Assembly (NCBI GenBank): GCA_907165135.1
Contig: OU015568.1
Location: 13,516,001 to 13,580,000 of the forward strand
Length of the DNA stretch: 64,000 nucleotides
DNA from: Oikopleura dioica
Lineage: Eukaryota > Animalia > Chordata
Direction: 5' to 3'
Shown here: piece after piece, positions 1 to 64,000 of the stretch
How positions within the stretch are numbered: position 1 is the first letter of the stretch
Layout: every line of letters begins with the position of its first letter
Notes under the pieces: generated by a model
The model's input: only the letters and a program-made list of their open reading frames with translations
The model's database searches: none
Told to the model about the DNA's origin: nothing
Made by a program: the position numbers and the translations under genes

Positions 1-25
1 TTGTGCAGAAAATTAGGGGATTTAC

Positions 26-148
26 CTGACTAATCTCTTTCGAAACTAACTGTTCTAGGCCGGATTCTTCAGTGTTGGAGCTATCTTTTACTTTTGGTCT
101 TCGACGAGCAGCATAAGCCACCAAAAAGTTTAAAAGGAGAGCCTTCAT
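26..148 (-). CDS. First coding exon of a hypothetical, possibly secreted protein continuing left of the window
   Basis: ATG at 148 opens MKALLLNFLVAYAARRRPKVKDSSNTEESGLEQLVSKEISQ (41 codons, hydrophobic N-terminus), ending at CAG|gtaaat. Confidence 0.45.
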
Positions 149-558
149 ATTTTTTGAAAAAATTCTCGGCTTGCGGCCAAATGAGTTCTGTCCGCGTGCC
201 CAAACTTTTTCTCTATTCTCTTTAACTGATGCGGTTAAAAGGTTCCTATTGTGTCTCGTTGACTTTGGTTGGGCGGTTATTTATTCAGTACAGGGCGTCC
301 TCTCTTGGTGGCGTGCGAGCATGAGATTCTATTCTCCTCCGCTCTTGTTTTTTTGAAAGAATGAAGATGCACCTGCATCGCACATTCGAACCGGATAAAT
401 ATTTACATCAGGCCTGCTCTGATCTTCAAGTGATAAGCTGATCATTATTACGCTTCAGTAGCGCGCCGGAACTTAGCCGCACTTTCACAAATTGCCTTTC
501 AAAGGGACGAGCAATTTTATGGCCTCTTTACTCGACCTACCTTTTCATCCTCTTTTAG

Positions 559-3500
559 GTTAAAAACGAAACGTCCAGTGGAATGGTTTGGTTTTGCAAT
601 TCTTGCCGAAAAAAGCCGCCTTCTGGGGCTGGTCTGAGGTTAAACGACCAGGTCATTGAGAAGAAATCAACAAGAGTCCATGCAATGAATGTGGCAGAGA
701 CTCAGACGCTTCCAAGTCCGCTGAAAAGGCCAAGTCTAACGAGGCAAGATTCGGAAAGCATAGAAAAGCAAAACTTCAGGATTCCCAAGGAGTCCCATTC
801 GATGCCTAGATCAGGTACTTATTATGGAGGTTTCCCTATTAACTGCTTTCAGGTATTACCAGTCATTCGAGCAGCCACACGCCTGGAGACAATCCAAGCG
901 TGCGGAAGGCAAAGCGGTCACCTCCCCTTGGCGAGTTGGATTCTGGCATTGCGAGCTTATCAATCGAAGAGGGCAATCCAATCGACACCGGAACATATCA
1001 TCCAAACTCTGGCATGGAACACTATCCACACGATATGTCGCTGAACGAGCAAGACAGCAGTAAATCACGGACACTGCCCGAGCGATCCTCCAATGGCAAG
1101 GTTCGCCCTAGAAGACGGGTGCTTCCTCGCGACCCATCACAAGATAATGAAGGTCAACTGGGCCTTACATCACAGAAAAACTATAGAAGCCAGCCAGATT
1201 TGCTCGGACATAATCAACGGACGAAGGAATCACCTCTGGGCCAAAGAAAACGAGAAGCAGAAGATCCTTTCTTTGCTCACAACGAGAGCTGGTACAAGAG
1301 AAGTTTTGACATGTCAGATTGCGTTTCGGATACGTCGTCATATGGCGGTAAAAGGTAAGGAATCCGTTTGTTCCAATTTCTTATCATTGCTAGTAGGGAC
1401 CATGTGAGCCAATTCGAAATGGACTCCACCGCAGTGTTGATAAAACTCTGGTGGGAGAACTTGGCTGAAACAAGAGAAGGAGATGGTCGCCTAGTCTCAG
1501 CAGTAGAACGCGTATCGCAAGTCTATCAGCATCGAGGTCCTCCAGCTGTGCGCCTGTGTCTAGTCCACCCTGGAAAAGGCAGAGCTTCCAGAAGACGCAC
1601 CGTTGCTTCGGCAAATGAGGCTATTGAAACGAGAGACGGTGGATGGTGCTGGACAAGTCAGACTCCACCAATCGCCTGGGGGCCTTTGCCCAAACGAGCT
1701 CTTCAAAGGTATCGCCTCAAAAGTTGCCTCAGGGCTTAATTAATTCTTAGACTTGCGCTGGAGATAAGTCTATGCGATGACGAAAGAAATGTTCTCAGCA
1801 GAGCTCTAGTTGGATTACTGGACGTCAACTTTGACGCCAGGGCGAAGTGGTACAAGCTCTATCCTTGGTCCTCTAGGTAAGAGTCAATTCTTAGAGTACA
1901 GTTCCAGGGCCTCTTTCGGCCGGCCGCGTGGCCTAATGGATATGGCGTCTGACTTCGAATCAGGAAGTTGTGGGTTCGAGTCCCATCGTGGTCAAAACTT
2001 TTTTCCTTTTACATTTAACTTCCATCTCTCTTTACTTCATCGGGAAGAGAAAAAAGGGTTAAAATTTTTATACAGCTCATTGATGATTATATTAAGCCAC
2101 TCAATGAGCCGAGTAGACGATTACGAAAGACATAGAAGACCTCGCCGAAAACTGCCCCAACTTCCTCGAAACATCTCCAGTCTCTCGAATCAGAGCAGAG
2201 AACCAGCTTTTGCTGGACCTATGCGAACGCAATCAGTTACCGGTCACAAACTTTCACACTCAGTCTATTTCCGCGAACCAGGTGTAGTACAGTAGATATT
2301 CAGTGAGAAAGAAAAATACTTTTTATAGTATTTTTTAACACGATTTTCCTATTATTCCATTTTCCTTGACTTGTTTTCGTTTGAATATCTAAAATCAAGG
2401 ATTTCTACAAATCAGTCGATCTCCTCCTTGATTTCAATCAGTATTTTTCCGATCGGCATAATCAAATGATCATTTTGATGATGCTCATTTTTTACATCTT
2501 GTGACCAGATTTGAAGCTCTTGACGGTTCTCAAATCGTCACTGGGTCCAGCAGGCAACACGCCGACTCTGGAGCAGTGAATTTAAATTCCAAATCAGAGT
2601 CGAACAGTAGGCGGAATAATATGTCCCCCCTACAACCGCCCGGTCGGCTTCAAGGTACCACTCGACAATCATGTTCTTTAACCCTAAATTGCGTTGCCCA
2701 ATCAGCATCCAAAAGACAAATTCCAACATCAAGCTCCAGCTCAGTCGTTCAACAATCAAGCAACCCAAACCAGCAACTTCGAAGAGTGGCCGGAATTCCC
2801 TCGCACTCATCTCAGCCCGTATTACTGCCCTCAAACAGATTACTCAGGTTTGAATTTTCGCATCCAGAAGTAATGATATCATTTACTAGTCGCGAGCCAT
2901 CTCAAGATTCAAACAATGGAAGTTCAAACTCCGATCTTGAGCCCTCGCGAGTTCTGGCCGAGTTTGTTGGAGGTCTCGGACCCGGTCAGGTCGCCGGTCG
3001 TCAGGCTCTTGGAGCCGGGTCCCTGGGAGAGTTACACCTCACCATTCAGGTAACCCTTCCTTTTTCCTTGTTATTTTAATGCTTTTTTGTAGGAGCGACA
3101 GAATGCCTTTGTTGTAAATGTGAATCAAGCGCGTGCACTCAAATCCCCAAGGTACATGTCGATAGCTTTTAATTTCGAACTATAAAATCTTTAGAAATAC
3201 AAAAAGTCTTCCCGCTGCGTATGTAAAACTGTATCTGATGTTTGGCGCGCGACGCGTCGCCAAGCAAGGAATCCCAAAAGCTTCGAAAAGTCTGTCTCCA
3301 CAGTTTCACCAGGTCTGTCTGTTCGACCAGAATGAATCCTTCGACGCTCTCCAGGCGATTGTATGGGGCGATTACGGGCCACTCGATAAAAAGGCGTTCA
3401 TTGGAGTTGCTCAAATTCAGGTTGATCTCCTTTTCTTACTTTCAGATTTTCATGCTTTTCAGTTGAGTTCCTTGGATTACTCAAGCTCTTCGATTTCTGG

Positions 3501-3629
3501 TTGGTACAGATTGTTTCCCTCGTCGAGCATTGTTAATCCTTCTTTGTCAGGTATTTCAGCTCGTTCCTGTCGCATTTTTACGCTTGTTTAGGAACTGGTA
3601 GCCAGCTCTCAATCGACACAATTGGCTGA
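559..3629 (+). CDS. RIMS: RIM/UNC-10-like presynaptic active-zone protein (multi-exon; true start uncertain)
   Basis: Zn-finger remnant MVWFCNSCRK; degenerate C2A ending KWYKLYP; C2B with LPAAYVKLYL, LQAIVWGDYGPLDKKAFIGVAQI and GWYRLFPSSS, matching RIM C2B motifs; GT-AG introns e.g. 815-852, 1877-2075, 3551-3591; stop TGA 3627-3629. Confidence 0.85.
1922..1994 (+). tRNA. tRNA-Arg (anticodon UCG), intronic
   Basis: 73-nt cloverleaf: GGCCGCG/CGTGGTC acceptor stem, A-box TGGCCTAATGG, anticodon loop CTTCGAA, B-box GGTTCGAGTCC, followed by a T-run Pol III terminator. Confidence 0.95.
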
Positions 3630-4553
3630 TTAGCTACGACCCTGCTTCCCCGTCTTTCATAAAAAAAAAATTTCGGCATGCTCGCACAATCAAAGGACTT
3701 CTTTCTTGCTCAATCATCCGAATTCATTCATTTTTTTATTTTATTCTAAAGCATGAACTCCACCTTTATTCAAAGCCCCCTTTTATATTATTCCCCGTCG
3801 AATCTCTTCAGCATATGTATATTGGAAACGGTTTTATTTTCTTCATAAATAGTGCAACAAATTCTTCAAAAAATCTTTTACTTACCTATAAATTCTTGGT
3901 TCCCGCGCCTATTCTCGTTCATTTTCCGTAATATAACATGCGGCAAGCTCACAACTACGAGGCCATATTTATATAGATATAAAATATATCAAATAATATA
4001 TTGAATTTTATTGAAAATCCTTTGCTTTCACTACCTACCTATCTACCTAAAACAGTACCTAGCATGTTTCTGCCATTTCTTCCGTCAATTACCTGAAACT
4101 GTATATTACCGCTGCCATTTTACAGTACTTTCATTCAATGTTCTTCACAATATAGACCTAAATATCTTCAATTGACATTTTGAAATTGAAAGTCTGCCCA
4201 TAGTCGAATTTCAATTGAAATGCGAATATTTTATGCAGGATAAACACATTGAGGCGAATTTGATTTTTATTTTTATGATAATTTAGCGAGAACAGACAAA
4301 CACGCCTCGGATATATTCGAAGTGTCGTTATTTTCATCGTCAATGGCGTAGATTTGCCCTCTCAAGCTTCGTGGCCCGATTGATTTTCCTATTTTTTCCG
4401 AATTGATTTCACGAGGGACATTTCTACAGCACCCATTTTTATGATATTTTTCACTACTTTTTTTTCTTTTGTTGGTCTAAATTTGTTCATGCAGGTTAAT
4501 GGCATTCTCCGAAGTACGAAACTTCATCAATGAATGAAAGGTCGGCGACCTTT

Positions 4554-7500
4554 TTAATTGTAGTAGAAGCACAAGCCCTTGTCCATCTTGTTCCATTCTT
4601 TGATGAGTTTGGCGAGCTTGCCCTTCTTAGACTTGGTCTTGCCACCAGCAACTTCGACGAGCATATCGTTGTTAGCGAACTTCATCGACTTCATCTTGAG
4701 TCCGCTAAGAGCGCCTCGAATGCATTGAATCTTGTTATTGCTGATATCCAAAGTCTTGAGTTTCGTGTTAAATTTGAACATATCCGATGGAATGACTGTC
4801 CATCGACCATAGGAGGCATCAAGGGTGGTCAAGCCTGGGAGATAAGTCAGAATCGATTTGAGTGTTTCGATTGGAAGCGCTGGGTTTCCAGAAATGTCGA
4901 GCTGCTTGACATTCTTGCGCTGCTTCGGCGTCATAGCCATGATCAGTTTAACCAAGTTCTCGCCGGTATGCATGTTTCGCTTTGAGCAGCCAAGTGTCTT
5001 GCCCTTCTTGAGGGAGCAGGAGATATCCTTTGGCATGAAAACAGTTGAAGTCTCCGTGGTCGTCGTTGGCTCCGTTGTTGTCTCTGGAGCTGGTGTTGAC
5101 TGACCAGTAGGGTCGATAACAACGAATGGATCGCTAACAGGAGGGTCGGCAACTACTCCTATCGCTGAAGCTGGTGAAATGACCTGGAAGTTAAGTCCAA
5201 CATTTTCAGCAACTTGGTCAAAGATCAAATTGTAGAATGTGCAGTTGCCAAGGGCATCAAAGGCACACGTGGTATCACCAGAGAGCGAGAGAGTTCGCGT
5301 TCTCAGAACAGCGGTCGCGTTAACTGTCCATGGATCGGCAAGTAGACCAATTGGTCGCTCCATGCGGACACCTTGTCGGTAGGCGTGAAGAACAATTGGT
5401 GGGTAAACGGGCTCGCCAATGACGATCTCTGAATTTTTGAATGAGAAATATTTTTCAGAACCATTTTAGCTTACCTTCTGGGAAAGAAGCGATGGTGATA
5501 TTATCGGGCAGATCACTTGCAGTGTAAGTGATAACTTCAGCACCAGCAGCCAGTGCTTCTTCGATAACTTCTTGAGTATCAACGAATGTAGGCAAATCAT
5601 CAAGAGTCTGAAGAATTTCGATTAAAACTTGAAATTTAATTTCTGATTACCTCTCCAGTAAGATTAAATTGTGCGGCTTCAACTTCCTGAAGGGTAGCAT
5701 TTCCCTCGAGACCAAGAACAGTGGCAATGGTGTAATTCGACTCTGAAATTCAGTATTAATTGTTTGAATATTTTTCTTGGCTAACCGTTAGTCTCAGGAT
5801 CGAACCAAGATGGGGCTTCAGCATCCTTTTCGGGAATAGAAATACCAACAGACTCAGTTGTAGTGTTTGTAAGAGCATCAAGCTCACCAGTTGCGAGCTT
5901 TGCAAGGAGAGTATTACCGATTTCGATAGCCTCGAGTCGTTCGTCCGTAACTCGAACACCTGGGCAGTTAGGATTGCAAACACCTGAGCCAGCTTCGAGA
6001 AGAACTGTGAACATGTTTCCTGACTGTCGTCTTCGTCGATCGAATGTTGGGTTCTCGTATCGGTTGTATGGGGATCGTCGTCGTCGTTGTGGATCAGAGT
6101 CTTCGGCGATAACATTCATCATCTTGATCTTACTTTCGTGGATGCCAAGCATGACAGCAAGAAGACGTGGAAGCTCTGTGTGATCCCAGAACTCATCGAT
6201 AGTCAATTCCATAACAACGTCGAGTTCAAGAAGAATTGTATCCGAAATCTTGACGTCAACATATGTTCCTGGTTCCATGTTGAAGTAAACGACTTGTTCC
6301 ATTCGCTGGAAGTAGTTAGCGCCAGCAGGTTCGGTCAACTCAGGCTTCAAGTCATCGGTTGGGAAGTGCCATGCTTCACCACCATCTGGTGTGGTGTATT
6401 GCTGGTTGCTTCTCTGGTACTCGCCATTGAGATAAATCATCTGTCGATTCTGTCGGAAAGTAAAGAGCTCAATTCGAATCTTGCATTCAGCCTGTGGCAC
6501 GGACTTCGTTCCGAACATATGGAATCGAGTATGCTTTGGAAGAGTTCCAGAAGTATGGTATTGGTAAGTGTGACCACATTCAAGGTTGAAGAAATTCATT
6601 GTGACTCGGAGAAGACAAGCATAACCGAAGCAACAAGAAACGTCCATAACACCATTAGAAAGATCAATTCGCTTTCGCTCGTTATCGCGAAGACCGATAG
6701 GAGCAACTCGTCGAGTGGAAGAATCGTGGTCAAAAGACTCGAAACCAAGCTGAGCAAAGTTACCCATTGGACATTCGTAGCCGTCAGCATCTGGATTCCA
6801 TGTGCATTGATCGTTTCGGATTGTGCCCTTGAGAGGTGCGTATTCTGGGAATGGAATTCTATGCCCATCGAGGGTTGTAACCATTGTTTTTGGAATTCTG
6901 AAGTCACCAAGTCCACGTCGCTCGTCAGACTGTGGCCAGTCTTCGTTTCCTTCTAAGTCAGAAGTGCCCTGGTAGTAGTGAGGAGACTCTTCAACCCACT
7001 TCTCGTAGTGATACTCCGATTGTGCCATGATGTAGGTAGATGGCATACCGAGGAAGTCACCGGTAAGATCAACAAGCATGGATCGCTTGAGACCATCACA
7101 ATCCATGTCAACACAATCAGCAATGCTGATCCATCCAAGATTTGGTCTTGAGAACTGGTATCGATGGGTGGATGGGCCGTCAAAAGTAACGAACTGCAAC
7201 TCCATCATATGCTGATGTTCGGACCATCTGCTGCTCGTTCCGATGCCGTAGAAATCTCGGCCACATTTTTCTCCAAAGTTCATCAACTGGATATCCATGA
7301 AACAGGAACCTCCATAAAGAGAAGCATACGCTTCAGCAACACCAAGTGGCTTTCCGGGCCATTTCATGCCGCTGCTAGCAAACTGTGGAACCATGATACC
7401 GTAAGTACCCTGTGTTCGAGTACCAGGAGTGCGGGAGTTCTTAGTTTCCTTGTAATTTTGCGTTGCTTCACGAATGATGTAATCATTGCATGTTAATGTA

Positions 7501-10500
7501 TCAGAGAACTGGTCAATGATGAAGTTTCTAAATGTTGATGGTTGATTATCCATTCCATGGCCGACTGGGCTCGGTCCAATTTTCCAACTCCAAAGAGCAG
7601 ACCAGTTATCAACGCAGAGAACGTTTTCAACAACGACACCAGAACTGGCCTGAACCCAGACACAATGATGCATATTTCTCCATGAAGTGAAGTTAGCAAT
7701 CTTTACGCAGTCACCTGGTCCATTATTGTTCCAGTGGACACCTCTAAGCGTAGTATGAGCGGTATTATGTCCCATTGCAGATCCAGAATTCTCATAACTG
7801 CAAAGCTCAGTCGCGTCACAGGCATCAAACTGTGTCACAAATCCGTTTCCATCTCCTCCGGCAACGGTGTTTCCATCAAACACGATATCGCGAGTGGCTG
7901 TGATAAAGAATCCGGCTGGTTCTGTGTCTTCCTCATATTTGTAAAATTCAGCTGTAGCTGGATAGATAGCGTGGAATTGAATCTTTGAAATAAGATTGTT
8001 TGTGATTGTAGAACCAACGGGCGAGTCAAGATTCATTATATGGTTACCACCGAGCATATCATACATGACATTGCCACTAATCTCGTAGTTGGTTGTAAAT
8101 CGAGTGGCGATACCACCATTGTAGCAATGATGGAAAGAAGAGTCTTTCACATATGATGGCTGAATGTTGTAAATAGAATCGGCGACAGAAGCATCTTGAA
8201 GACCCCAGAGGAAAACTGGAACTCGCTGATCATCTTCTTCTTGGTAACCGAACTGACCCATTCCTCGGAACTCAACGTTTTGAATTTGTGCCCAACCATA
8301 TCGCAGAGCCCCTGTGTTTGCTTCGGCGGATCTCATTACAACAACACGACCACCAAAGATGTCCTCGGAGTCACTATGACCGTCGATGACAATATTGTGG
8401 GAGAGAAGACCAATTTCAGCGCCAAAGTGAGTATCGGAGCCATATTTAAGTGTACGCGTCTCGTCAACACCAGCATGTCTGAACTCAACTTGATGATCCA
8501 GAGTGATAAGGTTTCCATCGATAGCCTGAATGAAGAATTCTTCAGCCTCTCGTGGATCGAAACTGGTTGGAGCGATGAAGATTCGATCGCCAACGTTCCA
8601 GCCTGTTGCGTCAGTTGTCCTAATCTCTCTGTATCCAGGTAAGATGAAGTTCTTGAGGTATGTCTTAGTGAAATTCCGGGGGCAACCATGCATTTCCAGA
8701 CCACCTAAAACCGCGATAGCCTTAGCTCCAATAACAATAGCAGCCTCTGGAGACCCGACTTCTGTAGACCATTTATCTCCGGTAAGACTAATCTGGACTG
8801 AACCATCGCATGGCCATGGGTTCTCAGCTGTTCCAACTTTGAAAGCGGACTGCGACATAAAGTAAGTATTTCTGCCCTCGATACCCTTGGAATACTTCAT
8901 GTTCTCGACAGTACCAAACGATCTTCCAATCATATCAGTGAAGTTTCCACCGCCAGTGTTCGTCAAAATTTGTCGAGCTGTAATGGTGAAATCTTTTCCA
9001 GCAAGCTGATCAAATTCTAGTGCTCCTTCCACAAAGATAAGATCGACATCGACGTCTGGAATATCGATAAGCATGTGAGTGGATCCCGTAATTGTGACAT
9101 TAGATCCCGGTTCTGGGATACCATCTTCCCAACATTCTGGAACAGACCAGCGGCAAGTTGTTTGATCTGGATTGACTGGTGGTGGATCAGTTGGTGGAGG
9201 AATACAATTCTCCCAGAAACACTTGTACATTTTCATGTTGAAACTGTTATCGCAGTATTTGTCAGGGGTACCAGAATTTTCAGAACCAGCAATGCAATCA
9301 GCTCGATCGAACATCATTGCAAGTCGGCCCTTGTGGGCACCCGGAACAGTAAGTGTATCATTACCGTAGTAATATTTCTTATTTCCGTCGCCGGCTTGAG
9401 GAAGGCGATCCATTTCTTCTCCAAGACCAGTTACGTAATCAACTCTCTGGACTTCATGAGAAAGCCAGACTTCCTTCGTCTCTCCGACATCGTACATATT
9501 TGCAGAATAAGAAATATTGTTCACGTGACCTAATCCGACCCAATGGACGTAGTTTTCAACTCCTGTTGGCAACAAAACCATCCATCCACCGCCATGAGTA
9601 GATCGGCATTTCTGGAAATTTCCTCGTTCTTCACCATAGATAGAGGTCATATTCATTTGTGTTCCGGAAAATACTGCAGGCATATTATTTAAACCAAGTC
9701 GATGGAAAGCAGTCGCCGGTGGGCAAATAGAAGAGTCTGCTCCTCGTGAGAATGAAGCATCGGAGGTACATCCTGGATCATAGTTGCTAGCAGAAGCAAC
9801 AACCTTGGCACCGGGTTGTCCAAGCATTCGCTGTGGCCAGCCGTCACCACCACTACCCTCAGAGTTCAATGGTGCGGATAGAGTTCCGTCAGTATCGTGG
9901 AGAATAGTAACATGTCGCCATTTAGCTCGGAATCGATTTGGAGAGTTGTTCCATTGGACTCGTCTAAACTCAGCAGTGAAACCGCAATCTTCGAAATCAG
10001 ACGCGTAACAAGCGTCGATGCCCTTGCACTTGCTGTGATCAAAGTTGAAGAATCGTATTCCATCAACGTCGGTAGAACCAACCATCCATGGGGTCTCAAG
10101 ACCGATGGAAGTACAGTCATTAAGAGATTCGTGGGCGCCTGAGTATCCGATAGAGATACCGTCCTGCATACCGTACGAGAGATCTCCGAAGAGCTCATCT
10201 CTTGACTCCATGAAAGCAAAATTGGAGATAGAGTTGTCAGAGAAAACACCGTTCTTTACTCGGACGCCATTTCCAGCGGAAGCGATTTCAAAACCTCGCT
10301 TGTTATGCCAGCCGACAACGTCCTCAAAGTTGTGCTGTCGATCACCACCCCGGGTTCCTCCACAATCTTCAGCTCTTGGTCGGTATTCCAAGAAAATCCA
10401 AAAGCCGTACTCACCAACACTATGGGCAGTGTTGTTTCTGAATTCAAGAACAGGCTGAGAGTCTGGACATTTGGCATATCCAGAGTCCTGGAACCATTGC

Positions 10501-13500
10501 TCACCAGCGTGATGATGGCTGCTTGGTGGATTGATCCAGAATCCAAAGAAGGCAGCACCAGCTGCATGATTATGGCGAACTCGATTGTTCGTATTGGTCA
10601 CCCAGAATGTAGTGGCGGACTGATCAGTATTCAGCATTGAAGAAGATGGTCGCGCGAAGATACCCAAATTGTACTGGATAGTATTGTTTTGTTCCCAACC
10701 GTCTTCAATAAAGAAGTTATGACCCTCACATCGATAAGCAACGTTCCACTCAAAGAGCGCGTCGTGAGTTCCGTGAATAGTCATAGCTCGGTTGAAAGTG
10801 TGGTGAACACCAAGACCTCGGAAGTAAGAGTTAGGCTGATGAAGAGACATGTGGAAATGCAGCGAGTATCTACCAAGGTGGAAACCTTGTCCAGTGTGAG
10901 AGAACTCAACATATTCAACCTTGCCGTAAGTGGGCTTGTGGAACATCAAATGAGCACCAAATTTATCGTTGCCAACTTCATCGTTGAACTTGTTCAAGAA
11001 ACAGTTCTGAATGGAAGTCTGGGCTGAGTCAAATTCGTTTTCGCACTCAGGGAGATCTTCAATCCATTCTTCGTTGTTGTGCCCTCGGAACTTAATATTT
11101 CGAGTGAGAAGACCAACTTCAGCCTTCTGCTCGAGCTTGACTTGTCCATTGGCACCTTCCCAGAAGGATTCGACACCAAGATGCATGTAATTGAGCGTTC
11201 GGTTCAGCGTAATTTCTGTACCATCAGCGCTGATAGCTGCGATCTCGACGTGTTCCGATTGAGTCATTGTCAGTCGAGGGCCAGTTGTAGCAACAACAAT
11301 ATGATCACCAACGTGCCATCCTCCAGCGGCACCTTGTCTGATATCAGCCTCAAGCTTGATAACGTTGTCGCCTGCGTTCGCAGTTTGAGCAAGTTGAGTC
11401 CAGGTAATGACGTCACAACCATGCATATCGACGGTACCGCTTCGAACTGCCATAACCTTAGCACCGTAGATTGGCAATCGAATGCTTCTATGGTGGCCGA
11501 AGAGAACCATTTCGGCTGTCATTCGGTTTCCATCGTCATCAAGGCAGAATGGATCTTCTTCTGTACCAATTTCAAAATGACCGTCTTTAGTGACAATAAT
11601 GTACTCAGCTTGAAGCTTGATTCCACTCTGTCGGTCCCAAATGAGGGTACCACCGTCGATGAGAAGAACAGCAAGAAGCTCAGTAGATTCGTCAAGAAGA
11701 AGTGTCTGTCCAGTACTAACAACGACGATATCTCCGGCGACTGGCTTGCAAGATCCATCAGTGCATCCCCAAGTGTATGTACTTGAATATCTGTCAATGT
11801 ACCAAAATTGAACAAGAGATTCATCAGCTTGTGCGTTACCCTTGCCCTCGATGTAGACAGTGACAACACCCTTAAAACTACCGAGTGCAGATGCCTGAGT
11901 AGTACAGATAATTTGAGTATCAGTCAAGTCGGTGATAAGACATTCAGGAGTATTCTCATTATTCGGATCGGATGGATTAACAATGGTTACCATAGACGCC
12001 AAATCATTAGAACCAGAGAAACCAGTACCAGAGATATTCAACTCAGTTCCACCAGCTGTACCTCCCTTTGTTTTAGAGATAGCAGTGACAGTTGGAGTCT
12101 GATCCGCAGAGAAATTGAAATTGAAGGTATTTCGTCCCTTGCGTCCCCGGACCATTTCGTTAACAGTGACAGAGCAAGTAGTTGTACCTTCGTCTGGCTT
12201 TGGAACATCGCAGATAATCAATCCAGCCTTGAGAGCTGTCTGATCAAAGTTTGTGCAAGGTTTTCCACAAACAAGTACTTCAATATTGTTAGATAGGCCG
12301 GAACCAATAACGGTCAGTCTAGTTCCACCACCAAGTGATCCAGATGTTGGCTGAATATCAACAACTTCAAAGTCGAAGTTGAAGGCTTGGTTGACGTTAT
12401 CAAGGGCTCGGCCAACCTGATCTACGACAACAGTCAGAGCTTGAGTACCCGCGGCGGCAAATGGAAGGTCGGCGACGATTTCTGTAGCTGAGCAAGCATT
12501 GACAACAGCGTCAGCTTCGCCAATCTTAACGGTCAAATGAGCACAACCAAGAGATCGGGCTCCAGCTGTCATCTCTTCGTAGAATCCAAGTTGTGGAAGT
12601 GGCTTCTTCTTCTTTTTCTTCTTTCGGATGTAATCAAGGAGAGATTTTTCATTTTCGGACGTCTTTTGCTGACTTCTGCTACCGATAACACTCTCGTCAG
12701 CATTAACAAATCCAGAACCAGTAATCGTGATTGTGTCCATACCGGCATATGATGCTTTCGATGGAGTAAGAGTGTCAATTTGTGGGGTGGCAGCCACGCT
12801 GTAGACAACTTCATAAGCAGAAGCATAAACAAATTGTCCGCCATTTACAGCAAAGCCGAGTTTAGCAGACGAGTCAGCTGCAACGACGCTAGCAGGGACA
12901 ACAAAAGTGGCCTGGTACGTTCCAGCTGCAAATTCAAGTCCACAGCCGTCAAGGCAAAGTTCGTTCTGTCCTTCCATAATGCTGATCTGGAGGTCTTCTG
13001 GAATTTCGTCAGAGAAGACAACGGTCGCAGTTGAACCACCATATATCGAATAACCGCTTGTGAGACAGTTGACATCCTGATAGCACGCATCAAAAGATGC
13101 TACTGGAAGAGATCGTTCAAGTGCAGCAGCGACGGCAGTATCATCAACAGATACGATAGTTCCGTGTTGGTAGTAAGAAACTAGAGAAAACTGAACAGCG
13201 CCCGGAGCGTAATCTGCGGCGGTAAAAGTGAGGATGAATGTGTTGTCAATTTTATTGAAAGCCACGTCTGAGAGGGCAATTGTAGATTCTCCTTGTTTCA
13301 AGTCAATATCAAAATCCCCAGATGAAAATCCCATCTCGAGAAGTGCGCAATTGAGAGTGCACGAAAACTGGATAGAAGCCATGCCAGTTTCGGTTGCGAA
13401 ATCAACATTTGCAGCATCGACGGAAATGCTGACTTCGTCATTGGTGACAAATTCATATCCAGAAGAAAGAGTGTAAGACGTAGCTTGGCCAGTGCAGGCA

Positions 13501-16500
13501 CTGAGCTCCCAGGTGAGCTCAAGTTCTCGGCTATCGCCATTGCTCGATGGATTTGCAACGCACTCGATAGTGCAGTCAGTGGCGTCGTTACAGTCAACAC
13601 TGATGACTTCACAAATATTAGCAGTGACAGCGATTGTTCTGCTGGAAACGAATCCTGATCCTTTGACGACAATTTTCGATCCTCCCTTAGGGGACAAAAA
13701 TCGGTTTTGACTCATATCATCAAGATTCACAGTGTTGATACTGGGCTCAAGTGTGATCTTAGTTGCCGTTGTTTTGAAAGCAGCACCTCTACCAGCTTGG
13801 ACAACGTTGAATTCAACGCTGGAACCAATTGGGTGAGGAAGACTATGAGCGACTTCAATGTCAAGATTATCTACATTTGTACCGACAACAGTGTAGCTGA
13901 GTTGATCTACGCACGATGGGCTTGTCTGGACAACTTCGTAGTTGTTAGCACACTCACCCGCAACAACTGGACTGTAATCCACAGAAATAGTTGTGTCTGT
14001 CTGGACAATGCTCGTCAAAGTTGGAGCCCAACCAGGACATAGAACGAAAGAGAGCTTGGTTGCCTCTGATGTGTCAATGAGAGTAACATCAGCAGCACCA
14101 TTGATTGGATCAACATAAGGAGTCGGATCACATCTGATCATTCGTTCTTGATTTGCCTTATCTTGCTGGTTCTGGAGTTTCTTGAATTTCTTACGATCTT
14201 TCTTACGCTGAGTCAAACCAGTGGTTGCTTCTTGTCCAGCAAGAGTGACGGTGACAGGAAGAACGAGCTTTTTGGGTGGAAGAACTGTGATAGTTCCTCG
14301 GAATTCAGCAGTTCCAGCAAAGCCATCGACGAATCCAGACGAGTACGAATAAGTTCCTGGGGCCATACTTGCAAAAAGGCTCACGAGCCCGAGATTACTC
14401 TGGACGGCTTCAGTTGAGAAACCCCCAGGAACATCAAAGCCTGTTGCGGCGTCAATTTCACGCATTTGGAAAGTAGGAACAGTTCCGTCAGCCAGAGAGA
14501 ATCCCCAGAGCCAAGTGATTTTAGCATACTGGTGAACTTCGATGTTTTGTGGGCTCCAAGAAGCAGTATCGAGCTCAAGAGTAACATCATATGCATCTAG
14601 ATAAGATGGCATGACACATTCGAACTCAGTAATGCCAACAGACTCAACAATACAGTCTTTGACCCCGAGCTTTACAGCAAGGTTATCAACAGTGGCACCT
14701 GCTAGACCACCAGCAGCGACTGTAATCTTGAGGTTTCCAAGGCCTGCAGGTGAAGCATTATCATTGTCCCATTCAGAAGAAGCAGATTCAAGAGCGAATC
14801 TGTAAGTTGCTGGAATAGCTTCTGTCAAACCAAAGATATCTGATCGAAGTTGAATATTGTAAATTCCAGCTGCCTTGACAGGAGTGATGAAGTCGTAGAA
14901 TTCGCCCACGGCAACAGTATCGATAATCTCGATGTCGTTTTCCTCGCTACCAGAGATGATGGCGACAAAATCAGTTCCTACATCATTTGTTCCTCCGATA
15001 AAAACAGACATTGTTTGTCCTCCAGCAACGGAAAGGATTCCAATGATTCCACTATTATCAGAAAGGGTTGCTGGAGCGGCATACATATAGCCGGTGCTTT
15101 CAAAGTTGTATGGCTCACTACCCCAACTGTTGATAGTGAAGGTTACTGGGTTAGCACCAGCGACAGATCGAATTATAACAGAAGTGCCGATCGTATCGAT
15201 AACCTCGCACGCAACACCGTTCATTTCTACAGAGTCGAGACCGCCAAGACCAACGCCGTCAATAGTGATGAGCTGTCCGCCAAGCTCAGATCCTCCGACA
15301 GGGAGAACAGAGGTGACTTCTGGGTTAACAACAAGGGATGTTGCTGTTCTGACTTTTCCGAAAGTAGTGCTACTTACATAGAGGGGAACATTTCCGCCAG
15401 GAAGAGAGAGGTCAGAAATGTCGCAAGTCGCAGACGAAGTGACAACAGATGAGAGAGTACATTTAACATGGCCGATGAAGATTTCCAAATTTGCGGTGTC
15501 GAGGTTTTCACCAGAAAGGATGAAAGTGGTAGCGCCATTGAAGGTAGCTGGGTTGATTGAAGAGATAGTTGGTGCATCAGCTGGATCAGCATATACAAAG
15601 TCGCAGCCAGTTCCTTCACAACTGTAAGGAATGCTCAGTTCGGTGTTGAATGCGCTCAACTTAGGAGTCTTTGTTCGCTGTCGGAAGTAGTTTCCAGGAA
15701 TAGACTGGAAGAAAATACCTCCATCTCGATGATCAGTGACAGTAGGAACGAGCTCAGGTCGGGAGAGACCTGTGTTAACAGCAACCGGAGTAGGGATGTC
15801 ATCACAACCATTGAATCGGAAGTCGTATTTGAAACCAGTGTTGCAATCTCCACTCTTTTTGATCCAAGAGAAAGTCTGACCGAATGCGCTTGAGAAGATG
15901 TTCTTGAAACCATTCGCATCAAGTGTGACATCAAATTCAGCCTTGCCAAGTGGTCCATAGTCTAGCTCGTAGTATCCGGTGACACCGGGACTAACTTTTT
16001 TATTCTCGTAAACTGTCACGGTAGTTACTCCATTGACAGTGTAGACTGTAGCGGGAACGGTGAGTCCATCAACGTTGACGACAGACGTAGACGAAGATGT
16101 AACTTCAAGACCGGCAAGAGAGACAATTTCGAAGTCGTTGAATTCATAACCACAGTTAGACTCAATCATTTCAACATTGAAGACACCATCGGTTTTAGAT
16201 TCCTTACGGAGTTGAGTGATCCAAATATTGGGATTGATAGCTTCTTCTCGACTTGTGACGGAGAAACTGTTGTCATTTCCAACTTTGAAGAAATCAACTT
16301 TGAACCACGAGTCACCTCGCAGCTCAACAGCGTGAAGTCGAATGTCAGGATTGATTTTGTTCATCAAATCTTCATCGTTGAGCTTTGTGTAGACGGATGT
16401 ATATATTTCCTGGCAGAAAAATGTCCAATCAACGCCATTTGGAGGCGCCATATCGTAGTCAAAAGTAAATGATCGTCTTGGGTCTTGTTCAGAAAGTGCA

Positions 16501-19220
16501 ATTTCAGGATCGAATAATCTCTCAGATTTGACGTTAGAGAGGTGGAGTCGAATTACACCTTGAGTTGAAGCTTTGTAAGCCATGCAGATGTCAGTTGCGT
16601 CACGCTGTAGATTCAAATCCTTGTTGTTCATGATTTGCCATCCGTTTCTCCAGTTGTACATAAAACCGCCCTCAAAAGCAGGACCGTGTGCTGAAGAATC
16701 TCCGTCAACTTCGTAAACTGGGTCAAAAGAACCGCTGGTCTCAATATGAGAGTCAAGAAGATCCTGAACAGAGCTTCGATAGGCACTTGCAGAGCTATCT
16801 CCCTTCATTGCTTTACGAGAAACTTTGCAGATTCCAGCGTCATTGCACCACTGAAGATTGAACTCCGTAGTTGAATCACCCTCAACTTTGACAGCGATGT
16901 TTTCTCGTTGTTCGTGTGAGATGAGTCGGATATCTTGTCGCTCGTCCATGCACGAACCGAAATCGCCTTTAGGATAAGGAATGTCGCCAGCAGTTTCTTC
17001 AAGATTGTAAGCCTCATTTGTTCCATGATAGACGAAACCGGCGAAGAAATATCCACCAGATCCGTGGTTAGAGTAAATGATTTCAATCGGATATTTTTCT
17101 CCTGCAGTGAGCTCAATTTTTTTCGACTTCTTGTAATTGCCATTGTTGTAGTCAGTACCAGCACAGCAGCTGCCTCTGAAAAGTTCTTCCATATTGCTGT
17201 GGTCTGAACCACAAGATGATGATCCCTCGGCAACTCCATCGAAGTAGATAGTGATTTTATCGTCAGCGGAGCCAGTGAATGTGAACCATCCCGAAAATGG
17301 CGGGACGAAGTAACCAGTGAATCGATGTGTGCTTTGCGACAAAGTCATTCCAGAGAACATAGATTTGCCATCAACGTATGATTGCATCGAGCTTTCGATA
17401 ACGTACTGTTTGATATCTGTGACGGAAGTTTCCCAGTTTCTCCAGCTATTGTCGCCCGGATTCATAGCGGAATTGGTCCATTCTGCGGTCAATCCTCGAG
17501 CACCTGGGAACCAAGAACCCATGCTTGCGCAGCTATCAACAGATGGTGTGGTGCAAACAAACTCGCCAGTCTCGTCGTTGAACGAGTTGAACGCGCATTC
17601 TTGATTACCAAGATTAACTTTTGTCGTGTTGCTCAATCCGTCTCCCTGGACTGTTATCAGTTGTCCACCGCCAGCACCACCAGATGCAGGCGTAACGGAA
17701 TTAATACCTCCATGTATCGTAAAGTCAAAAAGCTTATAGTCTGGGCTTGGACCCATGAAATAACCAGCCGTTCTGACACCTCCTCGGCCCTGGTCATATG
17801 TCACCGTTCGGAATCGTTGGTTACCGATAGCAGCATTAGGGTTTTTCGTACCAATATTACAGACAGCAACAGAGTCAGTGGCATAGGACTTGTGGAGCTC
17901 ATCAGTATCGGGATCTCTCCATGCGTAATCGCAGTTGGCGTATGAGTAGCCATATTCGTTGTTGAGAAGAGCAGGACCTCGAAGTCGGTTGCCTGATTCA
18001 ACTTCCTCACCATATCGACCAGTGTAAAGTTGGCCATTGATCTGAACACCCTTGTCGCAGAAATACCGAACTTCGTAGTCCAAGCAGTTGAATTGAGATT
18101 CTTCTGAGCTGTGCTGATCCTCGCCGACGCACTGGAAACCAACGTAAGGGTTGTAGTGCCGGAAAACTTGATCTGTCTTTTGAGCAAGCTCGCCAGTATC
18201 AACACGTCTAGCCTGGATACCTATCGGGCTCTGGCACATATCTCCCTCTCCAAGAAGAAAATCCTGGAAATATCGGTTGCCTGCCCACTCATCGTCGTTT
18301 ACACCAGACGAGAGGGATCGCCAACTGGTCCAGTATGAGCTTCGGAAAGGATTCATGGCATTAACAGACATCCAGTTTACGATGGGTGTTCTGTCGTTGT
18401 ATCGTCGCAAAAGCTTCGTACCGACTTTCTCGTAAGCGCCATTACTCAAATAATAGAGTTCAACGTCGGTATCAGCGGCTTCTCGTCCTTCCCACTCGGG
18501 AACCTCGACTTCCATCAAGTTGTCTCGGTGTTTGTGCTCAATGAGAATACCTTCTTTAACCTCTTGTCCATTTCTAGGGATGAAGATGACTTTGTACCCA
18601 GTTCCACCCTCGTCGCCTTCAAAACTGTACGCAGCATTCGTGCCGAAACCACTTCCTTGGATGCTCAAGATGCCACCACCATGAACGGAAACTCGATCGG
18701 GATTGATTGAGTTGAAGACGGGGCCACTATTTCGGCTGATTTTTGAGTAATCAGTGTCTTCGTAGCTTCCAGCGATGAGGAGACAGTTTTCTTCATCTCT
18801 ACAGATATCTCGTCCCTGAGCAACGTAGTACGAGCCCTCCGGAAGATAAGCATAGCAAGTGATTTCCGTCTTGAATCGCTCAGGAGCATCAATAGTGTGT
18901 GTCATGCCTCTCTGAACAGCCCATGCTCGCTCTCGCTTGGTTGGAAGAATCAAACCAGCCGGTTGAATCAAGCCTCCTTCATAGTGGCATGGGATGAAGC
19001 GTTCGGAATCTGCGTCAACAGGAACGAGGTTGAACGAGGAAGATCCTCCTTTGAAGTTTCCTTGGATTTTGATCTCATATTTATTTGCCTTCTCAGAGAC
19101 GAATTCTGCATTGTCTATAGCCGCCCTAGGAAATTTTTAAATTTTCTCTTCTCTATAGATCTCTTTTTACCTCGATAAGGCGAGCAACCGAAAAGCCAAA
19201 AAGGGAGACAACGTCCCCAT
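4554..19220 (-). CDS. PKHD1L1: Giant secreted fibrocystin-L (PKHD1L1)-like protein, ~4,829 aa: IPT/TIG repeats, WxxW, PA14-like, cupredoxin-like, 2x G8, PbH1 repeats, Thr-rich linker, LRR
   Basis: Exons 19220-19171, 19125-5786, 5742-5651, 5607-5475, 5428-4554 join in frame through GT-AG introns of 43-46 nt (14,490 nt total). Signal-like MGTLSPFLAFRLLALSRA; repeated TIG motifs (P.SGS..GG..LTI.G.GF); G8 motifs (TWG..KPVAGDIVVVSTGQTLLLD; RWSVPECW..PEPGSNVTI); LRRs (QLDISGNP, TLDISNNKI). The symbol denotes family, not strict orthology. Confidence 0.9.
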
Positions 19221-19597
19221 AATGGCCAAGGAAAGACTACGGTCTCAGAATGGACTCGCGCTTTTATTGAGCAGATAAGATAACCCCAGGTGAGCAGCTT
19301 GTTTTACATTTAATTTTTGGAAAACGCATCTGACTTCGACGCATGTAACAACCGGCCCTGGCGACTCTTCGAATCTTCGAGCAACCATAATTTGATGATA
19401 ATTTATCATTCGTTAATAATGGATATTTCAGGGTTCGAAAAATTTATTTTTTCCCCAACCTACTACAAGTAGACCCGCCAGAAAAAAATCACACTTCAAG
19501 TTGTAGGAAGGCGCGCCGTACCAATTTCATCTTTTACCATCATTCATACTTGCTGGGGGAAAGCACAGGAACGGGATTCGGAAGGAATTTAATTCAA

Positions 19598-20717
19598 ATG
19601 TCAAAAAAGATGAACGTCAAAACAAGTATCCTCATAAACGCGATGTTCTTCGTTTTATTATCAGAAAAGACTCTTCCCCTTGCTATGGATATCGAAGAAA
19701 TAATAGAGGCTACTAAAATTAGAAGTCAGCCACAAGTTCAGGTAACTTCAATAAATTCCACTTTTGTATTTTTTCGCTTGACAAACAAGTTCATTATCGA
19801 ATTAAAGTGTTTGGATTGCAACTGTATTGGCGTTCTAAAGCAGAAAAACGGAAAAGTCTACCTGTCATCAGAGGATACAAGTTTACCGGTTGACGTCCAA
19901 CAAAGTTATTCAAAAAAGAGTGTACCATGGAAGAAAAGGTTCACGCACAAAGTGAGTTTGGCCAAACATGGATTTTCGACAGACCAACAAATGCGATCAT
20001 ATCTTTCAATCGGTTCTATTTTTTGGATTACAGTCATGGTTGTTGGTAAGTTATTTCCTGTTATCGACTGTTTTCTATAAATATTTTCAGCAAATTGGTA
20101 CTCTTTGAAAGAATCACGAGCCGTGACAACCTTTTTGACATTCACGTGCAATCGAAATTATAAAAAATGCCTTCGAATTGAAACGATGGACTACTGCGGA
20201 CATTTGATGAAGCAATGTTTTGTTACTGAAGAATTCAATCTTCCAGAACCTATTTCTAAAATTCAAGCGGAAGAAAAAGAAGTCATTTTTTTCTCCGAAG
20301 ATGAAAACAAGGTTAATCTCCGCCGCTGCCAGAAGAACCAGTTTTACGATAAAAAAATCTGTCGCCATCTTTGTTCTAACACCCTCGTATTGGAGACAAC
20401 AAGGAGAGACCCGATTTCACCCTGTGAGTCAATTTGCTTCCAGCTGACTAGATCTTTTGATTCTGCTGGAGAAGTGTGCCCGACACAGAAATACTGTTTA
20501 AATGGATGTCCCTGCCCTTATTACGAATGCGAAAAATTCGAAAAGCGCCAGAAAATGGTCCCCGCCTTCGATTTACAGAAGAGTTCGAAGGAGACCAGAA
20601 TATCAGATGTAATTCAGTCAAACGGATATGTTAAGATTCTTGTTGGTCGATGGGAAGAGCGAAATGTATAAAAAGTTTATTTCTCTTCAGGAATACATGT
20701 CTTCAAAAAAGCAATGA
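19598..20717 (+). CDS. Uncharacterised Cys-rich, probably secreted protein (3' end uncertain)
   Basis: ORFs 19550-20080 and 20105-20671 join via GT-AG introns; hydrophobic N-terminus; motif CPTQKYCLNGCPCPYYEC, which I recall from an expanded larvacean family. Confidence 0.6.
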
Positions 20718-21098
20718 GATTTTTCTATCTCTTCTTTTCTTTAGCCCAGCAAAGTTCATCTTCGTTCCTGAATAAAGAATCGGGCTTTATGAAGGAGCCA
20801 CATTTATCTGACCTGGAATGTATTTCTTCGGATCAGTGATATACTCATCAAAAGTCTCTTCTGTCCAGGTCACCTTTGCTCCCTTATTAGCATCGGAATA
20901 CTTGAAGTCGGGTACTGTTCCTGATTGTCGCCCGAAAAGACCAGCTTTTATAAGTTCGAAAAATATACTAACTTTGGTTATTTCCGATTCATTTCGAACA
21001 TCTCCTAACGATGGGCCCTGGTTATTCTTTCCTGGCTCATATGAGTGACATTGCTTGCATTTTTGAATAAAAAGCTTCTTCCCTTTTTTCTCGCTCAT
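20677..21098 (-). CDS. CYCS: Cytochrome c (divergent; apparent 1-nt frameshift near the C-terminus)
   Basis: MSEKKGKKLFIQKCKQCH (CxxCH), GLFGRQSG, PKKYIPG|TKMNFAGLKK (Met80 ligand), and NLIAFLK in a shifted frame; introns 20945-21004 and 20768-20812. Confidence 0.92.
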
Positions 21099-21927
21099 TT
21101 TAAAAATATAATCAAAATTACTTCCGCCCAGATGAAAGAAATAAGTCACTGATGCACATCATCATAAAATCATTGCAAAAATATGGAATGAAATTTTGCA
21201 GGACAAAGTGAGATTATTGCTTTGTGATTCGGATCATAGCCGGTAATTTCCGCTCTTTAGAGACGATCTCACAGTTCTAAAAGGTCATAAACAGCGCTGA
21301 TAAACATCATTCTAAGCTGCTCCCGCGAAAGAAAGTGATTTTCAGGACTTCTTGAATACCCTAACAGGGATTTTGAATCGCGATCCCAAGTTTTTAGTGA
21401 AAAAAAACGATCTCGAAAACAAACCCTTTATTTTTGATTCCTGGTTATAATATTATAAGAATTATTACTAAATTAATAATTATAAGATAAACTCAGAATG
21501 ACGAATAAAACATTCGAATTCAATAGATTCGTATTATTTTATTGATCTGATAATTTCTATTAATTATTATTTAGTAACTATTCAAATATATTATATTGAG
21601 ACTTTTTCGTCGTTTTAGATAGACCAAAATATATAATTTTTATTGTCAAATTCCAACCAGTACGATGAGTAATATTTGTGTAAGTATATTTTGTGTAAGT
21701 GAGCGCGCTTATCAGTATCTAAAGGGTCCTCCGGGCTGATGGGAAGGTATTTGTTGAGGTACGTTTGTTACTACGGCGGTGGTGCCCAATGGCGCTGGCG
21801 AGTTCTACTACATGCTCCAATAGTAAAAATGCGCGATGCTCGCTCCGGTGCCCCGCGGCCCAGCGCCACCAGAAGAATAGGAAAGAAAAAGACAAATAGC
21901 TCGGATCCTCAGTATATTCGGCAAAGA

Positions 21928-24062
21928 ATGTCGGGCAAACTCGAGTCTCAGAACTCGTACTCGAGCTTTAAAACAGAATCAGAAGTTAGCCACTCTGTAA
22001 CGGCCAGTTCTGCTTACCCAGAGACAACTTTCACAAGGTATCGATAAAGAGAATCAACCAAGAAATCGACAATTCAAATCAGAAGAGAATATTTGGTAAA
22101 AATCTTTTTCTCATACTTTATTTAGCAACACTTACCACCAAGGCCTCCTGCGAGGATTTGACGAGCTCCGAAACGACGCTCATCTTTGTGATGTTACCCT
22201 TATCGCTGGAAACTCGAAATTCCCAGTACACCGAACTCTGCTAGCCGCATGCTCTCCTTATTTCCGAAGTATGTTCACTAAAGACGCTCAATCCAGCACC
22301 ATTTGTCGATCGGAAGGATCAAAGTACACCTGGTTCTCCGAGAGCATTGAGCTCCGAGGCATCAGCTCGGAAGGTCTTCGTCATATCGTCGAGTTTATAT
22401 ACACTGGACGCATCCCGATCTCAATGAGCACAGTGCAGAATATCCTCGCTGTTTCGCGGCACATGCAGATTCAGGCTGTATTGGATTTCTGCATGGAATT
22501 CTTAATCTCTGCGATTGATGTCAACACTTGCGTCGACATCATCCACATCGCCGAAGTCTTCGGAATGCCTCAACTTGAGGACAAAGCGACATCGTTTATG
22601 CTCGACCGATTCCCCGATTTCATGAAATCATCTCAGCTCCAAAAACTTACTTTCGACAATATGGCCGCTCTCCTTGAATCTAACGATTTGAAAGCAATGT
22701 CAGAAATGGATGTTTTCGCAGCAACGCTGAAATGGATAATGTACGACCCAGCGCGACAGCAGTACATTAGAAAACTCATGGAGCGCATTCGCTTTCCACT
22801 TATGCCACCACGAGATTTGATGGTTCACGTCAACGTCGTTGACTTCATGCGAACAAAATGCAATGATTTGCTTCTTGAAGCTTCCTCCTATCACATGCTG
22901 CCCCACTCTCAGGTAATTCCATGTTTTAAAGCCCATGCTTATTCTCCATGAAGCCAATTGTTCCATCTTCGCGTACCAGAGTACGATCGAATGATTCTAG
23001 GCTAGTTGTTGTTGGTGGTGCGGATAACACTGATGAGGTTTCAAATCAGCTCAAAGGTACCGCGTTAGCTCATTCGATGTATTAATCTTCTTCAGTTTTC
23101 AACAAGGAACTTACGGCCTACACTCTTCTCCCGTCAATGGAAACCGGTGTTCATTCTCATGCAGTCGCAGTCCTCAACAACTTCCTCTATATTCTCGGCG
23201 GTCAAAATCACTTCGAAGAGCGCGGTAAAACTGCTGTCGCTACTGTTGCCCGCTACGATCCCCGCTTCAATACTTGGATGAAGATCGCTTCAATGAACGA
23301 AAGAAGAGCTGGTTTTCATGTCTCAGCCGTGTCCGCGTATAATCGACTTTATGCAGTTGGCGGTGTCAATTCAGTTGGCCGTCTTTCATCAGTAGAATGT
23401 TATTGCGTCGAAGAAGATAGATGGAAGTATGTTGCTTCGACGCAACATGCTATTTGTGATCATGCTGGAGCTGTTCATAGAGATAAGGTTTGTTGACTCA
23501 GAATAAACATAATTTAACATGATCAAGATGTACATCTCTGGAGGTTTCACAGATGGTCACTTCTCGGACGCTATGCTCTGCTACAACCCAAAGCACGATA
23601 TTTGGGAGCGCAGAACTCCTATGCAGCATCCTCGAGGATGGCATCAAATGGTCACTATCAAAGGTATTATTCCTGGAGTTTTATAAAGCTAAGCCTTTTT
23701 AGATCGCGTCTTCGTTATTGGTGGAAACTCTGGCATCAACAAGCGTATTGATGTGATCGAAACTGAAGTTTACTCGCCCGACTTCGATCAGTGGACAATT
23801 GTTGCTCCTCTGACAATGGGCCAGTCTGAAGCAGGAGCTTGCTTGGTGAACGACAGAATTTTCATCGTCGGTGGTTATTGCTGGTCTGCCAGACGATGTA
23901 TCAAAGTCATCCAGGTTAGAACCTTTCATCATACAAATTCGTCAAATTTTGTAGACATACGACTCGGAGAACGACACATGGGAGCGCGTAGGAAACCTTC
24001 CTCGTGGCCTTGCTGGTCTTCGACTTTGCACTCTTACACTTCCTCATCATCTCATCCGATAA
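21928..24062 (+). CDS. KLHL9/13: Kelch-like BTB-BACK-Kelch protein, KLHL9/KLHL13 type
   Basis: BTB (LCDVTLIAG..FPVHRTLLAACSPYFRSMFT), BACK (IRFPLM, LLLEASSYHMLP), Kelch repeats (GKTAVATVARYDPRFNTW, LYAVGG, VYSPDFDQWT); six GT-AG introns; stop 24060-24062. Confidence 0.88.
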
Positions 24063-24229
24063 GCAACATAATATTACACAATCATTTACTTCGCACTTTT
24101 TCTTCTCAAAAATCACCAATCACTATTTGTAAAAACTCTCCTCATTTTACAGAAATGAAAACGAACACAAAAAGAATAAAGCTTCATTAAAAATGTCAAT
24201 CATTTTTATTGTTAAAACTACAAAATACT

Positions 24230-26731
24230 TTACAAGTCTGTTGTTTCATCATTCAAGTCAAAAGCACTTGGTTTTTTCTCCGGATCGTTTTCTTCTAGAG
24301 CCGTTTTTTCGAAGTCATCGAATGCATCGTTATCATCGCCTTTGTAGACATTCTCAGAGAATTGACCTTCGGGGACATATTCGTAGTAGAATATCGAGAT
24401 CAGGATGAAAATAATGGCTGCAGCAAATACCAAGGCAGCAAAAACGAAGTATTCAGTTGACTTAATCTTTGAGAAAGAAATCGTGTGATTAGAGTACCTG
24501 TAAATCAGTAAAATCAATGGACACAATAAAGATATCAATAATATTGCCAAAGCAAACGGTCAAGAGCCAAAATGACTGAAGCACAGATTTCATTGACGGA
24601 GGAGCTTGAGTGTAAGCAAATTCCAAGCCAGTTACACTGATCAGAACTTCAGCAATGGTGATGACGGCGAATTGAGGGATGAGTGCAAGGAGGCTTACTT
24701 TATTTTCCGTGTTGTCTCTGAAAAATGTCAACTGGCACTCGTCTTTTTCATTGCGGAAAAGAACGATACTCCAGATAGAGCCAGTCGCAAAGAACTCCTT
24801 ATATTTATCAGCTGGCTCAATTATTTTGCATCCTGGAGATGATACTTTGAAGATGTATTCTCCTTGAAGCGTTTCTTGAGTTTTGTAGCTCTGTGTCGTA
24901 TTTTTAGCGCTCAACGCGATTTGTGTCCAATCGTCCTTGTTCGTTTTCAGGAAGGAAAATGTAGCGTCGTATTTTGTTGGATTGATGAAATCGAAAATGA
25001 CTTTTCCATCTTGTGATTTGTCTTTAGAAGCAATCCAGTCAAATTGATCATTGTTTAGTGGAAGACGATGATGATTTATTTGCCCTTTCTCGTTCGTGAC
25101 ATCGTATTTCATCCAGGTCTTATTATCAAACGAATATTCTGTTTCTGTCAAAAACGTATCCGCATCACTGGCAGCTTCAAGAATTATTTCCTCTGTTAAA
25201 CTTCTTCCCATAGCTTCAATTTCCCATGTTGTTTTGCGTCCTTCAGAATCTCTTCCTTTCACAAAAATCGGATCAGATTCGAGTGGATTGTAAAAAACGG
25301 TGGAGTATTGATAAGACTTCGGCACGACAGTAAGTTCTTTTTCGATGGCAATTTGAACAAAGCCAGAGATCAGGAAAGCAACGGAAGAAATGACCATTCC
25401 CAGCGACATTTTCCGAAGATCAGTGACTCGACAACAGCTTCGATCGATGCAAGGGTAAATAAGCTAAACGCTAGAATTGTTACCTACTGTTTAAACTGAA
25501 CCTGAAAAATAGGAATGAGAATTAGGATGAGAATCGGGTTGATCATCTGAGCATGATCAGGAAACATGTAAGCATCTGTATCGTCGCCGAAGATATAGCC
25601 GTTACATTGAGCAGCAGTGAGCGTCCATCTAAAATAATTTGATTGAAAGCTTGAAGAAGAAAACACACCTTGAGCCCTGCATATCAAACAGAGCCCAGAA
25701 AAACGGAAGAGGCAAGAACACAACAGCAATCGGATAGACAAATTTAGCATCTTCGACTTTTCGATCAGACCATCTTGGATTTCCTCGTGCAAAATCAAGC
25801 CAATGCTCTGACGATTTTTTCTCATCCCTTGAAGCTAGAATGATTTATTTTCATCATGAATGTCTAAAGGAAATGACTTACCTTTGCATCTCCCTCTAAT
25901 TGCATTCCAACTTATAGCGCAGAACTCATAAAATACGTTTCCCTGAGGCTCACGGATTTTGTACTGTTTTCGACCGATCATAAAGAGGATGATCGAAACA
26001 ACCATGAGTCCAGCTAGAACAACTACGTAAGAAAAGCAAGTCAATTCCCCAAACCTGGAAGCATGAAAGCTGCAAAATAGCAGTCTTCTCTGTCGAAGCA
26101 GCTAGCTTTTTCACGCAAAAGGGGCGAAACAAATGTCGAAACAAGGGAACCAGCATTGATGGCGAAGTAGAAAAATGAGAAAAACGCTGAAAGAGACTCT
26201 TCCTCCCCTTCTTCAAATTGATCACCGCCAAAAGCACTGACGCATGGCTTGATTCCTCCGGTTCCAATGGCAATCAGTGTTAGCCCGATGATATGCATTG
26301 TCACATGAGCGACGTTGTCCGAAAGGGTTTCCCCGTAACCGCCAAGACTTGAAATGTTCATATTTTTTATGATAGCGAAATTAAAACTTACTCTGGAATC
26401 GCAGAAATTGCATTCAAAATCATCCCAGCTGTGTAAACAACAGAAAGATAAAGAATCGTTTTATACTTTCCAAGCCACGAATCCGCCATAATTCCACCGA
26501 TGAGCGGGAAAAAATAGCAAAGCGCAATGAAGGTATGATAAATAATCGTGGCAATGTCCTTGTCGAATTTCAGAAAGATCGTCAAGTACAAGATGAGCAC
26601 AGTGTGCATCCCGTAGAAAGAGAAGCGCTCGCAGAACTCATTTCCAATGATGTAGTAAAGATTCGATGGAAACGAGATCTTTGACTTTTTCTTTTCGACC
26701 GAACTAGCATCATCGATGCTTAGCTGGTCGT
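24230..26731 (-). CDS. SLC15A: SLC15 (PepT1/PepT2-like) proton-coupled oligopeptide transporter (start codon not located)
   Basis: NEFCERFSFYGM, ADSWLGKYKTI, IGTGGIKPCVSAFGGDQF, FYFAINAGS, EVLISVTGLEFAYTQAPPSMKS motifs. Confidence 0.93.
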
Positions 26732-27322
26732 CTGAATTTGAAGGTTAGTTGACGAGTACCTACTCGCCGTACAGAAATTTTCTTAAGTATTGTTATGCAG
26801 CAACAACCGAGTAGGAAGATTATTAATTTCAGATTAATCTACTGAAGATATGGTTTTTGAAAAAAGGAAGGGCTCTTAGCCCGAATTTCAAATAAAGTGT
26901 TAGCAGATCTATAAGATCACTCGACTATTTTATTCTATAAAGTTAGAATTTAAGATAAAAGTCCAACCTTTTTTTCAATCTTATCGACTTATGGTTATCA
27001 TGTTTCAAACCCAGAAACTTAAAATGCAGGTGCATTTTTACGGTCGTATTAAACTCTCTGACTGTACCTTTTTTCGACATAATTTAGACTCTGCGGTTAG
27101 GGGGTGAGTCGCGTGCCAGAGTACCCAGTTCGAAGGTAGAACAAATATTTATCACTGCTTTATGTGTATTTACTGATAGAGAAATTATTTGGCAAAGCTA
27201 AGCTGGCTTCGTATCTTTTTCACTGATTTATTAAAGTTCGGGATTTGAAGTCAATTGAATTCTGGTTCTTTATGGGGTCCTTCTTGATGCAGGCTCATTT
27301 TTCTTGACATCTTTGAAGGTTG

Positions 27323-28770
27323 TTACATTCTGTTTTCTTCTGTTCCAAGAAGCATATTTTGTCGAGTTTGGTCCAAAGCCTTGTGGAATTTTGAATCGCG
27401 CTTGAATGTCAAAGGCCACTGGAGAAAGAAGGGCTTTAAATTGTTAATTAGATTCGATTAATTCAGAACTAACCAGTGAAGATACAATTAATCCAGCAAC
27501 AATAGTAAAGTTGAACCCGTCAAGTTCTCCAAGAGATCTTCTGCGATCGATGATCGGTTTTTCAGCAAAATTGATGAGTCCTCCTATAATTTCAATAATT
27601 GCATACGCGACTCCCATCGTAGAATAAGGGAAGCAAATCTCGATGCTGAAGACTTCGTAAAAATACCCGATTCTCATTGCGATTGAAAACGAAATAAAAA
27701 CAAGCCACAAACTAGCGACTGACGCTTGGATAACTCCAACGATCATCAATCCAAGAGAAACAAAGAATAATAAAAATGGCCATATCAGCTGGACTAGTCT
27801 CGAGTCATATTTTTCTTGGTTATACTTGTCCCTCAGAAACTGCATCGTAAAACCAAGGAAAGGAGATGCTGCTGTCGCGATAACTGTCTTGGTGATGTTG
27901 AAGTGGCTCAGATAATCTTCATATGTGCTGCCGGAAGACTCAATTTCTTCCTTTCTATCGTAAATGAAATCGTTAATGAGTGAGAGAGTCAGGTGTGAAA
28001 CAAAGTTACAAACTGAGAAAACAATCACAGAACACTGGCGAAGCAAGACATCTCAGAGTCGTTTTGAAATTAGTAAATGGCGAGTTTTTCAATTTTTCGA
28101 CGAGTTGTTTCTTTGCTCGTATGACTGAAATCAGCGTAGTTCCATTTCGATCCTCATTCGTAACAGTATACCATGGCATAAATGCGGCGCCGGTAAAAAT
28201 AGAAAGAAATATTTGACCAGCCCAAATGAGAGAAATTTCTCTTGAAGTTAAACTTGTTCTGTCGCTTATGACTTCCCAGAGTTGACCCATGAACTGGCCC
28301 AGGTGACCTGCGGAGGTCGTCATTGTTATGAGAAAGAAAGACCAATTGAATAAGCGCGCATTAGGAAATATTCCTATTTGCAAAGATATTCCGGCGCCAT
28401 ACTGAAGAACCCAAGCATACAGAAGGTTATCGGACTTTCCGGGAACTGCTTGCCACATGAGCAAATATGAAAGCACCAAAACTAGTTTTGTGATAATAAC
28501 AGAAAACCCAGGACCAATTAAATCTCTAATAAAGCCTTTGAGGATGAAAATAATGATACCACAAAAAGAGGCAGCATAAACCATGATTTCTGAGATCTTC
28601 GCATTTTGCGATGGACAATTTTCTATCTCGTCTGATTGGCAATTTTGCCTAAAGTAGCCTTCTTTTTTGTACATTGCTGTATGTGCGCTCCAGCCAAAAA
28701 TCAGCATTACATGGAGAACTGCATCAAATAAACCGAGGCTGAATGCAATAGTTTTTTGTAAAAAATTCAT
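27323..28770 (-). CDS. SLC43 (LAT3/LAT4)-like MFS transporter with an apparent internal frameshift
   Basis: MLIFGWSA..YKKEGYF..C..Q pattern typical of the SLC43 N-terminus; many TM segments; ORFs 28006-28770 and 27444-28046 overlap in different frames; last exon ends TAA 27323-27325. Confidence 0.65.
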
Positions 28771-29044
28771 AATTCTCTATTTTTCAATCTGACTTTCTCT
28801 GAGGCGGTCGATAAATTAACGATTAGGAATGATATTTTACGACATTTAAATTGGACTTTTATGGGACAAATGTGAATGGTTAAATAATTCTAGTTTGTTA
28901 GTATTTCAGTGACAACAAGAATCCATTGGTGAACCAAAAAACAATGTGCGGTGGAAATATCCGGGTAGCTAGAATAGTGCTCATGTAATAAGAGGCTTTC
29001 TGAATGCCCCTTTCGCTAATAAACCGGCAATATTTCGGATTTAA

Positions 29045-30598
29045 ATGGAATATTCAAACAAATATTTTATAATTTTTCTGTTTCTCCTTCTCATCCCTTA
29101 CTATTCAGTTCTTCATTATGAGCCGGAAAAAGCCCCCAAATACGCGAAATCGTTTCTCGAGAAAAACATAGAGAAGAACGTTGAAATGACGAAGGCAGAT
29201 AAAAGAGAAGAAAATATAAAATTTTACGTTAACACTGGTTCATACTGGAATAAGACATCGGTGGAGATCGAAACGGAAATTCTTTACAAACCAAAGTATA
29301 TTGACGAAGCAACCGATCTAATCTTCGGTGTCAAGTCTGAATGGAAGAAGAGGGAGCGACGAGATGCTGTTAGAAACACGTAATTAAAACATCCAAGACT
29401 CTACTTTCTATTCTTAGTTATGGAAACCCAGTTCATTACAAAAAATATGGATTCACGGCTAAATTTGTCTTCCTCTTCGGGCTGCCACCAAATGGCTCTT
29501 ATCTATCAGAGCTTGAAGAACACGATGATATTATCGTCGGAGATTTCCACGACAGCTTCCAAAATCTTACTTACAAGGATTCAATGTTCTTTACTTGGAC
29601 TTACGAGGCAGTGCCGAATCTTCTCTTCTGCTACAAGGGGGATGATGATATTCTTCTCAATCCATTTAAATTCTCAGAGGTCCTACTCAGCCACAAGCAT
29701 GTTGTCGATCCTGTTCTCTGGGGGAATAGAGGCCAAGGCCCACGACTTGGGAAACGGGGTTCATATGTTTCTTCAAATTTCAAATCAAAATTTCATTTAC
29801 ACCTTTTCAATCATGATTTATAAGCAAGTCATCAAACCCATAAAAAGGGAAGATTATATCGGAAGTGGCTGGGACAAATACGTCGACCTCGTATTCAATG
29901 AAGACTACTATCCGCCATACGTTTCTGGAGCAAGCTTATTTATGAACAAAGCAGCAGTGGATGTTATAAAAGAGAACATTCGAAAAATGCCAATGATTCC
30001 GATTGACGATGCTTTTCTTGGAATCTGCTTGCGTGAGGGTGGATACAGCGGAAATCACGTCGTTAATGTCCCTCATATGATAAAAGTAAAATTAAATAAT
30101 AGAAAGGTTTGATATTTTTAAGTTTCTCGGCGCCGAAAAGATGGATATCTGTGTAATAGAAAATTCAAAAGCGATCCATAAATTCAAACCGGATCAACTC
30201 GAATGCATCTGGCCTCTGTTCATGAAACATAGAAACAAGTGTGGGACTGAAGAAGAGAAGAAAATTCAAAATGTTGGTCATGTTTGCGATCCAGTTATGG
30301 TAAAAGATATAATCCTACAGAAAAATCATTAATTCAGTTCTGGTATGAGTCTGCGAACATAAAGGAGCCCCTCGGCGAGGATGACAAAAACTACGGAAGA
30401 TGTGGCGGAAGTTTCAATTTTTCTTCTTGCTATAAAAACAAAGAAGATTGGAATAATAGAAACTCAGGTCCTTGTTGTTCTCCAAATGGATTCTGTGGAC
30501 TTACCCATCAACACTGTGCTTGCGACACTTGTTTTGATGCTAGAACAGAGGAGATGAAAGAAATGGAGTTCTGCTGCAAACATATTGAGATTTCATGA
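29045..30598 (+). CDS. GT31 (beta-1,3-galactosyl/GlcNAc-transferase) type II membrane glycosyltransferase with C-terminal hevein/CBM18-like domain
   Basis: N-terminal TM; RDAVRNT, DFHDSFQNLTYK, KGDDDI (DxD), YPPYVSG, IDDAFLGICL; final exon joined in phase 0 (PVM|FWY) encodes GRCGG...GPCCSPNGFCGLTHQHCACDTC. Confidence 0.85.
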
Positions 30599-30726
30599 AA
30601 GGAATGAAAAATCAAGCTTGATTTAGGCTTTGTCTATTAATTCCGTAAACAGTCGGTAACGTAGGCAAAGATTTCAATAACACACTTCATGGGCGATATA
30701 TAATCGAAGAGGATGAAGATGGAACG

Positions 30727-30969
30727 TCATATTATCGACAATACACTCGCATCGAGAAATCGACAGTTATGTCCGAACCTTTCATTGATCCATTTTACAT
30801 AAGAAGGGAAGAAAGCGGATGGGTAGTGCAAACAAAAGAAGGAATTCTGGCAAATGCATGGGTAAGACTCTTCCTTGATCTCATTTTTGTTGATTTCATA
30901 TTCAGAATTACCAAGAGCAGTCAGAAAAGTGCATAAGACTAGGGAAACTTGGAGGCCAAGAAAACGCAC
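30727..30969 (-). CDS. Possible small hypothetical coding exon
   Basis: 80-codon ORF with a hydrophobic N-terminus, but no ATG start and no recognised motif. Confidence 0.2.
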   Translation of the reverse strand: MRFLGLQVSLVLCTFLTALGNSEYEINKNEIKEESYPCICQNSFFCLHYPSAFFPSYVKWINERFGHNCRFLDASVLSII

Positions 30970-31681
30970 GAGTATGGTGTGTCGAGTATTAGAGTACTGT
31001 ATATTTTAATCTTTTCTGTACGGAAGATTTTTTGCTGAAATTTTATAAAATATAAAAAGACGTCACAAAGCAAAATTCATTTAATTGCTTTCAAGGCATA
31101 TTGTTGACCCTCATAAAGGAGCCGGTGAAAAGGAAATTTCTTCTGAAATATTTTATGGCGTTCACGATTCCTCCATTGAAAGTGCTTAACCAGCTACAAA
31201 AGAAGTTTAAGAGCAGTATAAATGTTCTATTATGCGGGTAGATAGCAAATTCAGTCGTTCTATCAATGTGGTTTTCTCAGAGCCCGCAATCAGACAGGCC
31301 AACTAGTATAATTTAAGGATCCCCAAGTACAAAATTTGATTGACAGAATATTTCGCAATAAAACTGGCCCTATGATAAGTAATATTTGTTTACTTCAAGT
31401 TATTGGCGTCAGATTAAAGACAAGACTCCCCGACTGTGTGCATGAGAATGCGACGCAGAAGCAAAACAAAAGTGGCCATATATTATGATCCTGACATAAC
31501 CGTTTTCCAGAAGTCGACATATTTGCATGAAAAAGTCCCAACTCTATTTTCTTCAAAACGCGGCAGGAGTGCGCCACTGCCACCTTGGCAAACGTTGTAA
31601 ATGACAAGAACCAACAAGCGCCGATAAAAATGCATCTGACTGCCAGAAACTTCTTCATAAGTCCAAGACTCTCTTTTTTCG

Positions 31682-34600
31682 ATGAGGTCGATATTCGCCC
31701 TTTTGGGCTTGGCGACCGCCTGCTCGAAGGACTCGGGGAGTCTCTTCGGCTGGACTGTCGACGATCTCGAAGTTGAAGTAGATAACCTCAAGACAAGAGC
31801 TGACTCTTCAGAAAACGATATCGCAGCTCTACGATCTACAGTTGACTCTCTTACGAAGAGAATCGAGGGAATCGAAGGATCACTCGCATGCCCAGGTTCG
31901 TTATTAGTAATAAGTTATTACTTATTTTGTAATAGGAACTTCTGTAAGTAAATCGAATTATTTTCTTTAGCTGGTTCAACTCTTGACACATGTAAATGCT
32001 CTGCTGGCTCTATCTCCCTCCCATGGGTTAACAACGGAGGATGCGTTGACGAATCCGCATATGTCTGCCAGCAAGAGAAGAAGAACTACAACAACTGGCG
32101 ACTCCCTCGAACTGCCGATGGCAAAGCTGTCACTCAGCCTTCCCATTACAATGTCAAGCTTCATCTTCCCGGTCTGTACGAAGAAGATAAAATTGATGGT
32201 GCGTTTCATTTTTCTGGCGAAACCGAAGTCCTTTTTACGGCAAATGAAGACATTTGTTTCTTCAGTTTGCATTTGGAATATAAGCTAGGGCTCTTTACTC
32301 ATAATTATAAGGCCATTTGATTTTTCTCATAGTTCTGTTTACATAGCCCTATGTGAAGCCAAAAGTGTCTAGGGTAATCTTAACTGTTGGCGGCGTTGAC
32401 GTCCCTGTCACATTTAATCTGAACGCGGAGTACCAATACCTGACAGTCTATTTGGATCACAAAATTACTGCCGGCTCTGAAGTGAGCGCGATTGTTCACT
32501 ACGAGAATGAAATTCCTACTGGAACTAAAGGTCTTTATTTGTCGCACTACACTAACCCCGCTGGACAGAAGCGATATCTCCTTGCAACGCAGTACGAGTC
32601 AACTGCTGCTCGAATGACATTCCCATGCTTCGATGAACCAGATCTCAAAGCCACCTTTGATTTTGAGATAAGCTACATGTACAAAGAATATACAGCAATC
32701 TTCAATATGGATCCAGCAGGACCACCAACACAAGTCGGGGACAGATACACCGTCAAATATCAGCGAACAATGAAGCTTCCGACGTATCTCCTTGCCATGC
32801 TCATTTCCGACTTCAATCTTGAATCTTCGGGCGTAAGCGCTGATGGAGTCAAAGTTCGAATTCTCGGTCGACCTGAGTGGGCAAATGAGACAAAATGGGC
32901 TTTGGAAGATACTCTCGCAGTCGTTGATGGTCTTTCCGAAAAATTCGGCTACAAGTATTGCGATTCTTTCCCAGGATCAGCTGGGGCTAACGGTAACTGC
33001 AAGTCGGATCAAGCCAGTATTCCTCAATTCGGTGCTGGTGCAATGGAAAACTGGGGTCTTATTACTTACAGAGAATATTACATGCATATTGATCAAGCTC
33101 GTGATCCCTTCCGAAGAAAGTACTACTCTACATCTATCATCGGTCACGAGCTCATCCATCAGTGGTTCGGTAATTTGGTAACATGCCCTTGGTGGGATGA
33201 AATTTACATCAACGAGGCTTTTGGGTCAATCGGTGGCTATCTTGGATTAATTTATTCGAAGAGCCACGAAAAGATCAACTACCAGTGGGAAGACGAGTAC
33301 TTGATCGATGAAGGTTACAGAGGCATGTACACTGACGGAACCGCTCTCTCCCGACCGATGGTGAATAATGTCAACAATGGCGAGCTCAAGGTTGAGACTC
33401 CCCAAGAGTGCTCCAATCAATTCGACAATATCGCCTATCCAAAATCTGGAAGCGTCATGCTCATGATTCGAGCTGTTCTTGGTGATGATCTCTGGACAGA
33501 AGGACTTCGAAACTACCTACAAATGATGAAATTCGATGTCTCCACTGGTGACAATCTTTTGACTTTCTGGGATGGCGTCGTTAATGATCAAGTGAAAGCA
33601 GAAAAACTCGGAGGAATGACTCCATCAGAGGCTTTCGAGCCGTTCTTCAAACAAATGGGCCTTCCGGCACTTAAGATTAACGAGTTCTACGACGAACTTG
33701 GAAACTTGAAAATCTCCGTGTCGTCGAGTCGTTATTTGAATACCAAACATAATAAACTCCACCCCTCAAGTTCGTTTAAATACATCTGGAATGTCCCGGT
33801 CGTATTTCGGGAGAATGGCGTCGACACCTTCCACTGGATCAAAGCTGGTGAAACGAACCAAGTTTACGAGTTCGATATCTCTGAAAATACAGTCATTGAC
33901 CCAGAGTCAAATATCTGGATGAGAATCAACTTCAACCAACAATACATCGACCGCGTTACCAACTTGACTGGAAAACGTCAAGCCAGATCAATTTCAAAAA
34001 TGATCCGTGATCACATGACTTTCCTGACCGAAGAAACTCGAGATGAGTATGATGTGGATCTTGAAAAAGTACTGTCTTTGCTTGCATTGATCGATCCTAC
34101 TGAAGAAGTTTCGGATAAGAAGATAAGATGGGGACAATGGGCTGAGCTCTCTCAATTAATGAACAGCAAAGTCTGGAATGTATTCATCGCTTACCTTTCA
34201 AATGTCGACGCGGGAACAGTCGAAGAAGATCTTTACAAGACTTTCACAGGTCATATTCAGAGCCTCGTCAGTTTCTGGAAGACAGATGGTCTCTATCCAG
34301 ATGTTCAACTTAACGATCCTGCTGAAGACAAATGGTATGGAGACTGGTCAAGACTCAACCAGTTCCTACTTCCTCTTGCACGTCGATTCGATTCCGCTGC
34401 TTTCGCCGTTGATGCTATTGATTATATAAGACCCGTGGTTTCTGGTTCTAATGACTTTATGGAGTTGTCCCCTGACTCAAGAGCTGATTCCTTCTATGCT
34501 GCCGTCCAAGCAGGCAATCAGGATACGATTCAATTTGCCCTTAATAAAATCAACGAAGCTGTTGACAATGGAATGGACATCAATTACATCAGATTGTGCA

Positions 34601-37600
34601 GAAGTACTGACAGCGCTAGCTCTGTATCCGTCGGCCTCTACACTGGCGACTGCCGAGAAAATGTTTACTTTATCGCGTTGAGTTTCTCAAAGGATATCAC
34701 AACTGTTGCTGATATCGCGTCAAAACTGCCCAAAGATCTCGTTGGATATTACTACATCAATGTTGCTGCGCGAGATGACATGGCAGTATCTGTTACTCGC
34801 CATATTCAGAGCCAGTCTGCAATGGACATTGAGAAAAATTGGGTTTCAGGTCAATTTACTAGCTTTGTCGAGACTTCTTGCAACTACTTTTCGACGATGG
34901 AGCACAGGCAACTTCTCCGAGAATGGTCGAACAAAGCATGGAACGCGGAGTTCCGAAGCAGCCTGTCAGCTTCGCTCACAATTTGCCAAAATACAATAAC
35001 AGCTAACGAAGAGCTAATGGATCTTCACTACGAATCATTTACAAGATTCTACTGCAAAATGGACACTCTGAGTTGTGGCGAAGACCTCGTTGGCTCTCCT
35101 TCCTCATATAACTCTTGGTATCTTCCCAAGAATTCAATGGGTGAATCTCACTACAAGCCTACCCAATACTACGTCGATTTGAATATTCGAAATTTGACAG
35201 ATGGCGCTCAAGAAGAAGGCAACTTCTACTACGATGGTACAAGCCAGGTTGAATTCACGAGCAGCGTAGCTCTCGATTCCATCCACATTCACGTGGACAA
35301 AGAGGAGCTCATGAAAATCACTGGATACGTTGTAAGAGCAAATGGAAAAGTCGTTCCCGTCCGAAAAACTGACCACAATTCTAACCGATTCCTTTTCTCA
35401 TTTTATTTGGATGCAACAATTCCTGCTGAAACACCCATTTCACTGATCATGAACTATAACGTCCAGCTTACTCCTGCTACCGAAGGCCTTTACCTCAGCA
35501 ATTACGAAGACAAAAACACTGGCGAAACACTCTATCTTCTTGCTACTCAGTTTGAATCTACTCATGCTAGAGAATGTTTCCCCTGCTTTGATGAGCCCCA
35601 GCTCAAGGCGCAATTCAAATTTTCGATTGAGTTTGACCTAGGCAAAAGACAAGATTACACTGCAATTTATAACATGGATGTTGAAAACAGCGTTGCTTTA
35701 CCTAATAATCGCCGGAGGAACTACTACTTTAATAGCATGCCAATGCCGACCTACTTGATCGCCATTCTTGTTAGCCCATTCAATACAGAGTCAAAAGGTA
35801 TTTCTCCAGGAATAAATGCCGGTGTTCGTATCCTTGGAAGACCAGAATGGAAGGATGATACAACATATGCACTAAATGAAGCCAAGAGTATAGTCGATAA
35901 TTTCTCAAATTATTTCGACTGGGACTATTGCCACGCTTTCAAAGAAAATCCTCAGAATGATGCTCTTGGAGAGCTTATCTGTAAAACAGATCAAACCGGA
36001 ATCCCGCAGTTCCGATCTGGTGCCATGGAGAACTGGGGTCTCATAACATACCGCGAGTACTATCTTCATTACAACCCTCAGCGAGACAACAATCTTGTAC
36101 GAAGAACCGTCACAAGAATCGTTGGCCACGAGCTCATCCACCAATGGTTTGGTAATCTCATTACTTGTAAATGGTGGGATGAGATTTACATCAATGAAGC
36201 TTGGGGATCGATTGGAGGATATCTCGGTCTTCAACAAGCTGAATCGAATGCTAATGTTGAATACGAATGGGAAGATGAATACCTAACGACCCAGGGATAC
36301 ACCGGTTTCACTTATGATGGCAGAAACACAAGCCGTCCAATGGTCAACAATGCCAACAACGGTCTTCTTAAAGTTGAAACACCTAATGAAATTAGCATTC
36401 AATTCGATAGTATTGCTTACAACAAAGCTGGTAGCGTCATGATGATGATCAGAGAAGTCATTGGCCAAGATAAATGGCAGAAAGGTCTCAGAAAATATCT
36501 GAAAGATAATCAATATACAAACCCAACTTGGAGAGAGCAGCTTCTTGCTTGGGATCAAGTTGTTCCAGATTTCAAAACGAATGCAATTTACGGCGAAAAT
36601 GATATCAACAAACCAGAAAATATCACAGAAGCTTTCAAGCCATATTTCTTACAAATGGGTTATCCTCTCTTGAAAATTGAGAAAAATACAGGAAACAAGT
36701 ACACAATCAAGCATTCTCGATTCATGAGTAATGAAGGAGACCTCTCTAAACCAGACAGTGACTTTGGCTACCAGTGGAACGTTCCGGTCATTTACACGAA
36801 TTCAGCAGGTGGTGATAGAAAAATTCAATGGATAAAAACAGCGTGTAAAGAAACCATTACAACTTTGACCCTCTTTGAAAACGCTATCATCGATCCCAAT
36901 GCTAATACATGGCTTCGAATCAAATTCTCTGATGCTATCCTCTCGTAAACACAACCAAAATTAACGTTCTTTATTTTATTTCAGTGACTATGCCAAAAAC
37001 GACCAAGTAAACAAGCGTCAAGCCGCAAAAATTGCCCAAGATGCTTACCAAATGGCTGTTTCGCCACGATACAACGGAGTCGTCAAATATGCAGATGTTA
37101 TGCAGGCAACAAAGCTTTTTGCCAAGTTCCCAGCTGAAAAGCAAAACTGGATCGTTTACCGAGAAATGACCTACTTGAATACTTTTGCTTCTCGCCTAGT
37201 TGCTGCAACAATGGACGAAGACTCAACTACCGGCCAGGCAGAATTCGCAGAGGCTTTTAGAAGCTACATGTTTGACCTGGCGAATAACAATGCTATCCAT
37301 GATCCATTAGACGATTACAACGTTAATGCAGAACGATGTTACCCTGATGAAGATGAAGGCCATGCCCGTGATGAGTCGAAGGTAAACTAAATTTATATAA
37401 TTGTAGCTTATTCGTTCTACATTTATAACGTGATTTTCTCAGGCACGAATGGCTCCATATGTAACGCAAACGCAACTCTACTACGCTCCAACTAGTGAAA
37501 CTTTCTTTGATCAAGCAGAACGACTGGCCAATAAGCTTGTTAATGGAGCACTTCCATTCTTGGAGCAATCTGCTGATACAAGACCGGACACTTTTATCGG

Positions 37601-38319
37601 TGCAGTCATCAAAGAAGAATCGGCTTTTATAAACGACCCTGTTGATGCCCCTGTTATAAACCATTTTGTCAACGAGCTTCAATCTCAGACTAATACTGAC
37701 TTCAAATGCTCAAGTACTCAATTGAGCTACCCACTCTACAGTACTCAAAAGAATCTCAATTGTGAGCTTCATCGATACTGGAACGCTCTACTGTAAGATA
37801 TTTGAATAGTTCTGACGAATTCTAATCTTCATTTAGGTCCATTCGAACAAGAAATGGCTATTACAAGCTTTACAAAATGCTACCGGTCGAACTTCAGCCA
37901 GTTTATACTGTGGACGCAGCGGCAAACAAGTATCTTTACCGTTTCATTGTTGATTCTTTTGCAACTAAAAAGACAACACAAGAAGTAAAAGATTACCTAC
38001 AAACTCCTGGACGGCTTAACGTAAGTCTTTCTATGAGCAACCATTCTCTATTCTTGTCGTTTAGAGTCTGATTTCGAATTCGTGTTCTTACATGACCATT
38101 CAATCCGACTACGATCTTCAAAATAGCTGGTCAGACGAATTACTTGACTGGACCGATGATTCTGGAGTCAATATCAGAGAAACACGTGATAATTGCTTGC
38201 TCAACATTCTCAGTCGAGCATCAAGCTTCGAGCAAGACTACATAAGTGTCCGAGAATGGCTTCGAGCAGAAACTTCAGCAACCTGGGGAACTGACACAAT
38301 TCAATTCGCAAAACCTTGA
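31682..38319 (+). CDS. Secreted tandem (two-domain) M1 aminopeptidase N-like protein
   Basis: Signal peptide MRSIFALLGLATA, coiled coil and Cys-rich segment, then two M1 units, each with TQ(Y/F)EST.AR..FPCFDEP, GAMENWG, GHELIHQWFGNL..x18..NE and FD.IAY.K; one 4.6-kb exon 32347-36945. Confidence 0.93.
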
Positions 38320-38615
38320 TAAGTGCCTCTCTCTTAGCTATAATAAATATTCCTAACAATCATGTGTTTTATAAATTGTCTGAACCATTTTATTATTTTT
38401 ACTCGGTATTTTAATTATTTCGAATAGATCTGATTGATTTTTTTAAACAAGTCGTAGTCCCGCTTAGTTTAATTTGACAACAGCTCAGATTTATCTCTTT
38501 GTTATACAAAAAATATTAAGATCCGTGGTACCCAGATTAATAGACAAAATATGAATAAATTTTTCAAAGGCGATTCTGATTTATATACAAAAAATAGAGC
38601 AAAAGTAAAGTGGAT

Positions 38616-39075
38616 TCATTTTCGGAGACGCATCAAAACGACGCACTTTTTGAACTGATTCCAATCGTTGATACTAGCATCGGGCGACTGCACTCTTTTT
38701 TCGTAGTAAAAGCAGAGACAGTAATTCGGGCAGCCGTCGAAATTGTTTGATTTGAGAATGAAGCATCTAAAATTCTTTGAAACACGGATCCAATAAACAA
38801 CTTACTTACTTTTTACAGGCGTCTCTTACTGGATTATTTTGAGAAAGCTGAGTGTGTCGTGTAGATCGCCCGCCGGATTTTTTTATGTCCGGCATTAGAT
38901 TTGTATAAGTCTGATGGCTTCCATAGTTCGTGCCTATGAAAGATCTTCGTTGACAATATCCCTTCGCCTGGCAAATTCTCTCACTTCTCGTCATTCTCAT
39001 ACATGTACTGCACGTTGTACTGTTACTATTTATTATGTCAAGAACACAAGAAAAAATTATCAATCTCAGCAGCAT
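38616..39075 (-). CDS. Small secreted Cys-rich hypothetical protein
   Basis: MLLRLIIFSCVLDII signal-like start; CCA|gtaaga donor joins in phase 0 to NFRCFILKSNNFDGCPNYCLCFYYEK...LRK*. Confidence 0.5.
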
Positions 39076-39593
39076 TTTTATCTCTAATTGGGTTTTGTCG
39101 TCTAACAGATGCGTAAAAAAGTATCGTGCGGGAAGCTCAGGTGGCGCAAGAGCGGACTCATGAGTCGTTTCAAAACATGATACCGGAATAACTTATTCCA
39201 AATAAGATAAAAAAACGTCTATTGTAAAAAGCCTATGCGTTGTTCTTTGTTATCTTCTAATTCGCCCTTGACGATTACCGTTTTAAATCGTGTGCATTAC
39301 CGCATTATCTAAAGTACCTTATCACTAAAACATTTGGCTGCCAGACAGTTCCTTTAGAACAGTGAACTTATTTGGCATTTCTGAACTTTTTGCAATTTTA
39401 TTATTTTTCGGGCATTTTGGTTAAAGCCTTTGAAAAACGAAAGAAAAATAGAATTGCTCTCATCTTTATTTGCATTTCAATGACTGTGGTTGTGGCAACG
39501 CGCTTTTGTCTTCGCCCTCGATTCCTCAATTTTCATAAGTTAATTTGTTTGACTGAAGATCAAAAAGAGTAAAGAGGAAAGAAAAATGTGAAG

Positions 39594-41281
39594 ATGTCTT
39601 CCAGCGATTCTGATGATCAAGAACTTTTGCTAAAGGTTAGGATAAAACTCGTTCTTTTTACTAGGTTAATTAATTTACGGATGCCAGCAAATTCAATTAA
39701 CGTTTTTGTTTGCTCATCTACTTTATTGCTGATTTGTTTTTTGGTCAAATAAAATTGAAAATGTTTCAGTTCAAGTCGATAAAATATATTAAACTCGTTT
39801 AAGAATGATGGGCTTCAATCAAGCAAGAAAGAGAAATGGTCTCAAAGTAAAATTGGCAAGCGACAATTTGTTTCGTGTTCCTCACTGCTTATTGTTACAT
39901 ACATACAAGTCTACGCTCTCCTCGCGTCGCTTTCTTTAACGTGGCCTTATCCCAAGGATTATTCCATCGCGACGGGATGGGTGTTCATTTTCAATCTCGA
40001 CTTTTGGGAACTTGCGAAGGTCTACAGCGCGGGGTACAAGGCCTTTTCACGACAACCGACGCCATCTAAAGATGTTATGGGCGATCACTTTGCAGTCTGG
40101 TACTCGCTCTTCGCCCTCTTTTACTGGTGTACTTATGTAATAAGTATGGTCGTCTACTTTTGTTTCAAGAGCTCGGCAACGAAGAAACAAACGATTCTGC
40201 CAAGATTGAAAGTTTTTCTGCTCGGGTTTTGGTATTTCATGACCATTCCTGTTGGGGTCAATTTTTCGAAAGGTAAAAGTCAATCTTCAAAGAGAACAAC
40301 TATTACTTTTCAGTTTACTGGTGTCTTCCGAACTCGGGATCAAAAATGGACGTGGACAACGAGCTCTTTTGCTTGAAAAGCGGAGCATCCATTCTCTACT
40401 TTATCATCTCAACAGCTTCATTGCTCTTTCATTTCGTCATCGTTCCAACTTTCTACGCAAGAAAGATCAGTCTTGGGATTGTGACTCCGTACGTCCGGGC
40501 TCACGAGAACGCCCTTCTCAGGCAACGTGCAAATCAAAATATCCCATTAGCCTAAATCATCAAAACGAACCAAAAATAATTGAAGCTTGTTTTCCCAACA
40601 ACAGTCTAATTAACGTTTTTCTTGACCAGTTCATGTTCAAAAATGAAAAGCACGTACCAAGGCGCGAACTCGAATTTGAGTTTGGAATCAACCGAAAACT
40701 TCTCCTGGATAATTTATACTACCACTCCCAATTCAAACGGAAACGAGCGTATTTTCTGATAACAGATGCGGTTTTCAAAGGATCGCTTATCATTGCATAC
40801 TCCGGATTTTTCAAGCTTTCAAAGGAACCTAATGAGTCATTGGGAAGTTTTGGCAAGCTTATCTCCACATCTGTTTTATTTTCAATCATTTTCGTAAAGG
40901 TAAAATTTCGTGAAAAAAACGAACGTAAAAAAATCAAATCTAGTTTTTTTATGATGTTTACTACCAACCATTTCGTACTTTGCTGCTCAATATGCTCAAC
41001 TACGCCTGTTTGATATTTTTATTTTGCAACGCGGTTTTTGGCTTGATGTTGAATATTCCCGGCCTGGAGTCGCCTTTCCAAGATCCTGAATATCTGAAAC
41101 CTCTTTTAATTATGGTCAATTTGTCGTGGTTCTTGTTTATCTTGGGATGGATTTTCTACGCAATTTATAAGTCAAGGCACAGGAGAATCTGGCCCTCGCT
41201 TTACTCAAAAGGTAACATTTCAAAACGTGGCCCCTAACGATGTTAACATGTCACTTTGACAATGTGCATCTTCCAGATTAG
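39594..41281 (+). CDS. Uncharacterised multi-pass membrane protein
   Basis: Exons join MSSSDSDDQELLLK|NDG...YIQVYALLASLSLTWPYP...VFIFNLDFW; several hydrophobic segments in ORFs 39981-40376, 40346-40555 and 40980-41237. Confidence 0.6.
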
Positions 41282-41448
41282 TTGTTACACAATAGTTATT
41301 ACGATGTTTATTTTACACTTTAATCGTCGAACCTTAGGGTCGTTTATGCTATTGCAAAACACTGACAGAGAGTGTCTGAAATCGTTGACAAAAACGTGTG
41401 AAGCAGAACATTGTTCTATTTAAAGAACTATTTTTAACACGGATATAA

Positions 41449-42047
41449 TTGAGGCAATTTGTTACTTTAGATCGGAAGAGCTATCTTGTTGGCAATAACG
41501 AGCGCTTTGTCGAAGCCCTTAGAGAAGCATGTGATGTGATTGAGCAATCACGCGCGGTGGTGCCTCTTTTCGCACCTGCTCATCGTCTCAAGTTCCAGAT
41601 ATTGAAGATGAATGCACTCACAAGAGAAGCAGAGTATACTTGCGAGATTCTGCACCCCACTTTGCAGGAGTGCCTTCAGACTCTTATTGAGACTTATGGA
41701 ACTGTTCAGGTAAAACAACCGATTGATTATAATATCTTACTCACATATCTATCTAGAATTCTTCAATGTTCACTTCTGTGGCGTCTAACATGAATCAAAA
41801 TCACACAGCTGAAGAGTTGTTTGCTTTGATACCAGAATTTGCAGAAGCTCTGGCAAAACGAGACCTTGATCTTGCGCTTTCCCGGTACCTTATTATGACG
41901 AAACTAATTAAATTTACATTATTTAGTAAGCATTGCCGACGATCTCTTCTCAAAGTTTCTGCTTTGGCTGCATTCAAAGCTGCCGGGCAGAGAGCAAATT
42001 TTCTCCGCAACGTTCTCAACCAAGCAAAAGAAACATCCGAAGCTTAA
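41449..42047 (+). CDS. Hypothetical protein (spliced; boundaries uncertain)
   Basis: ORFs 41449-41793 and 41766-42047 linked by a GT-AG intron after YGTVQ; no recognisable motif. Confidence 0.4.
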
Positions 42048-42395
42048 TCCTAAGGGTACCACTGAAACTATTTTTGCTGGCTATATTTTTGCACAAATAA
42101 ACTTTCATTTTTTCACGTTTGTCGAACTGTACGTGAATGATCGGATTTCTATTGACGAATTTATTTTGTTAGAAAACAGTCACTTTTCTCGTGAAGTCAT
42201 AGGTCTGGGAAGGGCTGAAATTAAAATTTTAAGAAAGTGAAACTGCGTGATGAAGTAAAAAATGAAGAATTAGAAAACGAAGAAGTAGAAAGTAAGAATA
42301 AATTAAAATGAATGATGAGGAACTAAAGAGCGGTGGAAACATGTTTGACGAAATTTGTTCTACGCGATTCTTCTAAAGTCGACACTCGTGAATGC

Positions 42396-44227
42396 CTAGT
42401 ACTTCTCTGGGAAGGAAGCAGCGGCAACTTGTTCCTCGATATCTTCGCCATTCTCTAGGGCCTGTTCCCATCGAATGATCTGGGCAACACCCTCGATGAA
42501 AATGTTTACCAGCTGGACTTCAGATTTTCCAAGTCGGTCGGCGTTGGAGATATCCCATGTGCCACCAGTAGAGGCAGAGTCAACTCCTGAAGAGCTTGTC
42601 ATAAACATTCATTGGCGCCCTTTCTTACCCTTAGTTCCTCGAACCTGGAGACCCATCTTCTTGCAAACATCCTTGAAATCCTTTCTGGCGGAGAAGAGTG
42701 GAACCTGAATTATTAATCAAACCGGCTCTTTTTTTACAAAAACATGATTTTTACCTTGACCATTGAACCAGCGCGGAGTCCAGTTCCCAAGTTAGAGGGG
42801 CAAGTCAAAATCCAGCCAAGATGCTCAGAGTGCATAAATTCAACGCCTTCTTCCTTGAGAACATCTTTGAGAGAAGATGTTATCTTTGCAAATCGACTGA
42901 AAGACAATTAGCGTTTTATAATCTTCTGGGAAGCTTACGAGATGATTTGCTTGACGTTATCGCCCTTTTCCATGGAGATGAGTCGGGTGTGATCTTCTTC
43001 GTTGATCCAGACGAAGACATTCTCATCGTTGTTGTGGAAAATACCTGAGTAATGGGAAATTGGATTTATGATTTTGAAATACCTCGAGCGTCAGGCCAGT
43101 GTCGGCCGCAACCAGAGCTAAGCAAAAGAGTTGAGTCAGGTTCCTGGAAGAGGTTTCCTCGCTCACGAAGGTATTCCTCCTTTTCGGCGGTCATTCCATT
43201 CGGCTTCTCGCCATAAGATCGAGAGCCAGCAAGGGGAAAGTAGTCGCCAGCAAGATCACCTTCGAGCTTCTTGAGACCCTTGACGACCAATCGTTCGATC
43301 TCCCGTCGTTCATCAAATGAGCAGCAAGGAGGGAGTCGGAATCCTCGAAGAGATCGTCCTGAAAATTATTGTCGTTGAGACTTCCACGCCCACTGGAAAA
43401 TTGAATTTTTTGTATATTTGCTAACCTGTTCGGCAGCGTGAAGTAAGAACGTATTTGCCAGTCGGATCGATCTTTGTATCACTATTAAAAATAGTTATTG
43501 ATGGTTAAATATCAATAAGAATACGATTCTAAGCGCTTATCATTTTTGAAAGAAAGCTCATTTTTCAAGAGAGAGAGCTAATAATAATATTTGATGAGCT
43601 TGGGATTCTAACTTGTCCTGGGTAGCTCTTATCTTTTCAAGAGACACTCTCTTCACTCGATAAAGAAGGCGAATAAATTTACTCACGAGATCTTGTCAAC
43701 GTCAAGGTCGGTGGGATGCTTAGCATCGGCCGCGTATCCATTGTGACGAGCGGAAATTACCGGGTCGAAGATTGGCTTGAAAAGCTCGAAAGACTCTTCA
43801 TCCCCAGCGACAAGGCCGCAAGTCTTGATCATAGGGTGGCCCTTGTTATCGATGCCAGTTTTGATGCAGTGGCCAATGTTGACTCCCAACTTGGTCGTCT
43901 TGTTTTTGAGCTCGTCGTACATGCCTGGATTCGCGCGCATTGCTTCGGCAAAGATGTTGCTAAAAAGGTACGAAATGGAACAATCGATCTGCGGCCGGCT
44001 TACTTATGTTCGGACAGGTCCGGGAGTTTGTCAGGCAGATTCTCAGCCAGAAAAGTGGCACCTTTCTCCTCGCAGTAGTATTCTTTGTCGCCGCATCCAG
44101 CTTGAATCCACTAAAATTTATATTTGATTATATTCTTCATTTATATTGGCAAGATATGAACAGCTATTCTTACCTCGGGGAGTTTCTTGACGCCCTCAGA
44201 AAGCGCAGTTGGTGGATAGTCTGCCAT
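42396..44227 (-). CDS. Phosphagen (creatine kinase-like ATP:guanido) kinase
   Basis: [91 protein letters not shown]; all introns GT-AG. Confidence 0.95.
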
Positions 44228-44828
44228 AATGCAAGAAGATACTCTGAAAAATAAAACTCTGAAAAGGGAGATCGCTCGACAGCGTCTGTGCGCTTTCAAA
44301 TGGAAGGTCGCGCTCGAGAATAGAGAGGCGGTGTCTCCCCAGGGAGCTCATAAGCACTGTATTGTTAGAAATAGCTACGGTAGCTTAGCTACTCGAAGAA
44401 GAGATCAGCAGTAAATTGTCTTTGAAAAGTTTGAATTGATCTCTTTTGACATCATTTTATCTCATTGATGCTCTTGAAAAGGACAGAAGCTAGCTTTGAG
44501 TTTCAAACAAAATCAGAATGCAGCAGAATAGGTCTCGTGGGAATCCTTTGCTAATTGATGGTGCTAGAGTGCGCAGTGTTACATCAGATGCCGCTTATTC
44601 GAATGCTTCAAATTGCGACTAGTCTCTTAGATAAAGTCTTGATCTACCTAACTTAATTAATTTATTCAAGGCATACTTAAATTTATAGGACATGGACCAT
44701 GTCACATGGTCCCTAAACATTTGGTGCTACATTTTCCAAAAATAAGAAACTGAAAATAAATCTGCGAGACTTTTTTATTCAATAAACATGTATTCAGAAA
44801 AAAAGAAACAGTAAACTTATTTTAACAG

Positions 44829-46330
44829 TTAAATTGAAAAGAACTGACCGTACACCTTCCAGAAAAGCTCGATAAAATCAAATTGATCATCAACCCAGTC
44901 AACAGCGTTGATGATTTTGACAGCTGAAAATATATATTGATAAGCAACAACCTGTTTACCTCGATTCATGATGTTCATTTTGGTCCCGTTGTCAGCAAAG
45001 GCACATGGATCGATGGTAGAGTTCAAGGGTAAAATTGTGAGATCCCAGTTAGAGCTCGGCAATAAATCACCCTCCAAGGCATCTAAATAAATTTGAGAAC
45101 TCGGAAAACAAGGTACTCTCTACCAAAAAGCGGATCAATAACAATAGCTGCAGCCCTGATAATTTCGATCTTGCAGCTTGCGATGGCGATGTCTTCTATG
45201 TAATCAACAAACCTCGCGATGAATCTATAAATAGCGTAGAAATACTTTTGCAAATCCTCTTTTGTATCAATAATATCTTCAGAAGATATTCCTCTCCACC
45301 AGACCACTTATAAAAGTTCTCTCAAAATCATTGATTTTGCCTCTCGTTAAATCTTCAGAACTTTTCCTGGAATATTTGAGCCTGGGACTGTTCGAAATCT
45401 CACCATCGCGCGATCATAGAGGATTCTGCTCTCGTAGATTAGCTAATCAAGGAGATAAATATGTCTTTGAATATCATAAAGAGACACTACTTCCAAAGAC
45501 AAATTTTCCTTTCCTGATTACCAGCTGAAACTGTATCTCCATAGAAATATTTTGTAAGAGTCAAAACTTCGATCCACGCCGCTATCGATACCGTATTATA
45601 CTCATTATGAAACAAAAACAGTACCTAAGTCTTCAACCGTATCATCAAATATGTTCAGCACCGCCTGGCCTTGAACTTCACTGCCCTGCTGAAAACTTGA
45701 AAAAAGTAAAAGACTCCAAAGTCGCATGGCTTATCTCAATTTGAACGAAATCAGTGGGTGAACAATGCGCTTTTGGAACTTTTTTTCGACAATAACTATT
45801 GTCAGAGTATTTGCTTTACAAGTGAATCTACACTTCGCTGTCGTCAATACAAGAAAAAGTCTTCTTTGATTTCACAAATTTTGATAGGCTGGAGTTATAT
45901 TTCAATGACAGGGACTTTATACAGTAAAATTTAAAAATGAGCACATTCAAAAATGTTCAACGTGAATCTTTTGCAGCTCGCTTTCAATCTCTTCGTTGAT
46001 CAAATCTCTAAGTCGCATCTACAATTTTCAATCAGGCAAATTAATTTTCTTCGTTTTACCTTCAAGTTTTCATGCTTTCTCCACTGATTCAAAAGCCTTT
46101 CAAGTCGTGGCGAAGGTTTATTTTGATGTTTTAAGTAAATTCTGAATACTTGATAAAAATTCTATCGCTAGAAAACGTACCGGGAAATCGGCGTCAGATC
46201 TTCTTTATTGGCGACAACGATAGTTCCTTCCTTGGCTCTCTCTTCTCCAGTTGAAGATGGACAGTAGGTATCTCGGAAATCGTCTGCGAATCGATAAGCT
46301 GGTATTCTTGTCTTTTCATTAAGAGAGATG
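44829..46330 (-). CDS. Probable coding exons of an uncharacterised gene (or 3' part of the ankyrin gene)
   Basis: Several open minus-strand segments (46168-46377, 45083-45307, 44829-45077) bounded by GT/AG sites; no family motif recognised; exon chain not fully resolved. Confidence 0.4.
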
Positions 46331-46608
46331 ATACTAAGAATTTTTAAGTCAGGACACAAGACGAATCTAACCTGCAAGGCGAATTTCTTCCTGAATTCTG
46401 TGATTCAATGGAGGACCCATTTGAATTGAATCCGTTTGAGTCCACTGACCAGTGTCTTTGAGCAAATCGAGGAGAAGGGTACTCTAAGATTACAATTATT
46501 TAAGCACTAAAGATGTTGATTACCGATGCTATCTGTAAACCTTGCATTGCCAAGCTCATTGTTCCAGCTCGCAATTTCCCGTTCAACTGTAGTTGGAACT
46601 ATTTCCTA

Positions 46609-48199
46609 GAAAAATTCCTTACTTAAAACATTCTTTATATATTCTGGTTTGACAGAAGTTCTGTCTCTGACGCAAGATCATAAATTTAATAGTTTGACAT
46701 CCGAACAAGTAAACGCAAAGAAAGATCAGACAGCAAACACGTAAATCTACTCAATCCAGAATGAACATAAGACTGACCTCTGGCAATTGACCCAAATTGT
46801 TCCGTATTTTTGGATCAGCGCCTGCTTGTACCAGTCGCATGAGCATTTCCACTAGGCCACGTTTAGCGCAAATGTGTAGCACTAAAACAACGTTCAAATC
46901 GGATTTACAAAGCATATAAAATTTGTTGCACGTATAAATCACAAACTAGTGTTCAAATAATAGGATTTCCTGCGAATTAAACAACTATTGAGCTCGAAAT
47001 ATAGACTATATGGGCCGACGAGCAAAAATTTAACCCCAAGAACCCTTTTTGGTAAAGCCTTGAAACTTTATGGAATATGTATTTGGGCCAAACTAAAAAA
47101 ATTGTTATTGAAAATTTTTTGGTCTGACCACGTGATCACGGGTTACTGACCCTCGAAAAGCTAGAAATGCTTGCCGAGCTTGATCCCCTTATGGCATCAT
47201 CTTCTCGTGAGGCTAAAAAGAAAGGTCTTCGTTTGTTCTAGTGGTTTAGTCAAAAAAATTCTTGGTGTCGTCTTTACAGGACACGCTAGAAGCTATGTAA
47301 GGACTCAAAACTCGCTAAAATTGAGGTAAAAATGCAGGTTTCACGGATTACTCAGGCCAAAATACATTGAAAATAGGGCCATTTTGGACGCTTCACTTCC
47401 CTCTAGCGAGTCATGTGATCTCGCCACCAAAAATGTTTTGGATTCTATAGGAAGAACTTTTTGTGCTCTTTCATGTGAGCTACATTATGATCACCTGCAG
47501 TCAGGGGATCGAGGTTGGCAAGCTTTTCTAGCTTTTCGAGGGTCCGTATCACATGATCACGTGATCATACCAAAAAATTTTCAATTACAAATTTTTAAGA
47601 TGGGCCAAAATACTTATAGCCCCAAAGTTTCGGGCAGTTACCTGAAGGGGTTTTAGGGGTTGATTTTTTGCTCGTCGACTATAATATATAGTTACCTGTA
47701 TCTCCAGTATTTGATCTTCTGTGCAAATTCGCCCCAGCTGCAATCAAAATCTCCGAAATATCCACGTGATTTCCCGAAACTCCATGAAAGAGTGGACTCC
47801 AACCCCTTTCATTCGCCAGATCTGGCTGGGCGCCTGCCTTCAATAGAATCTGACAGATTTTCGTACTTCCGGACTCACCCAGGATATTTAAAATTCCGAA
47901 AGCTGTCAGAATTGACAACAAAAGAACTTGGCAAACAGGAAAATTCAAAAATATCCGAGCCTGTGCCGCCCAATGCAGGGCTGTTTGTCCATGAACACCT
48001 CCGTCATCCAAGTTAGTGACTAAACAATTCATTATTCTTATCTTCTAGTTCTGTTGACAAGATAAATAGGCAAATGTCAAAAAAATCTAAGGTGTTGAAA
48101 TAAACCTGCTTTCAGCGCTAAAAGCTTCTCAACTGTCTCAACGAGTCCATTAGCTGCTGCTCTTCTCAGTTCCTCATTATCTGATTTACTCGTACTCAT
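46609..48199 (-). CDS. Ankyrin-repeat protein (ends uncertain)
   Basis: ELRRAAANGLVETVEKLL, GQTALHWAAQ|SGSTKICQILLKAGA, GWSPLFHGVSGNHVDISEILIAAGA, GDT|VLHICAKRGLVEMLMRLVQAGADP. Confidence 0.85.
47005..47685. mobile_element. Non-autonomous foldback/MITE-like element inside an ankyrin-gene intron
   Basis: Left arm (CCGACGAGCAAAAATTTAACCCC...GACCCTCGAAAAGCTAGAAATGCTTGCC) is an imperfect reverse complement of the right arm (GGCAAGCTTTTCTAGCTTTTCGAGGGTC...GGGGTTGATTTTTTGCTCGTCG) over ~190 bp, with weaker symmetry inward; TA-rich flanks; no transposase ORF. Confidence 0.85.
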
Positions 48200-48563
48200 A
48201 CTCGATGTTAAATTATCTTCTTTGATTCTATCAAAAAATTGAGAAAATGCTAAATGGGAGAATCAGAATTTGGATTGCAAATAGTTTAACATACGACGAG
48301 TGAACACGATGCGCAAATATTTGATAGGGAACTGACACGAGTAGGAATTTTCTTTTTTTATTGATACAGTTGGACACCGACCTACTATCACTTCAACTCA
48401 AGCTTCAGTCGATTTACTCAGCATGCAAGAATTTATGCAGAAAACAAACTTCTGACAAAGTGGCCCTACATTTCCTGATAGTCTTTCCGGAGTCTAGACT
48501 CACAAAATTACGAAAGAAAGAACACGTCGATAACTAAAAAGGGTCAAAGTTTATTAACAGCTT

Positions 48564-49207
48564 TCACTGACATTCGGGCGTTTTAATGGTGAGGGCGACA
48601 TAATGCTCGTTGTTAAGATGGCCAAGGATGAGAGCACGGCCGTGAACTTTGTCGGTCGTTCTTGGTTTGACGAAAAGAAGCTCATTCCAAGGGTCTGAGT
48701 TGACGATGAGAATTGGTCGACGGAGAACTTCAGCGCAAACTTGGATGATTACGTGGTCGGCCCACTCGCCATCTTGAGCCATGTACTGAAGCTTTCGTAA
48801 AAGAAAGGGCGAAAATTGTTACCTTGAGATACTCCTTTGGTTCTTCATCAAGGAATTCTTGATACTCCGAAAGATTCGTCTTCAGTGTTTTACATGCAAT
48901 TTGACGTAGACTTTTGTAAGTAAATTTTCGCTTTTTGACGTTTCGAAGATGCCCTAGTGTCTGATGCTGTCATAACGCGAAAACGTTCCTTGTTCTTTCC
49001 AATTTGCTCCAGAATAAATACGACCGAGTGGAAGAAGCAGTTCCCATCTGCGTGCGCATCCTTCCAGACTCGCAGTCCGTGTTTCCCCAGATTTTCAACG
49101 AACTGGTGGTGCATACTTTTATCGCCTCCTGGGCCGATTGAGAAATTCACTCCTTGGGCTTTGAGTTCCTTCGTGGCCAGCATAGTCAGCTTCTTACTTC
49201 TTTTCAT
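48564..49207 (-). CDS. OTU-domain deubiquitinase-like protein
   Basis: ADGNCFFHSV (catalytic Cys loop), LRQIAC, GEWADHVIIQ, GHLNNEHYVAL (His loop). Confidence 0.85.
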
Positions 49208-49270
49208 TGACGTTTTCGAGTACTTATTTGAGCTGTAAATAATTTACTCATCCTCCTTCTTTGGAAATTA

Positions 49271-49503
49271 TCAGCTCCGATCCTTAGAATTAAAGTCCTT
49301 GATCATGTCCGAAAGATATTCGCTACACATCTCCTCATCAAACCAGCTGGAGTTGTAGTCCTCCCCAATTTGACCAAATACTGCGTTCCGCCATCAGCCC
49401 TGGTTCTCCTGCTAACGATACATTGTGCCTCCTTGAGAGAATCGTTGTTGGATACTTGTTGCGTTACAGTAGCTTGACTGTGTGTTCGTTTCATTGGGCG
49501 CAT
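49271..49503 (-). CDS. Small chromodomain-like protein with an apparent 1-nt frameshift
   Basis: CIVSRRTRADGGTQYLVK(L) continues in another frame as GEDYNSSWFDEEMCSEYLSDMIKDF, matching the chromodomain pattern YLVKW.G...NTWE.E......I.EF. Confidence 0.55.
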
Positions 49504-49952
49504 TTTAAAAACTAATGAGCTGTCATCTTCGATTTTAGCCAACAATATTTGATCTAGAAATGACGAGGTGCATGTTTTCGATCGTTGCAATAAAACATCC
49601 CTGTTGGGTATATATAAATTTATCTCATTCATATATTACTCTCTGACTTCTGTATATTTAAGTAACGAAGCCATGCCGCGACGATGGACGTTTTCAAGGG
49701 TCTCCAAATACTGCTTTTTCTACGTAACGTGGGAAATCTTGCGAAAATTTGTTTTCTATGCAATCAACCTGCCGTTTTCTACTGAAGATTTAAACTGCAC
49801 CTGAATAAATCAACTCTACCAAGAATGTCACTGTATTAAAGAAACTCTTCAAAAGAGTACAGTAGACTGTCATTTGTAAAAATATGTTTTATTGGTAGAA
49901 AAGTAAAATGAGAAGTGTCTGTGAAAAAAGGCAAAACGGTGATCTAAAATGT

Positions 49953-52342
49953 CTAGGATTGTCTCTGGGCTAAAATCCGTTGTCGAGCTTGAATGAATGC
50001 TTGAATGTCAGAATCCGCTTGCGCGTCACCAGTAAGAGATACGCCTGTAGCTTGAGAAGCGGCAGAAACAGGACGAGAGCGTTGCTCGGCAGCAAAGGAG
50101 GCAGCTGAAGAGGACCGAAGGGAAGTTCGCTCCGCTTGATCTTGGAACCATTTGTCGAATTCCTTATGCATATCAATGCGTTGTCGTTCGATCGAGTGTT
50201 TTAGATGTTCGACTTCGGGCTTGATCTTTTTCAGCTCAAGCACAGCATCTAAAATCCATTAAAATCTTATAATGACAAAAATTCACCTTGATAGCTCCGC
50301 CGATTAACCTCTATCTCTCGTCTAAGATCATTAGCTTTTTGAACCATCTCGTTGTCAAGATGCCCAGTTGCTTCTCGAACGGCAATTTGTTCCTGGACAT
50401 GCGCAAGTTCGCCTTTCAATCGATTTACAACTGCTCGATGTTCATGTATTTTAGTTCCTTTTGCCTTTCAGTGGTTAATCACGTGCACGATTCGCTACAG
50501 AAAGTTTTGGTGATTTTCTTTAACCAATTCCTTTGCTTGCAAAATCAAATCGCCGAGCTCGCTCTTCTGCGCCCTGTAGTTTTTATCTTCGACATAGACA
50601 TCAGCTCGCCAACGTTCAAAGGCCATTTTGCGGCCCTCGGACATATTGTTTGAAGTCATTTTCAGCGTGTTTGAGGAGAGATCTTCAGAAACGGCGATAG
50701 TGCTCGAATGGGCATGATCAAGAGGAGGATTTGTGTATTTTTCTGGCTCATATGGAGTTGTTTGCCTGATACAAGATTAAAAATATGATGAGCTCTTATC
50801 ACTGCACTTTAGTGCTATTTAACCTTTTCCTTGGCTTGCGTCTTTCTTTTTTCAATAATTGTGTCAGAACAGCGATTTCTGTATCTCTTTGCTCAAGGAT
50901 CTCTTTCAATCTGATAAGCTCTTCCGGTGTGATTTGAAACTGCTTGTGCTTAGAATTTACATTGGCACTTTCACCACTCTCGCGGACGATTCCTTCGGGA
51001 CGACCAGAAGAGTTGGCGAATTTTTTGAGGCGTTTGATTGAGTAGTTGATTTTTCGCATATCTCCGTCAAGATTCAGTACTGTTTCAGGATCAGGGTCTT
51101 TGAGGAAGTTCTGTATTTGGTGATCGAGGTCGTGCTTTTCGGACTCTGTCAGAAGTTCTCCGGCGTTCGGGCTTCCATCTAAAAATTGTTAATTTCCGTA
51201 ATCAAGAATGACTCACCTTGAAGTCTTAATTGCTCTTTCAGCTGATTGACCTCTCGTTTTAACCGTTGAATCTGCAGGCTTGGATCAAGCTCTTCATTCA
51301 AAACAGCTTCATTTTTAATCTTTGCAACTCGTTGGGCAAATCTACAAGTCGCAAGAGACTCTTGTATGTTCGCTGGCTCTAGTGAGACAGTGGCAATCAT
51401 AGAGGTGATAGAATTGCCGCCGAGGGAGTCTCGCAAGACAGATGTGAGCATAGAGTTTCTGTAGGGCACATGATCTCTTTTCTTCTCGCTCAAAGCCACA
51501 ATAACTTGCTCCAAGAAATGTAGGGAAAGGTTTATGTACTTCCCTTCTCTTGCAACTTGCGAGTTCCATTCCACGCTAGATTTTCCGATTCTTTCAGAAC
51601 CAGCAAGATCGACAAGATGGAGCTTTGATCGCTTGATGACTGAACTTTCAGATCTCCTTGATTCAATGTAAATTGTAAAAATGCAGTGACCCCGAGTGGA
51701 GGCCATATTCATCGGTGTTTCTGCGATCGATCTGTTTGTGTCTCCAACAAAGAGCTGATTTATTGCCTCTTCTTCCGTGGCAACCGGAAATGTTTGCAAA
51801 TTTCGTATTTTTATGCCGCTGTTTGGGTCTTCAAGAATCGTGACTTTTGGCAGATCTTCGAGTCCCTTGAAATCGTGAGCAGGGGAGAGCAAATCGTAAC
51901 CGTTTTCATTATACAACTCGAGGTAGGAAATCTGCATTTTATAATCGTTTTCGTCATCAACCATGAATCGCTCGAAGAGATAGCTCAGTGTCCTAGGAAT
52001 CAACCCTCTGTCTGCGTATTTCTCCGCTCCACCAGTGACGGTAAAAGTTTTTCCTGAGCCAGTTTGACCGTAAGCGAAGATAGTACCGTTGTATCCATTA
52101 AGCACATTGTCGACGACTGGTTTTGCTACTTTGCTAAAGATCTGATCTTGATACGCCGATTGTTCGAATATTTCGTTGAATTTGTATTTATGCAATTCTG
52201 TTTTGTTGTTCACATGTCCATCAGTATCTAGTTTCGGGACGACAATTTCCAGCTGCTTTAGTTTATCGACGAGTGAGGCCTCATGTCGAGCAGTGTCTTT
52301 TGTAGGTTTCACCCGGCAGTAAACTGAGATTGACTCCTTCAT
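49953..52342 (-). CDS. KIF6: Kinesin-9 family motor, KIF6-like
   Basis: GYNGTIFAYGQTGSGKTFTVTGGAEKYADRG, LEDLPKVTILED, GDTNRSIAETPMN, LVDLAGSER, KYINLSLHFLEQVIVALSEK; C-terminal ADSDIQAFIQARQRIL. Confidence 0.93.
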
Positions 52343-52469
52343 TCGATATTTTCTGAAAATTAAAATCAACTCGTTAACATGGCAGTTTAACGTTTAAACT
52401 AGTGAACAGTGGCGAGTGAACTGATTGCCAGGAACGTGAAACAGTATAAAATGAAGATCTACAAGCAGT

Positions 52470-54512
52470 TCAGTAATCTTTTGGAGTGAATCCTATTCGT
52501 TGAAGAACAGTTTCTTTTGGGTAGAAGTGTGCTTTTGGGTCTGTTTGTACTGAGATGAAAGTGAGGTTGGGCATTTCCATTTCGCCTAAACTTGGATCAA
52601 CTTCTGTCCGACTTTCACTCGGCTGTCTTTTTGGAAGAGACTCGTAATTTTTTGGTGTTTTCTCTTTGTTTTCAATTTCATTCAAATGGCTTTCTTCTGT
52701 GCATATTTTGCAGATCCCGTAAGATTTCTGCTGAGTTTTTGAGAAACAATCAATCGACAAGGTTCTAAATATAACTATGAGAAATAGATAAGGCGGCTCA
52801 TCTCTTACACAAGGCAGTAGTAGCAAGTCCTATGTCGAGGATACGTCGTCATCCCCGACTTAGAAATAATTCCTATCCAAGCACCCCACTTCCACAGCTG
52901 AAGTGTATTCACGAAGACATGGAGGATAGGACGCAGGGCAGCAACGTCGAAAGCGGCGTACTTTAGAAGTTGACTTGAAATAGGCCGACGACTCCAGATG
53001 TGAAAGTCAGTCTTGTGTTTCGCTTTACCAGCTTTGAAACGGAGCAAGCTTTTGTCAGAGAAAACTAAAGAAAATATATGAAAAATAATGAAAATATATT
53101 GTTACATTCATATGCTGCTTCGAGACCCAGAGGGTGTTTCTTCGTTGGGTCTTGTTGACCATTCGTCAAGGAGATCAATCGTTCTCGATATTGCAGCTCC
53201 ACGACTTAAGATTTTTATTGAACTTGAACAACTAAAACTCGCTAAAACTTACCTTGAAGGTCAATAAAACCAGCGACGCTAATCTCATAGCTTGCATACA
53301 AGTTCGCAGTATCAGAAACTCCGCCCCAAAAAAACTTGATCACTCTTGGATATTGAAGGATGTCTCTCAGCCAGCCGACTTGTGGATCTTTTTCTCTCAG
53401 TGCGTAGTCGCCAATGGCCAGAATATCAATAAGGTAGCAGTTTTTGCTTGTATAATTATTAACTGAAAATAGTAACTAGAAAAAACGGCATTTATTACTT
53501 TGAATAAGCGTAATTTTTCCGTTAGGGCCAAGCTGATCTCCCTCCAAATCAATCAACAAGTATCTGCTCATCATTAGCTCTTCACGCACACTTTCTAGTA
53601 ACTCCTTGCTATCAAGAAGTTTTACATGCAAGTTTCCGTCTTCCACTGGCGGCTTCTTGAAAAACTTTCGTATCGATTTGATGTTCTTGCTCCGCTTCGT
53701 CAGCCAAAGTCTGTAAGATACTCGAATGCAGCTTGAAACAGCATCTGCCGCACACTGTCCTTCTCCAAGGAAAATTCTAAATATGATTAGTATCAGAAGC
53801 GCGAAACTAGTCCAACCGATCAACACAGAACATCGTCGCTTGATATACTCCCCCCGTTTTCGCTGTCCGAATTCGACCCGGCTTGCGTACGAACTCGATG
53901 TATTCTTTGCAGAAGATCAGCTTGTATTGTCGGAGAATACATTCAGGGTCTTTGTTCAAAAGATCGTTTTCCTTCACATACTCCTTGAAGACCAGTATGC
54001 AATCTTTGTTTAAAGTGTCTCGCTTGTTGGCAATGTTTGGATCGAAGTCCCCTTCGACCTGCTTCCGAAATTTCGGAATAGCGTAAGTCCACATTTCGAG
54101 CACTTTCTTGCCATTAACTTCTGAGTACTCGTATTTGAAGTCGTTCATTTTCTAAAATACAAATCAATCATAAATTATGCAAACAAGACCTTACCATGCA
54201 AAAAAGATATTCTTCATCAGTCAAATCTGTAACAATGTCTGAATTAGCTTCTTCCTTCTCAGTGTCCAGATCTTCATAAAGACCGAAAGCACCCGCGTGA
54301 TAGTCTTCCATCGTCAATCTTCGCGGTCCGCCGGCTATTTTCCAGAGTTCTTCCAGTTCTTCAAGTTCTTGTCTATCTTCTTCCGATATCTCAAGGTCGT
54401 TCTTTTCAATTTTGAATTTCTCTTGATTCTCTGGACGAACTGATTCTATCCTCTCATCTTTTGCATCCTTCATTTCCAAACTAACATCCGTCATTTCAAA
54501 CCTCCTCGTCAT
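52470..54512 (-). CDS. DEDDy 3'-5' exonuclease (EXD1/Egalitarian/Mut-7-like) with N-terminal dsRBD-like and C-terminal Stc1-like Zn finger
   Basis: Exons join in frame (FCM|KMND, VDR|IFLG, LIQ|INN, DLQ|VVE, CLV|TLS); ExoI IDLEGD, ExoII WGGVSD, ExoIII WSRRPI..LLKYAAFDV. Confidence 0.8.
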
Positions 54513-54636
54513 TTTATCTGAAAGAATTAGTTTTGATTTTTCTACGAGATGTGAAGATTTATTGATCTTGAACAGAAAAAAAGTTTTTGGAATTGATCTC
54601 TAACTGATCTTGGTAAGTAGTCTAGTAGTGAAGTTT

Positions 54637-55058
54637 TCAGTAAACGAATGAAAGTGCGAAGATATCGGCGAATACATGCAGTCCTTTATTCTCCCATCTA
54701 ACTTTGATTTGACGGTCTCGCCCACTATCCCAGATGCATTGAGAGGCGGTCTAAAAAAATTACTTTTCGTTACAAAATCCGTGCCTACCGAGCAGCATTT
54801 ATCGGTCTTCTCCAAGAGAGTGATGTTGATCACGAATTTAATATCATCCAAGTTGAGCTTTTTTAGCTCATCAGCAATATTCTCCGAAATTGACTTTGAC
54901 CATTGCTCAGCATGCGATCTTGAGTAATTCTGATCTCCGATCACGGATGTTATCTGCTCCTAAACAAATCATATACCAAGAAGGAACAAAAAAAGTCTTG
55001 CCTTGATAATTTCCGTGGCTTTATCAGTTGGAAATTCTTTTTCCTCCGTACCGCCCAT
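54637..55058 (-). CDS. DYNLT: Tctex1-type dynein light chain
   Basis: IIKEQITSVIGDQNY..QW..IKFVINITLLEK..TASQCIWDSGRD..VRWENK, matching the DYNLT1/3 pattern. Confidence 0.85.
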
Positions 55059-55166
55059 TCTGATAAAGAACGATCATAAAATTTTCGTATCAGTTTTTAT
55101 TTGGATCGGTTATCAGAAAGAATCATGAAGAAAATTATACAAAGAAATTGAAGAAGGAATGTAGGT

Positions 55167-56554
55167 TTAATAAAAGATCTTTAAAGCGTCTTTATATTCA
55201 GTTATCCGCACTTCGTCTGTGTGAAACGGTTCTCCGTCGATGGTAAAAAGTTGTTTTTTCTCACATTTTATCTAAAAATATGCATTATTCGGTCGGGAAA
55301 CAGGACGCATACTTTTATTGATTTGATAGGTCTATTTGCCAGTTCTGGAAATGCTTCCACGTGTTTTCCGCCATCTTCTGCGAGATCCCAAAGTTTAACT
55401 AGCTGGCCTCTGGTGACAGATGATTTCATTTGATGAAGGTACATGCCGGGTGCTTCATCTATCTCGGGAAAGAAGGTCACGCGTTCGTCGAGCATCGAGC
55501 AAACTGCTACTACCATTGAGATCAATGCATCTTTCGACTGGCTCTCTTCTTCAATAGAGAGATCCATAGGATACTTTCTTTTTCTGATAATGTATGCGAC
55601 GCCGTAAATGAGATTTCTCAGCTCGCCGCCGAGAAAACGTAAGCGTTCTGAGTTGATGTCGATATCTGCGACGAGGCCAGTCGCAATGGCGAGGAAAGAG
55701 AAACGAGACGAGTTGTTGTAATCGACTTTCATCAGATCTATCGTTTTTGAGAAAGATTCAGAAGAGAGAATAAGAGCATGAATTGATTTCGATAGGCATG
55801 AGTGCTTGCCAGGGACTTTTGAAACTATTAGATTGAAGATAAGACATGATGAGATTTGAGCATCATACCGAGACAAGCGACGAGTCCATTTCCAGAACCT
55901 GCTGGAATTGGCGCAACCGGGGGAGCATCGTCTTTCTCCCGCTGCCGTAATCCGTTGACGACTTCATTAACTAATCCATCGCCTGAGACGGTGACAAGAG
56001 CATCGTATTCGCTAAAGCTCTCTGTCCTCGCAATTTCTTCCGCATGACCCCCATGAGTAGTTTTCACGAGCTTATTCGAAATACCGGCTTCTAAGAGAAT
56101 TGAAGAGAGCTTATCCGCGATTTTGCCGCCTTTCTTTCGCCCGCTAAAGGGGTTAACAATTATGAACAGTTTCTTTTTTGGGCGCGACAGGGATTTTAGC
56201 AGCTCTTCTGCGTGCTCTTCATTTTCTTCTCTAGAAAATAAACGATAGAGTTCGAAAGATCACCTGATTTACTCACCTACTTTTATTCTTATCATAGACA
56301 ACAACTGTAAAAACCTCTCGCTTTTCGGTGATGCAACGCTTCGGTTTCAAATCCAATGGGTAATAGAAAAACTTGAGAAAGCTGAATTTATCATCAGGAT
56401 TCTTTGAGATTTCATGATGCACTCCAATAATATTTCGACGCAGAAGATCTCGCTTGCCAATTTTTACTTGCTGCTCCGTGATTTCAAATTTTATTTGAGT
56501 AAGTTTTCGATTCTTTCCAAAAGAATGGAATACTGTCGCGTGACTCGCGTCCAT
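55167..56554 (-). CDS. Sphingosine/ceramide kinase-like lipid kinase (DAGK catalytic domain)
   Basis: IIVNPFSGRKKG, TTHGGHAEE, VTVSGDGLVNEVVNGL, PIPAGSGNGL, IATGLVADIDINSERLRFLGG, TIDGEP. Confidence 0.88.
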
Positions 56555-56666
56555 TCTAAGTGTCAAAAGGAGTGAGTTTATTGTACCATACAAGTAAAAA
56601 TTCAACTGCTGGCTTTGTTGAACTGAGGCAGGGTAAAATTTAATTCTAACAGCAAATTTGGGATCT

Positions 56667-57201
56667 TTAGCATCGGCTGCAGCAACCACCAGATGCCCGT
56701 ACACCAGAAGTTGCTTGCTTGTAAGCATCGGCGATTTTCTGATTGAGACCTTCTTTATTCCGAGCGATTTCTATGGCCAAGAACTGAGCTCGATGACAGA
56801 ATGTCTAAAACGATTTTGATGCAACTCTTAGTAGATTAGTTTCAGCTTCTAACCGTATTCATGGATGTGTAATCTCCGTCTGGTCTCTTTCGAAGCAAAC
56901 TTTTTCTGTCAAAATCCTTTAGATCAGCTTTTAACTCGTCCATCCAGTTTATCCACTGAAGCTTGTTGTCTCCACTTATCAATTCATCTTGAAGATCTTC
57001 GTCAACGTTACTTATATCGAAATCAGGAAATGCCTTTCGAAACGACTCGTATATCTTCTCATCAAGAGGGCTGAATTTGATCTTGCACGGGCCGAGCGAG
57101 AGAAGAAGCTTCATGTGAACTTGAGCTTGCTGGAATGCTTTTGGAAGCCACTCGGCATCGTTATTCAACGAGTCAATTTTGTTTTCTAATTTCGAACACA
57201 T
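56667..57201 (-). CDS. PBDC1: PBDC1-like protein, copy b (divergent; start may be 57261)
   Basis: WLPKAFQQAQVHMKLL..KFSPLDEKIYESFR...|TFCHRAQFLAIEIARNKEG. Confidence 0.85.
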
Positions 57202-57343
57202 TACGAAATATGCTTTATTTCTCTGAATCGGAATCATTATTGAAGAGGGATATTTCTGCATACATAATCTTTCGGAAGTCTTTCTGAATCACACGCTTTT
57301 TACAGAAAAAATATCATTCATTATCCGCGGCTTCGTTTATGTT

Positions 57344-57999
57344 TTAACATGATCCACAGCAGCCACCAGAAGAACCAGCTGATTGCTTCTTCGAGTCATC
57401 GACGATTTTCTGATTGTGTCCTTCTTTATTTCGTGCAATTTCAATGGCGAGAAATTGAGCTCGCAAACAGAAAATCTTAATTACTCAAAATAAAACTGAA
57501 ATGAAGTCTGTACCGTATTTTCCGCGGAGTAATCCTGCGTTGGGTCCGTTCTGAGAAGGCTACCAAAGTTGAAATCTTTGAGAGTATCTTTGTACTGATT
57601 AACCCAGTTGCGCCACTGTTCTTTGCCTTCTTTACTCTGAAAATATTTATCGTCAATAGAGTTTGAATTTCAAGTCGCAAACCTTCATGGCATCCTCGTC
57701 AATCTTGACAACATCGAAATCGGGAAATTCTTTTCGGAACGATGCGTAGAGCTCGTCATCTAACGGACTAAATTTCATTCTGTCCGGTCCAACAGCGAGT
57801 AATAGCTTCATATGAACTTCGGCCTGCTGAAAAGCTCTGGCCGCCCAGTTTGCTACAGAACATTTATTATCAACTCAACAAGAATTATTCAACCTTCAAC
57901 ATCAGATGTATTATCATATGCAGACGCCTCCTGACCAAGTGCGGCGGCTCCAGCCATCATCATATTTGGGTTTCCGAGCTGATCGATGTTGAAAGACAT
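57344..57999 (-). CDS. PBDC1: PBDC1-like protein, copy a
   Basis: WAARAFQQAEVHMKLL..KFSPLDDELYASFRKEF...DFNFGSLLR..YSAENT|IFCLRAQFLAIEIARNKEG. Confidence 0.9.
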
Positions 58000-58270
58000 T
58001 TTTCAATCCTATCTTTAATCAAACGTCTTTGAATTTTTTCCTTCTGTTTTATTGCACATTTCGATAATACTGTAATGACATGAATAGTGTTGAAAAATTA
58101 ATAGACAAATGAACTTTCTTTTACTGTAACTGATAGTTATATGGACAAGGAAATACGCGGGTATATAATTTGATGATGCAATTGAGTGGAGAATATTGTA
58201 TGCTAGAGAAGTCAATAATGAAGAAATTTTATTGAAAAGTAAGTACGGCCGAGAGTAAAATTCTCAGAAT

Positions 58271-58791
58271 TTAGTCTCTGAACTTTCTGTTGGGGTTTGA
58301 TCCGAAGAGAGTTTCGCGCATTTGAGGAAGGCCCGCTTTTGCCAACATATCCAGTCGCGCTTCGAGGGTGTTGGAAATCTAAAAGCACCGTGAGAGTAGC
58401 ACATTTGTTGAATTACTTACAGTAATGGACTCGTTGATGTTGCAGAGATTGATACCCCCAGCACAGTCCTTAGGAAGGGATTTTGAAGGATGAACTGAGA
58501 TTGAGAGAGACTTTCCAGTAGCACCTTTGTATGCTGCTTCTACGTTGTCTAATAGACCCTAAATAAGATAGTGGATGTCTGGCGGTCTGTAAAACGAACC
58601 TCAACAGTAGATTTATCGCACTCTCTGCAAATGACGTAGACCTTATCTTCCAAGAGCTGGAAGCTTGACTGAACAATGAGTTTCTCGAGCATGCTCTTGT
58701 AGGCATCCTTGTCTTGGCTGATCTTTAGCAGTTCTTTTTGCGCTGCACTCATGAGGTTTTCAACATGGACTTCTCGAGCCTTCAGGACTTC
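58271..58791 (-). CDS. ATP6V1E: V-type ATPase subunit E, 3' exons only (5' exons not in window)
   Basis: EVLKAREVHVENL..YKSMLEKLIVQSSFQLLE..ICRECD..GGINL..ISNTLEARLDML..LPQMRETLFGSNPNRKF. Confidence 0.92.
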
Positions 58792-59001
58792 CTAAATTAT
58801 GAAATTGTTAGATTTGTTATTGTATTTCCGTCCATGCGATAAGTCTAACAACGCGGCGGAATAGAAAGAGTCAATGACAGCAAGATTGTTGGTTCTAAGG
58901 ATAAATAAATCAACCGCAACTCTGCGTTATGATGCGTCGGGATGCTCACCCCCAAGCTGAATGCTGAAACGAAAGTCAGACTTCAGGACTTTTTCACGCC
59001 G

Positions 59002-62000
59002 ATGAGGGTCCTCGGAGCTCTAATATTCGGCGCGTTAGCCCAAGAGAGTGACGAGTGGTCCGACTGGACAGAATGGTCGGCTTGCGAGAAGGGTGTTTAC
59101 AAGCGGGTCAGAAGATGTCACAATATGCAAGAAGGGAGAGCTTTCAACAGAGTTGCCAACGATGCTTGTGGCGGACACTACCAGGTTAATAAAATAAACA
59201 ATACTGTTTCCTTACTCATAAATAGGAATACCGAAGCTGTGCTCGTAGAACCCCTTGTCTAAATGGAAATGGAGCTGACTACGACGGCACTAACTTCAAA
59301 ACAGAAAATTACAACACTTGTGATAGATGGGATCAGCTCTCTGAAGAGGATCATCATATGCCTACCGATTCAATCCACCATAACTTTTGCCGAAATCCCA
59401 ATGACGCGGACCGACCATGGTGCTATGTTAACGGAACCGTTGAGTTTTGTGAGATAACTCCATGCGATGAAGCTCAGACTTTGAAAAACACTTTCCATCA
59501 GTTAGAAAGCGACGAAGAGAAAGAACTCGATGCCGGACCGGTTGCTAGTACAGATGACATCGAAAGCGGCACTGCATCAACAAATAATATTGGGTGTTGC
59601 CCCACATTAATCCTTTGTGGAAATGCCGAAGATCACAGTATGGTCACTGGGAGTTACGTGTACAACGACCGCGGTCGATACTATCGACATCAGTCACGAA
59701 ACGTGTATTTCTACTACGATCGTCGTTTCAAAAAATGGCTTCTGTCTACAAGCATGTACGACTCCGAAGTCCACGGTTACCTGGACGAGTCGGTTGATTG
59801 CCCTGCGATGGCGATTTCATCCTTGAAAATGGCAAAGATGGTTAAAGGAAGAGCTGAATTCATCGAGTCAGCGATCAATATTGGCTGCTCGAGAGCTTCG
59901 AAGAGCCAAGTCTACCAATGCAGTCTCCCAGAAGTACACCCTGAGATTTCAACTCCCGTCGGACCTGCTGGCCTTCAAGGAAACACAAGATCTATTGTTA
60001 GCCCGAGTGAACATTACAAGGAGTTCTCCAGAATCATGGGAGGCGTTCATGTGGAAGAGGCTGTCCCTGGCTCATGGCCTCATCAAGTCTCTTTACAAGG
60101 ACCAAGTGGGCATTTTTGTGGCGGTTCGCTGATTAGCCCGGATTATGTGCTTACAAGTGCCAAATGTGCATCAATGATGGGTGATAAAGGTTTCTCCGCT
60201 GTCATGGGCTTGCATAATCTCGAAGAAAATAATCATCAAGAAATCTGCGTTCAAGAGACAATCATTCATCCTGATTACAATCCAGATACAAGCGCACATG
60301 ATATTGCTCTCGTCAGGCTTTCATGGTCAGCGAAGCTTGATTCTTGGACGAACCCAGCTTGTGTGATTGAAGGAGAAATTCCTCCAGATATTCTCTGCGT
60401 GGCAACTGGATGGGGATCTGCCAAGAACGAAGCGTTGTTCTATCCAACACGACTTCAACAGTACCCAATTTCATTCCACAGGCCTTGCTCGACTGAAGAC
60501 ACTCTTTGCTCGGGAACTGGAGGCATCGGTGTCTGTACTGGAGACGTTTCATCGCCTTTGACCTGCTTTGTGGGAGGAAAATGGCTCCTTGCTGGTATAT
60601 CCACTCAGCGAGAAGAATGCAAGGATGTTTCGGTCAATCGAAACTATTTCACCAAGGCGGCTTTTTACAACGAGTGGATTCAAACCGTTATGAAAGAAGG
60701 TCAAGCTGTTGCTGAATGGACACAGTGGACAGAGTGGTCTAAGTGCTCCAGAGAATGCGGGGTCGGACTCAAATTCCGCAGGAGAACGTGTGAAGGACGT
60801 GGCGCTTGCGAAGGCGTTGGAGAACAAAGTGAAACCTGTATGTCTGGAAGAGAATGCAGTTCTCTTTCCCATCCACAGTGTGCAAAGGGAATTAATTTCG
60901 ACAATGGAAACGATAGCCTTACAGCACGTAGAATCAATTCCCGTATCGTTGGGGGAATTACAGCAGATCAAAGAGAGTGGCCATGGATCGTGATGGCAGC
61001 AGATCGCAATAAAGGTAAAATGGGTCAGTTCTGTGGCGCGACTATTATTTCTGAGCGATGGCTGATCTCTGCTGGGCATTGCTATGTCACTAGCTGGTCA
61101 GAACCAAACCCAGCTAGGTATTCATTCTATGCTGGTGTCCAAAAACGATACGGCAGCGAAGAATACGAGCAAGCTTTTGGCATCGAAGAAATTATTTGTC
61201 ACGAGAAATACCAAATGGCAACGAATACCATTGTGAATGACATTTGTCTTCTCAAGACGGACAAACCAATCCAGTGGACAGATAGAGTCAAACCGATTTG
61301 TCTCCCTGAGCAAGTTGGCGGTCCTGATATTGGAGAGTTCTGCAAAGTTGCTGGATGGGGAGACACTATGGGCACTCCGGGTTTAAATCAGTTCAACTTG
61401 AATGAAGTCGCTGTCCCAATTATCTCATACGAAACTTGCCAAAACTGGTATGATGATGAGATGGTGCGTATTTACGAAAAAGAACATCTATGCGCTGGTT
61501 ATGAGCAAGGAACTATGGATGCCTGCCAAGGAGATTCTGGCGGGCCGTTTGTCTGCTATGACCAGCAAGAAAATGGTTCGAACGACCCCTATCTTCAGGG
61601 CGTTGTCTCATTTGGAGTAGGATGTGCCGATGCCAAAAACCCGGGTGTTTACACCAGGTAATAATATGTGGCTCGTTGATTCATAACTAACGATTTTAAG
61701 GATAACCTCATATTTGGATTTCATTTCAAACATTATCGTCGACGCTTGCGCTGCTGAGCCATGTGAGAACGATGGAGTCTGCACACTTGTTGGAGCAGCG
61801 GACTACCGATGTGAGTGCAAAACGAATTTTAGTGGAAGACACTGTGAAATTGACGAAGTTGCTCTCGAAATCGGTTGCAAGGATGATCCATGCAAAAATG
61901 ATGCCACTTGCATCACCGAACTTAACTCCTACAGATGCGAATGTGAGCTTGGATGGGCTGGAAGACTGTGTGACCGAGAAGTTCCGCAGTGCGAGGTCAT

Positions 62001-64000
62001 GTTCCAAGAATCTACTGAAACAAGATTCATTGGACTTGGACAGCTTGGGATTTCCCTTGGAGGCGGCGGTGGTTTCCGAGGCAAACGAGCTGCAAACTCG
62101 ACACATGGACTGGGAAGATCTCTCATGTCAATGGGAATCGATCGAGGAATTCCTCAAATGGCAGATAGAATCGTTGGTGGTGAAGTATCTGTTGCTGGCG
62201 CATGGCCTTGGATTGTTCAAATTGCTGACAATTACGGCCAGTACTGTTCAGGTGTAATCATCGACAAACACTTTGTACTGACAGCCAAGCCTTGCGTCAC
62301 AAATAGCAAGCCTGAGGACTTATATGTCATTGTTGGCGGATTCCAGATAAACACCGATGAAGCTACTCGTGCGGTTCACACAATTTCAAGTATTACTTGC
62401 AATACAAACGTGATTAATCTGGCTGATGGAATCTGCGTTCTTCACATTGCTCAAGAGATGTACTTTAACAACTATGTCCAGCCAATGTGCCTTCCAGACG
62501 AGGACATAAAGTTCAGTGAAGGATCTCGATGCTACATGGCTGGATGGGGAGAAACCATGCTTGACGGAAACAACAACATGCTTCATGAGCTCGACATGCC
62601 ACTTTTCAGCGATACTTTGTGCAAAAATCACTTCATGCAGAACAACATTCGAGGCTACTACAATGATATTCACATGTGTGCAGGATATTTTGACCATAGA
62701 GGTGCCTGCACAGGTGATGCTGGCGGACCTCTCATGTGTCTCCATGGTGGCATGCCATATTTAGCTGGTATTCTCTCTTGGTCTGAAGGATGCCGACTTG
62801 AAAGTACCCCTGCTGTTTTCTCTGACATCAGTTTCCAGAAAGAGTTCATTGATTCTGTTGTTGGGAATCCTTGCATTGGAGAACCATGTCAGAACGGAGG
62901 TCACTGTGAAGAAAATGCTGCGGGCGGTTACACTTGTCACTGTGTCGATGATTACTCCGGCGATACTTGTGGAGTTGACCTCAAAATGATTGATGACTGT
63001 GCTGCCGAACCTTGTCAGAATGGAGGCGTTTGTGAGGACGACATCGGTGGATACATTTGCACTTGTCCAGAGGGATTTTATGGCCAATCATGTGAGAACG
63101 CTCAAACATTCTGTAGAGATTCGGATGTCTTCATCACTCAAGGCCCTCGAGCAACATACCCATGGGCAGCATTCTTGATTATGCAGGCTGGTCGGTCTAA
63201 TGTTGGAACTCCTTTCTGTACAGGTTCCATTATTGATGACCGGCATATTCTTACAACTGCAAGCTGCGTATTCAGTACTGACAAGAGCTTAATCGGCATT
63301 CAATATGGAGTGGAAGGACCGAAACCAGTTCTCAGTGAAGCAGTCGATGAAGTCTTTATTCATCCATTATACTCATTCTATGAGTTCAACAGCAAGGCCG
63401 CAGATATTGCCATAATCCGATTATCTCACACAATTGAGTTCAACAACTTTGTTCAACCAGCTTGTCTATCTGACGAAGTTGAAACTGCCGTTGGAAAGCA
63501 ATGCAAGGTACTCGGTATTCAGGGAGATGGAAATATTGGAGAATCGAATGTCAACAACATCGGACTGGATTACTGTGAAAAATGGAACCCAGCATTTGGT
63601 AGGACAATCGATCTTTCTCATTTTTATACGTTTTTAGCTCTCAAAAACACTCACCACAAATGCTTTACGTATGCCGACTCTAATAGAGATATTTGCAATA
63701 GCGGTGTCGGCGCATCCGTCTGGTGCGTCGATGAGCTGATGCAGCCTGTTATTCACGGCCTAACAGCATTTGGCCAGTCTTGCGACGAAGAAGGAACACC
63801 AGGCGTCTCAACCAACATTGGATATTTCCATGCCTGGATCAAACAGATCCTTTCTCACGGCGAAGCTAGCTGTGCTGATAGCGACTGTGAAGGTGTCTGC
63901 GTTGAACAAAAGTACAATGATGAGTTTATTGTTCAATATCCCGGCTACATTTGCCAGGTAAAATAATAAGTAAATACTGAATAATCGAAATTTTATTCAG
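59002..64000 (+). CDS. Secreted mosaic polyprotease (TSP1, kringle, four trypsin-like domains, TSP1, EGF repeats), at least 1,624 aa, continuing past the window end
   Basis: Exons 59002-59184, 59226-61657, 61701-63957 join in frame; WSDWTEWSAC (TSP1), NFCRNPNDADRPWCY (kringle), RIMGG/RIVGG activation sites, GDSGGP in domain 2, EGF motifs C..EPC.N.G.C. Confidence 0.92.

What the first reader, a model, noticed from the sequence alone, without database searches (positions are those of the whole stretch)
42396..44227. Phosphagen kinase of a protist/algal type in a chordate: possible horizontal transfer
Several segments differ from animal CK/AK but match what I recall of dinoflagellate/haptophyte CK-like enzymes: N-terminal GDKEYYCEE...[20 protein letters not shown], the insertion [43 protein letters not shown] and EEDHTR. 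The gene has typical short host introns, so it is integrated in this genome rather than a contaminant. A filter feeder acquiring it from prey is inference from remembered sequences.
Basis: partly seen in the sequence, partly recalled or inferred. Interest (0 to 1): 0.7.

Follow-up and report, generated by a model that had tools for sequence, protein, structure and literature searches.

The report
Protist-type creatine-kinase-like gene in Oikopleura
A real, spliced gene of the tunicate Oikopleura dioica encodes a creatine-kinase-like enzyme whose closest kin are enzymes of dinoflagellates and other marine protists, so it was probably acquired from a protist and then multiplied.

Summary
Observation confirmed. 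Window 42396-44227 (minus strand) is a 9-exon, 426-aa phosphagen kinase gene with GT-AG introns of 38-205 nt. It is identical to the public Oikopleura dioica OKI2018_I69 protein on chromosome PAR.

It has the creatine kinase (CK) fold and all catalytic residues. It also carries a structured N-terminal extension of about 45 residues, a 10-residue insertion and the motif [26 protein letters not shown]. Animal CKs lack all three, including Oikopleura's own two ordinary CKs. Dinoflagellate multi-domain kinases (Symbiodinium natans, Polarella/Prorocentrum) carry the insertion and a variant of the motif. Single-domain proteins from protist culture transcriptomes (MMETSP, EukProt) carry all three.

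In a maximum-likelihood tree, the two ordinary Oikopleura CKs sit beside the ascidian Styela. This gene and its paralogs form an appendicularian clade (100/100) nested inside the protist family. An AU test rejects protist monophyly (p = 0.004).

It is one of seven such genes (ten kinase domains, one gene with four domains). The transfer therefore seeded a family, and this gene is a later paralog.

The donor lineage, the absence from all other animals and the substrate remain untested. Two other first-reader notes flag paralogs elsewhere in this genome. The searchable literature holds no report of it.

The parts
42396..44227 (-). Whole coding region of the phosphagen kinase gene, ATG to stop: 9 exons, 426 aa
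   Evidence: Identical to public protein P0340.
44174..44227 (-). Exon 1 (residues 1-18), the start of the N-terminal extension
   Evidence: The intron 1 junction (skips 63 nt) is seen in a metatranscriptome contig.
44004..44110 (-). Exon 2: the rest of the N-terminal extension ([20 protein letters not shown]...PDLSEH), which canonical CKs lack
   Evidence: The predicted structure is ordered here, pLDDT 84-95.
43687..43959 (-). Exon 3: N-terminal domain (PF02807)
   Evidence: E = 1e-19. Best match in PDB is mitochondrial CK.
43815..43850 (-). Guanidino-specificity loop [12 protein letters not shown]. It has CK length with no deletion. The Ile is kept; the CK Val72 equivalent is Cys.
   Evidence: alignment.
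43426..43481 (-). Exon 4
43083..43358 (-). Exon 5: start of the catalytic domain, with the insertion and the [26 protein letters not shown] motif
43201..43230 (-). The 10-residue insertion [10 protein letters not shown] (residues 207-216). It is absent from all canonical CKs examined and present in the protist relatives.
42939..43044 (-). Exon 6 (NEEDHTR; the substrate-binding acidic residues)
   Evidence: The intron 5 junction is seen in RNA reads.
42755..42896 (-). Exon 7
42782..42802 (-). Active-site motif CPSNLGT (reactive cysteine)
   Evidence: Sequence read directly.
42629..42704 (-). Exon 8
   Evidence: The intron 7 junction (skips 50 nt) is seen in RNA reads.
42396..42586 (-). Exon 9 with the stop codon. 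It holds the C-terminal flexible loop RGTKGVDSA, which keeps CK's Val325/Asp326 equivalents.

Best explanation
This is an expressed, intron-bearing nuclear gene of Oikopleura dioica for a single-domain, CK-group phosphagen kinase. It most likely transfers phosphate reversibly between ATP and creatine, or a close guanidino analogue, to buffer cellular ATP. It does not descend from the animal CK lineages. It belongs to a distinct 'insertion-type' family, marked by a 10-residue insertion and variants of the [10 protein letters not shown]...GRHWPDARG motif; the single-domain members also carry a 45-residue N-terminal extension. Apart from Oikopleura, the family's identifiable members are dinoflagellates and cultured marine protists. 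The best reading is one old transfer of such a gene from a protist into an ancestor of appendicularians. Intron gain and duplication followed, giving six single-domain genes and one four-domain gene. This copy is a lineage-specific paralog conserved between O. dioica lineages. Shown here: the gene structure, the fold, the catalytic residues, the family's distribution and the tree. Inferred: the direction of transfer and its timing, the substrate, and the physiological role.
For: Gene and genome: clean 9-exon model, identical to P0340 [Oikopleura dioica OKI2018_I69 PAR] and 95.5% identical to P0326 from another O. dioica assembly. DNA runs from three studies (two species labels) hold at least half of the stretch's sampled words. 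RNA junctions match introns 1, 5 and 7.

Enzyme: PF02807 plus PF00217. Best PDB matches are mitochondrial and brain CK (394 and 386 bits), ahead of lombricine kinase (LK, 295), glycocyamine kinase (GK, 289) and arginine kinase (AK, 235). The AlphaFold model has pLDDT 93, with target-normalised TM-score 0.91 to human CKB. CPSNLGT, NEED, the arginines, a CK-length specificity loop and the GVD loop are all conserved.

Family: 66-69% identity to MMETSP/EukProt proteins P0211 and P0276, against 48-50% to Styela, Molgula, coral, sponge and fish CKs. The insertion is absent from all of those and from O. dioica's own two canonical CKs. The named multi-domain relatives are Symbiodinium natans, Polarella/Prorocentrum and S. 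microadriaticum. Transcripts of P0034 start with a dinoflagellate spliced-leader-like sequence.

Tree: careful ML tree with the insertion columns removed. The canonical clade (100/100) holds the Od canonical CKs beside Styela (100/97). The appendicularian clade (100/100) lies inside the protists past branches 95/89* and 96/100*. AU p = 0.0044 against protist monophyly.

Distribution: in a search restricted to the N-terminal extension, the only named hits are O. dioica.
Against: The tree has no outgroup, because no AK, GK or LK sequences could be fetched as rows. Nesting therefore rests on unrooted topology and the AU test. I named the tested group after seeing a quick tree.

Most nearest neighbours (groups S1-S3) are unnamed metatranscriptome or culture-run sequences. 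Their protist identity rests on MMETSP/EukProt sources, a spliced-leader-like 5' end, presequences and high GC3, not on names.

Branching among S1, S2, S3 and the appendicularians is unresolved (84/96, drawn open).

Absence from other animals was checked only through capped top-120 lists and the named proteins in them.

No intron position is shared with canonical CKs, but Oikopleura's intron turnover makes that weak evidence.

The substrate has not been assayed. The CK Val72 equivalent is Cys in this copy. No amidinotransferase (AGAT-type) gene was found in the genome.
Confidence: 0.75

Rival explanations
1. Ancient paralog with differential loss. The insertion-type kinase was already present in the common ancestor of animals and alveolates, was inherited vertically, and was lost in every animal lineage except appendicularians.
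For: The insertion-type and canonical clades are reciprocal sisters (100/100 each) in an unrooted tree, so the split could be old. P0082 shows an intermediate motif, [11 protein letters not shown]. Appendicularians evolve fast and are known for unusual gene content (general knowledge).
Against: Vertical descent predicts appendicularians outside a protist clade. That topology costs 39.4 lnL units and is rejected (AU p = 0.0044). Identity to the nearest protist proteins (66-69%) is far above identity to any animal CK (48-50%). No named animal other than O. dioica carries the extension or the insertion. It would require many independent losses.
Confidence: 0.12
2. Transfer in the opposite direction or repeated transfers. 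Appendicularians, or another animal, were the source of the single-domain protist genes (S1-S4), or several protist-to-protist and protist-to-animal transfers blur the picture.
For: The polytomy among S1, S2, S3 and the appendicularian clade does not order them. Dinoflagellates ingest prey and are known recipients of foreign genes (general knowledge).
Against: All deeper branches of the insertion-type family are protist: named dinoflagellate multi-domain proteins, S4 with EukProt P0276, and P0210/P0273/P0082. An animal source would still need an unexplained origin in animals, where no other carrier is seen.
Confidence: 0.08
3. Artefact: contaminating protist DNA in the assembly, or a fast-evolving ordinary CK drawn to protists by long-branch attraction.
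For: Marine filter feeders carry prey DNA. Tunicate proteins often sit on long branches.
Against: There are eight short host-type GT-AG introns, and the coding GC3 of 0.54 compares with 0.66-0.85 in the protist transcripts. The gene lies on a 17-Mb chromosome-scale contig, with a tandem M1-aminopeptidase open frame about 5.4 kb away on the same DNA. It is present in two independent O. dioica assemblies and in DNA runs from three studies. Paralogs lie on four contigs. The appendicularian branches are short (0.12 stem, 0.26 tip). The insertion and the extension are discrete shared characters, and the insertion columns were left out of the tree.
Confidence: 0.02

Closest known systems
Dinoflagellate multi-domain 'creatine kinase, flagellar'-annotated proteins (Symbiodinium natans P0289, Polarella/Prorocentrum P0294, S. 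microadriaticum P0304) and single-domain MMETSP/EukProt relatives (P0211, P0276)
   Same: The 10-residue insertion (xGSxSYxxKP) and variants of the ..LF.EPDS...G.WPDARG motif are shared. So are HPMIKT-type specificity loops and membership of the same 100/100 clade in the tree. The single-domain relatives also share the YPPxGL...WIQxGCGDxEYxC N-terminal extension and are 66-69% identical over the full length.
   Different: This gene sits in an animal chromosome with eight short introns and lower GC3. It lacks the presequence and Thr-rich linker seen in the nearest protist groups. The dinoflagellate named proteins have 3-4 domains and are much more divergent.
Metazoan creatine kinases (cytosolic B/M, mitochondrial, flagellar), e.g. 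human CKB 3b6r and uMtCK 1qk1
   Same: Same fold (target-normalised TM-score 0.89-0.91, 46-51% identity among the listed CK chains). Same catalytic Cys, NEED acidic cluster, arginines, full-length specificity loop with Ile, and GVD in the C-terminal loop. Presumably the same reaction.
   Different: It is not in their clade. It has a 45-residue N-terminal extension and a 10-residue insertion. DHFLFDKPVSPLL...ARDWPD is replaced by [13 protein letters not shown]...GRHWPD, and the Val72 equivalent is Cys.
Oikopleura dioica's own canonical CKs (G000:C1:13.08 Mb and C5:0.70 Mb)
   Same: Same genome and same superfamily. They also have short introns.
   Different: Only 40-49% identical per exon by tblastn. 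They have no insertion, group with Styela clava CK at 100/97, and share no intron position with this gene.
Tunicate cellulose synthase and GH6, the classic horizontally acquired tunicate genes (PMC7464555, PMC10334666)
   Same: A foreign gene fixed in a tunicate lineage, intronised and retained under selection.
   Different: Those came from bacteria and are shared by tunicates generally. Here the source is a eukaryotic protist, the recipient appears to be appendicularians only, and a native homolog was already present.

Membership tests
Phosphagen (ATP:guanidino) kinase superfamily | N-terminal helical domain PF02807 plus C-terminal catalytic domain PF00217 | tested here: met
   PF00217 197.5 bits and PF02807 68.4 bits on P0340. 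Exon by exon.
Phosphagen (ATP:guanidino) kinase superfamily | Active-site signature CP[ST]N[IL]GT, the NEED acidic cluster and the phosphate-binding arginines | tested here: met
   [33 protein letters not shown] and NADRLG are all present.
CK-group (dimeric) phosphagen kinases: CK, GK, LK | Closer to CK, GK and LK than to monomeric arginine kinases; guanidino-specificity loop without the AK-type deletion | tested here: met
   MtCK 394 bits, CKB 386, LK 295, GK 289, AK 235 or less; the loop has the same length as in CK.
Creatine kinase in the functional sense (creatine as substrate) | Creatine-pocket residues equivalent to Ile69, Val72 and Val325 (numbering recalled from the CK literature), and measured activity | tested here: inconclusive
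   the Ile and the GVD valine are kept; the Val72 equivalent is Cys in this copy and Val in most relatives. No AGAT-type gene was found in the genome (a weak negative).
Metazoan CK isoform lineages (cytosolic, mitochondrial, flagellar) | Branches within the animal CK clade; DHFLFDKPVSPLL...ARDWPD signature; no insertion after YYPL | tested here: not met
   it lies outside the 100/100 canonical clade that holds coral, sponge, fish and ascidian CKs and O. dioica's own CKs; signature and gap pattern differ.
Insertion-type protist phosphagen kinases (dinoflagellate, MMETSP and EukProt sequences; not a curated family) | 10-residue insertion and an EPDS...G.WPDARG-type motif, with the YPPxGL...GCGDxEYxC extension in the single-domain members; clade membership | tested here: met
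   for the characters; clade 100/100, with the insertion columns excluded from the tree.
Horizontally acquired gene | Physically integrated in the recipient genome | tested here: met
   Introns, chromosome-scale contig, two assemblies and independent DNA runs.
Horizontally acquired gene | Recipient sequences nested within donor-group diversity, with the alternative topology rejected | tested here: met
   starred branches 95/89 and 96/100. AU p = 0.0044. Caveats: the tree is unrooted, and many neighbours are unnamed.
Horizontally acquired gene | Absent from the recipient's relatives (other tunicates, other animals) | tested here: inconclusive
   All named animal hits are canonical type. O. dioica gives the only named hits for the extension. 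The lists are capped at 120, and no animal genomes could be scanned directly.
Horizontally acquired gene | The vertically inherited homolog of the recipient branches where the species tree predicts | tested here: met
   the O. dioica canonical CKs are sister to Styela clava CK domains (100/97).

The most novel reading that the evidence does not exclude
An ancestor of appendicularians took up a CK-like phosphagen kinase from a dinoflagellate-like protist, plausibly its food. It built a second, parallel phosphagen system on that gene: six single-domain genes plus a four-domain enzyme that mirrors the multi-domain flagellar-type kinases of dinoflagellates. The native chordate CKs were reduced to two. 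The foreign family may now carry much of the energy buffering of the tail and sperm, possibly with a substrate supply that does not depend on the animal's own creatine synthesis.
Probability: 0.55. Interest if true: 0.8.

Novelty: new variant of a known kind. Interest (0 to 1): 0.68.

Why it matters
Well-supported transfers of genes from one eukaryote into an animal are few and often disputed. This case has several favourable features:
- discrete shared characters: an insertion and an extension;
- an internal control: the host's own CKs branch with ascidians;
- a statistical rejection of the vertical topology;
- post-transfer history: intron gain, a seven-gene expansion and a four-domain fusion.

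It also shows that 'creatine kinase' is not an animal-only invention. An uncharacterised protist branch exists whose substrate and oligomeric state have never been measured. Its N-terminal extension is new to the solved CK-family chains matched here. For Oikopleura biology it raises a concrete question: which phosphagen system powers the continuously beating tail and the sperm? There is a practical consequence too. Marine metatranscriptome reads of this family can be assigned to the wrong kingdom.

Tried and rejected
- **Spliced model and the search rules.** The joined model was built only inside local scripts from window.fa and was never typed into a search tool. Whole-protein steps used the public protein P0340, once it proved identical to the model.
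- **First gene builder rejected.** A greedy intron-removal script skipped exons and failed its control on this gene. I replaced it with a dynamic-programming spliced aligner that passed the control.
- **Taxon names for unnamed hits.** The listing of cluster members and the ESM Atlas feature search gave no usable taxonomy. The look-up of encoding contigs has no record for the MMETSP protein P0211.
- **Outgroup.** No AK, GK or LK rows were among the fetched proteins. The 19-row basal group in the quick tree is canonical CK. The tree therefore stays unrooted.
- **RNA reads.** The O. dioica RNA runs align at only 90-95% identity. They come from another lineage or from paralogs, so depth was not used as a measure of expression; only the splice junctions were used.
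- **Literature.** Seven full-text searches found no report on Oikopleura phosphagen kinases or on this transfer. One paper (PMC7490399) reports CK-like transcripts in foraminifera.
- **Haptophyte donor.** Neither supported nor excluded: no named haptophyte sequence appeared.
- **Not run.** Complex prediction was not run, because no binding claim is made.

Full report
**The gene**

Window 42396-44227 holds a minus-strand gene that I modelled by hand from the reverse complement.
- It has nine exons: 44227-44174, 44110-44004, 43959-43687, 43481-43426, 43358-43083, 43044-42939, 42896-42755, 42704-42629 and 42586-42396.
- Its eight GT-AG introns measure 63, 44, 205, 67, 38, 42, 50 and 42 nt, and the CDS is 1281 nt (426 aa).
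- I wrote a dynamic-programming spliced aligner as a control. Guided by a homolog (P0284), it returned exactly the same protein and introns.
- The joined model existed only in local scripts.
- later returned the public protein P0340, named 'Oidioi.mRNA.OKI2018_I69.PAR.g12314.t1.cds [Oikopleura dioica]'. Its contig is 17,092,476 bp, the length of G000:C1.
- P0340 is 100% identical to my model over 426 residues. P0326, from another O. dioica assembly, is 95.5% identical. Whole-protein steps afterwards used P0340.

The window is therefore O. dioica, Okinawa assembly, chromosome PAR.
- DNA runs from three studies (two coded species labels) hold at least half of the stretch's sampled words.
- RNA evidence is modest. 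A marine metatranscriptome contig crosses intron 1 precisely. Reads from O. dioica RNA-seq, 90-95% alike and so from another lineage, skip exactly 38 and 50 nt at introns 5 and 7.

**The enzyme**

- Pfam finds PF02807 and PF00217.
- Against solved structures, the best single-domain matches are mitochondrial CK (394 bits) and brain CK (386 bits). Lombricine kinase (295), glycocyamine kinase (289) and arginine kinases (235 or less) follow.
- An AlphaFold model built on a 37-sequence family alignment has mean pLDDT 93. It superposes on human CKB with target-normalised TM-score 0.91 at 49% identity.
- The reactive-cysteine motif CPSNLGT, the NEED cluster and the phosphate-binding arginines are all present. 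So are a specificity loop of CK length with its Ile and the GVD of the C-terminal loop.
- The Val72 equivalent is Cys in this copy and its ortholog, and Val in most relatives.
- Function as a creatine-type phosphagen kinase is therefore likely but unproven.

**What sets it apart**

- Relative to every canonical CK there is a 10-residue insertion ([10 protein letters not shown], 43201-43230) after YFPL.
- There is an N-terminal extension of about 45 residues ([35 protein letters not shown]). The model predicts it to be ordered, with pLDDT 84-95.
- DHFLFDKPVSPLL...ARDWPD is replaced by [13 protein letters not shown]...GRHWPD.
Human ubiquitous MtCK has the same string, and the gene's relatives read EEDQMR or EEDHMR.

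**Not one gene but a family**

A Pfam scan of the whole genome found nine phosphagen kinase loci. I modelled all of them with the spliced aligner.
- Six are single-domain insertion-type genes: this one, C2:0.85 Mb, C4:8.03 Mb, C1:5.32 Mb, C1:5.37 Mb and C1:3.27 Mb. By tblastn the paralogs are mostly 63-75% identical to this gene.
- One is a four-domain insertion-type gene at C2:10982246-10987643.
- Two are ordinary CKs, at C1:13.08 Mb and C5:0.70 Mb. They lack the insertion and carry the canonical motifs.
- None of this gene's eight intron positions is shared with any paralog or with the canonical CKs. Several paralogs share positions with each other.

**Relatives elsewhere**

- An exhaustive HMMER search with exon 5 found 589 clusters. 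Multi-domain proteins and single-domain proteins that match the 91 residues without a gap come first.
- Over its full length the protein is 71-77% identical to about thirty unnamed marine metatranscriptome proteins.
- It is 66-69% identical to P0211 (MMETSP and EukProt), P0034, P0175 and P0276 (EukProt).
- It is only 48-50% identical to CKs of Styela, Molgula, corals, a sponge and fish. All of these lack the insertion.
- The 71-77% group is appendicularian. P0284 is 93% identical to paralog C1:5.37 Mb. The group interleaves with the O. dioica paralogs in the tree. A low-GC metagenome contig (L037) carries a member with two introns of 65 and 78 nt.
- The three- and four-domain relatives include named dinoflagellate proteins: Symbiodinium natans P0289, Polarella/Prorocentrum P0294, and S. 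microadriaticum P0304, annotated 'creatine kinase, flagellar'.
- P0034 occurs in five RNA runs of one accession series and in a JGI sample. Its transcripts begin with GCCATTCTGGC...AG / ...CAAG, one mismatch from the core of the dinoflagellate spliced leader as I recall it.
- The nearest non-appendicularian group (S1) has presequences, Thr/Val-rich linkers and GC3 of 0.76-0.85. This gene has GC3 of 0.54.
- A search scored only on the N-terminal 100 residues returned 239 proteins. Among the 120 listed, the only named ones are O. dioica.

**Phylogeny**

The data set was 80 rows by 413 columns with the insertion columns removed. The model was IQ-TREE LG+C20+F+G4 (PMSF), with ultrafast bootstrap and SH-aLRT support.
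- A canonical clade (100/100) holds sponge, coral, fish and ascidian CKs. The two ordinary O. dioica CKs sit in it as sister to Styela (100/97). That control shows the data recover tunicate relationships.
- The insertion-type clade (100/100) has unnamed P0082 and P0210/P0273 at its base, then a dinoflagellate multi-domain clade (100/100).
- Next comes a clade (96/100*) holding S4 (with EukProt P0276), S5, and an unresolved set: S1, S2, S3 (with MMETSP P0211) and the appendicularian clade (100/100, 20 rows).
- Forcing all 48 protist rows to one side of a branch costs 39.4 log-likelihood units and is rejected (AU p = 0.0044).
- Appendicularian branches are short, so long-branch attraction is an unlikely cause.
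- There are limits. There is no outgroup. I named the tested group after a quick tree. Many neighbours carry no taxon name.

**Interpretation**

- The most economical account is one transfer of an insertion-type kinase from a protist into an appendicularian ancestor. The donor was related to dinoflagellates, or at least to the cultured marine protists in S1-S4.
- The transfer predates the divergence of the several appendicularian lineages seen in ocean transcriptomes, because orthologs of individual paralogs exist there.
- Intron gain, duplication and an independent four-domain fusion followed. The four O. dioica domains cluster with each other, not with dinoflagellate domains.
- This particular gene sits alone on a 0.26 branch and has no ortholog outside O. 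dioica in my sample. It is conserved at 95.5% between divergent O. dioica assemblies, which suggests purifying selection (inference).
- Acquisition from prey is plausible but untestable here.

**Rivals**

Ancient paralogy with loss in all other animals (about 0.12), reverse or multiple transfers (about 0.08) and artefact (about 0.02) are weighed in their own sections.

**Prior knowledge**

- The protein is in public databases, named 'creatine kinase' by UniRef.
- Seven full-text searches found no paper on it or on a protist-type kinase in appendicularians.
- Two other first-reader notes of this scan flag atypical phosphagen kinases elsewhere in this genome. They are presumably paralogs and were not followed up.

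**Verdict**

The finding is a new variant of a known enzyme kind and a good candidate for eukaryote-to-animal gene transfer. It still needs a rooted, fully named phylogeny, a survey of other tunicate genomes, and a substrate assay.

Noticed in passing
G000:C2:10982246-10987643 (minus strand; loci L001-L004, L016, L019): A gene with four contiguous insertion-type kinase domains, each 65-73% identical to this gene and with few or no introns. The architecture parallels the 3-4-domain dinoflagellate proteins, but the four domains cluster with each other, so the fusion looks independent. Domain 4 has one in-frame stop in my model.
   Followed up: partly
L035:670-5805 (JGI metagenome contig, 6004 bp): At least four tandem insertion-type kinase domains on one contig, each about 72% identical to the O. 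dioica single-domain genes. Probably the multi-domain gene of another appendicularian.
   Followed up: partly
Whole genome G000: There is no match to PF02274, the amidinotransferase superfamily that includes glycine amidinotransferase. O. dioica may not make guanidinoacetate or creatine itself despite nine phosphagen kinase loci. This is a weak negative from an exon-by-exon scan.
   Followed up: no
Window 42396-44227 compared with paralog loci L005-L010: All eight intron positions of this gene are unique. Five paralogs share a phase-0 intron at about residue 358, and three share one at about residue 235. No position is shared with the two canonical CKs.
   Followed up: partly
Window 43818-43820 (Cys101): The residue equivalent to CK Val72 in the creatine pocket is Cys in this gene and its ortholog P0326, and Val in most paralogs and protist relatives. 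This could mean altered substrate preference in this copy.
   Followed up: no
Window 32353-36948 (+): A 1531-aa open frame with two sets of M1 aminopeptidase domains (PF17900 plus PF01433). It is a tandem-domain M1 peptidase about 5.4 kb from the kinase gene's stop codon.
   Followed up: no
P0082 (477 aa, one Logan run): It has a mitochondrial-type presequence, the insertion, and a hybrid motif ([13 protein letters not shown]...ERDWPDARG) that lies between the canonical and insertion types. It is basal in the insertion-type clade. It could be informative about how the two CK branches separated.
   Followed up: no
L023-L028 5' ends (transcripts of P0034): The transcripts start with GCCATTCTGGC..AG or ..CAAG directly before the same 5' UTR. 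This resembles a full or relic dinoflagellate spliced leader.
   Followed up: partly

Follow-up and report, generated by a model that had tools for sequence, protein, structure and literature searches.

Exonuclease domains of the Egalitarian type are puzzling in that a complete DEDDy active site is kept in a protein whose sole known job, mRNA transport, is independent of it. Egalitarian (Egl) of Drosophila, found as egal-1 elsewhere in invertebrates, binds double-stranded RNA stem-loops through its ED domains together with the exonuclease-homology domain (ExoHD) (PMC13186709), and mutations of the DEDDy residues had no effect on RNA binding or on the known in vivo function (bioRxiv 10.1101/2025.08.03.668247). 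The protein is about 1000 residues long, with three LOTUS-like WH_Egal domains (ED1-3) in front of the exonuclease domain and a helical XAD/EHD module behind it. The DEDDy exonuclease fold is shared by EXD1, an Lsm-domain protein whose catalytic site is dead, and by Mut-7/Nibbler/EXD3; both act in animal small-RNA pathways. The canonical dsRBD proteins TRBP, Loqs, R2D2, DRB4, Staufen, and PKR carry the dsrm profile, the GPxH loop, and the KKxAK motif, and to our knowledge none of them has a DEDDy exonuclease domain. Stc1 of S. pombe contains a tandem eight-cysteine domain with the pattern CxxC...FSKxQ...CxxC, and its zinc-finger region is reportedly bound to Ago1; association with Argonaute as well as with a histone-methyltransferase complex characterises the Stc1 domain. 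In T. brucei, RNase D (PDB 7C42, "CCHC-type domain-containing protein") is an earlier example of a DEDDy exonuclease in a protein that also bears a zinc finger.

A gene from Oikopleura dioica brings features of these systems together. In the analysed 64,000-nt stretch of the OKI2018_I69 assembly (hereafter the window), a real spliced protein-coding gene of seven exons was confirmed on the minus strand, from the start codon ATG at 54512 to the stop codon TGA at 52472-52470 (Table 1). The exons total 1788 nt, equivalent to 596 stop-free codons, and all introns are of the GT..AG type with lengths of 36-48 nt. The gene had originally been spliced by hand, and this model was borne out by the orthologue protein P0007, the product of a natural spliced transcript from a marine metatranscriptome, on which all window exons were placed contiguously with exactly one residue (a split codon) left per junction. 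The motifs quoted in the original prediction are all present, including LLIDLEG in exon 3, GGVSDTANLY in exon 4, KYAAFDV and TCYYCL in exon 6, and SIDCFSKTQQKSYGICKIC in exon 7, while the dsRBD-like motif KDPECILRQY...ATMFCVD lies in exon 2 and continues as IFLGEGQCAADAVSSCIR in exon 3.

Table 1. Features of the gene in window coordinates, with identities to the orthologue protein P0007.
Feature	Position	Strand	Content
Putative spliced-leader trans-splice acceptor AG	54518..54519	-	ttctttcag/ATAAA ATG; five bases upstream of the start codon
Exon 1	54195..54512	-	106 codons; start codon; acidic, probably disordered N-terminal extension; conserved island W.I.GGPR.LTM.DYHA; 3' end DEEYLFCM opens dsRBD-like fold 1; 48% identity to residues 11-87
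Exon 2	53817..54151	-	remaining dsRBD-like fold 1 and alpha1-beta1-beta2 (first half) of fold 2; invariant F.RKP.R loop; 65% identity to residues 88-198
Exon 3	53499..53776	-	beta3-alpha2 of dsRBD-like fold 2 (IFLGEGQCAADAVSSCIRVSYRLW), linker, Exo motif I (LLIDLEGDQLGPNGKIT)
Catalytic codons of exon 3	Asp 53550-53548, Glu 53544-53542	-	both invariant in six homologues
Exon 4	53253..53462	-	Exo motif II (KFFWGGVSDTANLY), Asp 53313-53311; 87% identity
Exon 5	53106..53204	-	33 codons including split codons; insert within the exonuclease domain (VELQYRERL...HPLGLEAAYE); 91% identity; also found in the paralogue
Exon 6	52809..53064	-	Exo motif III KYAAFDV (Tyr 52960-52958, Asp 52948-52946), helical segment, first finger CxxC (RHRTCYYCL)
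Zinc finger C-x2-C-x19-C-x2-C	52701..52825	-	divided by intron 6
Exon 7 and stop codon	52470..52764	-	coding 52764-52473; second half of the finger (..FSKTQQKSYGICKIC, to 52701), variable tail, conserved C-terminal peptide HFYPKETVLQRIGF (about 52529-52473)

Apart from the homologous introns, which are spliced out, the orthologue transcript L011 is identical to the corresponding genomic contig, L005. In L005, exon 4 and exon 5 are joined without an intron; the 99-nt exon 5 is an amendment to the earlier model and is part of the gene in the window. At the site homologous to the putative acceptor, the first 17 nt of L011 are the 3' end of the Oikopleura spliced leader, and this 17-mer followed by GT occurs in 53 copies in the O. 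dioica genome versus none for the control. By homology to the orthologue, the window gene is transcribed and trans-spliced. Comparison of the two coding sequences gave a pN of 0.14, a pS of 0.75 (saturated), and a pN/pS of 0.19, so that the coding sequence is under purifying selection well beyond chance. A pseudogene or an array of chance open reading frames was ruled out by this selection, by the orthologue transcript, and by the existence of a paralogue.

Sequence comparisons support the presence of one DEDDy 3'-5' exonuclease domain, Egalitarian-like and with an apparently intact active site. The Asp, Glu, Asp, Tyr, and Asp residues, located in LLIDLEG, GGVSD, and YAAFD in the window, are the same in all six homologues compared, which share 34-45% identity, and the complete catalytic set read from the window by the original prediction therefore stands. 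Natural spliced relatives, which represented the joined window protein in the full-length searches, matched PF01612 (DNA_pol_A_exo1, gathering cut-off 23.6 bits) with 53.5 bits for P0007 and 48.8-52.6 bits for the paralogue-type proteins. Collinear parts of the profile were also matched by single window exons, at 18.8 and 16.4 bits, exon 4 covering positions 48-105 (E 0.0015) and exon 6 positions 140-172, and a read-through genomic match reached 24.6 bits. Motif II was aligned with IKVIHDCRNDAANLY of Egalitarian through the homologue L007, and the catalytic residues match the catalytic positions of Egl. A search of the PDB with the family profile returned Egalitarian at E 5e-15, followed by the T. 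brucei RNase D (9e-6), EXD2 (0.09), and Mut-7 (0.12); EXD1 was absent from these sequence matches. In Foldseek, Egalitarian held rank 1 (E 5e-10) and EXD1 rank 48, with WRN and EXD2 among the matches. PDB matches of exon 6 alone were Mut-7, Egalitarian, and a diDNase ancestor, and PDB phmmer searches with exons 3 and 4 separately gave nothing useful.

The domain had been described as EXD1/Egalitarian/Mut-7-like; the Egalitarian part of this description holds, whereas EXD1 and Mut-7 are far weaker matches and differ in their N-terminal domains. The catalytic residues are intact here and the N-terminal folds are predicted to be alpha-beta3-alpha rather than Lsm-like, at odds with EXD1. The T. 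brucei RNase D differs in having a CCHC finger instead of a C4 finger with FSKxQ, in lacking dsRBD-type folds, and in belonging to a distant lineage. Since Egl keeps its DEDDy residues and yet works without them, the intact residues of the window protein are no proof of catalysis.

As in Egalitarian, N-terminal modules of a nucleic-acid type precede the exonuclease domain, but in a product of about 600 residues the three LOTUS-like domains give way to two predicted dsRBD-like folds, both non-canonical and supported at the fold level only. PF23713 (WH_Egal) matched none of the six family members, whereas the ostracod Egl protein P0008 scored 174 bits. An AF2 model of the N-terminal part, built from nine sequences for the orthologue and not for the window protein, reached a pLDDT of 81.8 and a pTM of 0.75, and the topology alpha-beta-beta-beta-alpha, not that of a winged helix, appears twice in it. 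This is the same predicted tandem topology as in the canonical dsRBD proteins. The top 15 Foldseek matches of the model were nearly all tandem-dsRBD proteins (E 7e-4 to 0.06), including DRB4, MLE, TARBP2, NF90, Loqs, R2D2, and PKR, and dsRBDs filled about 30 of 50 rows in VIA-align with Z scores of 4-5, a range rated middling by that tool, and rmsd values of 2.4-3.7 A over 53-67 residues.

The sequence signature of a dsRBD is missing from the same region. Neither the exons of the window gene and its paralogue nor the full-length relatives matched dsrm (PF00035) at E up to 10, and none of the 47 matches of a whole-genome dsrm scan fell at the window locus or the paralogue. Comparison of each fold with 20 Oikopleura dsRBDs by hhalign gave a non-significant probability of 6%; over a short stretch, beta3-alpha2 was aligned locally in the correct register. 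The GPxH loop is missing, the beta1-beta2 turn being about two residues long in the orthologue model, and helix 2 starts without KKxAK (GEGQCAADAV in the window and GEGMTVAEAV in the orthologue, with one Lys in the GEG.TK.EA of the paralogues). The dsRBD-like region of the original prediction accordingly survives as a fold but not as a profile match. The absence of the KKxA lysines was correctly noted there and is compatible with a non-canonical type; the folds may serve protein binding in place of RNA binding. With exon 2 as the query, phmmer recovered nothing from 1.84 billion representative proteins except the open reading frame itself, so the N-terminal module is without detectable sequence relatives beyond its own 50% cluster. 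The ESM Atlas gave no lead for the N-terminal part (score 0.76).

The exonuclease domain is followed by a C4 finger, in the position of the helical XAD/EHD module of Egl. Its four cysteines, together with the Phe, Gln, and Lys of the FSKxQxK core (F[SAT]KxQxK), are invariant in six homologues, and the cysteine spacing is identical in the window protein, the orthologue, and the paralogue. A weak resemblance to one finger of the Stc1 domain is suggested by this pattern and by the profile PF12898 (Stc1), which matched four of six family members at 11.7-15.5 bits, below its cut-off of 24.8. In the ESM Atlas, the first match of the finger scored 0.91 with 180 shared features and belonged to a cluster with Stc1 in some members. 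The matches to PF12898 are confined to positions 50-84 of its 84, and four cysteines are found here instead of eight. What remains of the proposed Stc1-like finger is therefore the conserved CxxC...FSKxQ...CxxC pattern with sub-threshold scores; half of the profile and the second finger of the tandem pair are missing, and the protein context differs. The cysteine of SIDCFSK, which had been read as part of the motif, is not conserved: the orthologue has Ser at this position, and the paralogues have Glu, Asp, or Asn. A genome scan with PF12898 gave no matches, and its control was likewise silent. Pfam searches of single exons found nothing for exons 2, 3, and 7 or for the exons of the paralogue; one intron cuts through dsRBD-like fold 2 and another through the finger, so that exon-level profile searches are blind to both. 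In an AF2 model of the exonuclease-finger-tail part, confidence was low in the region after motif III, and the finger and the tail had pLDDT values below 50. An EXD2-type HNH-like C-terminal domain was rejected on sequence grounds, as the 19 residues that separate the two CxxC pairs are too few and the His/Asn motif is absent. The C-terminal peptide was likewise rejected as a carrier of an LC8 "TQT" motif, since its sequence TVLQR does not fit.

The relatives of the gene comprise one paralogue, on chr2, in the O. dioica genome and a few larvacean-like sequences; the paralogue lacks the N-terminal extension save for its end, DDEYLYCL. Database matches outside the larvaceans were ostracod Egl proteins only, over the exonuclease domain alone. 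The combination of tandem dsRBD-type folds, an Egl-like exonuclease domain, and one finger was found only in larvaceans, and literature searches for Oikopleura together with Egalitarian found no paper. The family amounts to a natural experiment on the role of the Egl-type domain, with the same domain placed between different front and back ends.

The most likely function, proposed tentatively, is the 3'-5' exonucleolytic shortening of structured RNA. In this scheme a duplex or hairpin, or else a protein partner carrying such an RNA, would be gripped by the dsRBD-type folds and the finger, and the DEDDy site would take in the free 3' end and trim it by two-metal-ion hydrolysis; small-RNA precursors may be one candidate substrate among several. 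If active on structured RNA, the protein would add a new type of enzyme to RNA 3'-end processing, in a chordate whose genome is highly reduced. A narrower proposal, in keeping with the small-RNA role originally suggested, makes it a germline piRNA/siRNA 3'-end trimmer or silencing factor whose Stc1-like finger docks on Argonaute or Piwi. The intact DEDDy site, the sub-threshold Stc1 matches, the reported Stc1-Ago1 precedent of S. pombe, and N-terminal fold matches dominated by the partner types of small-RNA pathways (R2D2, Loqs, TRBP, DRB4, and RDE-4) point in this direction. Potential partners are available, O. dioica having one Piwi and several Agos (PMC4402516), and docking of the finger on either would make this the first case of an Stc1-type finger put to use in an animal. 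This proposal nevertheless appears unlikely, as the known DEDDy trimmers Nibbler/Mut-7 stand at E 0.12 versus 5e-15 for Egalitarian, the Stc1 profile is half matched, below threshold, and by a single finger instead of two, and dsRBD fold similarity says nothing about the pathway.

An Egalitarian-like RNA adaptor would account for the nearest relative by far, and for the fact that Egl reads stem-loops with a domain whose retained DEDDy residues are dispensable. The exonuclease-homology domain would then be an RNA-binding surface rather than an enzyme, and the dsRBD-type folds would replace the LOTUS-like domains in stem-loop reading for mRNA localisation or transport on microtubule motors, making a re-engineered RNA localisation adaptor if the product works with motors. 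The neighbours of the gene on the same strand are a kinesin gene on one side and a member of the Tctex-1 dynein light-chain family on the other, the order of the three is kept in a second lineage, and they probably form one operon. A functional relationship is not required of operon neighbours in Oikopleura, however, and the neighbours may be unrelated to the gene. The WH_Egal domains are absent from the family, a zinc finger apparently stands where Egl has the XAD/EHD module, neither a BicD-binding nor an LC8 motif was identified, and five catalytic residues invariant among homologues of such divergence are easier to explain by catalysis; the adaptor is thus about as improbable as the small-RNA trimmer. 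Less probable still is a role in DNA repair or replication as a DNA 3'-5' exonuclease resembling WRN and EXD2, in which the finger and the N-terminal folds would bind DNA or proteins. The DEDDy fold is common to WRN and EXD2, both in the Foldseek list, and EXD2 gave a weak sequence match, but both are much more distant than the RNA-directed Egalitarian, RNase D, and Rrp6, and the dsRBD-type folds are RNA- or protein-associated in the matched structures. Structured-RNA processing remains the preferred reading over these three.

Two further findings in the O. dioica genome bear on the adaptor proposal. BicD is present, and a separate gene at C4:13.207 Mb contains three WH_Egal repeats. No exonuclease domain was detected beside this gene with the family profile, the sensitivity of which is limited, and the same profile also overlooked another PF01612 locus (L015). 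It is conceivable, and quite doubtful, that the larvacean Egalitarian machinery has been rebuilt, with the LOTUS-like domains in a separate gene devoid of an exonuclease, the Egl-type exonuclease domain joined to dsRBD-type folds and an Stc1-like finger and duplicated, and the window gene working in a motor-linked system of RNA localisation or processing. If true, such a motor-linked RNA system would be of a type undescribed in any animal.

The minus-strand gene of the window (G000:C1:13516001-13580000; assembly of 64.3 Mb in 19 contigs) comprises seven exons that sum to 1788 nt (596 codons), and its introns, read on the minus strand, are all GT..AG, 36–48 nt long, and split the codons of R, I, V, F, and V. 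Every motif quoted in the original prediction is found in these exons, and the splicing made there by hand is backed by the orthologous transcript contig L011, by exon mapping on its 575-aa protein P0007, and by the exon order of a paralogue. L011 equals the genomic contig L005 exactly after removal of five GT..AG introns, and window exons E1–E7 map to P0007 residues 11–87, 88–198, 200–291, 293–361, 363–394, 396–479, and 481–575, with one residue left over per split codon. Since exons 4 and 5 are contiguous in the L005 lineage, exon 5 is coding. Comparison of exons 2–6 with the orthologue gave a pN of 0.14, a saturated pS of 0.75, and a pN/pS of 0.19. The gene is real, constrained, and expressed in a sister lineage. 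Window queries were single exons, and whole-domain questions were answered with natural stop-free relatives as stand-ins. Intron 4 (48 nt; window 53205–53252) is absent from the L005 orthologue (5583–5600), so that closely related Oikopleura lineages differ by one intron gained or lost.

Coordinates of the exonuclease-domain gene and its immediate neighbors in the window
Feature	Position	Strand	Distance from the exonuclease-domain gene
Tctex-1 family gene (dynein light chain type)	54600-55060	minus	88 nt upstream
E1	54512-54195	minus	
E2	54151-53817	minus	
E3	53776-53499	minus	
E4	53462-53253	minus	
E5	53204-53106	minus	
E6	53064-52809	minus	
E7	52764-52473	minus	
Stop codon TGA	52472-52470	minus	
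N-terminal-motor kinesin gene	51179-52369	minus	about 125 nt downstream

A copy of exon 6 with 60% identity lies on contig C5 and belongs to the paralogue annotated as Oidioi.mRNA.OKI2018_I69.chr2.g5309.t1 [Oikopleura dioica]. There tblastn recovered conserved counterparts of every exon from 2 to 7 in unchanged order (31–62% identity), and the intron positions match, with one additional intron in exon 2. A profile of exon 6 retrieved two JGI proteins (81–82% identical), one of which is encoded on L005, a contig of 8.7 kb from a marine metagenome on which the orthologue is syntenic and a kinesin lies downstream of it. Scanning metagenomes with an exon-3 alignment yielded contigs that are spliced transcripts, including L007, whose ORF of 507 codons is complete and belongs to the paralogue type, and P0007 was found among the database relatives of this ORF. 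Beyond the larvacean-like set, the only database matches were ostracod Egalitarian (Egl) proteins, 31–32% identical over the exonuclease third, and exon 2 had no relatives among 1.84 billion representative proteins. The architecture of tandem dsRBD-type folds, an Egl-type DEDDy exonuclease, and a Stc1-like finger was found only in the two paralogues of this genome and in a few larvacean-like sequences from environmental data; a literature search found no publication on it. In the annotation, the paralogue protein (P0005, 488 aa) stops at ...ENGFEK, and a last exon is probably missing because the conserved C-terminal peptide of the family, EYNPNVTILQRLQF, is encoded slightly further downstream (genomic piece L004, 2654–2761, minus; G000:C5 about 5129150-5129260).

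The exonuclease domain is a member of a known family. Single exons gave collinear sub-threshold PF01612 matches (E4, profile positions 48–105; E6, 140–172), P0007 contains one clean domain at residues 253–449 (53.5 bits), and paralogue-type proteins scored 48.8–52.6 bits. The complete DEDDy set of the original prediction was borne out, as D275, E277, D342, Y430, and D434 (P0007 numbering) are invariant in six homologues only 34–45% identical to P0007, and the same five residues are present in the window gene. Among solved structures, the nearest phmmer match was Egl (E 2.9e-8), and the family profile again placed Egl at the top (E 5e-15), followed by T. brucei RNase D (9e-6), EXD2 (0.09), a Mut-7 homologue (0.12), and Rrp6 (0.35), with no match to Bombyx Exd1. 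A fold search with a moderate AF2 model also returned Egl first (E 5e-10), then Rrp6, RNase D, and Nibbler, and Exd1 at rank 48. Of the proposed EXD1/Egalitarian/Mut-7 likeness, the Egalitarian part thus stands, whereas EXD1 has no sequence match and Mut-7 reaches only 0.12.

The proposed dsRBD is supported at the level of predicted fold but not of sequence. Pfam gave no dsrm or WH_Egal match in the exons, the paralogue exons, or full-length relatives; none of the 47 genomic dsrm matches lies at the window locus or its paralogue; ESM Atlas gave no lead for the N-terminal region, and hhalign against 20 Oikopleura dsRBDs gave 6% probability. An AF2 model of orthologue residues 75–250, built from a nine-row alignment with window exons 2 and 3 as rows, reached pLDDT 81.8 and pTM 0.75, with a helix, three strands, and a long helix followed by two short helices, three strands, and a long helix. 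The best Foldseek matches were nearly all tandem-dsRBD proteins (E 7e-4 to 0.06), namely DRB4-DCL4, MLE dsRBD1-2, TARBP2, NF90, Loqs-PB, DRB4 1-153, R2D2, PKR, and TRBP. VIA-align, which is independent of Foldseek, returned about 30 dsRBDs in 50 rows, mostly on the second fold (rmsd 2.4–3.7 Å, 53–67 residues; Z 4–5, middling for this tool); the first fold also matched LptE-type lipoproteins (Z 5.3–5.7). In our reading of the model, the segment named in the original prediction would be a dsRBD-type fold with a second one directly before it, both non-canonical. The predicted loss of the KKxA lysines was confirmed, with helix 2 of the window protein beginning GEGQCAADAV without KKxAK. The beta1-beta2 turn is short and has no GPxH, and an invariant basic loop, F.RKP.R, lies between helix 1 and strand 1. 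These features support the remark that the domain is of a degenerate or protein-binding type. A more divergent genomic copy from another larvacean-like organism (metagenome contig L010, 1499–2020) has GED in place of GEG and lacks the E2/E3 intron, its second dsRBD-like fold being encoded in one ORF.

The finger, RHRTCYYCL-V-TLSIDCFSKTQQKSYGICKIC, is interrupted by intron 6. Its four outer cysteines and core F, Q, and K are invariant in six homologues at a fixed C-x2-C-x19-C-x2-C spacing. At the position of the middle cysteine named in the original prediction, the orthologue has Ser and the other homologues have Glu, Asp, or Asn, so this cysteine is not a ligand. Stc1 is the only one of 24,736 Pfam models touching this segment, yet its matches, in four of six family members, score 11.7–15.5 bits against a cut-off of 24.8 and always cover profile positions 50–84 of 84. 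For the last 121 residues of the orthologue, the first ESM Atlas match was a cluster partly annotated as Stc1 (score 0.91, 180 shared features), and AF2 gave no confident structure. The CxxC pattern and FSKxQ core thus point to a single Stc1-like finger, by resemblance and not by Stc1 membership. Exon 1 encodes an acidic extension absent from the paralogue, with a conserved island W.I.GGPR.LTM.DYHA, and both paralogue types share the C-terminal peptide (F/Y)(Y/N)P..TVLQ(R/K)L.

The 5' end of L011 is TTTCGATTGTCTAACAG, which we take to be the 3' end of the known Oikopleura spliced leader, joined at an acceptor shortly before the start codon; a matching acceptor, ttctttcag, lies 5 bases before the ATG in the window. 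The 17-mer followed by GT occurs at 53 sites in G000 versus none for the control, as expected of spliced-leader RNA genes. These sites, presumably SL RNA gene copies, often lie in close inverted or tandem pairs (e.g. C1:2021289-2021307). Because the Tctex-1, exonuclease, and kinesin genes are close same-strand neighbors, their order is kept in L005 (flanking genes at 3803–4240 and 6515–7636), and the orthologue transcript carries the spliced leader, the arrangement suggests a spliced-leader operon in which an Egalitarian-type gene is flanked by two motor-related ones. ORFs at window 48564–49207 (minus) with an OTU-protease-like motif, HADGNCFFHS ... HYVAL, probably represent an OTU deubiquitinase gene.

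The favored, tentative reading of the protein is an active 3'-5' exoribonuclease that would act on structured RNA, since none of the five catalytic residues varies in two deeply diverged paralogue lines and the accessory modules belong to types known from RNA pathways. The main caveat on catalysis is that Egalitarian likewise keeps the DEDDy residues without needing them in its known role (10.1101/2025.08.03.668247). A motor-linked RNA adaptor like Egl would suit the nearest relative, the motor-related neighbors, and the presence of BicD in O. dioica; it is a live but rather unlikely alternative, as the invariant catalytic set is more readily accounted for by catalysis. Just as live, and no likelier, is the small-RNA trimmer with an Argonaute-docking finger of the original prediction, which would draw on the same residues and on a finger that only resembles Stc1. 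A DNA exonuclease is less likely than the trimmer or the adaptor, and improbable.

Elsewhere in the genome, G000:C4:13206785-13208303 (L014 4642–6352, minus) encodes three Egalitarian winged-helix (PF23713) repeats, with no detectable exonuclease domain within 4.6 kb downstream and no PF01612 match there in the genome scan. This locus may be an Egalitarian-like gene that lost or never had the exonuclease half.
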